A DNA stretch of 64,000 nt, taken from the NCBI GenBank assembly GCA_963833095.1, contig CAWHWQ010000008.1, forward strand, positions 64,001-128,000, written 5' to 3'. The translations under genes and the position numbers were made by a program. Of the stretch, positions 1-64,000 are shown one piece after another. Below the pieces are notes generated by a model. The model saw only the letters and a program-made list of their open reading frames with translations. It searched no databases and was not told the DNA's origin. The number at the start of each line of letters is the position of its first letter. The stretch's first letter is position 1. The DNA comes from Vulcanimicrobiota bacterium (lineage in GTDB: Bacteria; Vulcanimicrobiota; Vulcanimicrobiia; Vulcanimicrobiales; Vulcanimicrobiaceae).

Positions 1-404
1 CAGCGCGCCGAGCCAAAGCTGGCCGCTGTCGACGTGCACCGGGACGACGAGCATCGCGATGAAGGGAAGCGCGATCGTTCGTCCGATTGCGCTGCCGCGC
101 TCGCCGAAATTTCGCAACCAAATCGAGAGTGCGATGCCGGCGCAAAATAGCGCGGCACCGAGGGCGCGGCGCAACGCGGAACGCTACGCCGACAAGCCCG
201 GCCGCAAGCGCGACTGCGGGTAACACGACCAATCCGCGCGCGAGTGCGCGCGGATCGAGGTGCTCGGGGCGGCGCGAGAGTCCAACCGCAAGCGCCGCCG
301 CAAGAATCGCCGGCGACGGATTCACGCCCAGACGAAGACAGATCGCGTACATCACCCCGAAGCTCGCCAGCACGCCGGCGATCGGCAACGAGGGCGCTTT
401 TCAC
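1..404 (-). CDS. Membrane protein, FUSC/aromatic-acid-exporter-like, N-terminal part; runs off the window edge; frameshifted
   Basis: Manual minus-strand translation gives hydrophobic helices (GVLASFGVMYAICL...PAILAAALAVGLSRR...ALFCAGIALSIWLRNFGERG...IALPFIAMLVVPV); GTG start overlaps the MFS stop. Confidence 0.5.
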   Translation of the reverse strand, partial: MKSALVADRRRAGELRGDVRDLSSSGRESVAGDSCGGACGWTLAPPRAPRSARTRARIGRVTRSRACGRACRRSVPRCAAPSVPRYFAPASHSRFGCEISASAAAQSDERSRFPSSRCSSSRCTSTAASFGSAR

Positions 405-1647
405 GCGAAGGCGGGTTCCACGCGCGGATGGCGCGCGATCGCAAGGACGATCGTGCTTGCGACTAAACAGAGGATGCCGCTCGTGATGAAGGCTTGATCG
501 TAGGTGCCCGTCAGCGTGCGCGCCCAGCCGGCGCCGAGCGCAACCGCGCCTGCACCGAGTTGATGCGATGCAGCGATCCATCCGAAGACGACCGGCGCGC
601 GCTCGCGACCGAACGCCGCCGTCGTCAGGCGCAGTGTCGGCGGAACCGTCGCGATCCAATCGAGTCCGTAGAAGACCGCAAATGCGGGCAACCCGATCGC
701 GGCGATACCGAACGCATACGGCAAGAAGATGAGCGAGAGTCCGCGCAGACCGTAGTACCAGAAGAGCAACCAGCGCGCATCGAAACGATCCGAGAGCCAG
801 CCTGACGCGGTCGTGCCGAGGAGATCGAACAAGCCCATCGCCGCGAGCAATCCCGCCGCGTGCGTTTCCGGTATTCCGTGATCGCCGCACGCCGGCACCA
901 AGTGCGTTCCGATCAATCCGTTCGTGCTCGCTCCGCAAATGAAGAACGATCCGGCCAGCAGCCAAAAGGTTCGCGTGCGCGAGGCGCTCGCCGAGCACGC
1001 TAAAGGCTTCGCGAGTGGATTGCGCTTATGCGTCGGCGCGGGCTCGATGACGTCGCCGCCCCAGGGCGGGATGCCGACGTCGACCGGCCGCTCGCGCAGA
1101 AAGAACCAAGCGAACGGAATGAGCGCGAGGGCGACAATAGCGAGAACGATTGCGGAGTTGCGCCAGCCGCCGTGATCGATCAGCACGCCGAACATCGGCA
1201 AAAAGACGAGCTGGCCGGTCGCGTTACCGGCGCTGAAGATGCCGATGACCAGTCCGCGCTGGGTTACGAACCAACGATTGGCAATCGTCGCGCCCATCGC
1301 AAGCGCCAGGCAACCGACGCCGATGCCGGCCGCGGCGCCCAGAGCAGCAGTTGCCAGGCGCTGTCGATTCGCGTGAGCGCAAGCATTGCAGCCGCCAACA
1401 ACGCGATCGCCACAACCGCGGTCTTGCGAACACCGTAACGCTCCATCGCGGCTGCTGCAAACGGTCCGGTGAGACCATAGAGCGCGATCTGCAGTGCCAG
1501 CGCGTTCGAAATGACGCCGTCGCTCCAGCCGAATTCATTTTCGAACGGGCGCACGTACATCGTGGGAACCGAACGAACACCGGCGGCGGCAACCAAAAGT
1601 ACGAACGTGACCCCCGCAACAAGGAGCGGGTAATACGAGCGCTTCAC
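401..1647 (-). CDS. MFS transporter (one frameshift near 1300-1340)
   Basis: ORFs 1264..1647 and 401..1297 join; motif-A-like AAMERYGVRK and GWLSDRFDAR. Confidence 0.85.
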
Positions 1648-1665
1648 AAGCCCTTCAACCCGCGG

Positions 1666-1671
1666 TAGAAT
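1666..1671 (+). promoter_or_regulatory. -10 box of a probable leaderless transcript
   Basis: TAGAAT, 7 nt, then ATG 1679. Confidence 0.5.
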
Positions 1672-1678
1672 CGGCAGG

Positions 1679-3109
1679 ATGCGCGACGCGCGCTGGACAT
1701 CACTCTACGTCCTTTGCATCGGCATGCTGATGATCGTTCTCGATATCACGGTCGCGAACGTCGCTTTGCCGTCTATTCAGCACGATCTCGGGTTTTCCCA
1801 ATCCACCCTCGCGTGGGTGATCAACGCCTATCTCATTGCCTTTGCGGGGTTGCTCCTGCTCTCGGGGCGCTTGGGCGATCTGTTTGGCGGAAAGCGCATT
1901 TTCGTCATCGGTCTCGGCCTTTTCACCGCATCGTCGCTACTCTGCGGAATTGCATGGAGCGCTCCTGCCCTCGTCGCGGCGCGCTTTGCGCAAGGCGTCG
2001 GCGGCGCGATGGCATCGGCGGTGATTCTGGCGATGATCGTGACCGCATTCCCGCAAGCGGGCGAACGCGCGCGAGCGATCGGCGTATTCAGCTTCACCGC
2101 ATCGGCGGGTGGTTCGGTCGGATTGTTGCTGGGTGGTGCGATCACACAAACGCTGGGTTGGCACTGGGCGTTTCTGGTGAACGTACCGATCGGGATCATC
2201 ACGATTGCTCTTGGGCTACGCTATATCGTCGCGCCGCCAGGCATCGGCTGGCGAGAGGGCGCCGACGTTATCGGCGCGGTGACGATCACCGCATCGCTCA
2301 TGCTCGGCGTTTATGCCGTGGTCCAGGTTCCGATGGTTGGAATCGCGTCACCGTCCGTGCTTATCTGCGGCACGCTTTCGCTGCTGCTCTTCGCGACTTT
2401 TCTCGGGCGACAGGTAAGCGCGAAGAAGCCGCTCGTCCCGCTGAGTTTGTTCCGCTCGCGCAACATTGCGGGGGCAAACGTATTGGAGATGCTGCTGAGT
2501 GCCGGGTTATTCGGTTTCTTCTTTCTCGATGCACTTCTGTTGAGGAGAACGCTCAACTACGGCCCGTTTGAAACCGGCCTCGCGTTTTTGCCCCTCACGA
2601 TTACCAGCGGCGCGCTCTCCCTCGGTTGGGCCGAGCGCCTGGTCACGGCGTTTGGCGCGCGCCGCGTGCTTATCGTAGGAAGCGTTCTCGCGTTCGCTGG
2701 ATTGCTGGCGCTCACGCTCGTACCGTCGGACGCTAACTACCTTGCATCGACCTTCCCAGCGATGGTCCTCATTGGTGTCGGGATGGGTGCCGCGTTTCCA
2801 CCGTTGATGATGTTCGCGATGTCCGGCACGACCGAAGCAGACGCCGGCGTCGCATCGGGCGTGCTTGCAACGTCGTCGGAAGTCGGCGGTGCGGTCGGCC
2901 TCGCCATCCTCGCAACCATCGCGACGATCGGCGGTTTTCGCGTGGCCTTCGCGGCGGCCACAGCATGTGTCGCCGTCGCAATCGCGGTAGCAGCAACCGC
3001 GCTCGATCGCGACGCGGCGTCAGATGCCGGTGATAACGAACACCGTCACGATTCCGAGCGCGCAGAGGACCACGACGGCGACGTAAGCGTTGCGTACGGA
3101 GAGCCGTGA
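1679..3109 (+). CDS. DHA2 (EmrB/QacA) MFS efflux transporter
   Basis: LDITVANVALPSIQ, WVINAY, GRLGDLFGGKR, WHWAFLVNVPIG. Confidence 0.92.
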   Translation: MRDARWTSLYVLCIGMLMIVLDITVANVALPSIQHDLGFSQSTLAWVINAYLIAFAGLLLLSGRLGDLFGGKRIFVIGLGLFTASSLLCGIAWSAPALVAARFAQGVGGAMASAVILAMIVTAFPQAGERARAIGVFSFTASAGGSVGLLLGGAITQTLGWHWAFLVNVPIGIITIALGLRYIVAPPGIGWREGADVIGAVTITASLMLGVYAVVQVPMVGIASPSVLICGTLSLLLFATFLGRQVSAKKPLVPLSLFRSRNIAGANVLEMLLSAGLFGFFFLDALLLRRTLNYGPFETGLAFLPLTITSGALSLGWAERLVTAFGARRVLIVGSVLAFAGLLALTLVPSDANYLASTFPAMVLIGVGMGAAFPPLMMFAMSGTTEADAGVASGVLATSSEVGGAVGLAILATIATIGGFRVAFAAATACVAVAIAVAATALDRDAASDAGDNEHRHDSERAEDHDGDVSVAYGEP

Positions 3110-3367
3110 TTCTTGACCTTGGACCAACGCTCGCTCAACCGAAGCGTAGCGGTAGCCGCCGAAGATCGCAATCGCGATGCCCGCGAAGATCATGAGTATT
3201 CCCAGAGTTGCCGAGATTGGGCTCGCATGCTCGTCCACGCCTTTATTCGCCGCTAACTCGCGTACGAAGAGGCCGAAGCGCGCAACGACGAAGCCGAAGC
3301 CAATCGCTGCAAATGCGGTTCGAAGATAGGCGAGAAAGGTGCGCTCGTTAGCGAGCTGATCTCTCAC
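3020..3367 (-). CDS. YidH/DUF202 family membrane protein
   Basis: RDQLANERTFLAYLRT signature and 3 TM segments. Confidence 0.9.
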   Translation of the reverse strand: MRDQLANERTFLAYLRTAFAAIGFGFVVARFGLFVRELAANKGVDEHASPISATLGILMIFAGIAIAIFGGYRYASVERALVQGQESRLSVRNAYVAVVVLCALGIVTVFVITGI

Positions 3368-3741
3368 GTTACGGTGTTCGTCAGCGCATCGAGCGCGTGA
3401 TCCATCGCTTCAATGCGCGCATCCATTCCGGTCACGCCGTACCGCGAGGCGATCTCCGACATCGGCACGTAGGTGACGTTCACGCTTTTGCCGTCTTCCC
3501 ACACCAGCAGTTTGAGCGGAAGATCGAGCGCAACCAGTGGGAACGCGTCCATGAGCGGCGTTCCGCCCTTGGGATTTCCAAAGACGATCAGCGTCGTCGG
3601 CCGCAGCGTCATACCAACGCCTTGCGCGGCTGCGGCTTGATCGATCGTCGCGAAGATCGTGTTGCCGCCCGCGACGATCGCCGTCGAAAGCTGCGTCACC
3701 GTCTCCGCGAATGCGCGGCGGCTCTGCTTGGTCGTAGCCAT
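3364..3741 (-). CDS. DUF302 domain protein
   Basis: IFATIDQ...LIVFGNPKGGTPLM...ALDLPLKLLVWE; ATG 3741 coupled to the upstream stop. Confidence 0.9.
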   Translation of the reverse strand: MATTKQSRRAFAETVTQLSTAIVAGGNTIFATIDQAAAAQGVGMTLRPTTLIVFGNPKGGTPLMDAFPLVALDLPLKLLVWEDGKSVNVTYVPMSEIASRYGVTGMDARIEAMDHALDALTNTVT

Positions 3742-4058
3742 TAGTTCTTGATCGTGACTCGAAAAACGTTCGGCTTTTCTCGCTGCAGCGTGCAGACGTT
3801 CTCTTTGTTCACCGCCAACCGCGCTTCCCAGACGTCGCTGCTGGGCCACATCGAGAGCTGGCAATACCCTTTTCCCGGCCCCCTCACGTTGGGCGCGATA
3901 CTCCAGCTCCCGCTGCCCGAGCAGAGATTCTGCCCCTGGGCGTTGGTGACGCAGGGGCCCGTGAACGGATTCACCGAGGGCGTAACCTGCGCATTCGTAC
4001 CGTGGACGACGAGATAACCATACGTGAGTGCAGCGATAAGAAGTGAATGCATCCACAT
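3741..4058 (-). CDS. Small putatively exported protein with 4 Cys
   Basis: Fills the gap between SDR and DUF302 on the same strand; hydrophobic N-terminus. Confidence 0.55.
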   Translation of the reverse strand: MWMHSLLIAALTYGYLVVHGTNAQVTPSVNPFTGPCVTNAQGQNLCSGSGSWSIAPNVRGPGKGYCQLSMWPSSDVWEARLAVNKENVCTLQREKPNVFRVTIKN

Positions 4059-4074
4059 GGGGTTCAATTGCGGC

Positions 4075-5001
4075 TTACACGTTCACCTGTTGCTCGAAGT
4101 AGGTGCCTTGCTCGAGGTCTTGCAGCAGCGTCCGGTGTGTCGGATTCCATCCGAGCCGTTCGCGCGTAAGGCGGCTCGAATTCGGAGCGTCCATCGCAAC
4201 GAAGCGCCCCATGCGTCCGAAGTGCTCATCGGCTTCCTCGGCGGGCACCGAGACGATAGGCAGGTTCAGGTTTTTTCCGATCGCAATAGCGATATCGCGA
4301 AACGGGACGCCCTCCTCGGCTGATCCGTGAAGCCGCGAACCAGCTGCCGCTTTTTCAAGTGCCAAGCGGAAGAGCACGGCGGCGTCGAGCCGATGCACTG
4401 CGGGCCAGCGGTTTGATCCGTCACCCACATACGCTGAGGTACCCTTGGCGCGGGCTATGCCGATCAAGCCGGGGACGAAGCCCTTATCGCCGTCGCCGTG
4501 GACCGATGGGGGAAGGCGCACGACCGACGAGCGAACGCCGGTCCCCGCCATCGCCAAGGTTACGACTTCCGATGCGTTGCGAGGCGACGCCGGATCGCCC
4601 GCGTCGTCTTCGGTTCCCAGCCGCCCGGGTGTCAGGCCCAGGAGTCCCGAGGTGATGACCAGCGGACGATTGGACCCGGCCAGCACTTCGCCCATCGCCT
4701 CGATCGCGCGCCGATCCGCTTCGGCCGCTGCCATAAACAAGGCGAAGAAATCGCCGTCCGCGGCATGCAGCCAGTCATGGTTGTATCCGGCGTGAATCAC
4801 GCCGTCGGATGCCTGCGCGCCACGTTTGAGGCTGTCAAGATCCTCGAGCGGGCCGCGTTGCACAGCGACCCCCTTGGCCTCAAGCGCCGCGGCGGAAGCA
4901 TCCGAGCGAGCAAGACCGACCACGTGGTGCCCCGCACCGGTTAATTCATTCACGATGGCCGAGCCGATAAATCCGGTCGCGCCGGTTACAAAAACTCTCA
5001 T
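4075..5001 (-). CDS. NAD-dependent epimerase/SDR oxidoreductase
   Basis: VFVTGATGFIG Rossmann motif; VRLPPSVHG; WPAVHRLDAA. Confidence 0.92.
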   Translation of the reverse strand: MRVFVTGATGFIGSAIVNELTGAGHHVVGLARSDASAAALEAKGVAVQRGPLEDLDSLKRGAQASDGVIHAGYNHDWLHAADGDFFALFMAAAEADRRAIEAMGEVLAGSNRPLVITSGLLGLTPGRLGTEDDAGDPASPRNASEVVTLAMAGTGVRSSVVRLPPSVHGDGDKGFVPGLIGIARAKGTSAYVGDGSNRWPAVHRLDAAVLFRLALEKAAAGSRLHGSAEEGVPFRDIAIAIGKNLNLPIVSVPAEEADEHFGRMGRFVAMDAPNSSRLTRERLGWNPTHRTLLQDLEQGTYFEQQVNV

Positions 5002-5046
5002 GAGCGCTATGCTAGAGCCTTATCGTGGTAACGAAAAGCCGTGGGG

Positions 5047-5060
5047 TTATACCGGTATAA
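5047..5060. promoter_or_regulatory. Perfect 14-bp palindrome, putative operator overlapping TATAAT
   Basis: TTATACCGGTATAA between the divergent SDR and regulator genes. Confidence 0.55.
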
Positions 5061-5905
5061 TGATTAACAGGCAGAGCGCGGTGCCGGAGCAGGAAGAGAA
5101 TCTGCTTGGGAATTTCTTGAAGGATCGCCGCACCAAGCTCGATGCCGCTCGCTTCGGCTATGCGTCGACGAGAAGGCGTACGCCCGGCTTACGGCGCGAA
5201 GAAGTTGCGCAGCGCGCCGGCGTGAGCACCACCTGGTATACGTGGCTGGAGCAAGGGCGCGGCGGAGCACCCTCCGCCGATGTGCTCGAACGACTGGCTG
5301 ATGCGCTCGCGCTGAGCGAGGTCGAGCGCGAGCATCTTTTCTTGCTCGCGCAAAACCGGCCGCCGGAAGTGCGTCATCACGACGTCGAAGCCGTTTCGCC
5401 GCAACTGCAGCGCATTCTCGACGCGATGGAGTATAGCGCCGCGTACATCAAAACAGCGGAATGGGACATCCTTGCTTGGAATCGCGCGGCCACCGTCGTG
5501 TTTCGCGACTTGATGGCGCTTCCGGACGATCAGCGCAATCTCTTGCGCGTGGTCTTCGATCCGCGCGCTCGAGCGGCGATACTCCACTGGGAAAGCGTCG
5601 CACAATTCGTAGTAGCGACATTCCGAACCGAAATTGCGAGAATCGGGGTCTCCGCGCGCGCCAAGGCGCTGATCGATGAGTTACATCTATCGTCCGCGGA
5701 ATTTCGAGCATTGTGGCGCAGCCATGACATCCGCGCGCACGGCGAAGGAACGAAATACATTGCGCATCCGACCGCCGGATTGGTCACCTTCGAATATTCG
5801 GCTTTTGCAATCGACGGTCAACCACAGCTGAGCATGATCGTCTACAACCCGGCGACACCGAAGGATAAAGCCGCCGTTGCAGCGCTCATCGAAGCGCTAC
5901 CGTAA
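5060..5905 (+). CDS. XRE/MmyB-like transcriptional regulator (start 5060 or GTG 5081)
   Basis: RRRTPGLRREEVAQRAGVSTTWYTWLEQGR and a C-terminal MmyB ligand-binding domain. Confidence 0.92.
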   Translation: MINRQSAVPEQEENLLGNFLKDRRTKLDAARFGYASTRRRTPGLRREEVAQRAGVSTTWYTWLEQGRGGAPSADVLERLADALALSEVEREHLFLLAQNRPPEVRHHDVEAVSPQLQRILDAMEYSAAYIKTAEWDILAWNRAATVVFRDLMALPDDQRNLLRVVFDPRARAAILHWESVAQFVVATFRTEIARIGVSARAKALIDELHLSSAEFRALWRSHDIRAHGEGTKYIAHPTAGLVTFEYSAFAIDGQPQLSMIVYNPATPKDKAAVAALIEALP

Positions 5906-5911
5906 CCACCG

Positions 5912-6550
5912 TTACTTACACTTCGTATCGCCGGAGAACATCCCGGCAACACATTCTTCGTTGCGCTGCATCGCTTGGGCCGCGGCGTTAATCTCGTGAT
6001 TCAGCTGGGCCAATGACTGGAGCGTCTCACTTAGCCGCGTCACCGCGCGATCGCGATGGACGCCAAAATCACCGCGCGCTGTTTGCACCTCGTCGCTCAA
6101 CGCAGCGAGCCTCGTCTGATAAGCACGCATTGCTGAGGCCCCCGCTTCGATGGCGCCAAAATTCCAACTCTGCTGGCCGCTTTTTCGCAGCATCCCCATA
6201 TTCATCTGAGGCAGTACCTGCTCGTTCGGCGCGTTGTATTGCGAGGATGCGGATATCGCTTGGAGCGCCTGGTGAAGTTCGTGCAGTGCGGCGCGCATGT
6301 TGTCGCTCGTGCGCTGCAAGCTAGCGTTGACTTGCGTTCCGGCCTGACCTCGAAGGTGAACGGCGATTTCCGAACCGGTCGTCTCGATCTGCCCGCCCAC
6401 TTGAGCGATTTCACTGGTGAGTCGGTCAAAATTTGCGGCATTCGCGGCAGACGCCGCGGGGTCGGTCTTCATGTCCGCCGCGCAAGTCGGCACCGGGACA
6501 AAGAATGCGGCTATGGCCAGCACACCAACGAAAAGATAAAGAGGCTTCAT
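5912..6550 (-). CDS. Signal peptide + CFP-10(EsxB)-like + ESAT-6(EsxA)-like fusion protein
   Basis: ADMKTD..NFDR..RGQAGT..QY..MG followed by QQSWNFGAIEAGASA..AQAM..VAGMF; ATG overlaps the upstream TGA (ATGA). Confidence 0.8.
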   Translation of the reverse strand: MKPLYLFVGVLAIAAFFVPVPTCAADMKTDPAASAANAANFDRLTSEIAQVGGQIETTGSEIAVHLRGQAGTQVNASLQRTSDNMRAALHELHQALQAISASSQYNAPNEQVLPQMNMGMLRKSGQQSWNFGAIEAGASAMRAYQTRLAALSDEVQTARGDFGVHRDRAVTRLSETLQSLAQLNHEINAAAQAMQRNEECVAGMFSGDTKCK

Positions 6551-7581
6551 GCCGCTCGGTTGACCGTAAGGCGCTCGTCGACCAGCGCGACGATTTCGTC
6601 GACGACGTCGGACTGCATGCCTTTTTGCGCGGCGAGCGACTGCACGAGGCGATCGACGCGCTCGATGTTCTTTGCGCCGGCGTAGAGCGCGCGCGCGGCC
6701 GAAGCGGGCTTCACGAGAATGTCGGCGGCGTTTGCGTACTTCTCGAAGGGCACAAGGTCGTCGCGCGAAGCGCCGAGCGCTACGCACAGATCGGCTACCC
6801 AGGCGTACACAGCGCCTGATGCATCGCGATCGCTGTGCACGGCATCGCGGATCGAGCGCGCATCGCCCTTTTGTATGCAGCGATAGTTGCCGGTCATGAG
6901 CATCGCCCATTTCGCCATCGGCACGTAGATCGAGTCGTACACCTTCAGCTTCACCGGAAGGCCGACGGCATCTACGGCCGTTTCGAGATCGCGAAGCATC
7001 TGCGTGCGCGCATCAGATTCAAATCGCGCCGCTTTGAAGTTTGTCGGCAGCGTTACTTGCAGCACGTTGATCGGTTCGTCAGGGGGGCGGAACGCTTGAG
7101 GATCCGGGCTACACACCGTGATGTTTGCCGCGTCAAAGTGCTGCCACACGCTCGGATCGGTATAGCACCGTTCGAGCGCGCTTGCATCGACGCCGGGCAC
7201 GCGCTTGAAATACGGTAGCGGCGGCATATTCATGATCGCCATGCATGCGACGCCGGCTTTAGCGGTTGCGCCCAAGAGCTCGCGTACACCCGGCGATCCG
7301 TACTGCGGCTCTTGCATCGCCAGCACAACGAGATCGTACTTGCTTGGATCGACGTCGTTCGGGCCGGCAGCGCGAAGCGTGCCGGGCGCGTTGCGCGTAT
7401 CGATCTCGACCAATGTCTCGCGCCCTTTGACCGGAACCCGGAGCACCACGCCGTCGCGATTGATCGCCTCCACTTCGGTGGGCAGGCACACGAGTGTAAC
7501 GTCCTGGCCGGCAAGCGCCAACTTCGCGCCTAGCAACGAGCCATACGATGCACCAAAGACGAGGACGTTATAACGCTTCAC
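6547..7581 (-). CDS. Ketopantoate-reductase-like (PanE/ApbA N-terminal fold) oxidoreductase
   Basis: VLVFGASYGSLLG...DLVVLAMQEPQY; GTG start at 7581. Confidence 0.7.
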   Translation of the reverse strand: MKRYNVLVFGASYGSLLGAKLALAGQDVTLVCLPTEVEAINRDGVVLRVPVKGRETLVEIDTRNAPGTLRAAGPNDVDPSKYDLVVLAMQEPQYGSPGVRELLGATAKAGVACMAIMNMPPLPYFKRVPGVDASALERCYTDPSVWQHFDAANITVCSPDPQAFRPPDEPINVLQVTLPTNFKAARFESDARTQMLRDLETAVDAVGLPVKLKVYDSIYVPMAKWAMLMTGNYRCIQKGDARSIRDAVHSDRDASGAVYAWVADLCVALGASRDDLVPFEKYANAADILVKPASAARALYAGAKNIERVDRLVQSLAAQKGMQSDVVDEIVALVDERLTVNRAA

Positions 7582-7627
7582 ACGACCCCCAAAAACTTGG
7601 CCTTGGATCTTTGAAAACTTGAAAACG

Positions 7628-7714
7628 TGGTGCCCAGGAAGGGACTCGAACCCCCACGATGTTGCCACCGCCAGCACCTGAAGCTGGTGCGTCTACCAAT
7701 TCCGCCACCTGGGC
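7628..7714 (-). tRNA. tRNA-Leu(CAG)
   Basis: GCCCAGG acceptor stem, CCAGC-TTCAGGT-GCTGG anticodon arm, long variable arm, GGTTCGAGTCC T-loop, encoded CCA. Confidence 0.97.
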
Positions 7715-7843
7715 TTGTTGCCACAGCGCTTCGCGCCGCCGCCATCCTGGCTTGGCAACTGCACCCACTTCGTGTGGGCGCACATTGCGGCCCGCTCTCG
7801 TTCGTGAAACCGGGCGATTGTCCTCGGGGTTTGCGGATGGGCA

Positions 7844-8837
7844 ATGCCCCAACTCAGACTAATCTCGCACGACGAAGCTACCCTTCGGGGCGCGCTTTCG
7901 CTCGCACCTCAAGACAGTGACGATATCCTAGACCCGTACTCGCAGGCGGTGACCACTGCCGCCGAGCGCGTTAGTCCCTCGGTCGTCGCCATCGAAGTCC
8001 ACTCCGGCCGCCATGGCGGTAACGGCTCCGGCTTCGTCTTTACGCCCGACGGTTTCGTCCTCACCAACAGTCACGTCGTTCATGAGGCCGATCACATCTC
8101 GGTCGGATTGCTCGACGGACGGGAACTCTCGGCAACGTTAATCGGCGAGGATCCGCATACCGATCTTGCGGTGCTGCGTGTCGATGCGCCCGAACTCGTA
8201 CCGGCAGCGCTCGGGGATTCGTCGCGCTTGCGCCCCGGGCAACTCGTGGTAGCGGTCGGCAATCCGCTCGGCCTGGCCTATACTGTAACCGCCGGCGTCA
8301 TCAGCGCGCTTGGCCGGTCTCTCCGTTCGCAATCGGGACGACTCATGGACAACATCATTCAAACCGATGCCGCCCTAAATCCCGGGAACTCCGGCGGTCC
8401 GCTGGTGACGTCCAACGGTGAGCGTGATCGGTGTGAACACCGCGGTTATGCCGGGTCAAGGGTTGTGCTTCGCGATCGCGATCAACACCGCGAAGCACAT
8501 TGCCGGACTCTTAATCCGTCACGGCAAAGTGCGGCGCGGCTATTTCGGTATCGCCGGGCAAGACATCACGCTCGCGGCCTCCGCGGCGCGTCGCTTCATG
8601 CTCACCGATCCCCGCGGCGTGTTGGTCGATTCGGTGGAGCCAGGTAGTCCGGCTGATACCGCGCGTTTGCGCGCGGGTGACGTGCTGCTCGCAATCGAAG
8701 GCGAACGCATCGTGGGAGTGGACGATTTGCACAAGCGCCTTACCTCGATCGATCTCAGCCGTCCGTACAAACTCGATATCTTGCGCAAAGGCGAACGTCA
8801 CGCGCCGATAATCTTACCCGTCGAATCACCAGAATGA
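7844..8837 (+). CDS. HtrA/DegP-like serine protease with PDZ domain, no signal peptide (frameshift near 8418)
   Basis: [19 protein letters not shown] catalytic motifs; PDZ in ORF 8418..8837. Confidence 0.92.
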
Positions 8838-10043
8838 TCCGTAAGCTCATCCCGATCCTTGGGATCACGTTCATCGATATCATCGGCTTTAGCATGCTGC
8901 TGCCGGTGTTGCCGTATTTCGTGACCCATTTCGGGATGAGCGCGATCGTCGTCGGGCTTCTGCTCTCGACATTCTCGTTCTGTCAGTTGGTTTCGGGTCC
9001 GATCTGGGGCAACATCTCGGATCGCATCGGGCGGAAGCGCGTACTGATCATCAGTCAGATCGGCGCCACAATCGGATGGTGCATGCTCGCGTTCGCGCCG
9101 AACATCCTGTGGGTCTTTTTCGCGCGAATCGTCGAAGGCGTCTCGGGCGGAAACATCGGCGTCACCCAGGCCTATGTCGCCGACTTGGTGGAAGGAAAAG
9201 ATCGCGCGCGCGCATTTGGATTGCATCAGCGCGACCTTTGCCGCGGCGATGGTATTCGGGCCGGCCGGAGGCGGCCTGCTCTATAGTAAATTTGGCTTTT
9301 CGGCCCCGTTCCTCGCCGCGTCGGCGTTGCAGTTCCTCACGCTGATCCTCACGATCGTGCTCCTACCGGAATCGCGTTCGAAAGTCGAAGAGGATCAGGC
9401 CCACGTCGGAATGCGCGAGATCGCCGCGACCTTCACCAACCCCCGCTTCTCGCCGCTTCTTATCCAGAAACTTGCGCTTTCGCTCTGCCTATACGGGTGG
9501 TACTCGGTGATCGCGTTGTATCTCGCCGGACAACTCCACTTCGGCCTGGTTGCGACGACCTATTATTTTTCCGCTTTTGCGGTGATCAACGTGCTGATCA
9601 ACGGCGTCGGAGTCGGCAAGGCATCGAGTCGCTTCGGTGACCGCGTGATGTCGACACTCGGCCTCGGGCTGCTTGTCGTGGGTATGGCGTGCACGCCGTT
9701 CGTGCACAATCCGCTCAGCTTCGCCGGCGTGATGGTGCTCTTTGCAATGGGCAGCGCGTATGCGAACAACGGCATCAACGCCATGCTCTCCAACGCCGCC
9801 TCCGAACGCGAGCAGGGCACGGTGCTCGGCGTCGGCTCGTCACTCGACGCACTCTCCGGCATCATCGCGCCGCCGATCTCCACTGGTCTCTTGACCACGT
9901 ACGGGCCGGGTTTCGCCGGCATCGAATCGCTGGTGATGGCCATCATCGGACTGATCCTCGGCGTGCGAAACACTCTGCTGACTTCCGCAGTACCACCTGT
10001 CACAACTGAACCACTGGCTGCTGAAGAATTGGAGCCAACGTGA
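8834..10043 (+). CDS. DHA1/TetA-like MFS transporter (frameshift near 9220)
   Basis: [19 protein letters not shown]. Confidence 0.88.
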
Positions 10044-10816
10044 AGTCAAAGATCACCGGCAGCACGCTTCCCGTGCTCGAAGTCGGACTAGAACCTGGCG
10101 ACAAGATCGTAGCGGAACCCGGTGAGTTTTCGTGGATGACCTCCAACGTGCAACTCAACACGACGGCAATGACCGCCGGCGTCAAGGGCGTATGGGGTGT
10201 GCTCGGGCGCGCGCTCTCAGGCGGCGGTATCTTCATGACCGAGTATAGCGTCGCAAGCGTGAACGGCCTGATCGCGTTCGCGGCCAAAGTACCGGGCGAG
10301 ATCATGCAAGTCGACGTCTCACCAGGACACGAATATCTGATCCACCGTCATGGATTTCTCTGCGCGACCGAAGGCGTGCAGCTTACGATGGGATTTCAGC
10401 AATCACTCGGCGCGGGGATTTTCGGCGGCAACGGCTTCGTGCTGCAAAAGCTTGCCGGCACGGCGACCGCCTGGGTCGAACTCGGCGGCGAGATCGTGAC
10501 CTACGATTTGCAACCGAACGAAACGATCCAAGTGCATCCCGGTCACATCGGCATGTTCGAATCGACCGTCAATTTCGACATCACGTTTATGAAGGGCATC
10601 ATGAACGCCGTCTTCGGCGGCGACGGGCTCTTCATCGCGCGCCTCACCGGGCCGGGCAAAGTGTGGCTGCAGACGCTCACCATGCCCAATCTCGCGCACG
10701 CTCTGATGCCGTATCTCGGAAAAGAAACGGCAGCGCCCGCGCAGGCCGCCATTGGTGGCGGCATCGCGGGCGGCATTGCCGGTTCGCTCCTCAAGGATAT
10801 GTTTGGCGGCTCTTAG
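10040..10816 (+). CDS. AIM24/TIGR00266 family protein
   Basis: FGGDGLFIARLTGPGKVWLQT. Confidence 0.92.
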   Translation: MKSKITGSTLPVLEVGLEPGDKIVAEPGEFSWMTSNVQLNTTAMTAGVKGVWGVLGRALSGGGIFMTEYSVASVNGLIAFAAKVPGEIMQVDVSPGHEYLIHRHGFLCATEGVQLTMGFQQSLGAGIFGGNGFVLQKLAGTATAWVELGGEIVTYDLQPNETIQVHPGHIGMFESTVNFDITFMKGIMNAVFGGDGLFIARLTGPGKVWLQTLTMPNLAHALMPYLGKETAAPAQAAIGGGIAGGIAGSLLKDMFGGS

Positions 10817-10831
10817 GACGGTTCAGCCGGC

Positions 10832-11305
10832 CTATTGTTCGCAGAACAAGAAGCCGTTGCGGTTTCCGACTTGACGCGATGGACATGAGCGCAGGTCGAG
10901 TGAGCTCGAGCGATAGCCGTTGCCGGTGCTGCACTCGGCGCTGAGCACTGAACCGTTCATCGAAGCGTTGTCGCAGCTAGCCACCCAGCTACCGCGGGGG
11001 AGATGGTGCCAGCGACCGTAGCCGGCGTCCGAGCTATAGCTATTTCCACTTTCGCAAAACAGCTGGCCGTTGTTGTTCCCGAATTGACCGCCCGGGCACG
11101 AATTCAAACCGATTGACGAATACGTCCAGGAACCACCGGTTGTTTGGCATGAGGCGCTGAACTGGTTTCCCGAAATGCGAGCATGACGGCAGCTTGCCTG
11201 CCAACTGCCGCCCGGCCAACTTGGATATGACTGCGCGTGGGCGGGTTTCGAGAAACCGAAGAGCGCGAGCGTTGCAACGGTGAGAATGGATAGCGCGATG
11301 CGCAT
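10832..11305 (-). CDS. Secreted CVNH (cyanovirin-N homology) repeat protein
   Basis: Signal peptide ending AHA; two repeats GSW.ASC...SA.C....S...L.SCP....GN.NG.LFCE; AGGAG SD. Confidence 0.8.
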   Translation of the reverse strand: MRIALSILTVATLALFGFSKPAHAQSYPSWPGGSWQASCRHARISGNQFSASCQTTGGSWTYSSIGLNSCPGGQFGNNNGQLFCESGNSYSSDAGYGRWHHLPRGSWVASCDNASMNGSVLSAECSTGNGYRSSSLDLRSCPSRQVGNRNGFLFCEQ

Positions 11306-11317
11306 GCGAGAACTCCT

Positions 11318-12182
11318 CTAAGCAGCGGATTTCTTGCGGCGCGCGGTCGTCGGCTTCTTCTCCGGTTTGTCGTTCGAGGCTGCGCGGCCGTTGCCGGCAC
11401 GACGCTTTTTGCTTTCTTCGAGCGACTGTGCCAGCACGTCCATGAGATTGACTACCTTCGAGCGCGGCGCCGCGGCCTTCTTGGCCTTGGGTAGTTCTTT
11501 CCCCTGAGCGCGCGCTTCAATCATCGCCAACAGCTCGTCATGGTACTTGTTCTTGAATTTCTCGGGCTCGAACGCTTCGACGCTCATCGTGTCGATCAGC
11601 ATGCTGCGCCATCTTCATTTCGGCTTCCGGCAGCGCTTCTCTTCCCGGGAAGTTCGAGCGTCGATGATTCGCACGATCTCGTTGGCCCAGTGCATCAGCT
11701 CGAGCACCAGCGCTTCGCCGATCGGCTTAACCGCGGCGATGTATTCCTTCGTGCGGATCACGACGCGAGCGATCGCCACTTTGTTCGATTCGGTGAGCGC
11801 CTCGCGCAGAGCGCGTAGGCGTGTTTGCCCTGTTTGCTCGGTTCGAGGTAGTACGGCTTATCGAAGAACATCGGGTTGATCTTATCGAGGTCGACGAATT
11901 CGAGGATGTCGACCGACTGCGTCGCCTCAGGATTGACCTTCTTGAAGTCGTCGTCGGTCAGCGTGACGTACTGGCCCTTCTCGTACTCGTAGCCCTTGAC
12001 GATCTCGTCCTACTGGACGGTTTGCCGTCGACGGAGCAGATGCGCTCGTACTTGATGCGCCCCTCGTCTTTGTCGTGCAGCAAATTGAACGAGAGCTCGT
12101 CGGTGCGGACCGCCGTGAAGAGCTTGACCGGAATCGTGACCAGACCGAAATTGATTGCCCCGGACCAAATCGCGTGTGCCAT
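11318..12182 (-). CDS. ku: Ku (NHEJ), multiple frameshifts
   Basis: MAHAIWSGAINFGLVTIPVKL; KVVNLMDVLAQSL; basic tail. Confidence 0.93.
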
Positions 12183-12257
12183 AGCCGAATTAGTTTCCCA
12201 CGGCCGTTGGAACCCACTCCGTCCCCAATATATTTGCCGGAGCAGCGGGCGGCGCCA

Positions 12258-14775
12258 CTATTTCCATTGTTTCTGTGCCTTGGAAATGGCCGGTTCCAAT
12301 CGATGCTTTTTCCAGGCCTTCCCACCATGGTCACCGTCGCGTTCCAGGCGCTTGGGCTCGTGCGAGGTTAAAGGCGGTAAAAACGTCTGCGGGCAGGCCG
12401 GCCCGCTTGCGGGCAAGGCCTCGACCTCGTCCCACGCAAGCGGCGTCGAAACGGGCGCGCCGTCGCGCGCGCGGACTGAGTACGGGGCGACGAACGTTTT
12501 GCCGCGCCCAACTTGCAGAAAATCAAAATAGACCGCGCTTTGACCGCGCTGCGATACGTGTCGGTCGAGTGTGATGCGCGCTGCATCCTCGTGCGCGAGC
12601 CGGTGCGCGACGATCTCGGCAAACATTTTGGCAGCATCGTACGTGTAGCCCGCCTCGAGCGGCACGACGACGTGCAGGCCCATTCCGCCGGAGGTCTTGA
12701 CCAGCGGCGTCATGCCAAGGGACGCGAGCAGATCGCGAACCTCGAGCGCGACCGAGGCGAGCGTCTTGATCGTACAGTCTCGCCGGGATCCAAATCGAAG
12801 AAGATGAAGTCGGGTACCTCGAGTGTCGCTTCGCGCGACGACCAGACGTGCAGCACGATCGACGGCGAGATTGGCGACGAACGCGAGCGTCGCTTCATCG
12901 TTGCAAATGATGTACGTCGTCTTAGCGGCTGACTCGGGGCTCGTGATCGTCGCCGCTCCGCCCAATCGGGCAACCCTTTGGGAAGTGCTTCTCCAAGAAC
13001 CGGCGCCGTCGATGCCGTCAGGATAGCGTTCAAGGTCAGCGGCCGGCCTTGCACATGCGGCAGCAGCCACGTCGCAACCGCGCGATAATACGCAATCAAG
13101 TCGCCCTTGGTATAGCCGTCGCGCGGCAACAGCACTTTGTCGAGATTGGAAAGCTACAGCGTGCGGTTGCCGACCGCCACTCGACTTCCGTCGCGCATTT
13201 GCTCGTCCCTTCGGACGTTCGCGCGTGACGTCTTTGGCGGTTTTGTCCGCGCAAACCGAGAAAGGCCGGTTGGCGAGGCACGTGTCGCGCGTCCATTCGG
13301 TAAAGCGGATCTCGGCGACGAGTTCCGGCGTGACAAAGTGCAGCGGCGGGTTTCAATGGCTGGATTCAGCGAACGGTGAGGTCTCGCGCGCAAGCGCTTT
13401 GAGCTGTCCCATGATGTCATCGATGCGTCTCACTGAAAACCCAGTGCCGACTTGTCCGCCGAAGCGAGTTCCTTGCCTTCGTAGAGCCCAGCAGCAGCGA
13501 ACCGAAATCCTAGCGGCTGCCCGTCGGATCGGTCCAGCCGCCGATCACGAACTCTTGCTCGAGCTTGGCCTTGATCTTCACCCAATCGCGCGAGCGCGTC
13601 ATACGTAGGGCGACGCGCGTTTCTTGCCGATGATGCCCTCCAAGTGCTTGCGTTTGGCCTGCTAAAAAACGCCTTGCCCTTTCCGACGACGTGTTTGGAA
13701 TAAAGCACGAGCTCATCGTTGCCGATCAGGCGTTCGAGCATGGCCTTGCGTTCTTCAAGCGGGATCTTGCGTTGGTCGCGACCGTCGGCATATAGCACGT
13801 CAAACGCCGCGTAGGTGAGCGTATGTCCCTGTTCGGCGTATTCTTGCAAACGTTGAAAATCGGAGCGGCCCTTGCGAATCCAAACTCACGATCTCGCCGT
13901 CGACGATGATCGGTACGCTCTCGAAGGCGTCGGCAAGACCCGGCCAAATCGGGGAACTGTTTGAGCAAATCGAGCCCGTTGCGCGAGACGAGCGTGAGCT
14001 TTCCCTTTGCGTCAACGGTGCAAATCCCACGATAGCCGTCCCACTTGATTTCAAAAAGCCAATCGTCGCTATCAAACGGCTCGTCGATGAGCGTCGCGAG
14101 TTCGACGCCCTTGATCTTCGGCAGCGGTTCAGCTTTAGCAGCCGCGCGCGCGCGCTTCTTCTTGGGCGGGTCAACGGGGCGCGACTGCCAGGTCTTGGGG
14201 TTGCTCTCTTTCTTGATGTCTTCGATCGTCTTGCCGCTAACGACCGACTCAGGGTAGTCATCGACGTCGTAGTGGGTGGGATCGTTGCCGTCGTGATCTT
14301 TGATCAGCAACCACGGATCGCCGGACTCACCCTCCTTCGGCTTGATCTTCACCAGCGTGAACATGCCGTGCATCTTTTTCCCGTGCATGATGAACTTGAT
14401 CTTCCCGTTGGCTATCTCACGCGCCGGATCGGTGCCCTCGGCGAGCTCGTACCACCCCTCATCCCAAATGATGACTTCGCCTGCGCCGTATTGGCCTTTC
14501 GGAATGACGCCTTCGAAGGTGCGATACGCCAGCGGATGATCCTCAACGTGCATCGCAAGACGCCGCTCGCCCGGCACCAACGTCGGGCCCTTGGGAACCG
14601 CCCACGACGGCATCGCGCCGTCGGCCTCCAGCCGGAAATCGTAGTGTAATCGGGTTGCGCGGTGCTTTTGGATGACGAAGCGCAACCGCTTGCTGCCGCG
14701 CTCCGGCTTGCCGCTGGGCTCGGGGGTCGCGGCAAAGTCGCGCTTCTTGTTGTAGGTCTCGAGGGAACGCGCCAT
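12258..14775 (-). CDS. ligD: LigD, phosphoesterase-ligase-polymerase order, multiple frameshifts
   Basis: FVIQKHRATRLHYDFRLE (PE); EIKWDGYR (ligase); TKGDLIAYY, KTSGGMGLH, VAPYSVRAR (polymerase). Confidence 0.9.
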
Positions 14776-14883
14776 TCCTAACGACCGTACCCAAAGACGT
14801 GCGCCAGCAGCGCGATCGCGCATGCTGCCAGGATGATCGCCGCCAGGCCGATTCCGGCCGCCGGTCGTCGAATCACCGAACCC

Positions 14884-15171
14884 ATGAGTTGGGAGCTTGC
14901 CGGCGCGATCGCATCGATACTCCTTGGTGCCACGGCCTACGTCCGCAGCCGCGGTTCGGGGGGTTTCTATGACAACGAAGTCTACGGCATGACGGCGCAC
15001 ACGCATCAGCGCTATGCGCTCGCCGCGGCCGCTTTTGCCCTCGCGTTTTTCGCCGCCGGCTGGTGGTGGCCTCGCACCGGCGCAACGATCTGGCTGTTCG
15101 CGGCGTTCGTGCTCTTTGCGGTGTTTTATCTCACTTCATACCTGCGTGGAGCCTCCGAGAGCGATGACTGA
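14884..15171 (+). CDS. Small membrane protein
   Basis: 3 hydrophobic segments; overlaps the start of the next gene. Confidence 0.6.
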   Translation: MSWELAGAIASILLGATAYVRSRGSGGFYDNEVYGMTAHTHQRYALAAAAFALAFFAAGWWWPRTGATIWLFAAFVLFAVFYLTSYLRGASESDD

Positions 15172-16875
15172 ATTTCACTTCTCCCCACGGCCCAACCGCG
15201 CCGCCGAGATCGCCTGGCAGGCCTGGAGCGACGAGACCTTTGCCCGCGCGAAGCGCGAAGACAAGCCGATTCTCCTTTCGATTTCGGCAGTGTGGTGTCA
15301 CTGGTGCCACGTGATGGACGAGACGAGTTATTCGGATGGCGACATCATCGAGGCGATCAACGCCCACTACGTTCCGGTTCGCGTCGACAACGATGAGCGT
15401 CCCGACATCAACGCGCGTTATAACATGGGCGGCTGGCCAACCACGGCTTTTCTTTCGCCGGATGGCTCGCTGCTGACCGGCGCGACCTATCTTCCGCCCG
15501 AACACATGCGGCGCGCTCTCGACCAAGTCTCTGCGTTCTATGCCGAACGCAAGACGGACATTGCCGAAAAGTCGCGCGAGCTTCGCACCACCCGCGCGAC
15601 GTACGACATCGCACCTCCCGACGCGCTCTCGCAAGCGCTCGTGGACGACTTTGCCGCATCGTTGCGCAATGCGTACGACGAAGAGTTTGGCGGCTTTAAC
15701 GAAGAGCCGAAGTTTCCGCAGCCCGACGTTCACGAATTTCTCCTCGCATACTGGCGGCTCACCAACAACCCGCGATTCTACGAGATTGTCGTGCACACGA
15801 TGCGCGCGATGGCCCATGGCGGCATGTACGATGACGTCGAAGGCGGCTTCTTTCGCTACTCCACCACGCGTGACTGGACCGTTCCACACTTCGAAAAGAT
15901 GGCCGAGGATCACGCCGGGCTGTTGCGTGTCCTTGCGCAACTCGAACTATGGGCGCCAAGCGCGCTCGTGCGCCGCGATCTCGAGCGCACGATCGGCTAC
16001 GTGCGCACCGTGCTGCGCGATCCCCAGACCGGATTCTTTGCCGGCAGCCAAGACGCCGACGAAACGTACTACGCCCTTCCGATGGAGGAGCGCCGCGCGT
16101 TGCCGGCGCCGTTCATCGATCGCCGCTCGTATTCCAATTGGACTGCTGCGCTCGCCGGAGCATTCGCATGGAGCGGTATTGCCCTCGACGATCGCTCCCT
16201 GATTGATGACGCGCTATTTACGCTCGACTCGATGCACGAGCGGCTGCGCGATCCCAGCGGCTTGCTCTTTCACGTCGCCGCAGTTGGTGAAGCGCCGCGC
16301 ATCTGCGGACTGCTCGGCGATCAGGTTGCGTATCTGCGCGCGCTGCTTGATGCCTATGAGATTAGCGGAGAGCCACGCATGCTCGAGCGCGCACGAGTCC
16401 ATGCCGATGCCACGATTACCGCATTCGGGGCGGGCGAAGGCGGATTTTACGACCGGGTCGAGCGCGAGGCACTTGGACGCCTCGAAGTCCCCGATCGCCC
16501 CATCGTTGAGAACGGCCTCATGGCCGAGACCCTGCTGCGCCTGGCCGAGTTATCGCACGAGACGCAGTACTGGGACGTGGCCGAGCGAACGCTGCTGCTT
16601 TACGCCAAAACCTTCAGCCGCGCGATGTCGTTCTCGGCTGCCTACGTGCGCGCGCTGGCGCGCTACCTCGCAACCGGCGTCACGGTGCGGGTCACGGGCG
16701 ATCTTGGCGCCGCAGCAGAGCTGCGCCGCGCGGCCCGCCAACTTCCCTCGCCCTTCGTCACGGTCTCGAGCGAGCCGGGCTACGAAGCCCTGGCCTACGT
16801 CTGCCGGGGGACCACCTGCGGTTCCCCGTCGGCCGGGCGCTCGAGCTCACCCAAGTCTACGCTGCGCTGGCCTGA
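15164..16875 (+). CDS. YyaL/SSP411 (DUF255) thioredoxin-domain protein (indel near 16823)
   Basis: WCHWCHVM, GGWPTT, PHFEKM, AYVC..TC; the shifted frame ends at TGA 16873-16875. Confidence 0.9.
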
Positions 16876-16898
16876 AACATCGCCCTACCCGCCGCGTA
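16873..16898 (+). promoter_or_regulatory. ECF (SigW-type) promoter
   Basis: TGAAAC-N16-CGTA. Confidence 0.6.
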
Positions 16899-16921
16899 GA
16901 GAAGGGTGGAGGAGTTCCATC

Positions 16922-17326
16922 ATGACGCCGTACGCCCACATGCTGCTTGCCTACGTTCGCCCCGAGGCGCAAGGCGTGTACGCCTACGAGTACGACCGCT
17001 ACGCCAAAGATCCGATTGTCGCGCTCGTGCTCACGATTTTCTTTGGAATCATCGGCGGCGAAGCGTACTACATTGGAAACTGGCAACGCGGCCTTTGGAT
17101 GACGATCGCGATGTTCAGCGGAGTCGGCATGTTTATCAGCGTACCGCTGTGGATCGCGCGCTGCTTCACGATTCAGGGCGAGTGTGAATCCTACAACGAC
17201 TATGTTGCGTGGCTCGTCGCGAGTCGCTACGTTTCACCCGGGCAAGGCGTGCAACCGCCGCAGCCGGCACCACCCTCGGGGAAACGCCCGGTTATCGGCG
17301 GCCTCCCGATGGCCGCTCCCTCCTAG
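16922..17326 (+). CDS. TM2-domain membrane protein
   Basis: KDPIVALVLTIFFGIIGGEAYYIG; GGAGGAG SD. Confidence 0.75.
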   Translation: MTPYAHMLLAYVRPEAQGVYAYEYDRYAKDPIVALVLTIFFGIIGGEAYYIGNWQRGLWMTIAMFSGVGMFISVPLWIARCFTIQGECESYNDYVAWLVASRYVSPGQGVQPPQPAPPSGKRPVIGGLPMAAPS

Positions 17327-17358
17327 TTTCGTTTCTTCGCAACGACACTGCGGGCGAA

Positions 17359-18486
17359 TCAGTTCGTACGGACGAAGCTATTCCAGTACCAGACGCCCCA
17401 CAAACCCACAACCATCGAGTACGCCATGAGCGCCATGCCCCACCGGGGTAGGCGCTCTTTGACGCCAAGGAAGATCAGCGCCACAAGAAACGGTTCGAAG
17501 TCCAGCGCGTGTCGCATGCCGAACTGCGCAAATCCGTTGACGTAATAGACGAAATTCGGGGCCGCGCATAACAGCGTGGCAACCCAGAGCGCAGCGACCC
17601 AGCGCACCGGTTTGCGCGCGAGGAATGCCAGCACGAGCGCAGGCGACGTCCAGGTCAACGCGACACCGCTGATCGTCGGTGCAAGGTACGGATAATTCGC
17701 GACACGCTGCGGTGTCTGAATGAAGAACGACCACAATTCGTAAGGAAAATACTCCAAGCGAAACGGCGAGCCGGTGGGCATGCCGGCTTGATCCTGGTGA
17801 TACCACGTGGTGTAGCCGATGTCGTACCAGGTGCCCCAACGCGCAAGATTATAGCCGATCCAAATCAGCGCGATCGGCACGAGCATCGTTCCGAACGAGC
17901 GCATGCGTTCGCGGTCACCGAGCAAATACGCGTAGACCGGTAGCGCGAGCACGAGATCGAAGCGCGAGAGGATCGCGCAACCCGCCCAAAGGGCGACGAG
18001 CCAGCCGCGTTTGGAGCCCGCGAGTTCCATCAGCGCGAGCATCGTGAAGCAGACGGCACTGACGTGTGCGATAAACCACACGTCGCCGAGCATCGCGCAC
18101 CAGAGCAGGTCGGTACCCGCAAGCAGAAACGCGCAGACCCAGACGTTCGTCCGCTGCGGAACGCCGAGACGTTCGCCCAGTTCAAAGGCTGCGCCGACTG
18201 CGATTGCGCCGAGCACGACCGCGAGCGCAGTTTGATTGAAGGTTCCGAAAATCGCGACAAACGGCAGTAAGAGAATGGCCGGCATCGGGGCCTCAATCAC
18301 GTAGTACTGGCCGTTGAACGGCAACGCGTCGATGTACCCGCCCGGCCACGTAATCCAAGTGTGCCCATGCAGGAACGCCTGCGCAAGCAACACGTAGTTG
18401 TTGTACGGCGATGAGCGCCCATGCGCGAAGAGCGCGATGACGATCAGTGCAAGACATCCGGCGACAATCGAAGGTTTGATCTTCAC
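17359..18486 (-). CDS. Polytopic membrane protein, GT-C glycosyltransferase-like
   Basis: About 10 TM segments; first external loop with acidic residues; late QFGMRHALD motif. Confidence 0.6.
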   Translation of the reverse strand: MKIKPSIVAGCLALIVIALFAHGRSSPYNNYVLLAQAFLHGHTWITWPGGYIDALPFNGQYYVIEAPMPAILLLPFVAIFGTFNQTALAVVLGAIAVGAAFELGERLGVPQRTNVWVCAFLLAGTDLLWCAMLGDVWFIAHVSAVCFTMLALMELAGSKRGWLVALWAGCAILSRFDLVLALPVYAYLLGDRERMRSFGTMLVPIALIWIGYNLARWGTWYDIGYTTWYHQDQAGMPTGSPFRLEYFPYELWSFFIQTPQRVANYPYLAPTISGVALTWTSPALVLAFLARKPVRWVAALWVATLLCAAPNFVYYVNGFAQFGMRHALDFEPFLVALIFLGVKERLPRWGMALMAYSMVVGLWGVWYWNSFVRTN

Positions 18487-18489
18487 GAA

Positions 18490-19962
18490 CTAATGGTCCA
18501 CTCCCACGCGATAGAGTTCAGTACGCGTCGGCATCCGTTCGAGGTGATATCCCGGAACGCTTCCCTCCGGCGTGCCCGCGACGAACACCGCCTGCGCCGC
18601 AATCCAATCCGACATCCGGTCGACCTGATCGCCGTACCACGACGGTACGATCGCGCGAGCGCCGGTCTGGTGCAGCACGTATGCGTCATAGGCTAGCGGC
18701 GGTGCGATCACCCAGGTCGCGATGATGACTGCGTGATCCGGTGTCGCGCGAAGAATCTCGGCGGCATCGCGCGCCGCACGGTTGTCGTTCGGCTGATCGA
18801 AGAAGTGCCGCTGCGAAAAGACGAGGTAGAGCGCTGCCGCCGCAAGGGTAAGAGTAACCGTCATCCTGACCAGGTTCGGCAAAGCCGAACCCATGGCGTT
18901 CGGCCCTCGGCCGATCCGCGCTCCAAGAGTGCCCGCAGCGATTGCCAAGAGCGCAAAGGCCGGGAGAAAGTAACGATCGACGTCGGATTCTGCGCCAAAA
19001 CCGAACGCAAAGAGCGTGCCGGCAAAGAGGGTCGCGCATGCGACGATCGCGCGCGTTGGCCCGCGGCGGAACGTGGCGATGAGTCCGGCGATTGCAAGCA
19101 CGCACCCGATCGGCGTCAGCTCGCGAACGGCCAGCATGACAAAGCGGACAACGCCGAGCGTGTACGCATGCGCCGTGTATCCGAAGCGCACTTCATCGAT
19201 ACCGATATCGCGACCGGTCACCAGCGAAGCAAAATTCCCGACCAGCACGGGATCGTCGTAATTCCAGAAGGCGCTTCCGACGATGCCGTAGCCCGCAACC
19301 GGATCGAGATGTTCGGCGTTGACGTACGCGCTGCGCAGCGGGAGATAGAGGAAGCACACGGCCGCGCACGCGCACGCGATCACCGTCGCGCGCCGCAGCA
19401 GGCGAGGATCGGTCTCGTGGGCACGCGCCACGACCGCAGCGAGAATTCCTGGCAGCGCGCAGGCGACGACCGGATGGATTGCAACGCCGAGGCCAAAGAT
19501 GATTGCGCAGATATAAAGATCGCGAGCGATGCCGCGATCGAGCCAGCGCAGCAAAAAGCATAGCATCGCGACGCACGCAAGCACAACGAGCGCATGCGCC
19601 TCGGCGCGCGTCGCGTGTTCCCAGGCATCCTCGCCGAAAGCAAAGACTAGTGCCGCGCACAGGCCTGCTATCGCGTCACCGCGTGCGTCGACGACGATCC
19701 GCCAGATGAACCAACAGGTAGTGGCAATGGCAAGCGCGCTAAGCGCGCTCATCCGGAATGCCACCGATCCGAACGGCACGACGTGGGTGAAGGCCCAACC
19801 GATCATCGTATAGAGCGGAAAGCCCGGCGGATGCGCGATGCCGAGGATGTACGGCACGGTATCCATCTCGCCGACGTCCCAGTACATGACGCTGTGATAC
19901 GCACTCGCAAGATAGACCGCAAGCGGTATGACCGCGGCCGCCAGCGAAGGGGCCGCAGACAT
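18490..19962 (-). CDS. DUF2723 / TMEM260-like protein O-mannosyltransferase family
   Basis: WDVGEM...LGIAHPPGFPLY signature; ATRAEAH. Confidence 0.8.
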   Translation of the reverse strand: MSAAPSLAAAVIPLAVYLASAYHSVMYWDVGEMDTVPYILGIAHPPGFPLYTMIGWAFTHVVPFGSVAFRMSALSALAIATTCWFIWRIVVDARGDAIAGLCAALVFAFGEDAWEHATRAEAHALVVLACVAMLCFLLRWLDRGIARDLYICAIIFGLGVAIHPVVACALPGILAAVVARAHETDPRLLRRATVIACACAAVCFLYLPLRSAYVNAEHLDPVAGYGIVGSAFWNYDDPVLVGNFASLVTGRDIGIDEVRFGYTAHAYTLGVVRFVMLAVRELTPIGCVLAIAGLIATFRRGPTRAIVACATLFAGTLFAFGFGAESDVDRYFLPAFALLAIAAGTLGARIGRGPNAMGSALPNLVRMTVTLTLAAAALYLVFSQRHFFDQPNDNRAARDAAEILRATPDHAVIIATWVIAPPLAYDAYVLHQTGARAIVPSWYGDQVDRMSDWIAAQAVFVAGTPEGSVPGYHLERMPTRTELYRVGVDH

Positions 19963-20593
19963 GAGCATTCCGCGCATCGATCCCTACTGTGCCGTTCGAA
20001 CCGAAGAGCCCTTGGAACGCTTTCTCGAACCAAGCCCATTCATCCAGTCGGATGCGCCCGCGGTCATCGCATGGGTTGCCGATCGCCTCGCGGGCTGTGA
20101 TGACGTCGAAAGCGCTCGCCGTGTCTTCCATTTTGTGCGCGACGAAGTCCATCATTCGTGGGATATTCAAGGAAAGCGCGTAACGCGGACGGCGCTCGAT
20201 GTGCTTGCCTACCGAGAAGGCATTTGTTATGCAAAGAGTCACCTGGCTGCAGCGCTTCTTCGTTGCGTCGGAGTTCCGGCGGGGATCTGCTATCAGCGGC
20301 TGACGTTGATGGACGACGACTCGCAAGGATACGCGGTGCATGCCCTCAATACCGTCTATCTACAAACGCTTGAACGTTGGATACGCTTTGACGCGCGTGG
20401 GAATAAGCCGGGCGTCGATGCGCAGTTCTCGCTAGAGCGCGAACAATTGGCGTTTCCGATTCGCGCCGAGTACGACGAAGTTGACTACCTCGTAAACCTT
20501 GCCGAGCCGCACCCCGCCATTCTCGAAACACTCGTCCAAAACGACGACGCGATGACGATGTACCGCAAGGGTCTACCCGCGGCGCTCGCCTAG
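19961..20593 (+). CDS. Transglutaminase-like protein (start uncertain, 19961 or TTG 20012)
   Basis: GICYAKSHL, HALN, WIRFDARGN triad motifs. Confidence 0.9.
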   Translation: MSIPRIDPYCAVRTEEPLERFLEPSPFIQSDAPAVIAWVADRLAGCDDVESARRVFHFVRDEVHHSWDIQGKRVTRTALDVLAYREGICYAKSHLAAALLRCVGVPAGICYQRLTLMDDDSQGYAVHALNTVYLQTLERWIRFDARGNKPGVDAQFSLEREQLAFPIRAEYDEVDYLVNLAEPHPAILETLVQNDDAMTMYRKGLPAALA

Positions 20594-20599
20594 CGCAGC

Positions 20600-21289
20600 T
20601 TAAATCGGCGGCAGTGTCGCGTGCGGCAACGGCTTGGGCGGGACAAACGTCGAGGCCGGGAGCGCCGGTGGAAAACGATAGTCGCCCCACGCAATGCGCT
20701 CGCGCGCGGGTTTTCCGCTCACGCTGGCTTCGACCGTGACGTAGAACGGCACCCAATACTTATCGGATTTCCCATAGACCAGGCGCCCGTGTCCATGGGC
20801 CGTGCCCGACGTGGTCGTAAAATCGATTTCGCGCGGAAGATACGAATCGCCATCGATTACCAGACCAGTGACGACAAACCCGCTCGCCCCGTCGAGCGGC
20901 GTGAGCTCGTAACGATAGTCGAGATGCGATCCGTCCAACACCGTGCGCAAAAAGATCATCGAGTAGTTATTGCTTCGCGGCGCTAGGCGCACAATCGCAT
21001 AACGATCTTCACGCCGCCCGAAATTCACGATCTTCGGCTTGATCGGAATGCCGTCGACGGCGATTGTCTCGTCGCGCACCTCCAGGCCACTTCGATAAAT
21101 CACGTGACGCTGCTCGATGTCCGTGGTACCGAGCTGCGAGACGCTGTAGCTGAAGATCATTGCCTTAGGCGGCTGAAGGTCGCGCAGCTCGAGCGCATAG
21201 CGCGCAAGCACCAATTGGGAATCCAGCGTCGCCGGCACGGCGCCGATCAACGTCAGGCCCGCAAGCATTGCGACGAGCGAATATTTCAC
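20600..21289 (-). CDS. Exported beta-rich protein, possibly LolA/RseB-like fold
   Basis: Signal peptide; VID..SYLP.EI; DYRF...LP..TF ending. Confidence 0.6.
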   Translation of the reverse strand: MKYSLVAMLAGLTLIGAVPATLDSQLVLARYALELRDLQPPKAMIFSYSVSQLGTTDIEQRHVIYRSGLEVRDETIAVDGIPIKPKIVNFGRREDRYAIVRLAPRSNNYSMIFLRTVLDGSHLDYRYELTPLDGASGFVVTGLVIDGDSYLPREIDFTTTSGTAHGHGRLVYGKSDKYWVPFYVTVEASVSGKPARERIAWGDYRFPPALPASTFVPPKPLPHATLPPI

Positions 21290-21296
21290 GCGCGTG

Positions 21297-23922
21297 TTAC
21301 GAACTCAACACGGCGTCACGAATCGCTTGCACCGCAGCCGGGGCGCCCGCGGTATTCTTTCCACCGCCTTGCGCTTGCGTCGCAGCCCCGCCGCCTTTGC
21401 CACCGACCAGCGGTGCGGCCAGCTTAACTAAATTGCCGGCGTGGACGCCGGCCTTGACCAAATCGTCGCTGGCGGACACGAGTAGGCTCACCGCGCCATC
21501 ATCGACGCCGGCAAGCGCGATGACGCCGCTTGGGAGGCGGCTGCGCAGCGCGCTCGAGAGATGACGAATCGCTTCGGCGTTAGCTTCCTGCACGACCGCG
21601 CCAACGAATGTGCGCTCGCCTTTGCGCTCGGCGCGCTCGAGATAGCTCTGCGCTTCGAACGCGGCCATCCGCGCCTTCATCTGTCCCACCGCTGTCTGCA
21701 AGTCGCGCATTTCGCGCTGCAGTTTGTTCACACGATCACCCAGTTCTTCGGGCGTGGTCGAAAGCGACGTCGCGAGCTCACTTACCAAGTCCTGTTGATG
21801 GACCACGAACCGCTCCGACGATTGCGAGACGCAGCTCTCGATGCGGCGAATCCCGCTCCCGATCGAGAATTCACTCAAGATCAGAAATAGCCCAAGCTCA
21901 CCGGTCGAATGCGCGTGCGTTCCCCCGCAGAACTCGACCGACGGGCCGGCCTGGAGGACGCGGACCGTCTCACCGTACTTCTCGCCGAACATCCAGATGG
22001 CGCCGCTTTGCTTGGCTTCGTCGATTGGCAGTTCGCGTGTGATCACCGGCGAGTCGTCACGGATCATTTCGTTGACGCGCGCTGCGACGGCGTGCTTCTG
22101 TTCGGGCGAAAGCGCGCCCGCCGGATTGCGGAAATCGAAACGCATCCGATCGATGCCCACCCAGGACCCGGCCTGCGTCACCTCTTCACCGAGGACGTCG
22201 CGCAGCGCGCGCTGCAAGAGGTGCGCCGACGTGTGATGCCGCCGAATCTCGCGCCGCCACCAGTCGTAGACCGCGCCGTGCGCGCGAACCCCGACGGAAA
22301 ATTCGCCGCTCTTCACGACCCCGTGGTGCGCAACCGCCTCGCCTAAGTACTGCGTATCGTCGACGTCGAAGACCGAACCGTCTTGAAGCGTAAGCCGGCC
22401 GCGGTCGCCGATTTGGCCACCTCGTTCGGCATAAAATGGGGTCCGATCGAGGATCATGACGCCGCGCTCGCCCGCACTCAGCGTCTCGACGGGTTTATCA
22501 TCCCGCAAAATCGCGACGACCTCGCCGTCGGCTTCGAGACCACCGTAGCCGGTGAATTCCGAGCGCACCGCCGGCAACTCGGCCAGCGATACCACCGCGC
22601 GCTTCGATTTTGCGTCCGCACGCGCGCGTTGGCGCTGCTCGTTCATTTCCGATTCGAACTCTACCGAGTCGACGGCTACGCCGCCATCGGCTGCGATCTC
22701 GCGCGTGAGTTCGATTGGAAAGCCGAACGTGTCATGCAGCACGAACGCGTCATCGACCCGAAATCAAGCGCGTGCAGTTTTCGTTCGCGTCGGCGATCAG
22801 CCCGTCGAGCATCGCTCATGCCGCGTTCGAGCGTTCGATCGAACGTCGTCTTCCTCAGCACGCAGCGCCTGCACGATCCTCGTGACGTTGTCGCGCAGTT
22901 CGGGATAGCCAGGTGCGAGCGACCTCACGACCGCGGGAACGAGTTCGGTGAGAAAGCCATTCGGATAGCCGAGCAGCTTGCCGTTGCGAATCGCGCGCCG
23001 AATCAAGAAAGCGCAACACGTAGCCGCGATCGGTGTTGGACGGATAGATGCCGTCGTTGATCAGGAACGTCACGGCGCGCGCGTGGTCGGCAATGATATT
23101 CTGCCGCTCGCGCCGCTCCAGCGCGTGCATCGACGTGCTCGCGACCGGCGGCTGCGCTGCGATGATATCGGTGAAGAGATCGGTTTCGTACATCGAGGCG
23201 TTGCCGTTACAGACCGCGAGCATCCGCTCGAGCCCGGCGCCCGTATCGATCGATTTCTTCGGCAAGCTCGGTCAACTTGCCGTCGGCGCCGCGATTGTAT
23301 TGCTGGAAGACGACATTCCAAATCTCGACGTACCGATTGCCTAGATTCGGCCCGGTGTCGTCGGGACCGCTCGCATATGGCTCGCCGGTATCGTAAAAGA
23401 TTTCGGTGCACGGACCGCACGGGCCGGTCGGCGCCCATCGTCCAAAAGTTGTCTTCGTCGAAACGCGTGATCGCGCGAAGCGTCGAGCCCAACCTCGTCG
23501 CTCCAGATCTGCGCTCGCCTCATCGTCGTCGGTGTGCACCGTGACGTACAGACGCAAGGGATCGAGCTTGAGCACGTTGGTGACGAACTCCCACGCAAAC
23601 GCGATCGCTTCGCGCTTGTAATAGTCGCCGAAGCTGAAATTGCCCAGCATCTCGAGGAACGTGCCGTGCCGCCCGGTGCGCCCGACGTTCTCGATGTCGC
23701 TCTTCGCCCCGGCCACGCGCAGACAGCGCTGCACGGTAACCGCGCGCGGCGCGGGCGCGCGGCTGCTCGCCGAGAAACACCGGCACGAACTGCTCCATGC
23801 CGGCGATGGTGAAGAGCGTGGTCGCACATCTCATCGGGGATCAGGCTGGCCGAGGGCATCAACTTGTGCTGCTTGGCGACGAAGAAGTCGATCCAAGCCT
23901 GGCGGAGTTCTTGGCTTTTCAT
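21297..23922 (-). CDS. alaS: Alanine--tRNA ligase (N-terminal half heavily frameshifted)
   Basis: HGTFLEMLGNFSFGDY, GPCGPCTEI, IDTGAGLER, HHTSAHLL, EFCGGTH, GKGGG. Confidence 0.97.
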
Positions 23923-23990
23923 GGGCTCAATGGGGAATGATAGCAGAGAGACCCCCCGCCTCCTACTGACGTTCAATACCCAAAGGGTGC

Positions 23991-24028
23991 GACTTTAGCC
24001 CGCAGAGCTTAGCTCTGAGGATAAAGTC
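23991..24028. terminator. Long hairpin immediately after the sigma factor stop
   Basis: GACTTTA/TAAAGTC outer stem and CAGAGC/GCTCTG inner stem; no clear U-tract. Confidence 0.4.
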
Positions 24029-24825
24029 TACTCTCCTAGCGCACCCCGGAGCTTCTCCAGCGCCTTGGCCTGCAGGCGCGAGACGTGCATCTGCGAGACG
24101 TTGAGACGCTTGGCGATCTCGGTCTGCGAGACCGATTCGTAGAAGCGCAGATAGATGATCACGCGCTCGCGGCCGCGTTAGCACGTGGAAGGCGCGCTCG
24201 AGATTGGCGCGGTCTTCGAGCAATTCGAGGCCGGTATCGGTCACGCCGACGGTGTCGGCAAGCGTCTGCGACTTTTGTCGCCCTCGCCGCATCACTTCGG
24301 AATCGAGCGAGAGCAGGTTGTAGGCCTGCCCGAGCTCCTGCGCTTCGAGAATTTCTTCTTCGCTCGCGCCAAGCTGCGCGGCCAGCTCGGCGACGGTCGG
24401 GACTGCGGCCCAAGCTCGACCGAGAGTTTCTCGCTCGCGCGGTTGACCGCGAGATTGAGTTCTTGCAGGCGGCGCGGTACTTTGACCGCCCAGCCTTTGT
24501 CGCGAAAATAGCGCTTGATCTCGCCGACGATCGTCGGCGTCGCATACGTCGTGAACTCGACGCCGCGATCGCGCTCGAAGCGGTCGATCGCCTTGAGCAA
24601 CCCGACCGTGCCGACTTGCACCAGATCGTCGAGCGGCTCGCCGCGATTTGCGAACTTCATCGCGAGAAAGCGCACGAGGTTCAGGTGGGCGACGACCAAC
24701 TCGTCGCGCAGCGTTCGTACTCGCGTTCGAATACGTTGGTAGCCTTCGTCATGCCGCGCGCGCGCGTGCGCAAAGAGCGCGAATAACTCGCGCGTCCGCT
24801 CACGCGACGCGTCGCTCGTCGCCAC
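24028..24825 (-). CDS. sigB: SigB/SigF/SigG-family sigma factor (frameshifted)
   Basis: RGEPLDDLVQVGTVGLLKAIDRF, YATPTIVGEIKRYFRDKGWAVKVPRRL, SQMHVSRLQ. Confidence 0.85.
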
Positions 24826-25272
24826 TATGGTGCTGCACGTTCGGCCTCGAGCCTCTTGACCATAACCAGTCGCGTTCCATGTTCCGGATGGACGTCGTAG
24901 TCCACCTCGTCCATGAGCGAGCGAATCAGGAAGACACCGAGCCCGACGATGCGCGCTTCGTCATCGAGTTCGCGCGAGCGGATATGCTCGGCGCGTGCGT
25001 GCCGCGACCGTGATCGCGCACGTCGAAGCGCAGTCCACCCCGGCTCGCTTCGCACGTGATCTCGATGTCGGCTCCCATGTGTCATGCTGGATCGCGTGGT
25101 GCACGCCTCCGCGACGGCGAGCTTGATGTCTTCGATCTCATCGATCGAAAAGTTCAGACGGCTCGCAACTGCCGCGACGGACAGACGCGCGAGCGCAACC
25201 CATTCCGCGCGGCACGGGATCCGAAGCTCGACGACATCGACTGTCGTCCGTTGCCGGCATCGGCTGGTTCAC
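24825..25272 (-). CDS. rsbW: Anti-sigma factor kinase RsbW/SpoIIAB family (frameshifted)
   Basis: EIEDIKLAVAEAC; GLGVFLIRSLMDEV. Confidence 0.85.
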
Positions 25273-25613
25273 ACAAGCGCCTTCATCGCGGCGTCTTCAT
25301 TTTCGAAGATGCCGAAGATCTTCACGAGGCCCGTGATGTCGAAAATCTTCTTGATCTGCGGATTCGTGCAGACGAGATTCACCGAGCCGCCGTGTTCGCG
25401 CACGCGCTTGAGTCCGCCGATCAGCACGCCGAGACCGGTCGAATCGATATAGCGGACCTTTTCGAGATTGATGACGAGATTGTAGACGCCGCGATCGATC
25501 AGGTCGCCGATCGCATCTTTCACTTTCGGTGAGGTGTAGACGTCGATCTCTCCGCTGAGTTCGACGACGTAGCAATCGCCCTGCGCTTCGCGCACGTTAA
25601 CTTTGATATCCAA
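25269..25613 (-). CDS. rsbV: Anti-anti-sigma factor (STAS)
   Basis: GEIDVYTSPK; YIDSTGLGVL phospho-site; GAGG SD before TTG. Confidence 0.92.
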   Translation of the reverse strand: MDIKVNVREAQGDCYVVELSGEIDVYTSPKVKDAIGDLIDRGVYNLVINLEKVRYIDSTGLGVLIGGLKRVREHGGSVNLVCTNPQIKKIFDITGLVKIFGIFENEDAAMKALV

Positions 25614-25629
25614 CGTCGTCCTCGCTTCC

Positions 25630-25939
25630 ATTGAGTTCGTTGCGTTCCTGCCGCGTCACCCATCGGTGACGCGCGTCGATATCGTGCGCGCGTCGACGAT
25701 CGTGCGACCGCGTTCGTACAGATCGGTCGCACTGGCTTGCCACTGCGTGGTCGCGTCGCTCGAACCTGCCACGTAGATCGCCGCGAGGCGTCCATCGCCA
25801 GGTTACCGGCTTCGCTGGCTTTCCCAACCAAGAGATCGCGCGTTTCTTCCTGGGTCAGCAGCACCGCGACCGCAGCCGCCGCGATCGCGCCAAGGACGAA
25901 TCCGGCGAAGAAGCCGCCGCCGCTGTTCTCGTTACTCAT
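25630..25939 (-). CDS. YtxH-like protein (frameshifted, end approximate)
   Basis: GGGFFAGFVLGAIAAAAVAVLL N-terminus. Confidence 0.7.
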
Positions 25940-25952
25940 GCCTTGCCATTCC

Positions 25953-26360
25953 TTACGTCCCGTCGCTGGAGTGTTCTTCCCGTCACGATGCGCCGCAAAC
26001 CAGCGCTGACACCCCGTAATCGTCGCGCCGATGTTGACGATCGCCGGCGCAGAGCGCTCCTTGATCTGGTCAGCGGTGTCAGAAACCGAGGCCGGCAATC
26101 CCCTCGAGCGACCCGACGACGCCACGCAAGCGCGCGAGCGTCTGGTCGGCAGTGTCGGCGATACCGCCGACGTGATCCAGGGTCTCGCCGACGGGCGACC
26201 GAGATTCTCGATCTGTCCGTCGATCACGGTCAGCGTCAGATCGACGCGCCCGAGCGTGCGCGCGAGCGCAATGCCGGCGATGAACGCGCCGACGCCCACG
26301 AGCAATACGCCGAGACCAACACCGATCGTCCAAGCACGTCCGATGTTCCACGTCTACCAA
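25953..26360 (-). CDS. DUF948/YtxG/YoxC-like protein (frameshifted)
   Basis: N-terminal TM then LGRVDLTLTVIDGQI coiled coil; directly precedes the YtxH-like gene. Confidence 0.6.
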
Positions 26361-26388
26361 TGCACCCTTCACGATGCCGTCTCCCCCT

Positions 26389-27530
26389 TCACGATTCGGC
26401 GGTGATACGACGGGAGCGAGTTCCAGAACCCGATCGATCTCTTCCTCGGTCGTCGCTCCTCCCAGCGAAAACCGGATCGACGCCTGGTGCCAGCGCGGAT
26501 CGATGTCGCAGTGCCGCGATGACGTGGCTGGGCTCGAGGGCACCCGAGGTGCACGCGCTTCCGGCCGAAACCGCGATGCCCTCCAGATCAAGCGCATCAA
26601 CAGTGCTTCGGAATCGAGCGCCCGCAAACGAAACGTTGCTGTTGTTCGGCAAGCGCGGCGCGCCCGCGCCGTTGACGCGAACGTCCGGCATGCGCGCGGA
26701 TGCCCGCCTCCAGGCGGTCGCGCAAGCGGCCGACGCGCTCAGCGCGCTGCGCTCGTTCCCGCAACGGCGAGCTCGAGCGCCGCAGCCAGCCGACGATGCC
26801 GGCGACGTTTTCGGTCCCCGAGCGCCGCCCGAACTCTTGGCCGCCGCCGTGCACGATCGGCTGCGAGCAGCGACGCCGTCGCGAACGTAGAGCACGCCGA
26901 CGCCCTTGGGCCCGTAGAATTTGTGCGCCGAGAGCGAAAGCAGATCGACACCAAGCGACGCGACGTCGAGCGGCAACCAGGCCCGGGCGCCTGAACGGCA
27001 TCGGTGTGAAACAGCACGCCGCGTTCGTGCGCGACAGCCGCGAGCTCGCGCGATCGGTGAAGACGTCCCGATCTCGTTGTTCGCGTACATGACCGAGCGA
27101 GCACCGTGTCGTCGCGCAACGCGCCGCAAACGCGATCGGATCGACCAGTCCGCCGCGTCGTCGACCGGCAGCAGCGCGACCTCGAAGCCCTCGTCGCGCA
27201 GCGCGTCGAGCGCGTGCAGGACGGCGTGATGTTCGATCGCCGTCGAGACGATGTGCCGGCCCCGGCCGGGCAGGCTCGCGCGACGCCCAAGAATCGCCAG
27301 GTTGTCGGATTCGGTGCCGCTCCCGGTGAACGTGATCTCTTTGCGGCTAACGCCGAGCGCTGGCGCGACGCGGTCGCGCGCATCGTCGAGCCGGCGCGCG
27401 CGCGCCGCCCTTCGGCGTGGAGCGAGCTCGGATTGTAGCGCCGCCTCGACGCAGTACGGCAGCATCGCGTCGAGCGACATCCGCGGCGCAGCGGCGTCGT
27501 CGCGGCATGATCGAGATAGATGCGCTTTTT
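26389..27530 (-). CDS. iscS: Cysteine desulfurase IscS/NifS (heavily frameshifted)
   Basis: [28 protein letters not shown]. Confidence 0.92.
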
Positions 27531-27536
27531 CGTCCG

Positions 27537-27571
27537 GTTCTCAGATCGTTCTCAGAGCCCCGTCGTACGAT
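27537..27571 (+). promoter_or_regulatory. Tandem response-regulator box plus -10
   Basis: GTTCTCAGA x2 at 11-bp period (TCTCAG-N5-TCTCAG), 10 nt, then TACGAT. Confidence 0.65.
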
Positions 27572-27578
27572 CGATGTC

Positions 27579-27657
27579 GTGTGCGAAGCTCCAACGCACA
27601 CTCCGAGAAGTAGCAACGGGAAACGGCGGTCCGAGAGTCACTCGGGCCGTCATTTTT
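27579..27657 (+). ncRNA. Candidate small regulatory RNA
   Basis: Promoter upstream, 5' hairpin GTGTGCG/CGCACAC, intrinsic terminator; both flanking genes are on the minus strand. Confidence 0.6.
27624..27657 (+). terminator. Intrinsic terminator
   Basis: GGCGGTCCGAG-AGTCA-CTCGGGCCGTC-ATTTTT. Confidence 0.75.
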
Positions 27658-27670
27658 GTATCGTCCGCGC

Positions 27671-28945
27671 TCACGCGGCATCGTTCTCGCCCGGCTCGTA
27701 GTAACGCCGCCCGCGCACGTTCTCGGGCAAGTTGTCCTGATCGCGTCGTAGTCGTCGTGCGCGTAGTGATAGTCGCGTCCGTACCCGAGCCGCTTCATCA
27801 AGCCGCGTCGGCGCGTTGCGAAGGTGCAGCGGCACCGGATCGTTGCGCGTTTCGCTGCACGTCGCGCATCGCGCGCCGAATAGGCGCGCCCGACGCTGTT
27901 GCTCTTCGGCGCGCGTCGCGAGATAGAGCGTCGCGTGCGCGAGCGGATAGAAGCCTTCGGGCATGCCGATGAAGTGCACCGCTTGCTGCGCGGCGACCGC
28001 GACCTGCAGCCCGCTGCGAATCGGCAAGGCCGACGTCTTCCGACGCAAGAATCACAGCCGGCGCGCGATAAAGAGCGGATCTTCGCCGCCGTCGATCATG
28101 CGCGCGAGCCAATAGATCGCGGCGTCCGGATCGCTCGCCGCGAATCGACTTGATGAACGCGCTGATGATGTCGTAGTGCGCTTCGCCGCCTTTGTCGTAC
28201 GTCGAGCCGCGCTTCTGCATCGCCTCGAGGCGAGCGCGCGGTCGATCGACGCGTTTACGCCGTCGCGCTGCGGCGCGCTGGATGCGGCGAACTCGAGCGC
28301 GTTGAGCGCGGTGCGCGCGTCGCCGTTGGCGCAGGTCCGATCGAGCGTCGCTCGCGCGTCGTCGTCGAGCTCGATCGTCGCGTTGCGCCGAGGCCGCGCT
28401 GCGCGTCGGTGAGCGCGCGATCGACGATCGTTGCGACCTCGTCGTCGGAAATGGCGTGCAGCACGAAGACGCGCGAGCGCGAGAGCAGCGCGGAGTTCAC
28501 TTCGAACGACGGGTTCTCGGTCGTCGCGCCGATCAGCGTGACCGTGCCGTCCTCGACGTACGGCAGAATCGCGTCTTGCTGCGCTTTGTTGAAGCGATGG
28601 ATCTCGTCGATGAAGAGCACGGTGCGTTTGCCGACGCGCGCGGCGCGCTTGCGCTTCGGCGACGACGCGCCGCAGATCCGCGACGCCGGCGCTCACCGCC
28701 GAAAGTCGCTCGAAATGCGCGCCGGTCGAACGGGCGACGACTTCGGCCAGCGTCGTTTTTCCGGTGCCCGGCGGACCCCAGAGAATCATCGACGGGACGC
28801 GATCGCTCTCGATCGCGCGGCGCAGCGCGCGGCCTTGACCGAGCGATCTCGCTCTTGACCGACGAACTCTTCAAGCGTGCGCGGCCGCATGCGCGCTGCG
28901 AGCGGCGCCATCCGGCGACGTCGAAGAGCGACCGTATCGACGCGC
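27671..28945 (-). CDS. rarA: Replication-associated recombination protein RarA/MgsA (frameshifted, start approximate)
   Basis: [56 protein letters not shown]. Confidence 0.93.
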
Positions 28946-28946
28946 C

Positions 28947-29661
28947 TTACGCGGGGCGCTCGGCGACGTCTGCGGTGCCGCCCGTCTTGTGCGTGCAGCG
29001 GATTTGGGAATATGGATCGGGCGCGGTGTCGCGACGTGCTGATTGACTGCGCTTGGGAATTGCATAACGACGTCGCCCTCGGCGTGCGCTTGACCCGATA
29101 ATCGTGTTGTACAACACGTGGTTGGCGACCATGTTGCGCTCGCCTTGAACGATCTTCACGTTGCCGGTTAAATCCAAATCGTGCGTGGTGTCGTTGAGCA
29201 TGCCGTTGTCCGCATCCACCGTGGTATCGGCTTGGACGTAATGGACGTTGCCGGTGGCGGTGTAGATTTTGCCCATGCCGTCGATGTGCACCTGATCGGC
29301 CGTAAGCGTTGAAGGTCCGCGCGACTTTGCGGGCTTTGTGCTCGAAAGGCCGGCAAAGTTGCCTTCGGTATCGTGCATCACGACGTGGCCGTAAAGCGTT
29401 GCAGCTTTTGATTTATAGTTGCCGCTCGCGCGATCGGCAGTGATATCGCCGCCGCCGCGCGTCATCGTCAGCTGTTGCGGTGTGCTAAAGTCTCCCGACT
29501 TGAAGTTCACGTCGAGCAACGCTGCATGCACGGTCCACACGCCCACTTGGAAGGTGTCCGGGCCGGAGGGGCTTGGGTGCGCGGCTAGGACTTAGGGTCG
29601 GACTGGGCGTCGCCGCAATCAAGGCGGCCGCAACGATGAGCGCAATCGCAAAACGGCTCAT
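28947..29661 (-). CDS. LptA/OstA-like exported protein (frameshifted)
   Basis: Signal peptide; jellyroll repeats ITADRA, LTADQV...YTATGNVHYVQ, LTGNVKIVQ. Confidence 0.75.
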
Positions 29662-30277
29662 GATTGCAAGCGCACCTTCACACTGGGGCGCTCGATCGGC
29701 CCGAGGAGTTCGGCGAGACGTTCATAGCTCACCGCGCCTTCGCGTACGAGTCGGGCATGTCGGCTAGTTAGATCCACGATGGTTGATTCGCGGTCGTAGC
29801 GCGCCGGTCCATTCTCGATCGTGAGATCTGCCGGCGCTATCGTCGTCGCATCCGGAACGGTCGCAGCGGCAAGGGGCCCAGAGCGCTCCAAGATTGCGCG
29901 CGCGAGCGGCTCGTCGGGAACGCGTAGCGCGAGCGTCATAGTCCTGCGGTCACCTCGTCGCTCACGAACGCCGGCCGGCGAACGATCAGCGTAACCGGCC
30001 CCGGCAGCAGCCGTTTCGAGGAGAGGATCGCAAGGGGGTTCTGCGGTGCGTATTCCAGGAATTCAGCGGGTGACGCGACCAGCAACGTCAGCGGCTTGTG
30101 ATCCGGACGGGTTTTGAGCCCATATACGCGATCCACGGCCTGGCTGCGATAGGGGTCGCACGCTAGGCAGTAGCCCGTATCGCTTGGAAAGAGAATCGTG
30201 CCGCCTGCAAAAATTGCACGCGTGCACGCTTCGACGATACGCTCGAGCGGCTCGACGCGAGCGTCGAGGGTAGACAT
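29658..30277 (-). CDS. Sua5/TsaC/YciO family protein (frameshift near 29939)
   Basis: FPSDTGY, LKTRPDHKPL, PGPVTLI, STIVDLT. Confidence 0.85.
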
Positions 30278-31300
<1,023 letters not shown>

Positions 31301-32660
31301 TTATCCGGCTGCGGAACTCACGCGCGGATATTCGCGCGTCTCGAAAATACCGGCCGGTTCGACCAGCGGCGTGATGCCGCTGCTGCGCTGCACTTGACCG
31401 CCGAGCGCGGAGAGCAGCTCTTCCAGCCGCTCGTAACCGCGATCGATATATTCCAGGCCGATGATCTCGGTTTCGCCGGCTGCGGCGAGACCCGCGATCA
31501 CGAGGGCCGCGCCGGCGCGAATGTCCGGCGCTTCGACCGGCGCGCCCGAAAGCTGCGCTGCGCCTTTAACGACCGCGGTGTTGCTCTCCATCGAAACTCT
31601 GCACGTCGGCGCCCATGCGCGCGAGTTCGTTGACGTACGAGAAGCGCGCGTTGAAGATCGACTCTTCGACGACGCTCGTTCCCGGCGCGGTCGCAAGAAA
31701 CGCGACCATCTGCGGCTGCAGATCGGTCGGGAAGCCCGGATACGGCGCGGTGAGAATGTCGGTGCCGCCGGTGATCGCCGTCTGCCTTCACGCGAATCCA
31801 ATCGTCGCCGGTACGTGAGATCGACGCCGCACTCTTGCGAGTTTAGCGAGCACGCGCGAGATGCTCGGGATTGCAGCCGGTAACCGTGACGTCGCCGCGC
31901 GTGACGGCGCCGGCGAGCAGCAGCGTTCCGGTGACGATGCGATCGGGAATGATCTCGTATTCGACGCCGTGCAGTTCTTTGACGCCGTCGATCGACGATG
32001 CGTGTCGGTACCGAGACCGGCGATCTTCGCGCCCATCGCGACCAGGAAGTTGGCGAGATCGGTGACTTCGGGTTCCATCGCAGCGTTCTTGATCGTCGTC
32101 GTGCCTTCCGCGAGCACCGCGGCGAGCATCGCGTTCTTCGTCGCGCCGACGCTCGGCATACGAAACTCGATCGTCGCGCCCTGCAAGCGCGTGCGTTTGC
32201 TCTCGGCGATGAGATAGCCGTGCGCGTTGCGCACCTCGCAGCCAAGCGCGACGAAGGCTTGTTCGTGCATGTCGGTCGCGCGCGTGCCGAGCACGCAGCC
32301 GCCGGGCAGCGGAACTTCGGCGCGGCCGAAACGGCCGAGCAGCGGGCCGACGATATCGAACGACGCGGCGAGCTTGCGCACGAGCGCGTACGGCGCGCGA
32401 TACGACGCAACGTTGCTGGAGTCGATCGTGATCGTGTTGTTGCCTTCGTAGCGCAGGCGCGCGCCGAGCGCTTCGAGCAGCGACCACATCACCGAAACGT
32501 CGGTGATGCGCGGCACGCGATGCAGCGTGACTTTGCCTTTGGCGAGCAATGCGGCGGCCATGATCGGCAGCGCGGCGTTTTTCGCGCCGTGCGTAGCGAC
32601 CGAGCCCTCCAGCCTCGCGCCGCCCCGTACCCGCAGCGTCGTCTCCAAACGATCAAGCAT
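31301..32660 (-). CDS. murA: UDP-GlcNAc 1-carboxyvinyltransferase (frameshifted)
   Basis: [18 protein letters not shown] (active-site Cys), [19 protein letters not shown]. Confidence 0.95.
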
Positions 32661-32760
32661 TAGGATCGGTCGTTCGCTGGAAACGTCCAGGAACATGCGT
32701 GAGCAAGCGAAGCGAGCCACGCGGCTTTAACAGGCGAAGCTTCAGCTTTGACCGTAAAGC

Positions 32761-33135
32761 CTAGTGGCCGGTCAGGCGCAGCTTGGCGTTGGCGAAATCG
32801 ATGCGGCTGCTCTGCCGTCGGTCGCGCGTGCCAGCTCCTCGCGGGTCTCGCAACGTCGACGTCCTCGAAGCGCAGCGCCTCGTCGACCAGCACGGTGACC
32901 CGGTCGGGCAGCGCCTGCATGAAGCCTTCGCCCGTGGCGAGTTCGAGCCGCTGCGTGTGCCGTCTTGACGACGTTGGCGCGTAGACGACCCGGGCTTGAG
33001 CGCGGCCAGAAACGGCGCGTGCTGCGGCAGGATGCCCTCCTCGCCTTCGGTCGTCACCGCAATCACCAGCTCGGCGTCGCCTTCGAAGACGAGCTGCGTG
33101 GGCGTGATCAGCTTGAACGGCACGGTGCTTGCCAT
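32761..33135 (-). CDS. atpC: ATP synthase epsilon (frameshifted)
   Basis: LITP...EGEEGILPQHAPF; operon position. Confidence 0.88.
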   Translation of the reverse strand: MASTVPFKLITPTQLVFEGDAELVIAVTTEGEEGILPQHAPFLAALKPGSSTRQRRQDGTRSGSNSPRAKASCRRCPTGSPCWSTRRCASRTSTLRDPRGAGTRDRRQSSRIDFANAKLRLTGH

Positions 33136-33138
33136 CGC

Positions 33139-34625
<1,487 letters not shown>

Positions 34626-34628
34626 CTT

Positions 34629-35519
34629 TTATCCCTTTACCAGTGCTTCCGCGCCGGCGACGATTTCGAGGAGTTCTTTGGTAATCGCGGCTTGGCGCGC
34701 GTTGTTCATTTGAATGGTGAGCTCGTCGATCAATTTACCGGCGTTATCGGTCGCGTTGTTCATCGCGACCAACTGCGCGGCAAAAAACGCCGCATCGGTT
34801 TCGAGCATCGCCGAAAAGATCGTGAACTCGAGATATTTCGGCAGCAACCGCGAAAGCACGAATTCGGGCGAAGGTGCGAATTCGACCGCACCCTTCGCAC
34901 TTCGAGACGCCGCCTGCGGAGGCTCCTCAGTGTGACCTGCCGCTAGCGAGTCTCGTAGATCGGCACGAGTGTGCGCGTTTCGGGTTTCTGGGAGAGCATC
35001 GAGATCGAGCTTCGAGCAGATCAGCACGATCTCGGAGATCTTGCCGTCGATGAAGTCTTCGGTGACGCGTTGCGCGACTTCGCGCGCGACATCGAGTTTC
35101 GACGGCACGTTGAGCGCCCAGGTCGGCCGGTCGCCGTCGCCGAAGCGGCGGACGGCGTTACGCGCCTTGATACCGACCGTGTACCAAGCGACGTCTTTAT
35201 GCTCGCGCGCAAACTGCTCGGCCGCGCGAATGACGTTTGAGTTGAACGCGCCGGCCAGTCCTTTATCGGCGGTCATCAGAATCACGCCGAGCGGTGCGCT
35301 CGCTTTTCCGGGCTTCATGAACGGGTGATCGACCGAGGATACGGCCGCCATCAGATCGTGCAGCATCTCCGCAAGCGCATCCGCATACGGACGCGCTTGT
35401 TTCTGCGCCTGTTCGGCGCGGCGGATCTTCGCAGCGGCGACTTGCTTCATCGCCTTGGTGATCTGCTGCGTATTCTTCAGCGATCGTATCCGGTCGCGAA
35501 GATCTTTAACGCTTGGCAT
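34629..35519 (-). CDS. atpG: ATP synthase gamma
   Basis: [41 protein letters not shown]. Confidence 0.97.
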
Positions 35520-37019
35520 TAGAAGCTCTTATTGAACTCCGTGAGCGCCGTTCGAGCTGCTTCTTGTTTTCGTCGGAAAGCTGTCCGCTCGACGCGATCG
35601 CCTGGGGAACCGCGGCGTACTTCTGCGTGCAGGAAGTCGATGAAGCCACGCGCCCAATCCTGCAGACGCGGCGTCGGCATGTCGTTGACGAAGCCGTTGG
35701 TCGCGCCGTAGAGCAGCGCGACTTGATCTTCCATCGTCATGCGGCTGATACTGCGGCTGCTTGAGCAGCTCGGTGATCTTCTCGCCGCGCAACAGCTGCA
35801 TTTGCGTCGGCTTGTCGAGATCGCTCGAGAGCTTGGCGAAGGCCGCGAGATCGCGGTATTGCGCGAGTTCGAGTTTGAGTTGGCCGGCAACCGATTTCAT
35901 CGCCTTCGTCTGCGCCGAACCGCCGACGCGCGAGACCGAGAGACCGACGTCGACGGCGGGACGGATGCCCTGGAAGAACAGTTCCGGCGTCAGGTAGATC
36001 TGACCGTCGGTGATCGAGATCACGTTGGTCGGAATGTACGCGGCGAAGTCGCCGGCTTGCGTTTCGATGATCGGCAGCGCGGTCATCGAACCGCCGCCGA
36101 GTTCGTCGGAGAGTTTCGCCGCGCGTTCGAGCAAGCGCGAATGCAGGAAGAAGACGTCGCCCGGATAGGCTTCGCGGCCCGGCGGACGGCGCAGCAGCAG
36201 CGACATCTCGCGATACGACTGCGCGTGCTTGGTGAGATCATCGTAAATGATCAGCACGTCTTTGCCCGCATACATCAGTTCTTCGCCCATCGCGCAGCCG
36301 GCGAACGGCGCGATCCAGCGCAGCGCGGCGGCTTCGGCCGGGCTAACGGCGACGATGGTGGTGTATTCCATCGCGCCTTTTTGTTCGAGCACTTGCGCGA
36401 GCGCGGCGACGGTCGAGTTCTTCTGACCGATCGCGACGTAGATGCAGAAGACGTTCTTGCCTTTTTGATTGATGATCGTGTCGATCGCGATCGCCGTCTT
36501 GCCGGTCGAACGGTCGCCGATGATCAGCTCGCGCTGGCCTTTGCCGATCGGAATCAGCGCGTCGATCGCGCGGATACCGGTCTGCAGCGGCTGCTTGACG
36601 CCTGGCGTTGCACGACGCCCGGCGCGACGTTTTCGATCGTGCGATAGTTTTTCGTTTCGATCGGGCCCTTGCCGTCGATCGGCTGGCCGAGCGGATTGAC
36701 GACGCGTCCGAGCAGCGCTTCGCCGACCGGAACCGAGGCGATGCGGCCGGTGCGGCGGACTTTGTCGCCTTCTTTGATGTCTTTGTCGCGGCCCATGATC
36801 ACGACGCCGACGTTGTCCTCTTCCAGGTTGAGCGCGACGCCTTGCATGCCGTTGCGGAACTCGACCAGTTCGGACGCGCGCACGCCGCGCAGCCCGTAAA
36901 CGCGCGCGAGGTTGGCGCCGACTTCGATGACCGTGCCGACTTCGTCTTCTTGGACGCCGCGCTTTGAAGCTCGCGATCTGCTGCTTGAGGATTCCGGCGA
37001 TTTCGTCTGCGTTAATCAT
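35519..37019 (-). CDS. atpA: ATP synthase alpha (frameshifted)
   Basis: [29 protein letters not shown]. Confidence 0.97.
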
Positions 37020-37130
37020 CGTAAAAAGGCGCTCCGATCTAATCTCCGCGCCCCCCACTCCGTGGGGCCCCCGGTAGCGGGGCGCGTTAACAAATTGGTT
37101 AGAAAAAGATTCCCCTGGGGCGCCGCCACG

Positions 37131-37676
37131 TTAGTTGCCGCTCGCAAAAAGCGTTCGGGTCAGTTCTTCCAAGCGGCCCGCCACCGAGCCGTCGATCACG
37201 CGGTCGCCCATCGCGATGCGCACGCCGCCGATCAAACTCGGATCGTAGCGGACGTCCGCTTCAAATTTCTTGCTGTAGAGACGTTCGAGCTGCTCGACGA
37301 TCGCGCGAACTTCGGACTCGGACAGTTCGCGCGCGCTCGTGAGCGTGAGCGGCTCGACGCCGCGCGCCGCCTGCTCCAGCTTGCGATATTCCGACGACCA
37401 ATGCGTCGAGCAGCGCTTCGCGACGCTTGCGTACCAGAAGCAACAGCGTGTGGAGCGCGATCGTTCCGACCTTCCCTTGAACGCGGCCGTGAAAGCGTGC
37501 TCTTTGTCGCCGCGCGCGACCACCGGCGAAACGAAGAAGTCGGCGGTGGCGGGGTCCGCGTCGATCGTGCGCTCGATCATCTCGAGCTCGCGACCCGACA
37601 GCTCGACTGCGTTCGCGTCGTTCGCCAGGGAGAAAACCGCAGTTGCGTAGCGGCGGGCGAGTGTTTCGTTAGCCAC
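37131..37676 (-). CDS. atpH: ATP synthase delta
   Basis: LARRYATA; DPSLIGGV...VIDGSV. Confidence 0.93.
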   Translation of the reverse strand: MANETLARRYATAVFSLANDANAVELSGRELEMIERTIDADPATADFFVSPVVARGDKEHAFTAAFKGRSERSRSTRCCFWYASVAKRCSTHWSSEYRKLEQAARGVEPLTLTSARELSESEVRAIVEQLERLYSKKFEADVRYDPSLIGGVRIAMGDRVIDGSVAGRLEELTRTLFASGN

Positions 37677-38148
37677 GGAGCGACGCCAGGAATTCTTTCA
37701 TCAATTGGGCATTGACGTTCGCGTCGATCCGCTGCGCGGCGCTTTGCCGCGCGATATCGAGCGCCTTAGCGGCGAGATCCTCGCGCATGCGCTCGCGGGC
37801 GGCGTTACGCGCGCGTTCGAGTTCACCTTGCGCATTGCGCACAAGGCGGTCGCCCGCCGCGCGAGCCTCCGCGACGATGGCGTCGCGCTCGTGCTGCGCC
37901 CGCTCTTTAGCGCGCTCGAGGATAGTCCGCGCGTCTCGCTTGGCGCCATCGATCTCGTGACGCAGCGCTTCGAGCGCCGCCTTCATCTCGTCGCGATGGC
38001 GTTCAGCCTGCGCGATGCGTTCGTTACTGGACTTTTGCGCCGAAGCGATCGCCGGCGTAACCCAATTCGCCACCGCCCAAATAATGAACGCAACGAACAG
38101 CACAAAACCGGCGATTTGGCTCCAAAAGGCGATTGCGTCGTAGTTCAC
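37669..38148 (-). CDS. atpF: ATP synthase b
   Basis: Single TM plus coiled coil; operon position. Confidence 0.88.
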   Translation of the reverse strand: MNYDAIAFWSQIAGFVLFVAFIIWAVANWVTPAIASAQKSSNERIAQAERHRDEMKAALEALRHEIDGAKRDARTILERAKERAQHERDAIVAEARAAGDRLVRNAQGELERARNAARERMREDLAAKALDIARQSAAQRIDANVNAQLMKEFLASLRG

Positions 38149-38576
38149 GCGTGAATCTCCGGCAGGATACGCCCTACGATGCTCTCGGCAAGTTCCTGAG
38201 CGAGCGCGCGTTCACGAGGACGCACCGCCTCGACTTCACTTGCGACCTGCCGGTCCGCGTCATCGACGATCTGCCGCACTTTTTCGCCGTAATCACTTGC
38301 GAGCTTGGCGGCCTCGTTGCCTCCCTCATTGCGAGCGGCGGCGACCAGGTGATCCGATTCGCTCCGCGCATCGGCACGCACTTGCTCGGCCCGCGCGCGA
38401 AGCTCCGTCGCCTCCGCCTGCGCCCGGTCGTACTCGTGCGTGAGTCCTTCGATATACTCGCGCCGCTTCGCGATTGCGCTCTGCACGGGACGCAAAAAGA
38501 CCACGTACAAAATCGCGTAAAAAATCGCGAAGTTGACGAGTTGGACCCAAAACGTCCCGTCCGGCGTGAGAAACAT
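38145..38576 (-). CDS. ATP synthase b' (second b-type subunit)
   Basis: DGTFWVQLVNF...P...KRREYI. Confidence 0.88.
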   Translation of the reverse strand: MFLTPDGTFWVQLVNFAIFYAILYVVFLRPVQSAIAKRREYIEGLTHEYDRAQAEATELRARAEQVRADARSESDHLVAAARNEGGNEAAKLASDYGEKVRQIVDDADRQVASEVEAVRPRERALAQELAESIVGRILPEIHA

Positions 38577-38593
38577 CGGTCTTCGCGCGTTCC

Positions 38594-38875
38594 CTAGTGG
38601 CCGGCGAGCGCTTTGGCGACGAGCGGAATGCTCGAAGCGCCGAACAGGATGAACAGGCCCAGACCCAGCGCGATAAACGCGTTGGCTTCGACAAAGCCGA
38701 CGCCGATGATCAGGAACTGGAGGATGTTCGGGCGGGCCTCGGGTTGACGCGCGATCGCTTCAACCGCGCGTGCACTCACCATACCGTCGCCGATGGTCGT
38801 CCCGATCGCAAAGCCGGCGGCGATGATCGCAAATGCGATAACGCCGACTGCGGCGATGATAGTTTCAGGGCTCAA
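38594..38875 (-). CDS. atpE: ATP synthase c
   Basis: ARQPEA loop; VGFVEA carboxylate. Confidence 0.95.
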   Translation of the reverse strand: MSPETIIAAVGVIAFAIIAAGFAIGTTIGDGMVSARAVEAIARQPEARPNILQFLIIGVGFVEANAFIALGLGLFILFGASSIPLVAKALAGH

Positions 38876-38896
38876 CGTAGTGTCCTTTCTCGAGTA

Positions 38897-39631
38897 CTAG
38901 TGGTCGTCGGCCAGCGCCAACGAGAGATAGACGATGGAAAGCAACGCAAAGACGAACGCTTGCAGCAGCCCGACCAAGAAGTTGAAAATTTCTAAGAAGA
39001 ACGGCCCGAATCGCGGCCGCGAGCGAGAGATCGAAGGCGCCGATCTTGACCTGCGCCGTGATGATCTGAATGACGACGAAGAGCAGCAGTTCGCCAACGA
39101 AGATGTTGAAAAAGAGACGAGCGGCGAGCGTGGTCGGGCGCAGCACTTCTTCCAAAATGTTCAGAGGCAACATCGCCGGAAACGGTTGGGCGAGATGCTT
39201 GTAGAAGCCCGAGCCCCGCTTGCGAATGCCGCTGACTTGAATGACCACGAACACCAGGATCGCAAGCGCGGCGGCGGTGTTGATATCTGCGGTCGGCGAG
39301 CCGCCAAACGGCAAACGCAGCGGCTCTTTAAACGGAAACGCGCCGAACTCGTTGAGCAAAAAAATGAACATCGCGAGCGCGATAAAGAACGGTACGTACG
39401 GCTCGCCCTGTTTGCCCAGCGACCCGTAGGCGAGGTCGCGAAATAATTGATCACGCCTTCGATGAAGGTCTGGCGCTTGTTGACACGGGCGGAGTGATAC
39501 GACGCGCCGATCCAGGCAAAGAGCGGCAGCGTCACCGCCATGACGACCCAGGTCGTCAAAACGGTGTCGGAGTGCACGGTACCCAGCACGGGCACGTGCC
39601 AGAGCGCGTGTTCGCCGATTTGCTCGTGCAC
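38897..39631 (-). CDS. atpB: ATP synthase a (frameshifted)
   Basis: SPTADIN; RPTTLAARLFFN; LQAFVFALL. Confidence 0.93.
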
Positions 39632-39657
39632 GAGTTCTAAACTCTACTCTCTTACCT

Positions 39658-39948
39658 TTAGCGTTCGCGTGCCACGCCGACGGCGTAGGACGCGATGGGT
39701 GTCAAAAGACCGGCGATATACAAAAGGCAGCACCACCAGGGCCCGACCGCCGCAAACGCCACCGCGACTATAGCGAAGACCCCTACCCGGGATAAACTAC
39801 TTATGACGAAGGACTTGGAGGCACCGGATTCCGCCAACCGTTCTCCCGCCGCGTTCAAGAGCCGGAGATTGAGATAGCCGCAGAACAGGCCTACGGCTAC
39901 GGCAAGGACGGCAAACAGGATCGCGCGGGCGACAGGTAGGTACGTCAC
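39658..39948 (-). CDS. atpI: ATP synthase I chain
   Basis: Hydrophobic; LN...SSLSR pattern; directly upstream of atpB. Confidence 0.65.
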   Translation of the reverse strand: MTYLPVARAILFAVLAVAVGLFCGYLNLRLLNAAGERLAESGASKSFVISSLSRVGVFAIVAVAFAAVGPWWCCLLYIAGLLTPIASYAVGVARER

Positions 39949-39954
39949 CTTGGC

Positions 39955-40134
39955 CTATTTTCCCGCCTGAAGAAGCGCGCGGGCTGCGACCAGCCCACCC
40001 AGCAGAACGCCGGCGAAGAGGCCGGCGACAGCCCACAGAGCGGTCCCCGTTCGGTGGGCGAGCGCAAGGCCGCCGGCAAAGCCGGCAAGCACCATCACCG
40101 CAAAGGTCGACCCTGCCGTGAGCGCTGCCTTCAT
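39955..40134 (-). CDS. AtpZ/AtpI-family 59-aa membrane protein (below the ORF-track cutoff)
   Basis: MKAALTAGSTFAVMVLAGFAGGLALAHRTGTALWAVAGLFAGVLLGG; first gene of the atp operon. Confidence 0.7.
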   Translation of the reverse strand: MKAALTAGSTFAVMVLAGFAGGLALAHRTGTALWAVAGLFAGVLLGGLVAARALLQAGK

Positions 40135-40209
40135 CGTTCGTTCTCGCCACCTTCCAACGCACCGAGTATTATCGGGTTATGCAGTTCGACGGAACTTGGA
40201 GAAGCTACC

Positions 40210-40710
40210 GTGCCGCGCCGATCGATTGAACTCCGCGCCCCGGTCGCCCTTGCCGCCGGTGCCGCCCGCGACGCGCTGCTTCGCGTCATGCATGCGATAG
40301 GCCAGGGGACGGCAACGCCCGACCAGTTGAACCTCTCCGTGTATCTGCGCGATTTACACGCCGACGTTCGCGGCGAGGTCCGTATACCCGTGACCGTTGA
40401 CGTCGTCGATCGGCCGGCACGCTTCGAATATGCGATCACGATTCACGCGGCGTCGGACGAGGGATTCTTTCCGCGCTTCGAGGGCACGCTCAGCATTACG
40501 CCGGTCGGGACGCAAAGCGAACTGTGGCTGCAAGGGACCTACGACCCACCTTTTGGTCTCGTGGGCGCGGTGCTCGATCGCACCGTGCTCCGCCACGCGG
40601 CCAAACGCAGCTTGCAATCCTTTTTGCAGCGCATCGCCGACGATGTCGCGAGCGACGAACGCGCTACCGAAGAGCAGCACCAACGAAGCGTTCGTGGTAT
40701 GCAACAGTAA
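40210..40710 (+). CDS. Hypothetical protein, SRPBCC-like C-terminus
   Basis: FPRFEGTL...L.GTYDPPFGLVGAVLD; GGAG SD before GTG. Confidence 0.65.
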   Translation: MPRRSIELRAPVALAAGAARDALLRVMHAIGQGTATPDQLNLSVYLRDLHADVRGEVRIPVTVDVVDRPARFEYAITIHAASDEGFFPRFEGTLSITPVGTQSELWLQGTYDPPFGLVGAVLDRTVLRHAAKRSLQSFLQRIADDVASDERATEEQHQRSVRGMQQ

Positions 40711-40730
40711 TCCAAAGGCACAGGAGCTTT

Positions 40731-41222
40731 ATGTTCAACACCATGCTCGTCGCAGTCGACGAATCGCAAGCCTCCAAAGAAGCCTGCGATCTTGCCGTCA
40801 AGTTAGCGCTCGAGGACCATGCCAGCCTCGTGCTCGTCACTATCATCGACGTCGGCAAGCTCATCACGGTCGCCGGATACGATTCGCCCTATCCGGCCGA
40901 GACTCTCGACATCATGCGCAAGGCGGCGCAGAAGTTGCTCAACGAGAGCGGGGCTGCGTGCGAAGCGCAAGGTTTGAAGGTGAGCACCGCCGTGGGTGAA
41001 GGGGACGCGGTCGACGAGATCGTGCGCCTTGCGGATGCGTACGACGCCGGCCTCATTTGCATCGGTACGCACGGACGCGAGGGCCTTGCACGGCTCTTTG
41101 TCGGCAGCGTCGCTGAAGGCGTATTGCGACGCGCGAACGTTCCGGTGCTCGTCGTTCGCCCAACGTCAGAGCAAAGCAGCGTGAAAGGAAGCGGGGAAGC
41201 TGCCACCGCGCAGGCGCGCTAA
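40731..41222 (+). CDS. Universal stress protein
   Basis: MLVAVDES; IGTHGREGLARLFVGSVAEGVLR. Confidence 0.93.
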   Translation: MFNTMLVAVDESQASKEACDLAVKLALEDHASLVLVTIIDVGKLITVAGYDSPYPAETLDIMRKAAQKLLNESGAACEAQGLKVSTAVGEGDAVDEIVRLADAYDAGLICIGTHGREGLARLFVGSVAEGVLRRANVPVLVVRPTSEQSSVKGSGEAATAQAR

Positions 41223-42327
41223 CAACCAAGCGACGATGCGCGGCGCCGCGAGCCCGTCGCCGTACGGATTGGCCGCGCGCGCCATGCGCGCGTACGCTTC
41301 TGGATCGCTCAGTAGCCGGCTGCTGCGGCGACGATGGCGGCGCGATCGTGTCCGACCAGCTCGAGCGTCCCGGCCTCAAGGCCCTCGGGCCGTTCGGTTT
41401 CCTCGCGCATGACCAGCACGGGCTTTCCCAGCGTCGGTGCCTCCTCTTGCAAACCGCCCGAATCGGTGAGACAAAGGTGAGTGCTTTAACCGCGGCGACC
41501 ATCCGCGCGTAGTCGATCGGATCGACCAGCACGACGCCGGGACGCTGCCGAGCACGTCGTAGCGCGACCGGCGCGAACGTGCGGCGAGGGATGCACCGGC
41601 CAGTAGATCTGCGGACGCGAGGGCAACTGGGCGATATCGCCCATCGCTTCGCACATCTCGCGCATGATAGGGATGATTCTCGCGGCGGTGCGCGGTGACC
41701 AGCAGGATCGGCCGCGCCGGATCGAGTTCGTTCCAACGCGGCGGCTGCGGAAGATCGTTGCGTTGCGCGGTTTCGAGAAACGCATCGATGACGGTGTTGC
41801 CGGTCACGATGATATCGTTCGGGTCGACGTGTTCGTTCAGCGAGATGTTCGCGCGCCAGCGAGCGTCGGCGCGAAGTGGTACGACGCGATCGTGCCGGTC
41901 AGACGCCGGTTCATCTCTTCGGGATACGGCAGCCAGCGATCGTTGGTGCGCAGCCCGGCCTCGACGTGACCGACCGGAATTTGTTGATAGAACGCCGCCA
42001 GCGCTGCCGCGGTGCTGGTGGTCGTGTCGCCGTGCACCAGCACGACGTCGGGCCGCGCCTGCTGCGAGCACCGGCTCCATGCCCTCGAGCACGCGCGTCG
42101 TAATCTGCGTCAGCGTCTGATCGTCGGTCATGATAGTCGAGATCGAAGTCCGGCTCGATCGCAAAGAGTTCGAGCAAATCGTCGAGCATCTGCCGGTGTT
42201 GCGCGGTGACGCACACCGATCGTCGATGGCTTGCTCAGCGCGTAGCGCGTGCACGACCGGGCGCCATCTTGATCGTATCCGGGCGCGTCCCGAACACGGT
42301 CATGACGCGCAGCTTGTTTTGATTCAT
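41166..42327 (-). CDS. wecB: UDP-GlcNAc 2-epimerase, non-hydrolysing (frameshifted)
   Basis: [39 protein letters not shown]. Confidence 0.93.
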
Positions 42328-43401
42328 CTATAGCGTGTGGCGGAAAGACGTGAGTGAACTCGCCCGAGAGCACGAGAGCGACGAAACCCAGCACGAAGCA
42401 GACGGCATAGATCAGCAGCACCGCTTGGCGCACGTTCAACCCGAAGCGGAAAATCAGCTGGTGATGGAAATGTCCGCGATCGGCTTCGGTAATGCGCTTG
42501 CCTGCGCAGGCTCGCCGCACGATTACGGCAGCCGTATCGAGAATCGGCAACGCCAGCACGACGAGCGGGACAACGATGGAAATCGCGATCGCCGTCTTGC
42601 TCTCGCCGATGATCGACACGGTCGCAAAGACGAACCCGATGAAGAGCGACCCCGCGTCACCCAGAAAGATTTTCGCCGGATTGAAGTTATAGGGCAGAAA
42701 GCCGAGCGCCGCGCCGGCGAGCGCAATCACCACCAGCGCGACGACGGGATTCGCGTGCACGACTGAGATCGCGAAGAGAAACAGGCCCGAGATCAGCGTA
42801 AATCCCGAGAGCAATCCGTCGAGCCCGTCGATGAAGTTGATCGCGTTCATCATGCCGACGTACCAGAACAGCGTGAGCGGAATCGACAGCCACAAGGGAA
42901 AGTCGATCCAGTTGGTATGCGGGTTATGATCGAACGGATTCGTTATGCCCTGGATGATGAATCCATACAGCATCGAGACCAGCGCCACGACGATCTGCGC
43001 GATAAATTTGTTGCGCGGACGCATCCCCATGATGTCGTCCCAGAGACCTACACCTAAAATAAGCATCCCGCCGAAGAGCAGGCCGACAAGGCGATGCACG
43101 TTGTCGAACTGATCCGCGATGGCGTTGACCTTTTGATGGAGGTCCAAGTGCGCTATCGACGGGTAGAGCGCGTACGGCGAAGTCAGCGCAAATCCAAGCA
43201 CGGCAAAAAGCGCGAACGCAAAACCAAAGAAAACCGCTAGGCCGCCGATGCGAGGGGTCGGAACGTCGTGGACGCGCCGCTCCTCATTCGTTGCGTCGAT
43301 GATCTCGAGATGCGTCGCGAGCCGAATGACCAGCGGCGTCGCGCAGCGGCGACGGTCGCTGCAATTGCGAACGTCAAGAAGTAGATCAGCGCGGCCGTCA
43401 T
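42328..43401 (-). CDS. WecA/TagO (MraY family) GlcNAc-1-P transferase (frameshifted)
   Basis: NAINFIDGLDG; NFNPAKIFLGDAGS; DRGHFHH. Confidence 0.92.
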
Positions 43402-43843
43402 TGGCGCGCGCCTTCGAGTGAAGCAAACGGGCACGCAGCGCGACGCCGGCTTCGGCGAGCAGTTCGCGCCGCGACCGGGTCAGGATAGGGCTGATCGTAG
43501 ACGATCTTCACAACGCCGGCGCTGATGAGCAGCTTCGAGCAGTTGACGCACGGTTGATGCGTGCAATAAGCGGTCGCGCCTTGGAGCCCGACGCCGTGCA
43601 GCGCGCCCTGAACGATCGCATTAGCTTCGGCATGCGTTGCTCGTTGGCAATGATCGTTGACGACGATGCAGCCGGCCTCGGTGCAATGCGCCACGCCGCG
43701 CGGCGCGCCGTTGTACCCGGTGGTGAGAATGCGATGCTCGCGCACGAGCACGCGCCAACCGACGCGCGCGGGCACGTCGCGCGCGTCGCGACCGTTCGCG
43801 CGATCTGCATAAAGTACTCATCCCAGCCGGGACGGGCGCTCAT
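43398..43843 (-). CDS. dCMP deaminase family protein (frameshifted)
   Basis: RPGWDEYFM, TGYNG, HAEANA, PCVNC. Confidence 0.92.
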
Positions 43844-44511
43844 GCGTTCCTCGCGCGCACCGCAGCCGGCACGGATGTGAGGCTTCCGAACATGCGATCT
43901 CCGGCATCCCCTAAGCCCGGCACGATGTAGGCGTGATCGTTGAGGCCTGCATCCAGCGCGGCCGTCACGATGGACACCGCGGGATGCGCGGCGTGTATGC
44001 ACCGCACGCCTTCCGGCGCAGCGATCACACAAACGAAGGTCAGCATTCGAGCGCCGCGCTCCACGAGCGCATCGAGGGCGGCGACGCCCGAATGCCCGGT
44101 CGCGAGCATCGGATCGAGCACAAACACGTGACGATCTTCAAGCTGTGGTGGCACGTTAGCGTAATACGGAACGGCGCGCAGCGACTCGGGATCGCGATAG
44201 AATCCAAGGTGCGCGACAACGGCGTCGTCGATAACACTGAGGAAACCGGGCAAAAGCCCGAGGCCGGCGCGCAAAACCGGAGCGACGACCGGGCGCGTTG
44301 CAATGCGTTGAGCATTCGTTTCGATCAGCGGCGTCGTGATGCGTTCGTCACGCAGCGGTAGCGATCGCGTCGCTTCGTAAGCCAGAAAGACGCCAAGCTC
44401 TTCGATCAGCGCGCGAAACACCGGCGTCGGTGTCGAACGGTCGCGTAGTCGCGCGAGACGATCGGCGACGGCCGGATGATCAACGAGGTGGAGGCTTTGG
44501 CTCCCGGGCAT
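43840..44511 (-). CDS. upp: Uracil phosphoribosyltransferase
   Basis: VLRAG, LDPMLATG, YIVPGLGDAGDR. Confidence 0.96.
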   Translation of the reverse strand: MPGSQSLHLVDHPAVADRLARLRDRSTPTPVFRALIEELGVFLAYEATRSLPLRDERITTPLIETNAQRIATRPVVAPVLRAGLGLLPGFLSVIDDAVVAHLGFYRDPESLRAVPYYANVPPQLEDRHVFVLDPMLATGHSGVAALDALVERGARMLTFVCVIAAPEGVRCIHAAHPAVSIVTAALDAGLNDHAYIVPGLGDAGDRMFGSLTSVPAAVRARNA

Positions 44512-44527
44512 GAAAGTCGGGTTTGTT

Positions 44528-46015
44528 ATGCGTGCGCGCGATACCTGGGTGCTGCTCGCGACGATCGTCGGGTCGAGTCTTGCGTTCATCGACGGAACCG
44601 TCGTTTCACTCGCGCTTCCCTCGGTTCAACGAGAGTTTCATGCGAGTGCGGGCGATGTCGCATGGATCGTTGAGCTTTACACGCTCGTGCTCGGTTCGCT
44701 GATGCTGCTCGGCGGCGCGCTCGCCGACCGCTATGGGCGCAAGCGCATCTTTATTCTCGGCGCGGTGCTTTTTGCGTGCGGCTCCATCGGGTGCGCGTTC
44801 GCGTGGTCGATCCCATCGATGCTCGTCACTCGCACGCTGCAAGGATTCGGTGGCATGTTGGTTGCACCGGCGAGCTTAGCAATTCTGGGAAATCACTTTC
44901 AGGGTGATGCGCGAGGACGCGCGATCGCGGCATGGTCAGCGTTTAGTGCCCTGACCTCGACGCTTGGGCCCGCGCTCGGCGGCGCGTTGATCGACAGCTT
45001 TGGATGGCGCTCAGTCTTTTGGATCAACGTTCCGCTGGTCGCCATCGTTATCGTGCTCGCCCTGCGTCACGTGGATGAAAGCCGCAACAGCGATGCACCG
45101 AAAGAGCTCGACATTCTTGGGGCGATGCTGGCGACGTTTGGACTCGGCGGCGTGACCTACGCTCTGATCGCCGCAAGCGCGAGCGGCTGGGCTCACGCCG
45201 GCGTCGAGTCGTCGCTGTTCGGCGGCATCGTGCTGCTAATACTCTTCGGCATCAGAGAGCGACGGGCGAGCGCGCCGCTGGTGCCACCGAGCATCTTTGC
45301 CTCGCGCACCTTCGGCACGATCAACCTTGCTACGCTGCTTCTTTACGGCGCGCTCAGCGCGCTCTTCTATGAAATTCCGTTCGCTATGATCCAAGCGCAC
45401 AACTACAGCGCCTTTCAAACGGCGATTGGAATGTTGCCCATGCTGCTGTGCCTGGTGGTCCTCGCCCGTTTTGGCGCAGCCCTCGCGCAACGTTTCGGCT
45501 ACCGCATCGTGCTTACCGTCGGGCCGGCAGTCGTTGCTGCCGGTTTCGCGCTACTCGCCCTACTCGAGCCGCAGCGCGGCTATCTTTTTGCATTCTTCCC
45601 CGGATTGCTAGTGGTAGGCGTCGGCATGGGCATAACGGTCGCACCGTTGACCACTGCGGTGATCAGCGCGGCCGACCCGCGCCACGTTGGGATTGCATCC
45701 GGCATCAACAACGCCGTTTCGCGGATCGCGGGGCTGCTCGCGGTCGCCGCGATTACCGTTTTGGTCGCTACAATCTACAACGCGTCAATCGACCGAGCGC
45801 TCAACCTGATGCATGCCTCGAGCAGCGCGCGTGCGAAGGTTGATTTGCAGCGCGATCGTCTCGGCGGCGCGCATTTCAACGACCCAATGCTTCAGCGCGA
45901 TTCAATCGTCGCGTTCGAAACCGGCTTTCGCGGTGTCGCCGTCGCGTGCGCGATCCTTGCCGCGCTTGCCGCGTTAGCCGACGCGCTGGGAATCGAGGAA
46001 CGGAGACTCCGTTAG
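44528..46015 (+). CDS. DHA2 MFS transporter
   Basis: IDGTVV.LALP; GALADRYGRKR; WRSVFWINVP. Confidence 0.92.
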   Translation: MRARDTWVLLATIVGSSLAFIDGTVVSLALPSVQREFHASAGDVAWIVELYTLVLGSLMLLGGALADRYGRKRIFILGAVLFACGSIGCAFAWSIPSMLVTRTLQGFGGMLVAPASLAILGNHFQGDARGRAIAAWSAFSALTSTLGPALGGALIDSFGWRSVFWINVPLVAIVIVLALRHVDESRNSDAPKELDILGAMLATFGLGGVTYALIAASASGWAHAGVESSLFGGIVLLILFGIRERRASAPLVPPSIFASRTFGTINLATLLLYGALSALFYEIPFAMIQAHNYSAFQTAIGMLPMLLCLVVLARFGAALAQRFGYRIVLTVGPAVVAAGFALLALLEPQRGYLFAFFPGLLVVGVGMGITVAPLTTAVISAADPRHVGIASGINNAVSRIAGLLAVAAITVLVATIYNASIDRALNLMHASSSARAKVDLQRDRLGGAHFNDPMLQRDSIVAFETGFRGVAVACAILAALAALADALGIEERRLR

Positions 46016-47077
46016 CCCTCGCTCGACCACGGGCGACGCCGGCACGCGTAGCTCGCGCGCGATCACGTCCGCAGCGTCATCAGCCGCTCCATCGAACGCG
46101 TCAACCGTCGCCGCAAGGGCGAGCAACGCGTCGGCATGGGCGCTGCGGATCTCGCTCGCGCGCAGTCCGTCGGCACCTTTGGACGCCGCGGCGCGCGCAT
46201 TCGTAAAATCCACGGTAACGCCGGTCGATGCCAACAAGAAGTCCCCGATGTTCTTGCGATAGGTCATGGATTCGCCGAGGGCACCCACGTGGATCGTCGC
46301 ATCGACGTGCAACAGGGATTTGCACGCGCTCACCAGCCAAAACGCCAAATAACTCCGATAGAGCGCCACCGCGGTCGAGGTTTGGACAAAGCGCTCGCAT
46401 TGCTCGTAGCTTCGCTCGAACGACCTCCGGCGCAATGGTCGAAGACGCGCGCCGAGGCGCATTGCAACCTGCGCCACCATCGGCTCGGAGAGATGCCGCG
46501 CGAGAATCGCCAGCGGAGCAGCGAGAAAATACGGGTTCCCATTCTCGGCTTGGCGCCATGCCGAATTCCACTGCGCGACGGGATCGCGCAGCACCGCTAC
46601 GTGCAGCGCGTTCGGAAAATGCGCGCGCATCCACGCGACACGTCCGTGCGAACGGCAGAATTTCAGGACGGGAAGTTTGCCCGAGCTGTGTGCGAGATCG
46701 ACGAGTTGCGAAAGATAGGCCTGCAAGCGCGGCTCGCGCTCGTGCCTCGCGAGGAAAAAGCGGTCGAATGCAAATGAGCGATGATACCGAGCGATGCCGC
46801 GGCGCGCAAGCAGGGGGATGAACTCCTGAAAATACGGCGGCCCGTCGGGATGATGCGAGTTCCACTCAGCCGCGCGTTCGCGCCGGATCCCCTCGAGTTT
46901 TATATCCTTGAGCAGCTCGTGCAACGGCTCGTAGAAAGCCATTACGCCGGGATTCGCCCGAAATTCACTCCAAATCCACGTTCCCGTACTGCGCCAACCG
47001 CTGTGGATGAACACCGCATCGCAGGCCGGCGAAAGACGCTTGGGGGAAGGGACGTCGTATCCGGCTCTGGCTGACAC
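45974..47077 (-). CDS. Sulfotransferase-like protein
   Basis: FIHSGWRSTGTW (5'-PAPS loop-like), FYEPLH, LRDPVAQWNS (3'-PB-like). Confidence 0.7.
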   Translation of the reverse strand: MSARAGYDVPSPKRLSPACDAVFIHSGWRSTGTWIWSEFRANPGVMAFYEPLHELLKDIKLEGIRRERAAEWNSHHPDGPPYFQEFIPLLARRGIARYHRSFAFDRFFLARHEREPRLQAYLSQLVDLAHSSGKLPVLKFCRSHGRVAWMRAHFPNALHVAVLRDPVAQWNSAWRQAENGNPYFLAAPLAILARHLSEPMVAQVAMRLGARLRPLRRRSFERSYEQCERFVQTSTAVALYRSYLAFWLVSACKSLLHVDATIHVGALGESMTYRKNIGDFLLASTGVTVDFTNARAAASKGADGLRASEIRSAHADALLALAATVDAFDGAADDAADVIARELRVPASPVVERGLTESPFLDSQRVG

Positions 47078-47130
47078 CGACTCTCCACAAATTGGCGCTC
47101 GACTGCTTCGCGCAGCCTTTCTATGTAGCT

Positions 47131-47200
47131 ACGATACGCCGCCGGCTGAAAGTTTGTTGAGAGTTTTTCGGTTAGAAACGAACCTGAGAATTGACTTAAA
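47131..47200 (-). promoter_or_regulatory. Two tandem hexamer pairs plus -10
   Basis: Minus strand: TTTAAG-N5-TCTCAG, N21, TCTCAA-N5-TTTCAG, 9 nt, TATCGT. Confidence 0.55.
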
Positions 47201-47201
47201 A

Positions 47202-48453
47202 TCAGGGGACGTCGAAGCGCGCCGTCAATTCGTGCACGCGCCCGCGCAACTTTTCGACATTGGTCTCATTGCCGATATCGCCAAACGCATCCAGCATGAT
47301 GCGCGCGACCTCGCGGCAGTCGTCTTCGCCGAAGCCGCGCGACGTAATCGCCGGCGTTCCGATGCGGATGCCGCTCGCGACCATCGGCTTTTGCTGATCG
47401 AACGGGATCGCGTTCTTGTTGACGGTGATGCCGATCTCGTCGAGGTAGGCCTCGACTGCTTTTCCGGTGAGGCCCTTCACCGACACGTCGACGAGCATCA
47501 GATGCGTGTCGGTGCCGCCGGCAACCAAGCGCAAGCCGCCGCGCACGAACTCCTCGGCCATCGCTCGCGCGTTGGCGATCACACTCTGCTGATAGGTCTT
47601 GAACGACGGCTGCAGCGCTTCGCCAAAGGCGACGGCTTTGGCGGCGATCGTGTGCATCAACGGTCCGCCTTGAATGCCCGGGAAAACGCTCTTGTCGATC
47701 GCTTGCGCGTAAGCTGCCTGTGCACAGAATGAAGCCGCCGCGCGGACCGCGCAGCGTCTTGTGCGTGGTCGAGGTGACGAAATCCGCGAGCGGCACCGGT
47801 GAGGGATGCAGTCCGACCGCGACGAGCCCCGCGATGTGCGCCATATCGACCATGAGCGTCGCGCCGATCTCGTCGGCGATCTCGCGGAACGGCGCATACT
47901 CCATCGTGCGCGGATACGCGCTCGCGCCGGCGATGATCATCTTCGGTTTGTGCTCGCGCGCCAGCGCCCGCACTTCGTCGAAATCGATCAGTTCGGTGTC
48001 TTTGCGTCACGCCGTACGCGACCGCGTTGTAGAGCTTGCCGCTAAAGCTGACTTTGGTGCCGTGCGTGAGATGGCCGCCGTGCGCGAGCGACATGCCGAG
48101 CACCGTATCGCCGGGCTGCAGCTGCGCCATGAACACGGCCATGTTGGCTTGCGCGCCGGCGTGCGGTTGCACGTTGGCGTGATCGGCGCCGAAAAGTTTC
48201 TTGACCCGATCGATCGCGAGATTCTCGGCAACGTCGACCCATTCGCATCCGCCGTAATAGCGCTTGCCCGGATAACCCTCGGCGTATTTGTTGGTCATCA
48301 CGCAGGCCATGGCTTCGCGCACGGCGCTGCTGGCGTAGTTCTCCGAGGCGATCAGCTCGAGGTTCTCGTTTTGGCGCCGTTCCTCGCTGGCGAATCGCGC
48401 GAATAGACTTCGGGATCTTGGGCTTCGATCTGCGACGGGGTCAGAATATCCAT
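47202..48453 (-). CDS. glyA: Serine hydroxymethyltransferase (frameshifted)
   Basis: [43 protein letters not shown]. Confidence 0.97.
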
Positions 48454-48455
48454 GG

Positions 48456-48985
48456 TTAAAGCAATTCCTTCGGCGTAGCGGCGCCGGTGACTTCGCCGAA
48501 TTCAACGGCTTTGAGCGTCCGTTCGCGTTGCGCGTCGCCGAACTCGAAGAGTTGTTCGACGCGATGCTTGTGGCGCGCCCCTTCGGGTGTATCGCCGTCA
48601 AATGGTGCGTCGCATGAACACGTCGACGAGACGCTCGATCATCTCCCAGCCCGTTAGACGTTCCGAAAGCGCTAGGACGTTGGCATCGTTGTGACGGCGC
48701 GCGAGTTCCGCCGAGAGCGGTTCGGTAACGATCGCGCAGCGAACGCCCGGCACTTTGTTCGCGGCGATCGAGATGCCGATACTCGATCCGCAGACCACGA
48801 TGCCACGCTCGGCCTGCCCGCTCGCGACGGCCTCGCCGACGGCGTAGCCATATTGCGGATAATCGACCGGCGTCGCGTCGTGCGTACCGAAATCGATGAT
48901 GACGTGGCCGCGCATCGCGCAACATCTGCGCGATGCGATCTTTGTATTCGTAGCCGGCATGATCGGCGCCGAGGGCTATACGCAT
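48456..48985 (-). CDS. rpiB: Ribose-5-phosphate isomerase B (frameshifted)
   Basis: [31 protein letters not shown]. Confidence 0.92.
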
Positions 48986-49134
48986 GGCTTCGATGTTCAA
49001 GCCGCCCAGGGGAATCTCTGCCGGGCAAGTGCGTTTATGCGGCACTTCGGGCGCGGACAGCCGCAGGATGCGGCTGTAGGAACGCAGCGCAGGATGCGCG
49101 GGGGCGTTCCTTGCCTAGGGCGAAGCGCCGTTAC

Positions 49135-49842
49135 ATGAAACTGGGCTGTACGAGCGGCGCATTTTACCGAGTTTTCGAGAGCGGCGATCTCACGCAGCTT
49201 GAATTTCTCGATGCCGCCGCACGCGAAATGGGCTGCGACGGCGTGGTTTTGGACGACCGGCATTTTCCGCGGACGGACGCCGACTACCTCGCCCAACTCA
49301 AGAAGATGGCCACTGACCTCGGCCTATGCATCGCGGCGCTCGCAAGCGACGACTTTTTCACCGGCGATGAAGGGGCGATGCGCGCTGCAATCGATCGCGC
49401 ACTGGCGCTGGGCGCACCGTTGCTCGCCGGACGCCTTGGCGCCGTGACCGCGCTCTCGTGGAGCGAACAGCTCGGCAAACTCGGCACCGCGTCGGCACTC
49501 GCCAAGTCGGCGAACGTCACCCTCGCGCTGCGCAATGCGGCGCACACCTTTGCCGCGAGCGCGCATGATTGTAAGCGCGTCACCAAAGAAACGGATTCGG
49601 CGTGGCTACGATATGGGCTTGATCCAGCGGCATTCGACGCGACAAGCGACCTGCAGTCGCTCGCGTCAAAAGCCGTCTTGCTTTGGTGGGATGCACAGAC
49701 GGAGCCAAATCCAGGAGGCTGGCAAGCCTTCCGCGGCTTCGTGGTGCTCGATCGCGCGACGGGCGATGCAACGTCTTCAGAAATGACAAACGCGATCTCC
49801 CGTTGGAAGATCGCGCGTAATCTAGAACTCAACCGCACGTAG
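49135..49842 (+). CDS. Xylose-isomerase-like TIM-barrel protein
   Basis: MKLGCTS..F; GCDGVVL; LALRN in place of the usual LAxEN. Confidence 0.7.
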   Translation: MKLGCTSGAFYRVFESGDLTQLEFLDAAAREMGCDGVVLDDRHFPRTDADYLAQLKKMATDLGLCIAALASDDFFTGDEGAMRAAIDRALALGAPLLAGRLGAVTALSWSEQLGKLGTASALAKSANVTLALRNAAHTFAASAHDCKRVTKETDSAWLRYGLDPAAFDATSDLQSLASKAVLLWWDAQTEPNPGGWQAFRGFVVLDRATGDATSSEMTNAISRWKIARNLELNRT

Positions 49843-50015
49843 CGTCTTCCATGCGAGGCAACTGAACCTGCGGTCTCGCAGGTGGGTGCGGCCCGGGCGC
49901 TGGTCTGGGCAGGCACGAGGCCCAAGCCCTATCATCGTATCCGGAGCTTATGCTCCCTAGGTATCCAAGTCGGTTCGGCACCTATAGCATGTTGCGCGCT
50001 AGGCGCAGTCGAGCC
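49826..50015 (-). ncRNA. ssrS: 6S RNA
   Basis: About 190 nt; closing stem GGCUCGACUGCGC/GUGCGGUUGAGUU; GAACCGAC..GGGAGC and GCACCCACCUG..GGUUCA blocks resembling Bacillus 6S-1. Confidence 0.82.
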
Positions 50016-50081
50016 TTACTAACGTACCATTGCCCGTCAAGGCCTTGACACGGCACGAGCAGCGCGGGATGGAGAGGCACT

Positions 50082-50561
50082 ATGCTTCTCTCTCCCCCAC
50101 TCGTCCGCCACGGAACGCTGGCCGTTCCTGCGCCCGATGACACGCTCTACGAACAGGCCAAAACGTATCTTTCGCGCGATCCCGCTGAGGCAAAGCTCTT
50201 TGCGGAGCTCGAGCACTCTCCCGATGGCCGGCAATACGAGTTGACGATCAACAACCGCAACGACGATCACTTCGATCCCAACGATGATGAAATCGCCTGG
50301 GATCCCTATAGCGCGCTGCGTACGACCAACGGCGGGCGCCAATCGCCCGCGCTTGGCCTTGGACACGAAGTCGATCACGCGGTCGAGGATCCGCGCATCG
50401 CAGACCGATTGCGCAATGCGCCCGATCCCCGCTACGACAACGCCGAGGAACGGCGCGTGATCACCGGAAGCGAACGCCACGCCGCGCGCGCGCTGGGCGA
50501 ATCGGTCCGCTTCGATCACGCCGGTCGTACGTACCGCGTTAGTTCTCCCGTGATGAGGTAA
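50082..50561 (+). CDS. HExxH zinc metallopeptidase, M91/polymorphic-toxin-like
   Basis: SPALGLGHEVDH...YDNAEE...E...LGE..R; GGAGAGG SD. Confidence 0.7.
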   Translation: MLLSPPLVRHGTLAVPAPDDTLYEQAKTYLSRDPAEAKLFAELEHSPDGRQYELTINNRNDDHFDPNDDEIAWDPYSALRTTNGGRQSPALGLGHEVDHAVEDPRIADRLRNAPDPRYDNAEERRVITGSERHAARALGESVRFDHAGRTYRVSSPVMR

Positions 50562-50565
50562 TCAT

Positions 50566-50952
50566 ATGAACGACATGCTGCTAGCAGTTGCTATCGCCGC
50601 GACCGGTGTCACGAGACTCGAAATCGATCACGTACCGAACAACGTCACGTATCGTGCCGCGCTCACGCCAAACGAGGTCGACGAGCGCGCGCGCATTCGC
50701 GTTGAGTCGCGCGATCCCGCGATGGTCGCCGGCATCGTCGCCGCGATCGAACGCACCGGCGCCAGCAACGATACCCGTCAAGCCGACCTGCGCTACGCTA
50801 TTCGACTCCGCAATGCGCGAGGCTCCACGCGCGCCATCATCTACCTCGACGCATTCGGAGAACATGGCATCGTTGACGGACGCCGAGTCCGCTTCTCAAG
50901 CGACGCGATCAAACGCGCGATCGTTGCCGCCTTTCCGGCGCTGAGGAATTGA
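50566..50952 (+). CDS. Hypothetical protein, candidate immunity/inhibitor
   Basis: GAGG SD; 4 nt after the peptidase stop; short hydrophobic N-terminus. Confidence 0.6.
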   Translation: MNDMLLAVAIAATGVTRLEIDHVPNNVTYRAALTPNEVDERARIRVESRDPAMVAGIVAAIERTGASNDTRQADLRYAIRLRNARGSTRAIIYLDAFGEHGIVDGRRVRFSSDAIKRAIVAAFPALRN

Positions 50953-50976
50953 CACGCGCGCGCAGAATGCGCTCGC

Positions 50977-51993
50977 ATGGCCCTTTCGCTCTCGCTCGCT
51001 CCGCTCGACCTGGCGCTCAAACATCCGTTTAAGATCGCGCGCGGAGAGGAAACCGTTGCCCACAGTGTGCTCTTCCGTCTGCGCGACGGCGACCTCGAGG
51101 GGTTGGGTGAAGCCACACCGGTCGAGCGCTATCACGAATCGCCGGACAGCGTGGCGTACTACTTTGCGCATCACCCACTCGTCTCGCAGGACCCCTTTGC
51201 GCTTGAAACGCTGATCGAGCGGCGAATACCACCGGCGGCGCGCGCGGGTCTGGATCTCGCGCTCTACGATCTGATGGGGAAGCGCCTGGGCGTGCCGCTC
51301 TATGCGTTGCTCGGACTCGATCCGGCGCGTACGCCGCACACCTCGTTTACCATTGGCATCGCCGACCCGGAAACGACCCTGCGCAAACTCGCCGAGATCG
51401 GCGATCATCCGGTGCTCAAGGTCAAGCTGGGTTTGGGCACCGCGCGCGAGCAGATCGAAACGATCGCGGCGATTCGCGACCGCTATACCGGCACGATTCG
51501 CGTCGACGCGAACGAGGGCTGGACCGTCGACCGCGCGATCCCCATTCTCAACGAACTCGCGCGCTACGACATCGAATTTTGCGAACAGCCGATTCCGGCT
51601 GGCTCGCCGCACGGACTGCGCGCTATTCGCGAGCGATCCAGGATCCCGATCGTCACCGATGAGGATTCGCTGGATGCGCGCGATCTGCCGGCGCTGATCG
51701 GATGCGTCGACGGCGTCAACGTCAAGCTCGCTAAGACCGGCGGAATTCGCGGCGCGCTCGCCATGATTGCGACCGCGCGAGCGCTCGGGTTCAAGGTCAT
51801 GCTCGGCTGCATGGTCGAGAGCGCGATCGCATCGACGGCCGCCGCGCACCTTTCGCCGCTGGTTGACTGGGCCGACATCGATGGTCCATTTCTCACCGCA
51901 GACGACCCGTTCATCGGCGTACAGTACGATCGCGGCAAGCTCGTGCTTCCGAGCGAACCGGGTCTCGGCGTGCGCGAACGCGTCGCCGCATGA
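50977..51993 (+). CDS. Dipeptide epimerase / N-acetyl-D-Glu racemase (enolase superfamily)
   Basis: LKVKLG, VDANEGW, EQP, TDED, NVKLAKTGG, GCMVES, DIDG. Confidence 0.92.
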   Translation: MALSLSLAPLDLALKHPFKIARGEETVAHSVLFRLRDGDLEGLGEATPVERYHESPDSVAYYFAHHPLVSQDPFALETLIERRIPPAARAGLDLALYDLMGKRLGVPLYALLGLDPARTPHTSFTIGIADPETTLRKLAEIGDHPVLKVKLGLGTAREQIETIAAIRDRYTGTIRVDANEGWTVDRAIPILNELARYDIEFCEQPIPAGSPHGLRAIRERSRIPIVTDEDSLDARDLPALIGCVDGVNVKLAKTGGIRGALAMIATARALGFKVMLGCMVESAIASTAAAHLSPLVDWADIDGPFLTADDPFIGVQYDRGKLVLPSEPGLGVRERVAA

Positions 51994-53045
51994 AACGCCG
52001 TTACGCGATCCTCGCGCCCGAGCATTTCGCAACCGACGCCAAGACCGCGCACGGTGTCATCGCCTACGGCGCTGATGAGACGGTTGCGGTGATCGATCCG
52101 CAGGACGCCGGCAAGAGAGTCAGCGACGTGCTTCCGCACGTGCGCAGCGACGCACCGATCGTCGCAAGCGTCGCGGAAGCGTTGCGCTACGAGCCCACTG
52201 CGCTCCTAATCGGCACCGCGCCCAGAGGCGGCGCGCTTCCGGCGTCGTGGCGATCGGAGATTCTCGCGGCGATCGCCGCCAAGATGGAAATCGTGAGCGG
52301 CCTGCACGACATGCTCGGCGAGGATCAAGAATTCAAGCTCGCAGCGCAACGCGCAGGCGTACGCATTTGGGACGTGCGCGAGCCACCCGATACGCCGCTT
52401 TTTTCCGGCGCAGTGTACGCCGTTGCAGCGCCCACCTTGCTTTTGGTCGGAAATGATTGTGCGGTCGGTAAGATGACCGTTGCGCTCGAACTGTGCAGCG
52501 CCGCGCAGCGCGCCGGCAAACGCGCAACCTTCGTGCCGACCGGACAGACCGGCATCATGATCGCCGGCTGGGGTATTTCAGTCGATCGTGTTATCGCCGA
52601 CTTTGCGCCTGGCGCAACCGAATCGCTGGTTCTCTACGCCGCGCAGTCGAAACCGGACCTGATCGTGGTCGAAGGGCAGGGTGCGATCAATCATCCAGCC
52701 TACGCGCCCGTTACGCTCGCGTTAATGTACGGTGCCGCACCCGACACGTTGGTGCTCGTGTGCGATCCCGTGCGCGAGCGCATCGGCGGCTACAACACGC
52801 CGACACTGGGCTATCGCGAATTGATCCGCCTTCATGAAGCGTTGCTGGCGACGGTGAAGCCGGCGCGCGTCGTCGGCATTGCGCTGAATACGCGCAATCT
52901 CGACGACGATGCCGCGCGCGCGCAGATCGAGCGGGCGCACCGCGAGACGGGTCTTCCTGCCGACGACGTCGTGCGCTACGGACCGGATGCGCTCTATGCG
53001 GCGATCGCGCCCGAAATGCGCAAAGAAAAACCGTGTATCGCCTAA
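51990..53045 (+). CDS. DUF1611 family protein (DgcN-like)
   Basis: AKTAHG, SGLH, VGNDCAVGKMT, TGQTG, VEGQG. Confidence 0.9.
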   Translation: MKRRYAILAPEHFATDAKTAHGVIAYGADETVAVIDPQDAGKRVSDVLPHVRSDAPIVASVAEALRYEPTALLIGTAPRGGALPASWRSEILAAIAAKMEIVSGLHDMLGEDQEFKLAAQRAGVRIWDVREPPDTPLFSGAVYAVAAPTLLLVGNDCAVGKMTVALELCSAAQRAGKRATFVPTGQTGIMIAGWGISVDRVIADFAPGATESLVLYAAQSKPDLIVVEGQGAINHPAYAPVTLALMYGAAPDTLVLVCDPVRERIGGYNTPTLGYRELIRLHEALLATVKPARVVGIALNTRNLDDDAARAQIERAHRETGLPADDVVRYGPDALYAAIAPEMRKEKPCIA

Positions 53046-54586
53046 TCGCGCTCGTGATGCTCGCGCTGCTTTGCGCGTGCTCGCGGCCGTCGTCGATTCC
53101 GGGCGTGCTACGTTTGGGGGAGCAAAACGAGCCCGATTCGCTCAATTTGATGTTCGGGCATTCGGCGGCTACCGATGAAATCGACGCGCTGCTCTTCACC
53201 CATCTGTTTCGCTTCGATGCCAACGGTACTATGATTCCTGATCTTGCGCTTTCCGTACCGACAACGCGCAACGGCGGCATCAGCTCCGACGGCCGCACAA
53301 TTACCCTGCATCTACGCCACGGCGTCAGTTGGTCGGATGGCGCACCGCTCACGGCTGCCGATTGGCTCTTCACCTATCACGCGGTGCTCAATCCGCGTAA
53401 CAACACAAAGTCAAACTACGGCTGGGATGCAATCGCGTCTGCGTCGGCGCCGGACCCGTACACGCTGATCATTCATTTGAAGAAGCCCAGCGTTGCGGTG
53501 CTCGGCATCCTCGGGATGGGCGGCGACGCGTATCCGCCGCTGCCGGCGCATTTGCTCGCATCGCTTCCGGATATCAATCGCGCGCCGTTCAACGAGCATC
53601 CGATTTCCAGCGGTCCGTACCTGCTCCAAGCCTGGAATCACGGCTCGTCCTTGATCTTCGTTCCCAACCCGCACTACTGGCGTGGCGCGCCAAAACTCAA
53701 AGAACTCGTCTGGACCCTCATTCCCGACAGCAACTCGATGCTTGCAGCGCTGCAGACGCACGCCATCGACATCTATCCCACCGTCGACGTGAATGCCGTC
53801 GCGGCACTTTCCAAGATTCCCGGAATCCGCGTGCTGCATCGCTCGGTTGCGAATTGGCGGCATCTCGGGATCAATATGAGCAAGCCCGGCCTTTCCGACC
53901 TGCGCGTGCGCCAGGCGATTGCGATAGGCATCGACTGGAAGCGTCTCAACGATACGGTCTATCACGGGATCAACCGGCTCGCCGTGTCCGACATCTTTCC
54001 AGACTCGTGGGCCGCGCCGTCGTTGCCGGCGTATCGTTACGATCCGACTCGCGCGCGCGCCCTGTTGGCAGCCGCTGGGTACGGCCCGGCGCATCCGTTG
54101 CACCTCAGTGTCTCCGCCACCGTTTCGGCTAAGAGTAACCAAGACGCGGAGCTCGTGATGCAATCCGATTTGCACCCGATCGGCATCGACTTGTCGATTC
54201 ACAATTATCCGGGCAGCGTGCTTTTTGCGCAAGATGGTCCGATGTATAAGGGCACCTACGATCTCGAGTGGTCAATCGATACCAACGGGCCCGATCCCGA
54301 CAACTCCCCCGACTGGAATTCGGCGTTCATTCCGCCCAAAGGCGCAAATACGTCGTGGCTGCGCGACCCGATCGTCGATCGCACCAGCGCTGCGGCCGCA
54401 GCGACCTTCGATCAAGCAGCGCGCAAACAGCTTTATCAAGAGGAAGAAGCGCGCATCCGTGCCCTCGTCCCGGCCGTCTTCTTCTATTGGGAGACCGCGT
54501 ACTATGGCGTGAGCGACGACGTGCGCGGTTTCAAGCCCGGCGCGTATATCGGCGACACGTGGAACGCTTGGGAGTGGAGCATCTGA
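53033..54586 (+). CDS. Peptide ABC transporter substrate-binding lipoprotein (family 5)
   Basis: Lipobox LCAC; PDLA; LRHGVSWSDGAPLTAAD; PISSGPY. Confidence 0.92.
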   Translation: MYRLIALVMLALLCACSRPSSIPGVLRLGEQNEPDSLNLMFGHSAATDEIDALLFTHLFRFDANGTMIPDLALSVPTTRNGGISSDGRTITLHLRHGVSWSDGAPLTAADWLFTYHAVLNPRNNTKSNYGWDAIASASAPDPYTLIIHLKKPSVAVLGILGMGGDAYPPLPAHLLASLPDINRAPFNEHPISSGPYLLQAWNHGSSLIFVPNPHYWRGAPKLKELVWTLIPDSNSMLAALQTHAIDIYPTVDVNAVAALSKIPGIRVLHRSVANWRHLGINMSKPGLSDLRVRQAIAIGIDWKRLNDTVYHGINRLAVSDIFPDSWAAPSLPAYRYDPTRARALLAAAGYGPAHPLHLSVSATVSAKSNQDAELVMQSDLHPIGIDLSIHNYPGSVLFAQDGPMYKGTYDLEWSIDTNGPDPDNSPDWNSAFIPPKGANTSWLRDPIVDRTSAAAAATFDQAARKQLYQEEEARIRALVPAVFFYWETAYYGVSDDVRGFKPGAYIGDTWNAWEWSI

Positions 54587-55455
54587 TGTTCGCGCAAGCG
54601 CTCAACGTACGCGGTGGAGCAATCCTGCGATTCGACCCGGTCCGCGGCGGGGTCATCAGCTGGAATACCTATGCGCCCAGTGGGACGCTGCGCTTTCGCG
54701 TGTTGCGCGCCGGTACGCCGGCCAGCGCCTGGTACGACTACACGCAATGGCAGAGCAGCGGACGCAAATCGTTTAGCCCGACCTCCGACCGCGACGGCAT
54801 CACGGTTGACGTCGACGTGCTCAGCGCCGAGCAGCCCTTCGACGGAATCGAGCTCGTTGCCGAAGACATCGACTTCACGCTCCTCGCGTTCGCTGCGCCG
54901 CAGCGTCCCGAACCGTCGCTTCCCTACGCGCGCGACGCGATAATTCTCGACGTGCCCGCGCGCACGCAATATGTTCTCGAAGAAGAACGCGGCTGGTGCA
55001 GCGCCGCAAGCCTCTCAATGGTCAATGCGTATCATGGTATCGATCGCCCGGTAGAAGAAACGGCGCGCGCGGTGCTCGATCGCGCGTACAACGGGACCGG
55101 CAACTGGGCGTTCAATACGGCGTACAGCGGCAGTCTGGGACTTCGCGCGGCGGTGGCCTATCTGCAAAACCTCGATCAGGCGGCGCGCCTGATCGAGCGC
55201 AACATTCCGCTGGTGATTTCGTACTCGTGGCGCGAGGGCGAACTTCCCGGCGCACCGCTGCCGCATTCCGACGGGCATCTCGCGGTGCTCCGCGGCTTCA
55301 CCGAAAACGGTGACTGCGCGATCAACGATCCCGCCGCACCGGGCGTGCGAGTAGTCTACCCACGCAGCGCAGTCGAGGCCATTTGGCAGCGCAATAATGG
55401 CGTCGCCTATGTGATTGCGCCGGCCGGCCTCGACTACGCGAGCGTGCTTGCGTGA
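54586..55455 (+). CDS. Peptidase C39-like protein
   Basis: Q..WCSAASLSM, GNWAFN, GHLAVLRGF, NDPA. Confidence 0.85.
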   Translation: MFAQALNVRGGAILRFDPVRGGVISWNTYAPSGTLRFRVLRAGTPASAWYDYTQWQSSGRKSFSPTSDRDGITVDVDVLSAEQPFDGIELVAEDIDFTLLAFAAPQRPEPSLPYARDAIILDVPARTQYVLEEERGWCSAASLSMVNAYHGIDRPVEETARAVLDRAYNGTGNWAFNTAYSGSLGLRAAVAYLQNLDQAARLIERNIPLVISYSWREGELPGAPLPHSDGHLAVLRGFTENGDCAINDPAAPGVRVVYPRSAVEAIWQRNNGVAYVIAPAGLDYASVLA

Positions 55456-55967
55456 CGCAACCGCGCGAACGGGTGCGCGCTATCGAGGACGTCCAGGACG
55501 CGCCGCTGCATATTGCGCTCGTCGAACCCGAGATTCCACCGAACACCGGAAACGTTGCGCGTCTTTGCGCAGCAACCGGGTGCGCATTGCATTTGATCGA
55601 GCCCCTCGGCTTCTCGATCGACGACCGCGAACTCAAGCGCGCGGGTCTGGATTACTGGCACACGATCGACGTGGTGGTGCACCCGTCGCTGGATGTTTTT
55701 CTCGAACGCACGGCCGATCGCACTCGCTGGTTTCTCTCTGCGCATGCGCAGCGGCCATATGCGCAGGCTCCGTTTTCCCGCGGTGACATATTGGTGTTTG
55801 GGCGCGAGACCAAAGGGCTTCCGCGCGAGCTGCTCGCGCGCGATCCCGAACACGCGCTGCGCATCCCGATGCGCGAAGGCAGCGTGCGCAGCATCAATCT
55901 GTCGACGGCAGTCGGCATCGTCGCCTACGCAGCACTCGCCGCGCTCGACTTTCCCGGCCTGAAGTGA
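55452..55967 (+). CDS. trmL: tRNA (cytidine34-2'-O)-methyltransferase
   Basis: PEIPPNTGN, KRAGLDYW, FGRETKGLP, RSINLS. Confidence 0.95.
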   Translation: MTQPRERVRAIEDVQDAPLHIALVEPEIPPNTGNVARLCAATGCALHLIEPLGFSIDDRELKRAGLDYWHTIDVVVHPSLDVFLERTADRTRWFLSAHAQRPYAQAPFSRGDILVFGRETKGLPRELLARDPEHALRIPMREGSVRSINLSTAVGIVAYAALAALDFPGLK

Positions 55968-56731
55968 ACGTTCGTCCAACCGCGGTCGACTTCAACCGGT
56001 TCTTTCACGGCGGCGCGTTCGGTGCGCACGACATTTTCACAAAGGGTTCGTTCGCTGATTTCGTGCACCGCAATGACATTAATCTTGGTCAAGCGATTGC
56101 AGTTAAAGAGGGTGCGGTCGTTCTCGGAGCGCTCGCTTTTGGCGTGCGCGGCACGCGCGCTTGGTTCGGACTCATCGGCGTCGATCCGCAGTACCGGCGC
56201 GAAGGCATTGCCGCGCGGATGATGGTGGACGCTATCGCGGCGGTGCACGCACAGGGCGTGCGGACGATCGAGCTTGAGGTGAACCAGCGCAATCCCGCGC
56301 CCAAGGCGCTATGCGAGAGCTTCGGTTTCTCGCAGCGCGGCGAGCTGTTCGTCTGGGCGCGCGATTCGACCGGCCAGGCGCCGACGCTGCCGACACGCCG
56401 ATATCCCGAGCCCGCCGTCCGCGCAGTCGCGCAGATTCGGTCCGTCTGCTGGCAGCGAGAACCACGCAGCCTTGCGCGAGCCGGTCCGCTCGCGCTGCTC
56501 ACGCTCCCCGGCGCTTACGCATATGTAAGCATTAACAACGAATTCGCAAACGTGCTCGATGCGGGAGCGCACGACGCCGTTCGCGCCCGGGAACTCGTGG
56601 ATGCCCTCAATGACCGCGTACCGCACGACATCACGCTCAACAACGAGCCCGGCGATTCGCCCTTAAGTGATGCCTTGCGGGATCGCGGGTGGCGCATTGT
56701 CGAACGGCAATACCTCATGGTGCGCACATAA
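55964..56731 (+). CDS. GNAT acetyltransferase
   Basis: GVDPQYRREGIA; LEVNQRN.A. Confidence 0.8.
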   Translation: MNVRPTAVDFNRFFHGGAFGAHDIFTKGSFADFVHRNDINLGQAIAVKEGAVVLGALAFGVRGTRAWFGLIGVDPQYRREGIAARMMVDAIAAVHAQGVRTIELEVNQRNPAPKALCESFGFSQRGELFVWARDSTGQAPTLPTRRYPEPAVRAVAQIRSVCWQREPRSLARAGPLALLTLPGAYAYVSINNEFANVLDAGAHDAVRARELVDALNDRVPHDITLNNEPGDSPLSDALRDRGWRIVERQYLMVRT

Positions 56732-57528
56732 TGAAACGCCCCGCCGTCTACGTCGGCAACAATCGCGTGTTGCTCTGGACCAAAAACAACTACAAGATGT
56801 TCGTCGACTCACGCGACGTCTCGATCGCGCCGCATCTGATCCTCGAAGGGGTCTACGAAGAACACACTGATGCGGCGCTTCGCCGCCTGGTTTCTCCGGG
56901 CATGAACGTGGTTGAGATCGGCGCGAACGTGGGACTCTTCACGCTGCTGATGTGTCATCGCGCCGGCTCGAGCGGCTCGGTCTATGCCTTCGAGTGCGAT
57001 CCCGTGCTCGCCCAGATCGCGCGCGACAACCTGGAATTAAACGGCTTTTCGCGGATCGGCACGATCGATGAGCGCGCAATCAGCAACCAGATCGGCACGT
57101 TGAGCTTTCGCGCGACGACACGGCATCGTGGCGGCGGCACGCTGGTCGCCGGCCTACAGCAAATTCCCGAACTGACTGAGAGCGAACGCGAGACCATCGC
57201 CGTGCAAGCCGTAACCCTCGACGACTTTCTCGCCGGATACGATCGAAGGATCGACTTTATGAAAATCGATGCGGAAGGCGCGGAAACCGACATCATCGCC
57301 GGCGGACGGCGCATCTTCGCTGATCCGGGTTATCGCGTCACGGTGATGATGGAATTCGCGCCGCGGTTCATGCGCGAAGCCGGCATGGATCCGGCCACGC
57401 AACTCGACGAGCTTTGCTCGTGGGGCTTTACGTTTTCACGCATCGATGATCGGCGGCGTAAGCTCGCGCCAACGGATGCAGCGTACCTGCTCGGGCAAGA
57501 ATTTTCCGACATAGTGATGACGCGCTAA
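56731..57528 (+). CDS. FkbM family methyltransferase
   Basis: EIGANVG; MKIDAEGAE. Confidence 0.92.
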   Translation: MKRPAVYVGNNRVLLWTKNNYKMFVDSRDVSIAPHLILEGVYEEHTDAALRRLVSPGMNVVEIGANVGLFTLLMCHRAGSSGSVYAFECDPVLAQIARDNLELNGFSRIGTIDERAISNQIGTLSFRATTRHRGGGTLVAGLQQIPELTESERETIAVQAVTLDDFLAGYDRRIDFMKIDAEGAETDIIAGGRRIFADPGYRVTVMMEFAPRFMREAGMDPATQLDELCSWGFTFSRIDDRRRKLAPTDAAYLLGQEFSDIVMTR

Positions 57529-57535
57529 GGCTTTG

Positions 57536-57766
57536 TCATCCTGAACGTAGCGAGCGCTGCAATGAACGCCAACGGTACAGCGCGAGAATGAGAAACAACA
57601 CACCAAACGCCACCCAGACATACGCAAAGTGATACGACGTTCCCCGGACGACAAGATTCCAGACTCCGAGTAGCAGAAATGCAATGCCCATCACGAGATT
57701 TTGGATCACGGACCGGCGCTCAAAGCGCAATGCCTTCGCTCGACCCGCATCATCTTCAGTAATCAT
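57536..57766 (-). CDS. Small 2-TM protein
   Basis: Two hydrophobic helices; fills the intergenic gap. Confidence 0.55.
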   Translation of the reverse strand: MITEDDAGRAKALRFERRSVIQNLVMGIAFLLLGVWNLVVRGTSYHFAYVWVAFGVLFLILALYRWRSLQRSLRSG

Positions 57767-57805
57767 GCCCGACCATTTTCGCGCCCTCTGGCGGCGGGCC
57801 CTCGA

Positions 57806-59035
57806 CTACGCTCGGGATGACAAGGTGTCGGCGAGTGATGCCGGTTTGGGCATGAAAAGCGAGCCGCCAAGCGCGAGGACTGCGAAGACTGCGATCGTTA
57901 TGAAAACGCTGACCAGGCCGAGCTGATCTCCGATGTGACCGAAGATCGGCGCGGCGATGCCGCCGATCGTGTTGGCAAGGCCAAGGGTCATACCGGATGC
58001 GATGCCGATTGACTTCGGCAGATATTCCTGACCGAGTACAACCAACACGCCGGCCGACAACCCGACCGAAACGCCGAAGAGCGCCGAGAGAATAATCATC
58101 GGCACAACCAGGTGGAATGCGGCGCCGGTAAGCGCGATGGCAAGACCGAAGATTGCCGTAAAGATCATCGAAAGCGTGATAACCCGGCGGCGATCGAAGC
58201 GCTCGCCGAGCAGTCCACCGGCCATCGTGCCGATCGCGCCGCCGCTCAGCAGTGCAAAGAGGGCGAAGGATTGCAAGAACGGATTGACGTGCACAACGCG
58301 CAACATGAAGACCGGCGTGAACGTTACCGCAGCCAAGAAAGTCGTCGAGCGTAGTGCGACCACGACCGACATAATTGAGAATCCGCGCCAGTCGTTGTGA
58401 CCAGGTCGCTCACGATGGGCGCGATGCGCCTTCGCGCGAACCTCGTTGAATCGGGGGAGTTCGCGCACGAGCAACGCGGCCACAACGCACGCCGGGATCA
58501 GTAAGAACGCAACGCCACGTAAGCCGAACGCAAGCATCAGCGGCGTGGCGAGTACCGGGCCGGCAGCAAAGCCGATGTAGCCGCCAACGGTGAAGAAACT
58601 CATGCCCGCCGAGCGTTTGCGGCCGGCGAAATAATTCGAGAAGCGCGAGCCTTCGGGATGAAACGCGGCGACCGCGAAGCCCATCAGCATTGCCCCCGCA
58701 AGCATCAACGGCAGTGTAGGCGCGAAGCCGATGAGCGCCGTGCCGGAGGCGGCCACGACCACGCCCGCCGGGATCACCCATGCGGTGGGATACTTGTCGG
58801 AGAGGTGGCCGAAGGCCAGCTGCACCACCGAGCCCAGCAGATTCGAAGCCAGGACCAGGGTCGCGGCTACGGCGAGGGTCAGGTGGCGCTGCGTGACCAG
58901 AAAAGGGATCATGACCGGCAGCACGCCCTGATTGAGATCGGTGAAAGCATGGGCTACGGTCAGCAATCGGAGGCCCGCCCGGTCCGTCGAGGGCATGACG
59001 GACGGCTGGGCGAGCGAGGGCGCGCTAGCGGTCAC
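57806..59035 (-). CDS. Fsr (fosmidomycin-resistance)-family MFS transporter
   Basis: HAFTDLNQG; AAFHPEG; FFTVGG.IGFA.GP; LGQEYLP. Confidence 0.88.
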   Translation of the reverse strand: MTASAPSLAQPSVMPSTDRAGLRLLTVAHAFTDLNQGVLPVMIPFLVTQRHLTLAVAATLVLASNLLGSVVQLAFGHLSDKYPTAWVIPAGVVVAASGTALIGFAPTLPLMLAGAMLMGFAVAAFHPEGSRFSNYFAGRKRSAGMSFFTVGGYIGFAAGPVLATPLMLAFGLRGVAFLLIPACVVAALLVRELPRFNEVRAKAHRAHRERPGHNDWRGFSIMSVVVALRSTTFLAAVTFTPVFMLRVVHVNPFLQSFALFALLSGGAIGTMAGGLLGERFDRRRVITLSMIFTAIFGLAIALTGAAFHLVVPMIILSALFGVSVGLSAGVLVVLGQEYLPKSIGIASGMTLGLANTIGGIAAPIFGHIGDQLGLVSVFITIAVFAVLALGGSLFMPKPASLADTLSSRA

Positions 59036-59091
59036 CACCTCAGTCTCCCACGCAGTGGCCCATAAGTCCAATACATAATTAGACTCGATTT

Positions 59092-59108
59092 GATAATATA
59101 AATGCATC
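59092..59108. promoter_or_regulatory. LysR T-N11-A box
   Basis: GAT-N11-ATC in the AT-rich divergent spacer. Confidence 0.5.
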
Positions 59109-59109
59109 T

Positions 59110-60006
59110 ATGGAATTTCGCCAGCTTCGCGCGGCGGTGACCATCGCGCGGCGGCTCAGCTTTACGGCCGCAGCCGAGGAACTTGCCGTGGCCCAGCCCG
59201 CCCTTTCGCAGCAGATCGCAGCGCTCGAGCGCGAACTGGGGGTACGGCTGTTCGAGCGAACGAACCGGCGGGTCGCGCTGACCGATGCGGGGCGAGCTTT
59301 CGTCGCCCGGGCCGAGCGCGTGATCGGCGACCTCGAGGCCGCCGCACAGGAGATGACCGCCTTCGCCGGCGGGCTACGCGGACGCGTTGTCGTAGGAACC
59401 TATCAGTCGTTCGCGGAGCACTTACTCCCGAAATTGCTCGGGCGATTCCACGCAGAACAGCCCGGCATCGAGGTGGCGATGCGTGAAGGCATGGCCGACG
59501 AGCTCCTGAGCCGGCTCGCGAGCGGTACCATCGATGTCTTCATCGGCCATCTCGCCGGCGCCAGCCTGTTACCCGGCTTTCGAGCCGAACCGTTGTACGA
59601 AGACGAGCTCGTGGTCGCGGTGGCGGCGCGTCACCCGCTTGCGGCGCGCTCGACGGTGCGCATCGAAGAGCTGCGCGACGAGCCGTTCGTGATTTTCCGT
59701 CCGGGTTCGGCAAGCACACACCTCCTCAATCAACTGGCGCGCGCAGCCGGCTTCGAACCGCGCGTCGCGTTCGAAAGCGAAGACTCGCTTACGGTGCGTT
59801 CGCTGGTGGCTGAAGGCCTCGGGATTGCACTCTATCCGCGCATGATCGGCAACACGCCCGGTCCCAACGTTGCGCTCCTCTCAGTCGTGCCGCAACGCAT
59901 CATGCGCACGATGTCGCTCGTTACGCGCAACAGTCCGAACGGACCGGGCGCGACGCGCTTCATCGATTTCATCCGGAGCTCGATCGACGATCTCTCCATT
60001 CCCTAG
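59110..60006 (+). CDS. LysR family regulator
   Basis: SFTAAAEELAVAQPALSQQIAALERELGVRLFER. Confidence 0.96.
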   Translation: MEFRQLRAAVTIARRLSFTAAAEELAVAQPALSQQIAALERELGVRLFERTNRRVALTDAGRAFVARAERVIGDLEAAAQEMTAFAGGLRGRVVVGTYQSFAEHLLPKLLGRFHAEQPGIEVAMREGMADELLSRLASGTIDVFIGHLAGASLLPGFRAEPLYEDELVVAVAARHPLAARSTVRIEELRDEPFVIFRPGSASTHLLNQLARAAGFEPRVAFESEDSLTVRSLVAEGLGIALYPRMIGNTPGPNVALLSVVPQRIMRTMSLVTRNSPNGPGATRFIDFIRSSIDDLSIP

Positions 60007-60538
60007 CGGTGATTTCCCAACGTTCGCTTGCAAATCGTCCCCCGACATAATCCTTCTCGAAGACGCCGACGCATCGCATGCCGCTCTTCTCAGAGATACG
60101 CCGCGAGCCGACGTTGTCGACCGCCTTTGCGACACGCAGTACGTCGAATTGCAAAACGCCGAACCAATAGTCGGTGACCGCCTCGACCGCTTCACTCATC
60201 AGGCCCGCCCGTTGCCACGGTACACCCAGCCAAAATCCGCGATTGTCCTCCGTACCCGCGCGCAAACTTGCGAGACCAATAATCTGCTGCGGCGCGTTTC
60301 GAAGGCGCAGCGTCCAATGCCATTGCTCGGCGCGCTCCACCGCCGGCAGCGCCACATCGCGAATGTAGCTCAAAGCGCCGTCCTCGGGGTAGGGCCACGG
60401 AATCGCGGTGGCCATATAACGGACGATCTCCCAATGCGGAAAGATCCGTTGGATCTGCTTTGCATCATCCTGGCGCAGGGGCAGAAGAACCAAGCGACGC
60501 GTCTCGAGCGGCACAATTGCCGAGGTCACACCGGGCAT
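59969..60538 (-). CDS. RimJ/RimL-type GNAT acetyltransferase
   Basis: LETRRLVL; GFWLG..WQRAGLMSEA; N..SRRISEK.GM. Confidence 0.9.
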   Translation of the reverse strand: MPGVTSAIVPLETRRLVLLPLRQDDAKQIQRIFPHWEIVRYMATAIPWPYPEDGALSYIRDVALPAVERAEQWHWTLRLRNAPQQIIGLASLRAGTEDNRGFWLGVPWQRAGLMSEAVEAVTDYWFGVLQFDVLRVAKAVDNVGSRRISEKSGMRCVGVFEKDYVGGRFASERWEITAREWRDRRSSSG

Positions 60539-60576
60539 GATTCCGACCTTGGCGCGTGCAATCCGGCAAACTCGCC

Positions 60577-61279
60577 ATGCCGACGTTGAAATCCATCGAG
60601 CGCGCAGTTGTTGCGTGCGAGCGCTGCCCTGAGCTGCGCGCCTATTGCGCGCAGGTTGCGCGCGAGAAGCGCCGCGCCTATGCCGACCAACCGTATTGGG
60701 GGAAGCCGGTGCCGTCGTTCGGCGATCCCAAAGCCCGCGTCATGCTGGTCGGCCTCGCGCCCGGCGCGCACGGCAGCAATCGCACCGGGCGTCCGTTCAC
60801 CGGCGATGCGTCCGGCGATTTCCTCTATCCGGCACTGTATCGCGCGGGCTTTGCTTCGCAGCCGAAGGCCGTCGATCGCCGCGACGGTCTCAACCTTCAC
60901 GACTGCATCATTACCGCTGCCGGGCGCTGCGCGCCGCCGCAAAACAAACCGACGCCGCAACAACTGCGCAATTGCTTTCCGTATCTTCTCGACGAGTTCG
61001 ATGCACTGCCGACCCTGCAGGTTACTGATTGGCCTAGGATCGATCGGATTCGATGCGATCCTCAAAGTGCTGCGCGAGCGCGGCTACTCGTTTGAATCAC
61101 CGCCGGTTTTTGGTCATGGCGCTGAAACCGTCGCAACGAATGGGGCACGCCGTATCACCGTCATCGCGTCATACCACCCGAGCCGCCAGAACACCAACAC
61201 CGGCAAACTGACCGTGCCGATGTTCGATGCGATCTTTACGAGGGCGAAGCAGTTGCTGCGGGCGAAGCGCCCGGCATAA
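60577..61279 (+). CDS. Uracil-DNA glycosylase family 5 (Fe-S); frameshift near 61020
   Basis: CERCPEL; GLAPGAHGSNRTGRPFTGD; YHPSRQNT. Confidence 0.92.
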
Positions 61280-61625
61280 CGGGACGGCCGCACAGATCGG
61301 TGAGTTGGGTCAGGCCGTCTTTATATTCGCGCACTTGCGTGCGCGGATCGGGATTGGGATCGCCGAAATCTTTGCGCGCATCTTGAAACGCCTTCACGCG
61401 AACGTCGTCGCTGGGTGCGCGTACGACGACGATCGAAGCCGGCGTGCCGTCGGCGTTGGCCTGTACGACGAGATCCGCGCCGTCGAGCGAAAGCTCGCGC
61501 ACCTCGCACGAGCGCAGCGCGTCCGGTGAGGTTTCTGGCGAAGGAGTAGCGTCGCTCTGCGCACGGCTGCCGGCGCACCCGGCAATTGCGATGAGCGCTA
61601 TTGGAAGGAGAGCGTTCGCCCGCAC
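61236..61625 (-). CDS. Lipoprotein with TonB-C-like segment
   Basis: Lipobox IAGC; SC...DG...VV...FG...DLCGR. Confidence 0.65.
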   Translation of the reverse strand: MRANALLPIALIAIAGCAGSRAQSDATPSPETSPDALRSCEVRELSLDGADLVVQANADGTPASIVVVRAPSDDVRVKAFQDARKDFGDPNPDPRTQVREYKDGLTQLTDLCGRPVMPGASPAATASPS

Positions 61626-61972
61626 GAATCGACCGCTTTATCGGGAATCATCATTCCACCGCTTCCACCGGGTTTGAATGAGACGATTTTAAGCGGCGGC
61701 GCGTGGCTCGCCTCCGGACCGTACGTGTTTTCGAGGTCCTTTTCCATATTGTTGACTTCTTCGGGGTTTTCTTTCGAGTCAACGATTTCGAATTTCTGGA
61801 CCGCACCGTTCTTCGCCCAAAGGACACGGATTTGGATCCCTTGGTCGTTGGTGTAGAGGTGTTCGCCGCATGATGGTCCCGCCGTCACCGCTCGCGCGGG
61901 AAGCGTAAGCAGACCGAACAGCGCGAGCAGTGCGCCGGCGGTCGCCACGCTGGTGACGAGTCGAAGGTTCAC
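61598..61972 (-). CDS. Secreted paralogue of the downstream lipoprotein
   Basis: Signal peptide ending ARA; SC...NG...IV...YG...DSCGR. Confidence 0.65.
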   Translation of the reverse strand: MNLRLVTSVATAGALLALFGLLTLPARAVTAGPSCGEHLYTNDQGIQIRVLWAKNGAVQKFEIVDSKENPEEVNNMEKDLENTYGPEASHAPPLKIVSFKPGGSGGMMIPDKAVDSCGRTLSFQ

Positions 61973-61979
61973 GTTACGA

Positions 61980-63749
61980 TTATTGGCCGCTTGGCTGCTG
62001 GGGGGCTGCACTTCGAAGGTAAAGATCTCGCAAGAGCTCCTCGGGAACGGGCGACGGGGCATCCATCATGACGTCGCGAGCCACCTGGTTCTTCGGGAAG
62101 GCGGTGACCTCCCGGAGATTCTCCTCGCCGCAGGCGAGCATCACGATCCGATCGATTCCCAGCGCCATGCCGCCGTGCGGAGGCGCGCCGTATTCCAGCG
62201 CCCGCACGAAAAAGCCGAAGCGCTCCTCGATCTGTTCGGCGCTCATGCCGAGCATTTCAAAAATCTTGCGCTGCAGCTCGGGCTTGTGAATACGGATCGA
62301 TCCTGACCCCAGCTCCCATCCGTTGAGCACCATGTCGTAGTGCTGCGCGCGCATCTTACGCGGGTCGGTGTCGATGAACTGCCACTGATCCTCGCCCGGC
62401 GACGTAAACGGGTGGTGCGAGGGCACCGCCTTCCCGGTTGCCTCGTCGATTTCCAGATACGGAAAATCGAGCACCCAGCAAAACGCAAACGTGCTCGGAT
62501 CGCGCAAGCCGCAGCGCTCGCCGACGGCGTTGCGCATCTTGCCCGCCACCGCGAGCGCAACTGCCCGTTCGTCAGCGAAGAGGAGGATCGCATCGCCCGT
62601 CTCGCTTGCGCTCGCCGCGCGGAGCTTCGCGATGTGCTCGTCGGAAATAAACTTTTGAGCCGAGGATTTGGTGCCGTCCGCGCCCAGCGCGATCCACACC
62701 ATGCCTTTGCCGCCGAGCTGCTTTGCCTCCTCGGTGAGCGCGTCGAAATCACGCCGCGATAAACTCGCACCTCGAGGATAGCGCAGCGCCACGATCGCGC
62801 CGTCGCTCTCGATCACCGATTTGAAGACCCCGAAGTCCGTGCCGGAAAAGACGTCGTTTACGCGCGTAAGCTCGAGGCCAAAGCGTAAGTCGGGCTTATC
62901 GAGACCGAAGCGCGCGAGGGCATCCTCGTGCTTCAAGCGCGGAAACGGTCCGAGTTCGATGTCGAGACAGCGCTTCCACACGTCGCGAATGCACGACTCC
63001 ATCACCTCGATGACGTCCTCTTGGGTAACGAACGACATCTCGACGTCGACTTGCGTGAACTCCGGCATGCGGTCAGCGCGCAAATCTTCGTCGCGCATGC
63101 AGCGCGCGATTTGCATGTACTTCCCAAACCCGGCGATCATGGTTATCTGCTTGAGCAGCTGTGGCGACTGCGGCAGCGCATAGAAGGATCCCGGGTGCAA
63201 CCGCGACGGCACGAGGTAATCGCGCGCACCCTCGGGCGTGCTCTTGATCAGCATCGGCGTCTCGATCTCGATGAACTCGCGATCGTCAAAAAAATCGCGC
63301 ATCGCTTTGACGATCTTATGGCGCATGCGGATGTTGCGCTGCATGCGCGGGCGCCGCAGGTCCAAATAACGGTACTCCAAGCGCAGATTCTCATCGACGT
63401 CGGCGTCGATGTTGATCTGGAACGGGGGCACCTGCGACCGGTTGAGAATCTCGAGCGACTCGATGCCGAGTTCCACCTCTCCCGTGCCAAGCGACGTATT
63501 CTCGGTCCCTGCGGGGCGCTTGCGCACAGCTCCGCTGACGCGAAGCACGTCCTCGTTGCGAAGGTGCTCGGCATCCTTGAAACTTGGTTGCTGCGGGTCG
63601 AACACGATTTGCGTCACGCCGTCGCGGTCGCGAAGATCGACGAAAATCAAGCCGCCGTGATCGCGACGGCGATTTACCCACCCGTTCAGTTCGGCGGTCT
63701 CGCCAACGTTGCTCGCGCGCAGCGCGCCGCATGAAAATCGTTTAGCCAA
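61980..63749 (-). CDS. aspS: Aspartate--tRNA ligase (probably non-discriminating)
   Basis: RRRDHGGLIF, TPEGARDY, LPQSPQ, HHPFT, GAPPHGGMALG. Confidence 0.98.
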   Translation of the reverse strand: MAKRFSCGALRASNVGETAELNGWVNRRRDHGGLIFVDLRDRDGVTQIVFDPQQPSFKDAEHLRNEDVLRVSGAVRKRPAGTENTSLGTGEVELGIESLEILNRSQVPPFQINIDADVDENLRLEYRYLDLRRPRMQRNIRMRHKIVKAMRDFFDDREFIEIETPMLIKSTPEGARDYLVPSRLHPGSFYALPQSPQLLKQITMIAGFGKYMQIARCMRDEDLRADRMPEFTQVDVEMSFVTQEDVIEVMESCIRDVWKRCLDIELGPFPRLKHEDALARFGLDKPDLRFGLELTRVNDVFSGTDFGVFKSVIESDGAIVALRYPRGASLSRRDFDALTEEAKQLGGKGMVWIALGADGTKSSAQKFISDEHIAKLRAASASETGDAILLFADERAVALAVAGKMRNAVGERCGLRDPSTFAFCWVLDFPYLEIDEATGKAVPSHHPFTSPGEDQWQFIDTDPRKMRAQHYDMVLNGWELGSGSIRIHKPELQRKIFEMLGMSAEQIEERFGFFVRALEYGAPPHGGMALGIDRIVMLACGEENLREVTAFPKNQVARDVMMDAPSPVPEELLRDLYLRSAAPQQPSGQ

Positions 63750-64000
63750 CGTGGTGGTCCTTCAGCGCGTCCTTGACGCCGGATACATAGTGATATTGTT
63801 GCACGAGATTCCGCGCAAACTTTGAACGCGCCGAGCGCGCATCGAAATAAGACAGCAGACCGGGCACGCGTTCGAGCACGCTATGGAGCCCGAGCGAGAC
63901 GGGCGTCATCCCCAAATTGAGTTGCACCGCAAAATCGGGATGCTTGCGATAAAATCGCACCGTCGAACGCCCCGCAAGCCGCATCTTTTCTTTCTGATCG
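63742..64000 (-). CDS. C-terminus of a probable GT2 glycosyltransferase (partial)
   Basis: AGRSTVRFYRKHP tail; only the C-terminus is visible. Confidence 0.45.
   Translation of the reverse strand, partial: DQKEKMRLAGRSTVRFYRKHPDFAVQLNLGMTPVSLGLHSVLERVPGLLSYFDARSARSKFARNLVQQYHYVSGVKDALKDHHVG

Follow-up and report, generated by a model that had tools for sequence, protein, structure and literature searches.

A predicted Sec-exported, single-chain EsxB-EsxA fusion family in diderm Eremiobacterota

In the window, i.e. the whole stretch of 64,000 nucleotides analysed here, a gene was found which encodes an EsxB/CFP-10-like and an EsxA/ESAT-6-like half on one polypeptide chain behind a Sec-type leader. 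We consider it likely that this protein represents a family of Sec-exported single-chain EsxB-EsxA bundles which derive from an actinobacterial gene pair and occur in diderm bacteria free of type VII secretion systems (T7SS). To our knowledge, WXG100 proteins are regarded as hallmark substrates and even components of T7SS, and they are described as having no signal peptide and as leaving the cell in the form of folded dimers. The fusion family breaks this pattern by its covalent pair, its Sec-type leader, the loss of one WXG loop, and an outer-membrane host without type VII genes. Because the family persists under selection without such genes, the Esx four-helix bundle seems to be useful by itself, apart from the secretion machine. 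The family therefore offers a natural single-chain scaffold of non-pathogenic origin for membrane or partner binding by Esx proteins without T7SS, and an example of a specialised secretion substrate apparently re-routed to the general export pathway.

Two Esx-like halves on one chain

The gene is located on the minus strand at positions 5912 to 6550, with its ATG at 6550-6548 and its stop codon at 5914-5912, so that the 212-aa open reading frame is exactly the one reported in the first-pass annotation. All parts of the gene are given on this strand. Its 212 codons comprise a leader (residues 1-24, positions 6479-6550), read by hand from its n-h-c layout and from the family alignment, an EsxB/CFP-10-like helical hairpin with the former EsxB C-terminal tail (residues 25-118, 6197-6478), the junction GMLRKSGQ (residues 119-126, 6173-6196), and an EsxA/ESAT-6-like hairpin (residues 127-206, 5933-6172). 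The hairpins are supported by matches in the PDB, by the AF2 model and by alignments to the EsxB and EsxA of an actinobacterial ESX locus (L017). The junction, defined by alignment, AF2 model and bridging contigs, stands where the esxB stop codon and the intergenic spacer were, and it is disordered in the AF2 model.

A phmmer search of the fusion protein against all PDB sequences (E<=10) gave five matches, every one from Mycobacterium tuberculosis. Three are EsxB/CFP-10 (E 7.5e-7 to 4.6e-6, query residues 21-112) and two are ESAT-6 (E 5e-4, query residues 126-206). With a profile of the family, M. tuberculosis EsxB (9e-12), ESAT-6 (4e-7) and 4lws_A (7e-5) were matched in the PDB, and the next matches, at 0.05-0.3, were S. 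aureus EsxA (0.26) and helical proteins of designed origin. Judged from sequence, the similarity to EsxB and ESAT-6 is far above the level of generic coiled coils, which was the distinction on which the earlier assignment of ESX-1-type halves in esxB-esxA order depended. The hand alignment behind that assignment was also reproduced closely: the phmmer alignment holds about 28 identities in 89 CFP-10 columns, where about 30 had been counted, and 10 of the last 20 residues of ESAT-6 are identical, as had been noted. BLASTP against the L017 proteins is in agreement, with 33% identity between the N half and EsxB (P0020; E 1e-14) and 34% between the C half and EsxA (E 2e-9), the latter with a 12-residue gap at the WXG loop. 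The general domain models gave scores below their cut-offs, namely 18.8 bits against 27.3 for PF06013 (WXG100) and 20.1 bits against 44.85 for TIGR03930. In both cases the N half alone was matched, so that the suggested comparison with WXG100 held, below cut-off, for this half and failed for the C half. A precomputed PF06013 match exists for two of 13 homologues.

The motifs give a more differentiated view of the two halves. The C half begins QSWNFGAIEAGAS and ends GMFS; it keeps the N- and C-terminal signatures of EsxA (QQWNF...IEA and GMFS), with W129 and F131 invariant, and lacks the WGGSGS turn. Part of the signal for type VII targeting lies in the WXG loop of EsxA; in the family this loop, of about 12 residues, is gone, with a nearly invariant ARGDFGVHRDR in its place. 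The R-G-D contained in ARGDFG was considered as an adhesion motif and ruled out, since P0006 and P0015-P0017 do not conserve it. The W-x-G motif itself is absent from both halves. In the N half the turn reads H-L-R-G, with the G invariant. Since some genuine actinobacterial EsxB proteins of ESX loci carry HLQG and thus the same W-to-L change, the change from WXG to HLxG is no evidence of re-routing, and its interpretation as an adaptation to Sec export was discarded. By alignment, only the missing WXG loop of the EsxA half is peculiar to the fusion family, the W-to-L change of the N half being inherited. The EsxB/CFP-10 subfamily has a C-terminal export motif, Y-x-x-x-D/E. Y105 is invariant in the family. 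The window protein reads YNAPNE, where position +4 is N and E follows at +5, whereas YxxxD is retained by two divergent members (YRPAD in P0015, YQPID in P0017), so that some type VII-like features appear to persist.

The AF2 model (pLDDT 77, pTM 0.71) has four helices, at residues 31-65 and 68-101 in the EsxB half and 131-156 and 165-201 in the EsxA half. They form helix-turn-helix hairpins of the WXG100 type (about 100 residues), and the best structural matches of the model are cross-over four-helix bundles, which agrees with the single-chain bundle proposed from the sequence alone. Foldseek found no match in the PDB at E<=1e-3 and returned generic four-helix bundles only (Dps, designed maquettes). 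A wide search with VIA-align gave a top Z of 11.0 (3hiu_A), followed by Dps/ferritin-like chains, with EspB at 8.9. Since all of these Z-scores (<=11) are under the level of about 13 that VIA-align gives as noise for helical bundles, no function was read from the fold matches. The top score in the ESM Atlas was 0.83, which is under 0.9 and a lead only.

Leader, paired cysteines and predicted export

In the window protein, K2 is followed by the hydrophobic core LFVGVLAIAAFFVPVP and by T-C-A ahead of the predicted cleavage site, a position at which the relatives mostly show A-R-A. The n-h-c layout recurs in all 17 family members. By hand analysis, the maximal hydropathy over 12 residues of the leader is 2.1-3.1 in these members, small residues occupy -3 and -1 in 17/17, and the leaders have Sec/SPase I character, as does that of a further fusion, P0056. 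Thus, the Sec-type leader proposed in the first-pass annotation is a conserved trait of the family, with export as the prediction derived from it.

The cysteines of the mature region occur only as co-varying pairs. Cys200 and Cys211 frame a C-terminal C-x10-C loop (residues 200-212, 5915-5953); both are present in 11 of the 17 members and both are missing from the other six, never one without the other. Cys32 and Cys104 are likewise present or absent as a pair throughout the 17 members. This co-variation fits export of the protein, and the disulfides are putative. Sec export is predicted because a leader is combined with a host without type VII machinery, and cleavage of the leader is part of the same prediction.

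It is unlikely that the hydrophobic N-terminus acts instead as an uncleaved signal anchor, with the bundle held on the periplasmic side of the inner membrane, or even remaining in the cytoplasm, and not released as a soluble protein. The T-C-A of the window protein is not a classical A-x-A, the leader was called by hand only, and the AF2 model is uninformative on residues 1-27 (pLDDT <50), all of which would be compatible with an anchor. However, the hydrophobic core spans just about 14-16 residues before a proline, the small -3/-1 residues are found without exception, the predicted mature N-terminus would match the native N-terminus of EsxB, and the paired cysteines suit an oxidising compartment.

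Distribution, host and origin of the family

The family comprises 13 clusters of homologues at 61-100% identity, and in addition P0014-P0017. In a tree which is unrooted, is based on 99 columns and does not in itself demonstrate nesting within Actinomycetota, the 17 family sequences with a leader group together in a single clade (SH-aLRT 99) on a long stem (0.71), and other fused forms are placed elsewhere. Within the phylum sample, members were found in a single genus, where six of 18 genomes have the gene, and in none of the 383 remaining genomes. The dN/dS ratio is 0.24-0.39 in 14 of 15 pairs, with purifying selection on both halves.

Within the genus, the gene behaves as a 654-bp unit (5895-6548). 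By comparison of collinear blocks and contigs, some relatives have this unit, some lack it, and in others it lies at a different place. Contigs from two sequencing runs (X1, X2) join position 5896 to 6552, with 21 other letters replacing 655 bp, and at two loci (L010, L013) the unit lies on the opposite side of an ApbA-like gene. In the window, this ApbA/PanE-like oxidoreductase gene (376-aa ORF, 6547-7590, minus strand) is located directly upstream and its stop overlaps the fusion start as ATGA; the two genes are also linked in L014, but not in L010-L013. An MmyB-like HTH regulator gene (5045-5905, plus strand) is convergent to the fusion gene, as a neighbour and not as a conserved partner, and a tRNA-Leu(CAG) gene (7628-7714, minus strand) borders the variable neighbourhood. 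No conserved partner gene was found, as the neighbours vary by locus (ApbA-like, SDR, TetR, TelA, MmyB-like, PilZ, MFS, pectate-lyase-like). The ORFs scanned near the loci include no integrase or transposase, and neither an operon nor a mobile element is claimed. The fusion gene is fast-evolving and dispensable, like an accessory, environment-facing factor.

The closest unfused relatives of both halves are EsxB and EsxA of ESX loci in Mycobacterium and Actinomycetota; the family halves score 60 and 57 against such single proteins, versus 20-29 against other fusions. Two of these loci (L017, L018) are canonical, with EccB, EccCa, EccCb, PPE, EsxB, EsxA and EccD. In four of five genome loci, esxB and esxA share one frame with a single stop between them, and of 16 metagenome loci with unfused genes, 12 show the same arrangement. 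An actinobacterial ESX-type esxB-esxA pair is the most likely origin of the fusion by sequence comparison, and the direction of transfer is read from the distribution, as the tree is unrooted.

Vertical descent from an ancient WXG100 pair of Eremiobacterota or Terrabacteria, lost in most lineages and with no transfer from Actinomycetota, is improbable. It could draw on the long stem in an unrooted tree and on the canonical WXG100 genes above cut-off in four of 201 genomes of the phylum. These are distant members from other families, however, and the family profile finds no match in them (E<=1e-3); in the host's own family, canonical WXG100 was detected in none of 113 genomes. The restriction of the fusion to one genus, its variable presence and place as a discrete unit there, and the affinity of both halves to ESX-locus proteins likewise argue against such descent.

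The named carriers are MAGs of Candidatus Eremiobacteraeota (Baltobacteraceae-type). BamA is encoded in all five of the same-genus genomes, and LpxC in the window's genome, there with two in-frame TGA codons (probable indel errors); Omp85/BamA was not found in the latter, which is 80.7% complete. An LPS outer membrane is described for a cultured Baltobacteraceae relative (PMC9758169). The carriers are thus a diderm Eremiobacterota lineage and, as had been suspected from the window, not actinobacterial. The absence of type VII genes, noted before for the window, extends to the carrier genomes. Among those tested (completeness 68-93%, one of them, G202, a single contig) no EccC/EssC-type ATPase was found, and YukD and EccB were detected in none of five carriers while positive controls were recovered. 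The window's genome and all five congeners have a single FtsK/SpoIIIE place each, with ORFs of 509-759 aa. Secretion through a dedicated system, type VII-like or other, that escaped recognition, the leader-like segment having another purpose, is very improbable: the invariant Y105, the YxxxD motifs of P0015 and P0017 and the incompleteness of the window's genome speak for it, but the closed G202 and four further genomes each contain a single FtsK/SpoIIIE gene, of the size of FtsK, and neither YukD nor EccB, no secretion gene is located near any fusion copy at the loci examined, and the EsxA WXG loop is deleted.

The gene itself is well documented. Contigs of four runs (X1, X2, X3, X20) bridge the junction without stop or frameshift, an X3 contig being identical across 5700-6567, and 16 further family sequences are equally uninterrupted, which settles the question raised earlier about the join between the halves. 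A contig from an RNA library, belonging to a relative of about 90% identity, spans 5957-6409 and is no proof of transcription. In runs X5-X19 the word shares were small, and no habitat is derived from these runs. An artefact (assembly chimera, frameshift read-through, actinobacterial contamination, or chance coiled-coil likeness) could be imagined from probable indel errors elsewhere in the assembly (a split DegP-like gene and the LpxC gene) and from a mycobacterial pair in sequence collections that is read through by way of a frameshift (P0024), but is refuted by the intact fusion in five other genomes of the genus, metagenome loci and independent run contigs, by the syntenic Eremiobacterota flanks, by purifying selection on both halves and by PDB matches specific to EsxB and EsxA.

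Under the favoured account of a Sec-exported bundle, an actinobacterial ESX-type esxB-esxA pair, in frame with one stop between the genes, would have been the starting point. Loss of the stop would have fused the genes, a leader would have been gained afterwards, and the product would now reside in diderm Baltobacteraceae-type Eremiobacterota without type VII machinery. After cleavage of the leader, the protein would reach the periplasm via Sec, and possibly places beyond. There, the EsxB-like hairpin and the shortened EsxA-like hairpin would pack as an intramolecular four-helix bundle, replacing the EsxB-EsxA heterodimer, and one or two disulfides may staple it.

Esx dimers are membrane-active, and by analogy the fusion may tentatively be pictured as an extracytoplasmic helical-bundle protein which binds a membrane or an envelope partner. 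A more far-reaching idea, which we regard as quite improbable, is that at least two diderm soil phyla (Eremiobacterota and Myxococcota) independently captured actinobacterial EsxB-EsxA as Sec-exported single-chain bundles for inter-phylum conflict with actinobacteria. Such bundles would serve either as Esx-pairing mimics, which sequester or misdirect incoming Esx-domain proteins or toxins, or as self-sufficient membrane-active effectors without a type VII machine.

Comparison with known systems

The M. tuberculosis EsxB/EsxA heterodimer (1wa8, 3fav, 6j19) is homologous in both halves and has the same order, esxB then esxA. The termini of its two proteins line up with those of the mature fusion (ADMKTD... 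at the N-terminus, ...GMFS at the C-terminus), and the fold is the same two-hairpin four-helix bundle, here as an AF2 model. In contrast to the heterodimer, the fusion has about 188 mature residues on a single chain, a Sec-type leader and added paired cysteines, lacks about 12 residues including the EsxA WXG loop, shares about 30% identity, and resides in a diderm host without T7SS markers. The nearest unfused relatives are the ESX-locus pairs of environmental Mycobacterium or Actinomycetota (L015-L019, L029-L039; P0020, P0021), with N-half HMM scores of 60 and 57. The L017 EsxA has a WNFGAIEAGAS stretch identical to one in the fusion, and some of the EsxB proteins have the HLQG turn in the same place. 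These pairs, however, are two leaderless genes amid EccB, EccC, PPE and EccD (L017, L018), with the EsxA WXG loop intact.

The hairpin architecture of about 100 residues is common to the WXG100 superfamily and both fusion halves, the N half scoring below threshold, whereas the fusion lacks W-x-G and a partner secretion ATPase of the FtsK/SpoIIIE type and has a leader. EspB of M. tuberculosis, a single-chain PE/PPE-like type VII substrate, likewise unites on one chain a helical bundle which two partner proteins normally form together (6xzc). The match to it is weak (153 residues, rmsd 4.0) and within the helical-bundle noise, and EspB differs from the fusion in its subfamily, in its dependence on type VII secretion and in the absence of a Sec leader.

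The first-pass annotation had known of no natural equivalent. In the literature covered (listings, the beginnings of abstracts, and PMC11217815 in part, subscription journals excepted), no description of a natural EsxB-EsxA protein that is fused or carries a Sec leader was found. Within this scope the statement stands for the literature; it does not for sequence collections, which contain further natural EsxB-EsxA fusions. Three of them (P0037, P0041, P0076) are leaderless single chains with the same domain order. The P0056 cluster has a hydrophobic leader at its N-terminus and belongs to a phylum that is also diderm, being labelled Myxococcales/Polyangiaceae and "WXG100 family type VII secretion target"; such labels call for caution in genomes without this system. 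The other fusions show only 25-26% identity to the window protein and have retained the WGGSGS loop of EsxA, and as they fall outside the 17-member clade they are probably independent events. Finally, P0019 and P0026 are examples of artificial CFP-10/ESAT-6 or ESAT-6 multimer constructs for diagnostic or vaccine use, in which the same antigens were engineered into single chains, in some cases with a eukaryotic leader in front. These constructs are near-identical to the M. tuberculosis proteins, whereas the fusion family shares about 30% identity with them, is embedded in syntenic MAG DNA and evolves under purifying selection.

The fused reading frame and its conservation

The fusion gene is an open reading frame of 212 codons on the minus strand (5912-6550), the product of which starts MKPLYLFVGVLAIAAFFVPVPTCAADMKTD, and its ATG (6550-6548) shares bases with the TGA (6549-6547) that ends an upstream ORF of 376 aa. 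A phmmer comparison of the whole fusion with all PDB sequences gave five matches in total at E<=10, all from M. tuberculosis: EsxB/CFP-10 three times (residues 21-112 of the query, E 7.5e-7 to 4.6e-6) and ESAT-6 twice (E 5e-4, residues 126-206 of the fusion). These matches confirm the hand alignment to CFP-10 and ESAT-6 in the first-pass annotation: about 28 residues are identical in the 89 columns aligned to CFP-10, and for ESAT-6 10 of the final 20. The models Pfam WXG100 (18.8 bits, cut-off 27.3) and NCBIfam TIGR03930 (20.1 bits, cut-off 44.85) matched the N half only and below their cut-offs. A profile of the family, which comprises 17 leader-bearing members, matched EsxB (9e-12), ESAT-6 (4e-7) and 4lws_A (7e-5) in the PDB, followed by designed helical proteins and S. 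aureus EsxA at 0.05-0.3.

In a library of 1.84 billion proteins, the family profile retrieved 63 proteins at E<=1e-3. The best matches outside the family were EsxB-like proteins of roughly 100 aa (P0020-P0023, E 8e-11 to 2e-9) and the EsxA-like proteins P0063, P0068 and P0069 (E 2-4e-4); where names were given, these carried the name Mycobacterium or a “WXG100/ESAT-6” annotation. Scanning of genome contigs with the family led to loci of Mycobacterium sp. and uncultured Actinomycetota (L015-L019), two of which (L017, L018) are canonical ESX loci encoding EccB, two FtsK/SpoIIIE ORFs (EccCa/EccCb), PPE, EsxB, EsxA and EccD. The proposed kinship of the separate halves was upheld by BLASTP, with 33% identity to L017 EsxB (E 1e-14) and 34% to L017 EsxA (E 2e-9). 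In the latter comparison, WNFGAIEAGAS is identical in both proteins and a gap of 12 residues lies precisely at the WGGSGS turn.

Among the 63 profile matches, 13 proteins of 207-313 aa in total (P0027, P0032, P0040, P0043-P0045, P0048, P0049, P0051, P0052, P0060, P0065, P0067) carry an EsxB-like N-terminal domain and a long variable C-terminal region, a layout which recalls polymorphic-toxin architecture. As for the fused EsxB-EsxA proteins, the labels that some of them bear in sequence databases are “hypothetical”, “YukE” or “WXG100 family type VII secretion target”.

A word-indexed protein search detected 13 clusters of 191-221 aa with 61-100% identity, one of them bearing a Candidatus Baltobacteraceae MAG label, and an exhaustive profile search added four divergent leader-bearing members (P0014-P0017, 35-60% identity). 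Homologues are also present in related genomes, and in the family alignment the junction is conserved along with the leader and the two halves. For six distinct coding sequences, Nei-Gojobori dN/dS was 0.24-0.39 in 14 of the 15 pairs, the remaining pair being nearly identical, and it was below 1 for each half and for the leader. The assembly is supported by Logan contigs from other sequencing runs: one from X3 is identical across 5700-6567 including the whole ORF, and the junction (nt 6173-6196) is spanned by contigs from two further runs (X1, X2). The stretches 5702-5976 and 5957-6409 are also covered by contigs from the RNA library X20, which come from a relative with about 90% identity, although RNA-library origin alone is no proof of transcription. 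An assembly chimera or frameshift artefact is ruled out by the homologues, the purifying selection and the contigs from independent runs.

Predicted fold, altered motifs and leader

An AF2 model computed from the family alignment (pLDDT 77, pTM 0.71) contains helices at residues 31-65, 68-101, 131-156 and 165-201, with residues 1-27 and 119-126 disordered. Foldseek gave no match at E<=1e-3. The matches listed by a wide VIA search were four-helix bundles of the cross-over type, namely 3hiu_A (Z 11.0), Dps/ferritin-like proteins (Z 9-10) and EspB (Z 8.9), all of them lying inside the noise level quoted for helical bundles. The EsxB-EsxA heterodimer consists of two hairpins packed antiparallel, and a cross-over topology is what such packing of two hairpins would require.

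In the EsxA half, the WXG loop is deleted and a nearly invariant ARGDFGVHRDR stands in its place, which is specific to the family. Y105 of a YxxxD/E-like motif is invariant; the window reads YNAPNE, and YxxxD is kept in P0015 and P0017. In the N half, the turn H-L-x-G is no loss specific to the fusion, as EsxB from the ESX loci L015/L016 and L029-L034 reads HLQG.

In the leader of all 17 members, about 14-16 residues form a hydrophobic stretch, with a maximum hydropathy of 2.1-3.1 over 12 residues, and there are a proline and small residues at -3/-1 (ARA, ARS, ART, AGA, TRA, TCA, VAA). A basic n-region is found in all but P0013 and P0017, where neither K nor R precedes the hydrophobic stretch. 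The predicted mature N-terminus, A-[DE]-M-K-T-D, coincides in position with that of CFP-10. Cys32 and Cys104 (where helix 1 begins and shortly after helix 2, respectively) are both present in 11 of the 17 members and both absent from six, and the same counts hold for Cys200 and Cys211 in the C-terminal loop. Cysteines of the mature region occur only as pairs, the sole odd count being due to an extra Cys52 in P0006. Read as disulfides, this co-variation would point to an oxidising compartment. Some members (L008/L014, P0011-P0013) end at ...N-[NT]-E-R or slightly earlier, with a TGA at the Cys200 position in L008/L014, and are natural variants without the entire C-terminal C-x10-C loop.

Carriers, genomic context and type VII secretion markers

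In a 401-genome sample of the phylum, the family was detected in 6 of the 18 genomes from the window's genus and in none of the 383 others. The named carriers L010, L012, L013 and L014 are Candidatus Eremiobacteraeota MAGs. Locus L011 (DATKPZ010000229.1) is labelled “Alphaproteobacteria bacterium”, probably by a binning or naming error; its flanks are syntenic with the window, and an identical fusion gene is found in G383, a genome assigned to the window's genus. The window's genome, 2.8 Mb in 8 contigs, carries the fusion once. The most divergent locus placed, L028 (= P0016), neighbours an isocitrate dehydrogenase gene, 10 of the 15 organism-named matches of which bear Eremiobacteraeota, Baltobacteraceae, Aquilonibacter or Vulcanimicrobiaceae names. 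As this enzyme shows 77-91% identity to homologues among the matches listed, versus 39% for the fusion, the family evolves much faster than housekeeping genes. Between L014 and the window, the ApbA-like neighbour is 90% and the fusion 63% identical.

The host lineage is diderm. Five of five congeners have Omp85/BamA. The window's genome, which is 80.7% complete, has LpxC, but a search of it for Omp85 gave no match. The available text of PMC9758169 describes a cultured Baltobacteraceae relative with an LPS outer membrane, and that of PMC6664022 calls WPS-2 genomes diderm.

The lack of type VII secretion genes, reported earlier for the window, extends to the carriers tested. The window's genome has a single FtsK/SpoIIIE place (509-aa ORF), and exactly one such gene (ORFs of 532-759 aa) occurs in each of five congeners, including the single-contig carrier G202; YukD and EccB were detected in none of five carriers, with control genomes positive. 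No further WXG100 was found in the window's genome, and canonical WXG100 proteins over the cut-off occur in 4 of 201 phylum genomes, all from other families, and in 0 of 113 of the host family. Those above the Pfam cut-off belong to the distant phylum members G076, G104, G084 and G082 (L020-L023), some genomes being about 8 Mb in size.

All loci share a collinear unit of 654 bp (5895-6548). In L014, as in the window, the ApbA-like gene ends at the fusion start; in L010 and L013 the unit lies on the opposite side of this gene, in L011 and L012 SDR and TetR genes replace it, and other loci have MFS, DUF302, MmyB-like or PilZ neighbours. There is no conserved partner gene across the loci compared and no adjacent secretion gene, and the ORFs scanned included no integrase. 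In contigs from runs X1 and X2, 655 bp are missing between 5896 and 6552 and 21 other letters stand in their place, which represents an empty site at the window's position.

The tRNA-Leu(CAG) gene (7628-7714) is 100% identical to the copy in L010. The region beside it is variable, since L010 (4024-8000) holds about 3.5 kb of extra DNA between tRNA and fusion, with pectate-lyase-like and Vgb-lyase-like fragments. Further along, a DegP/HtrA-like protease gene (Trypsin_2 plus PDZ, 7844-8837, plus strand) is split into two overlapping frames (7844-8647 and 8418-8837), its orthologue being longer as one ORF in relatives (330 aa in L010, 360 aa in L012), and LpxC (G000:C8:211433-212194) contains two in-frame TGA codons, which together suggests assembly indel errors or pseudogenes.

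Origin of the fusion and comparison with other Esx proteins

In environmental Mycobacterium/Actinomycetota, esxB and esxA often share a frame (L015, L016, L018, L019, L029-L039, L049). One stop codon and a spacer of 13-20 codons separate them in four of five actinobacterial genome loci, and of the 16 unfused metagenome loci translated, 12 show this arrangement too (19 of 24 returned loci were translated, several being near-duplicates; the five omitted had short N-terminal matches only). The spacer is conserved. As the pair is already in one frame, loss of a single stop codon is enough to join it. Such a loss would have created the single chain, which the leader would route through Sec and in which the paired cysteines would form disulfides outside the cytoplasm; the gene would then have been kept as an accessory, fast-evolving one in diderm bacteria without type VII secretion.

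Other fusions comprise the leaderless P0037 (206 aa), P0041 (185 aa) and P0076 (205 aa) as well as the leader-bearing P0056 (240 aa), from a 14-member cluster whose named members are Myxococcales/Polyangiaceae MAGs. P0056 keeps the EsxA WGGSGS loop and, from a cysteine after its hydrophobic stretch, is possibly a lipoprotein; it is apparently a second leader-bearing EsxB-EsxA fusion, of separate origin, in Myxococcota. P0024 was rejected as a frameshifted read-through, and P0019 and P0026 as artificial ESAT-6 constructs. Such constructs in public collections (one has three ESAT-6 repeats after a leader of eukaryotic type, the other two ESAT-6 copies inserted into an antigen-85-like protein) can contaminate homology searches aimed at natural fusions. 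These three and four long multi-stretch matches (P0025, P0031, P0033, P0050) were set aside.

In an unrooted, poorly resolved tree of N halves (quick IQ-TREE, 64 rows, 99 columns, six short rows dropped), the 17 leader-bearing sequences formed one clade (SH-aLRT 99, stem 0.71) and the other fusions were placed away from it. The family halves scored 60 and 57 against unfused singles and 20-29 against other fusions. This clade, from a tree of such limited resolution, and the higher scores against singles argue for a single fusion event in the family and separate events elsewhere.

Taken together, the protein probably derives from an EsxB-EsxA pair of actinobacterial type that has been joined into one chain, exported through Sec and stapled by disulfides, its gene being an accessory, fast-evolving one in diderm Baltobacteraceae-type hosts without type VII secretion. 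Proteins of this kind were not described in the literature searched or in the available text of a paper on T7SS diversity (PMC11217815). As to its role, membrane-active Esx dimers such as EsxEF, as presented in the available text of PMC7810871, offer an analogy, on the strength of which we tentatively suggest that it binds a membrane or envelope partner.
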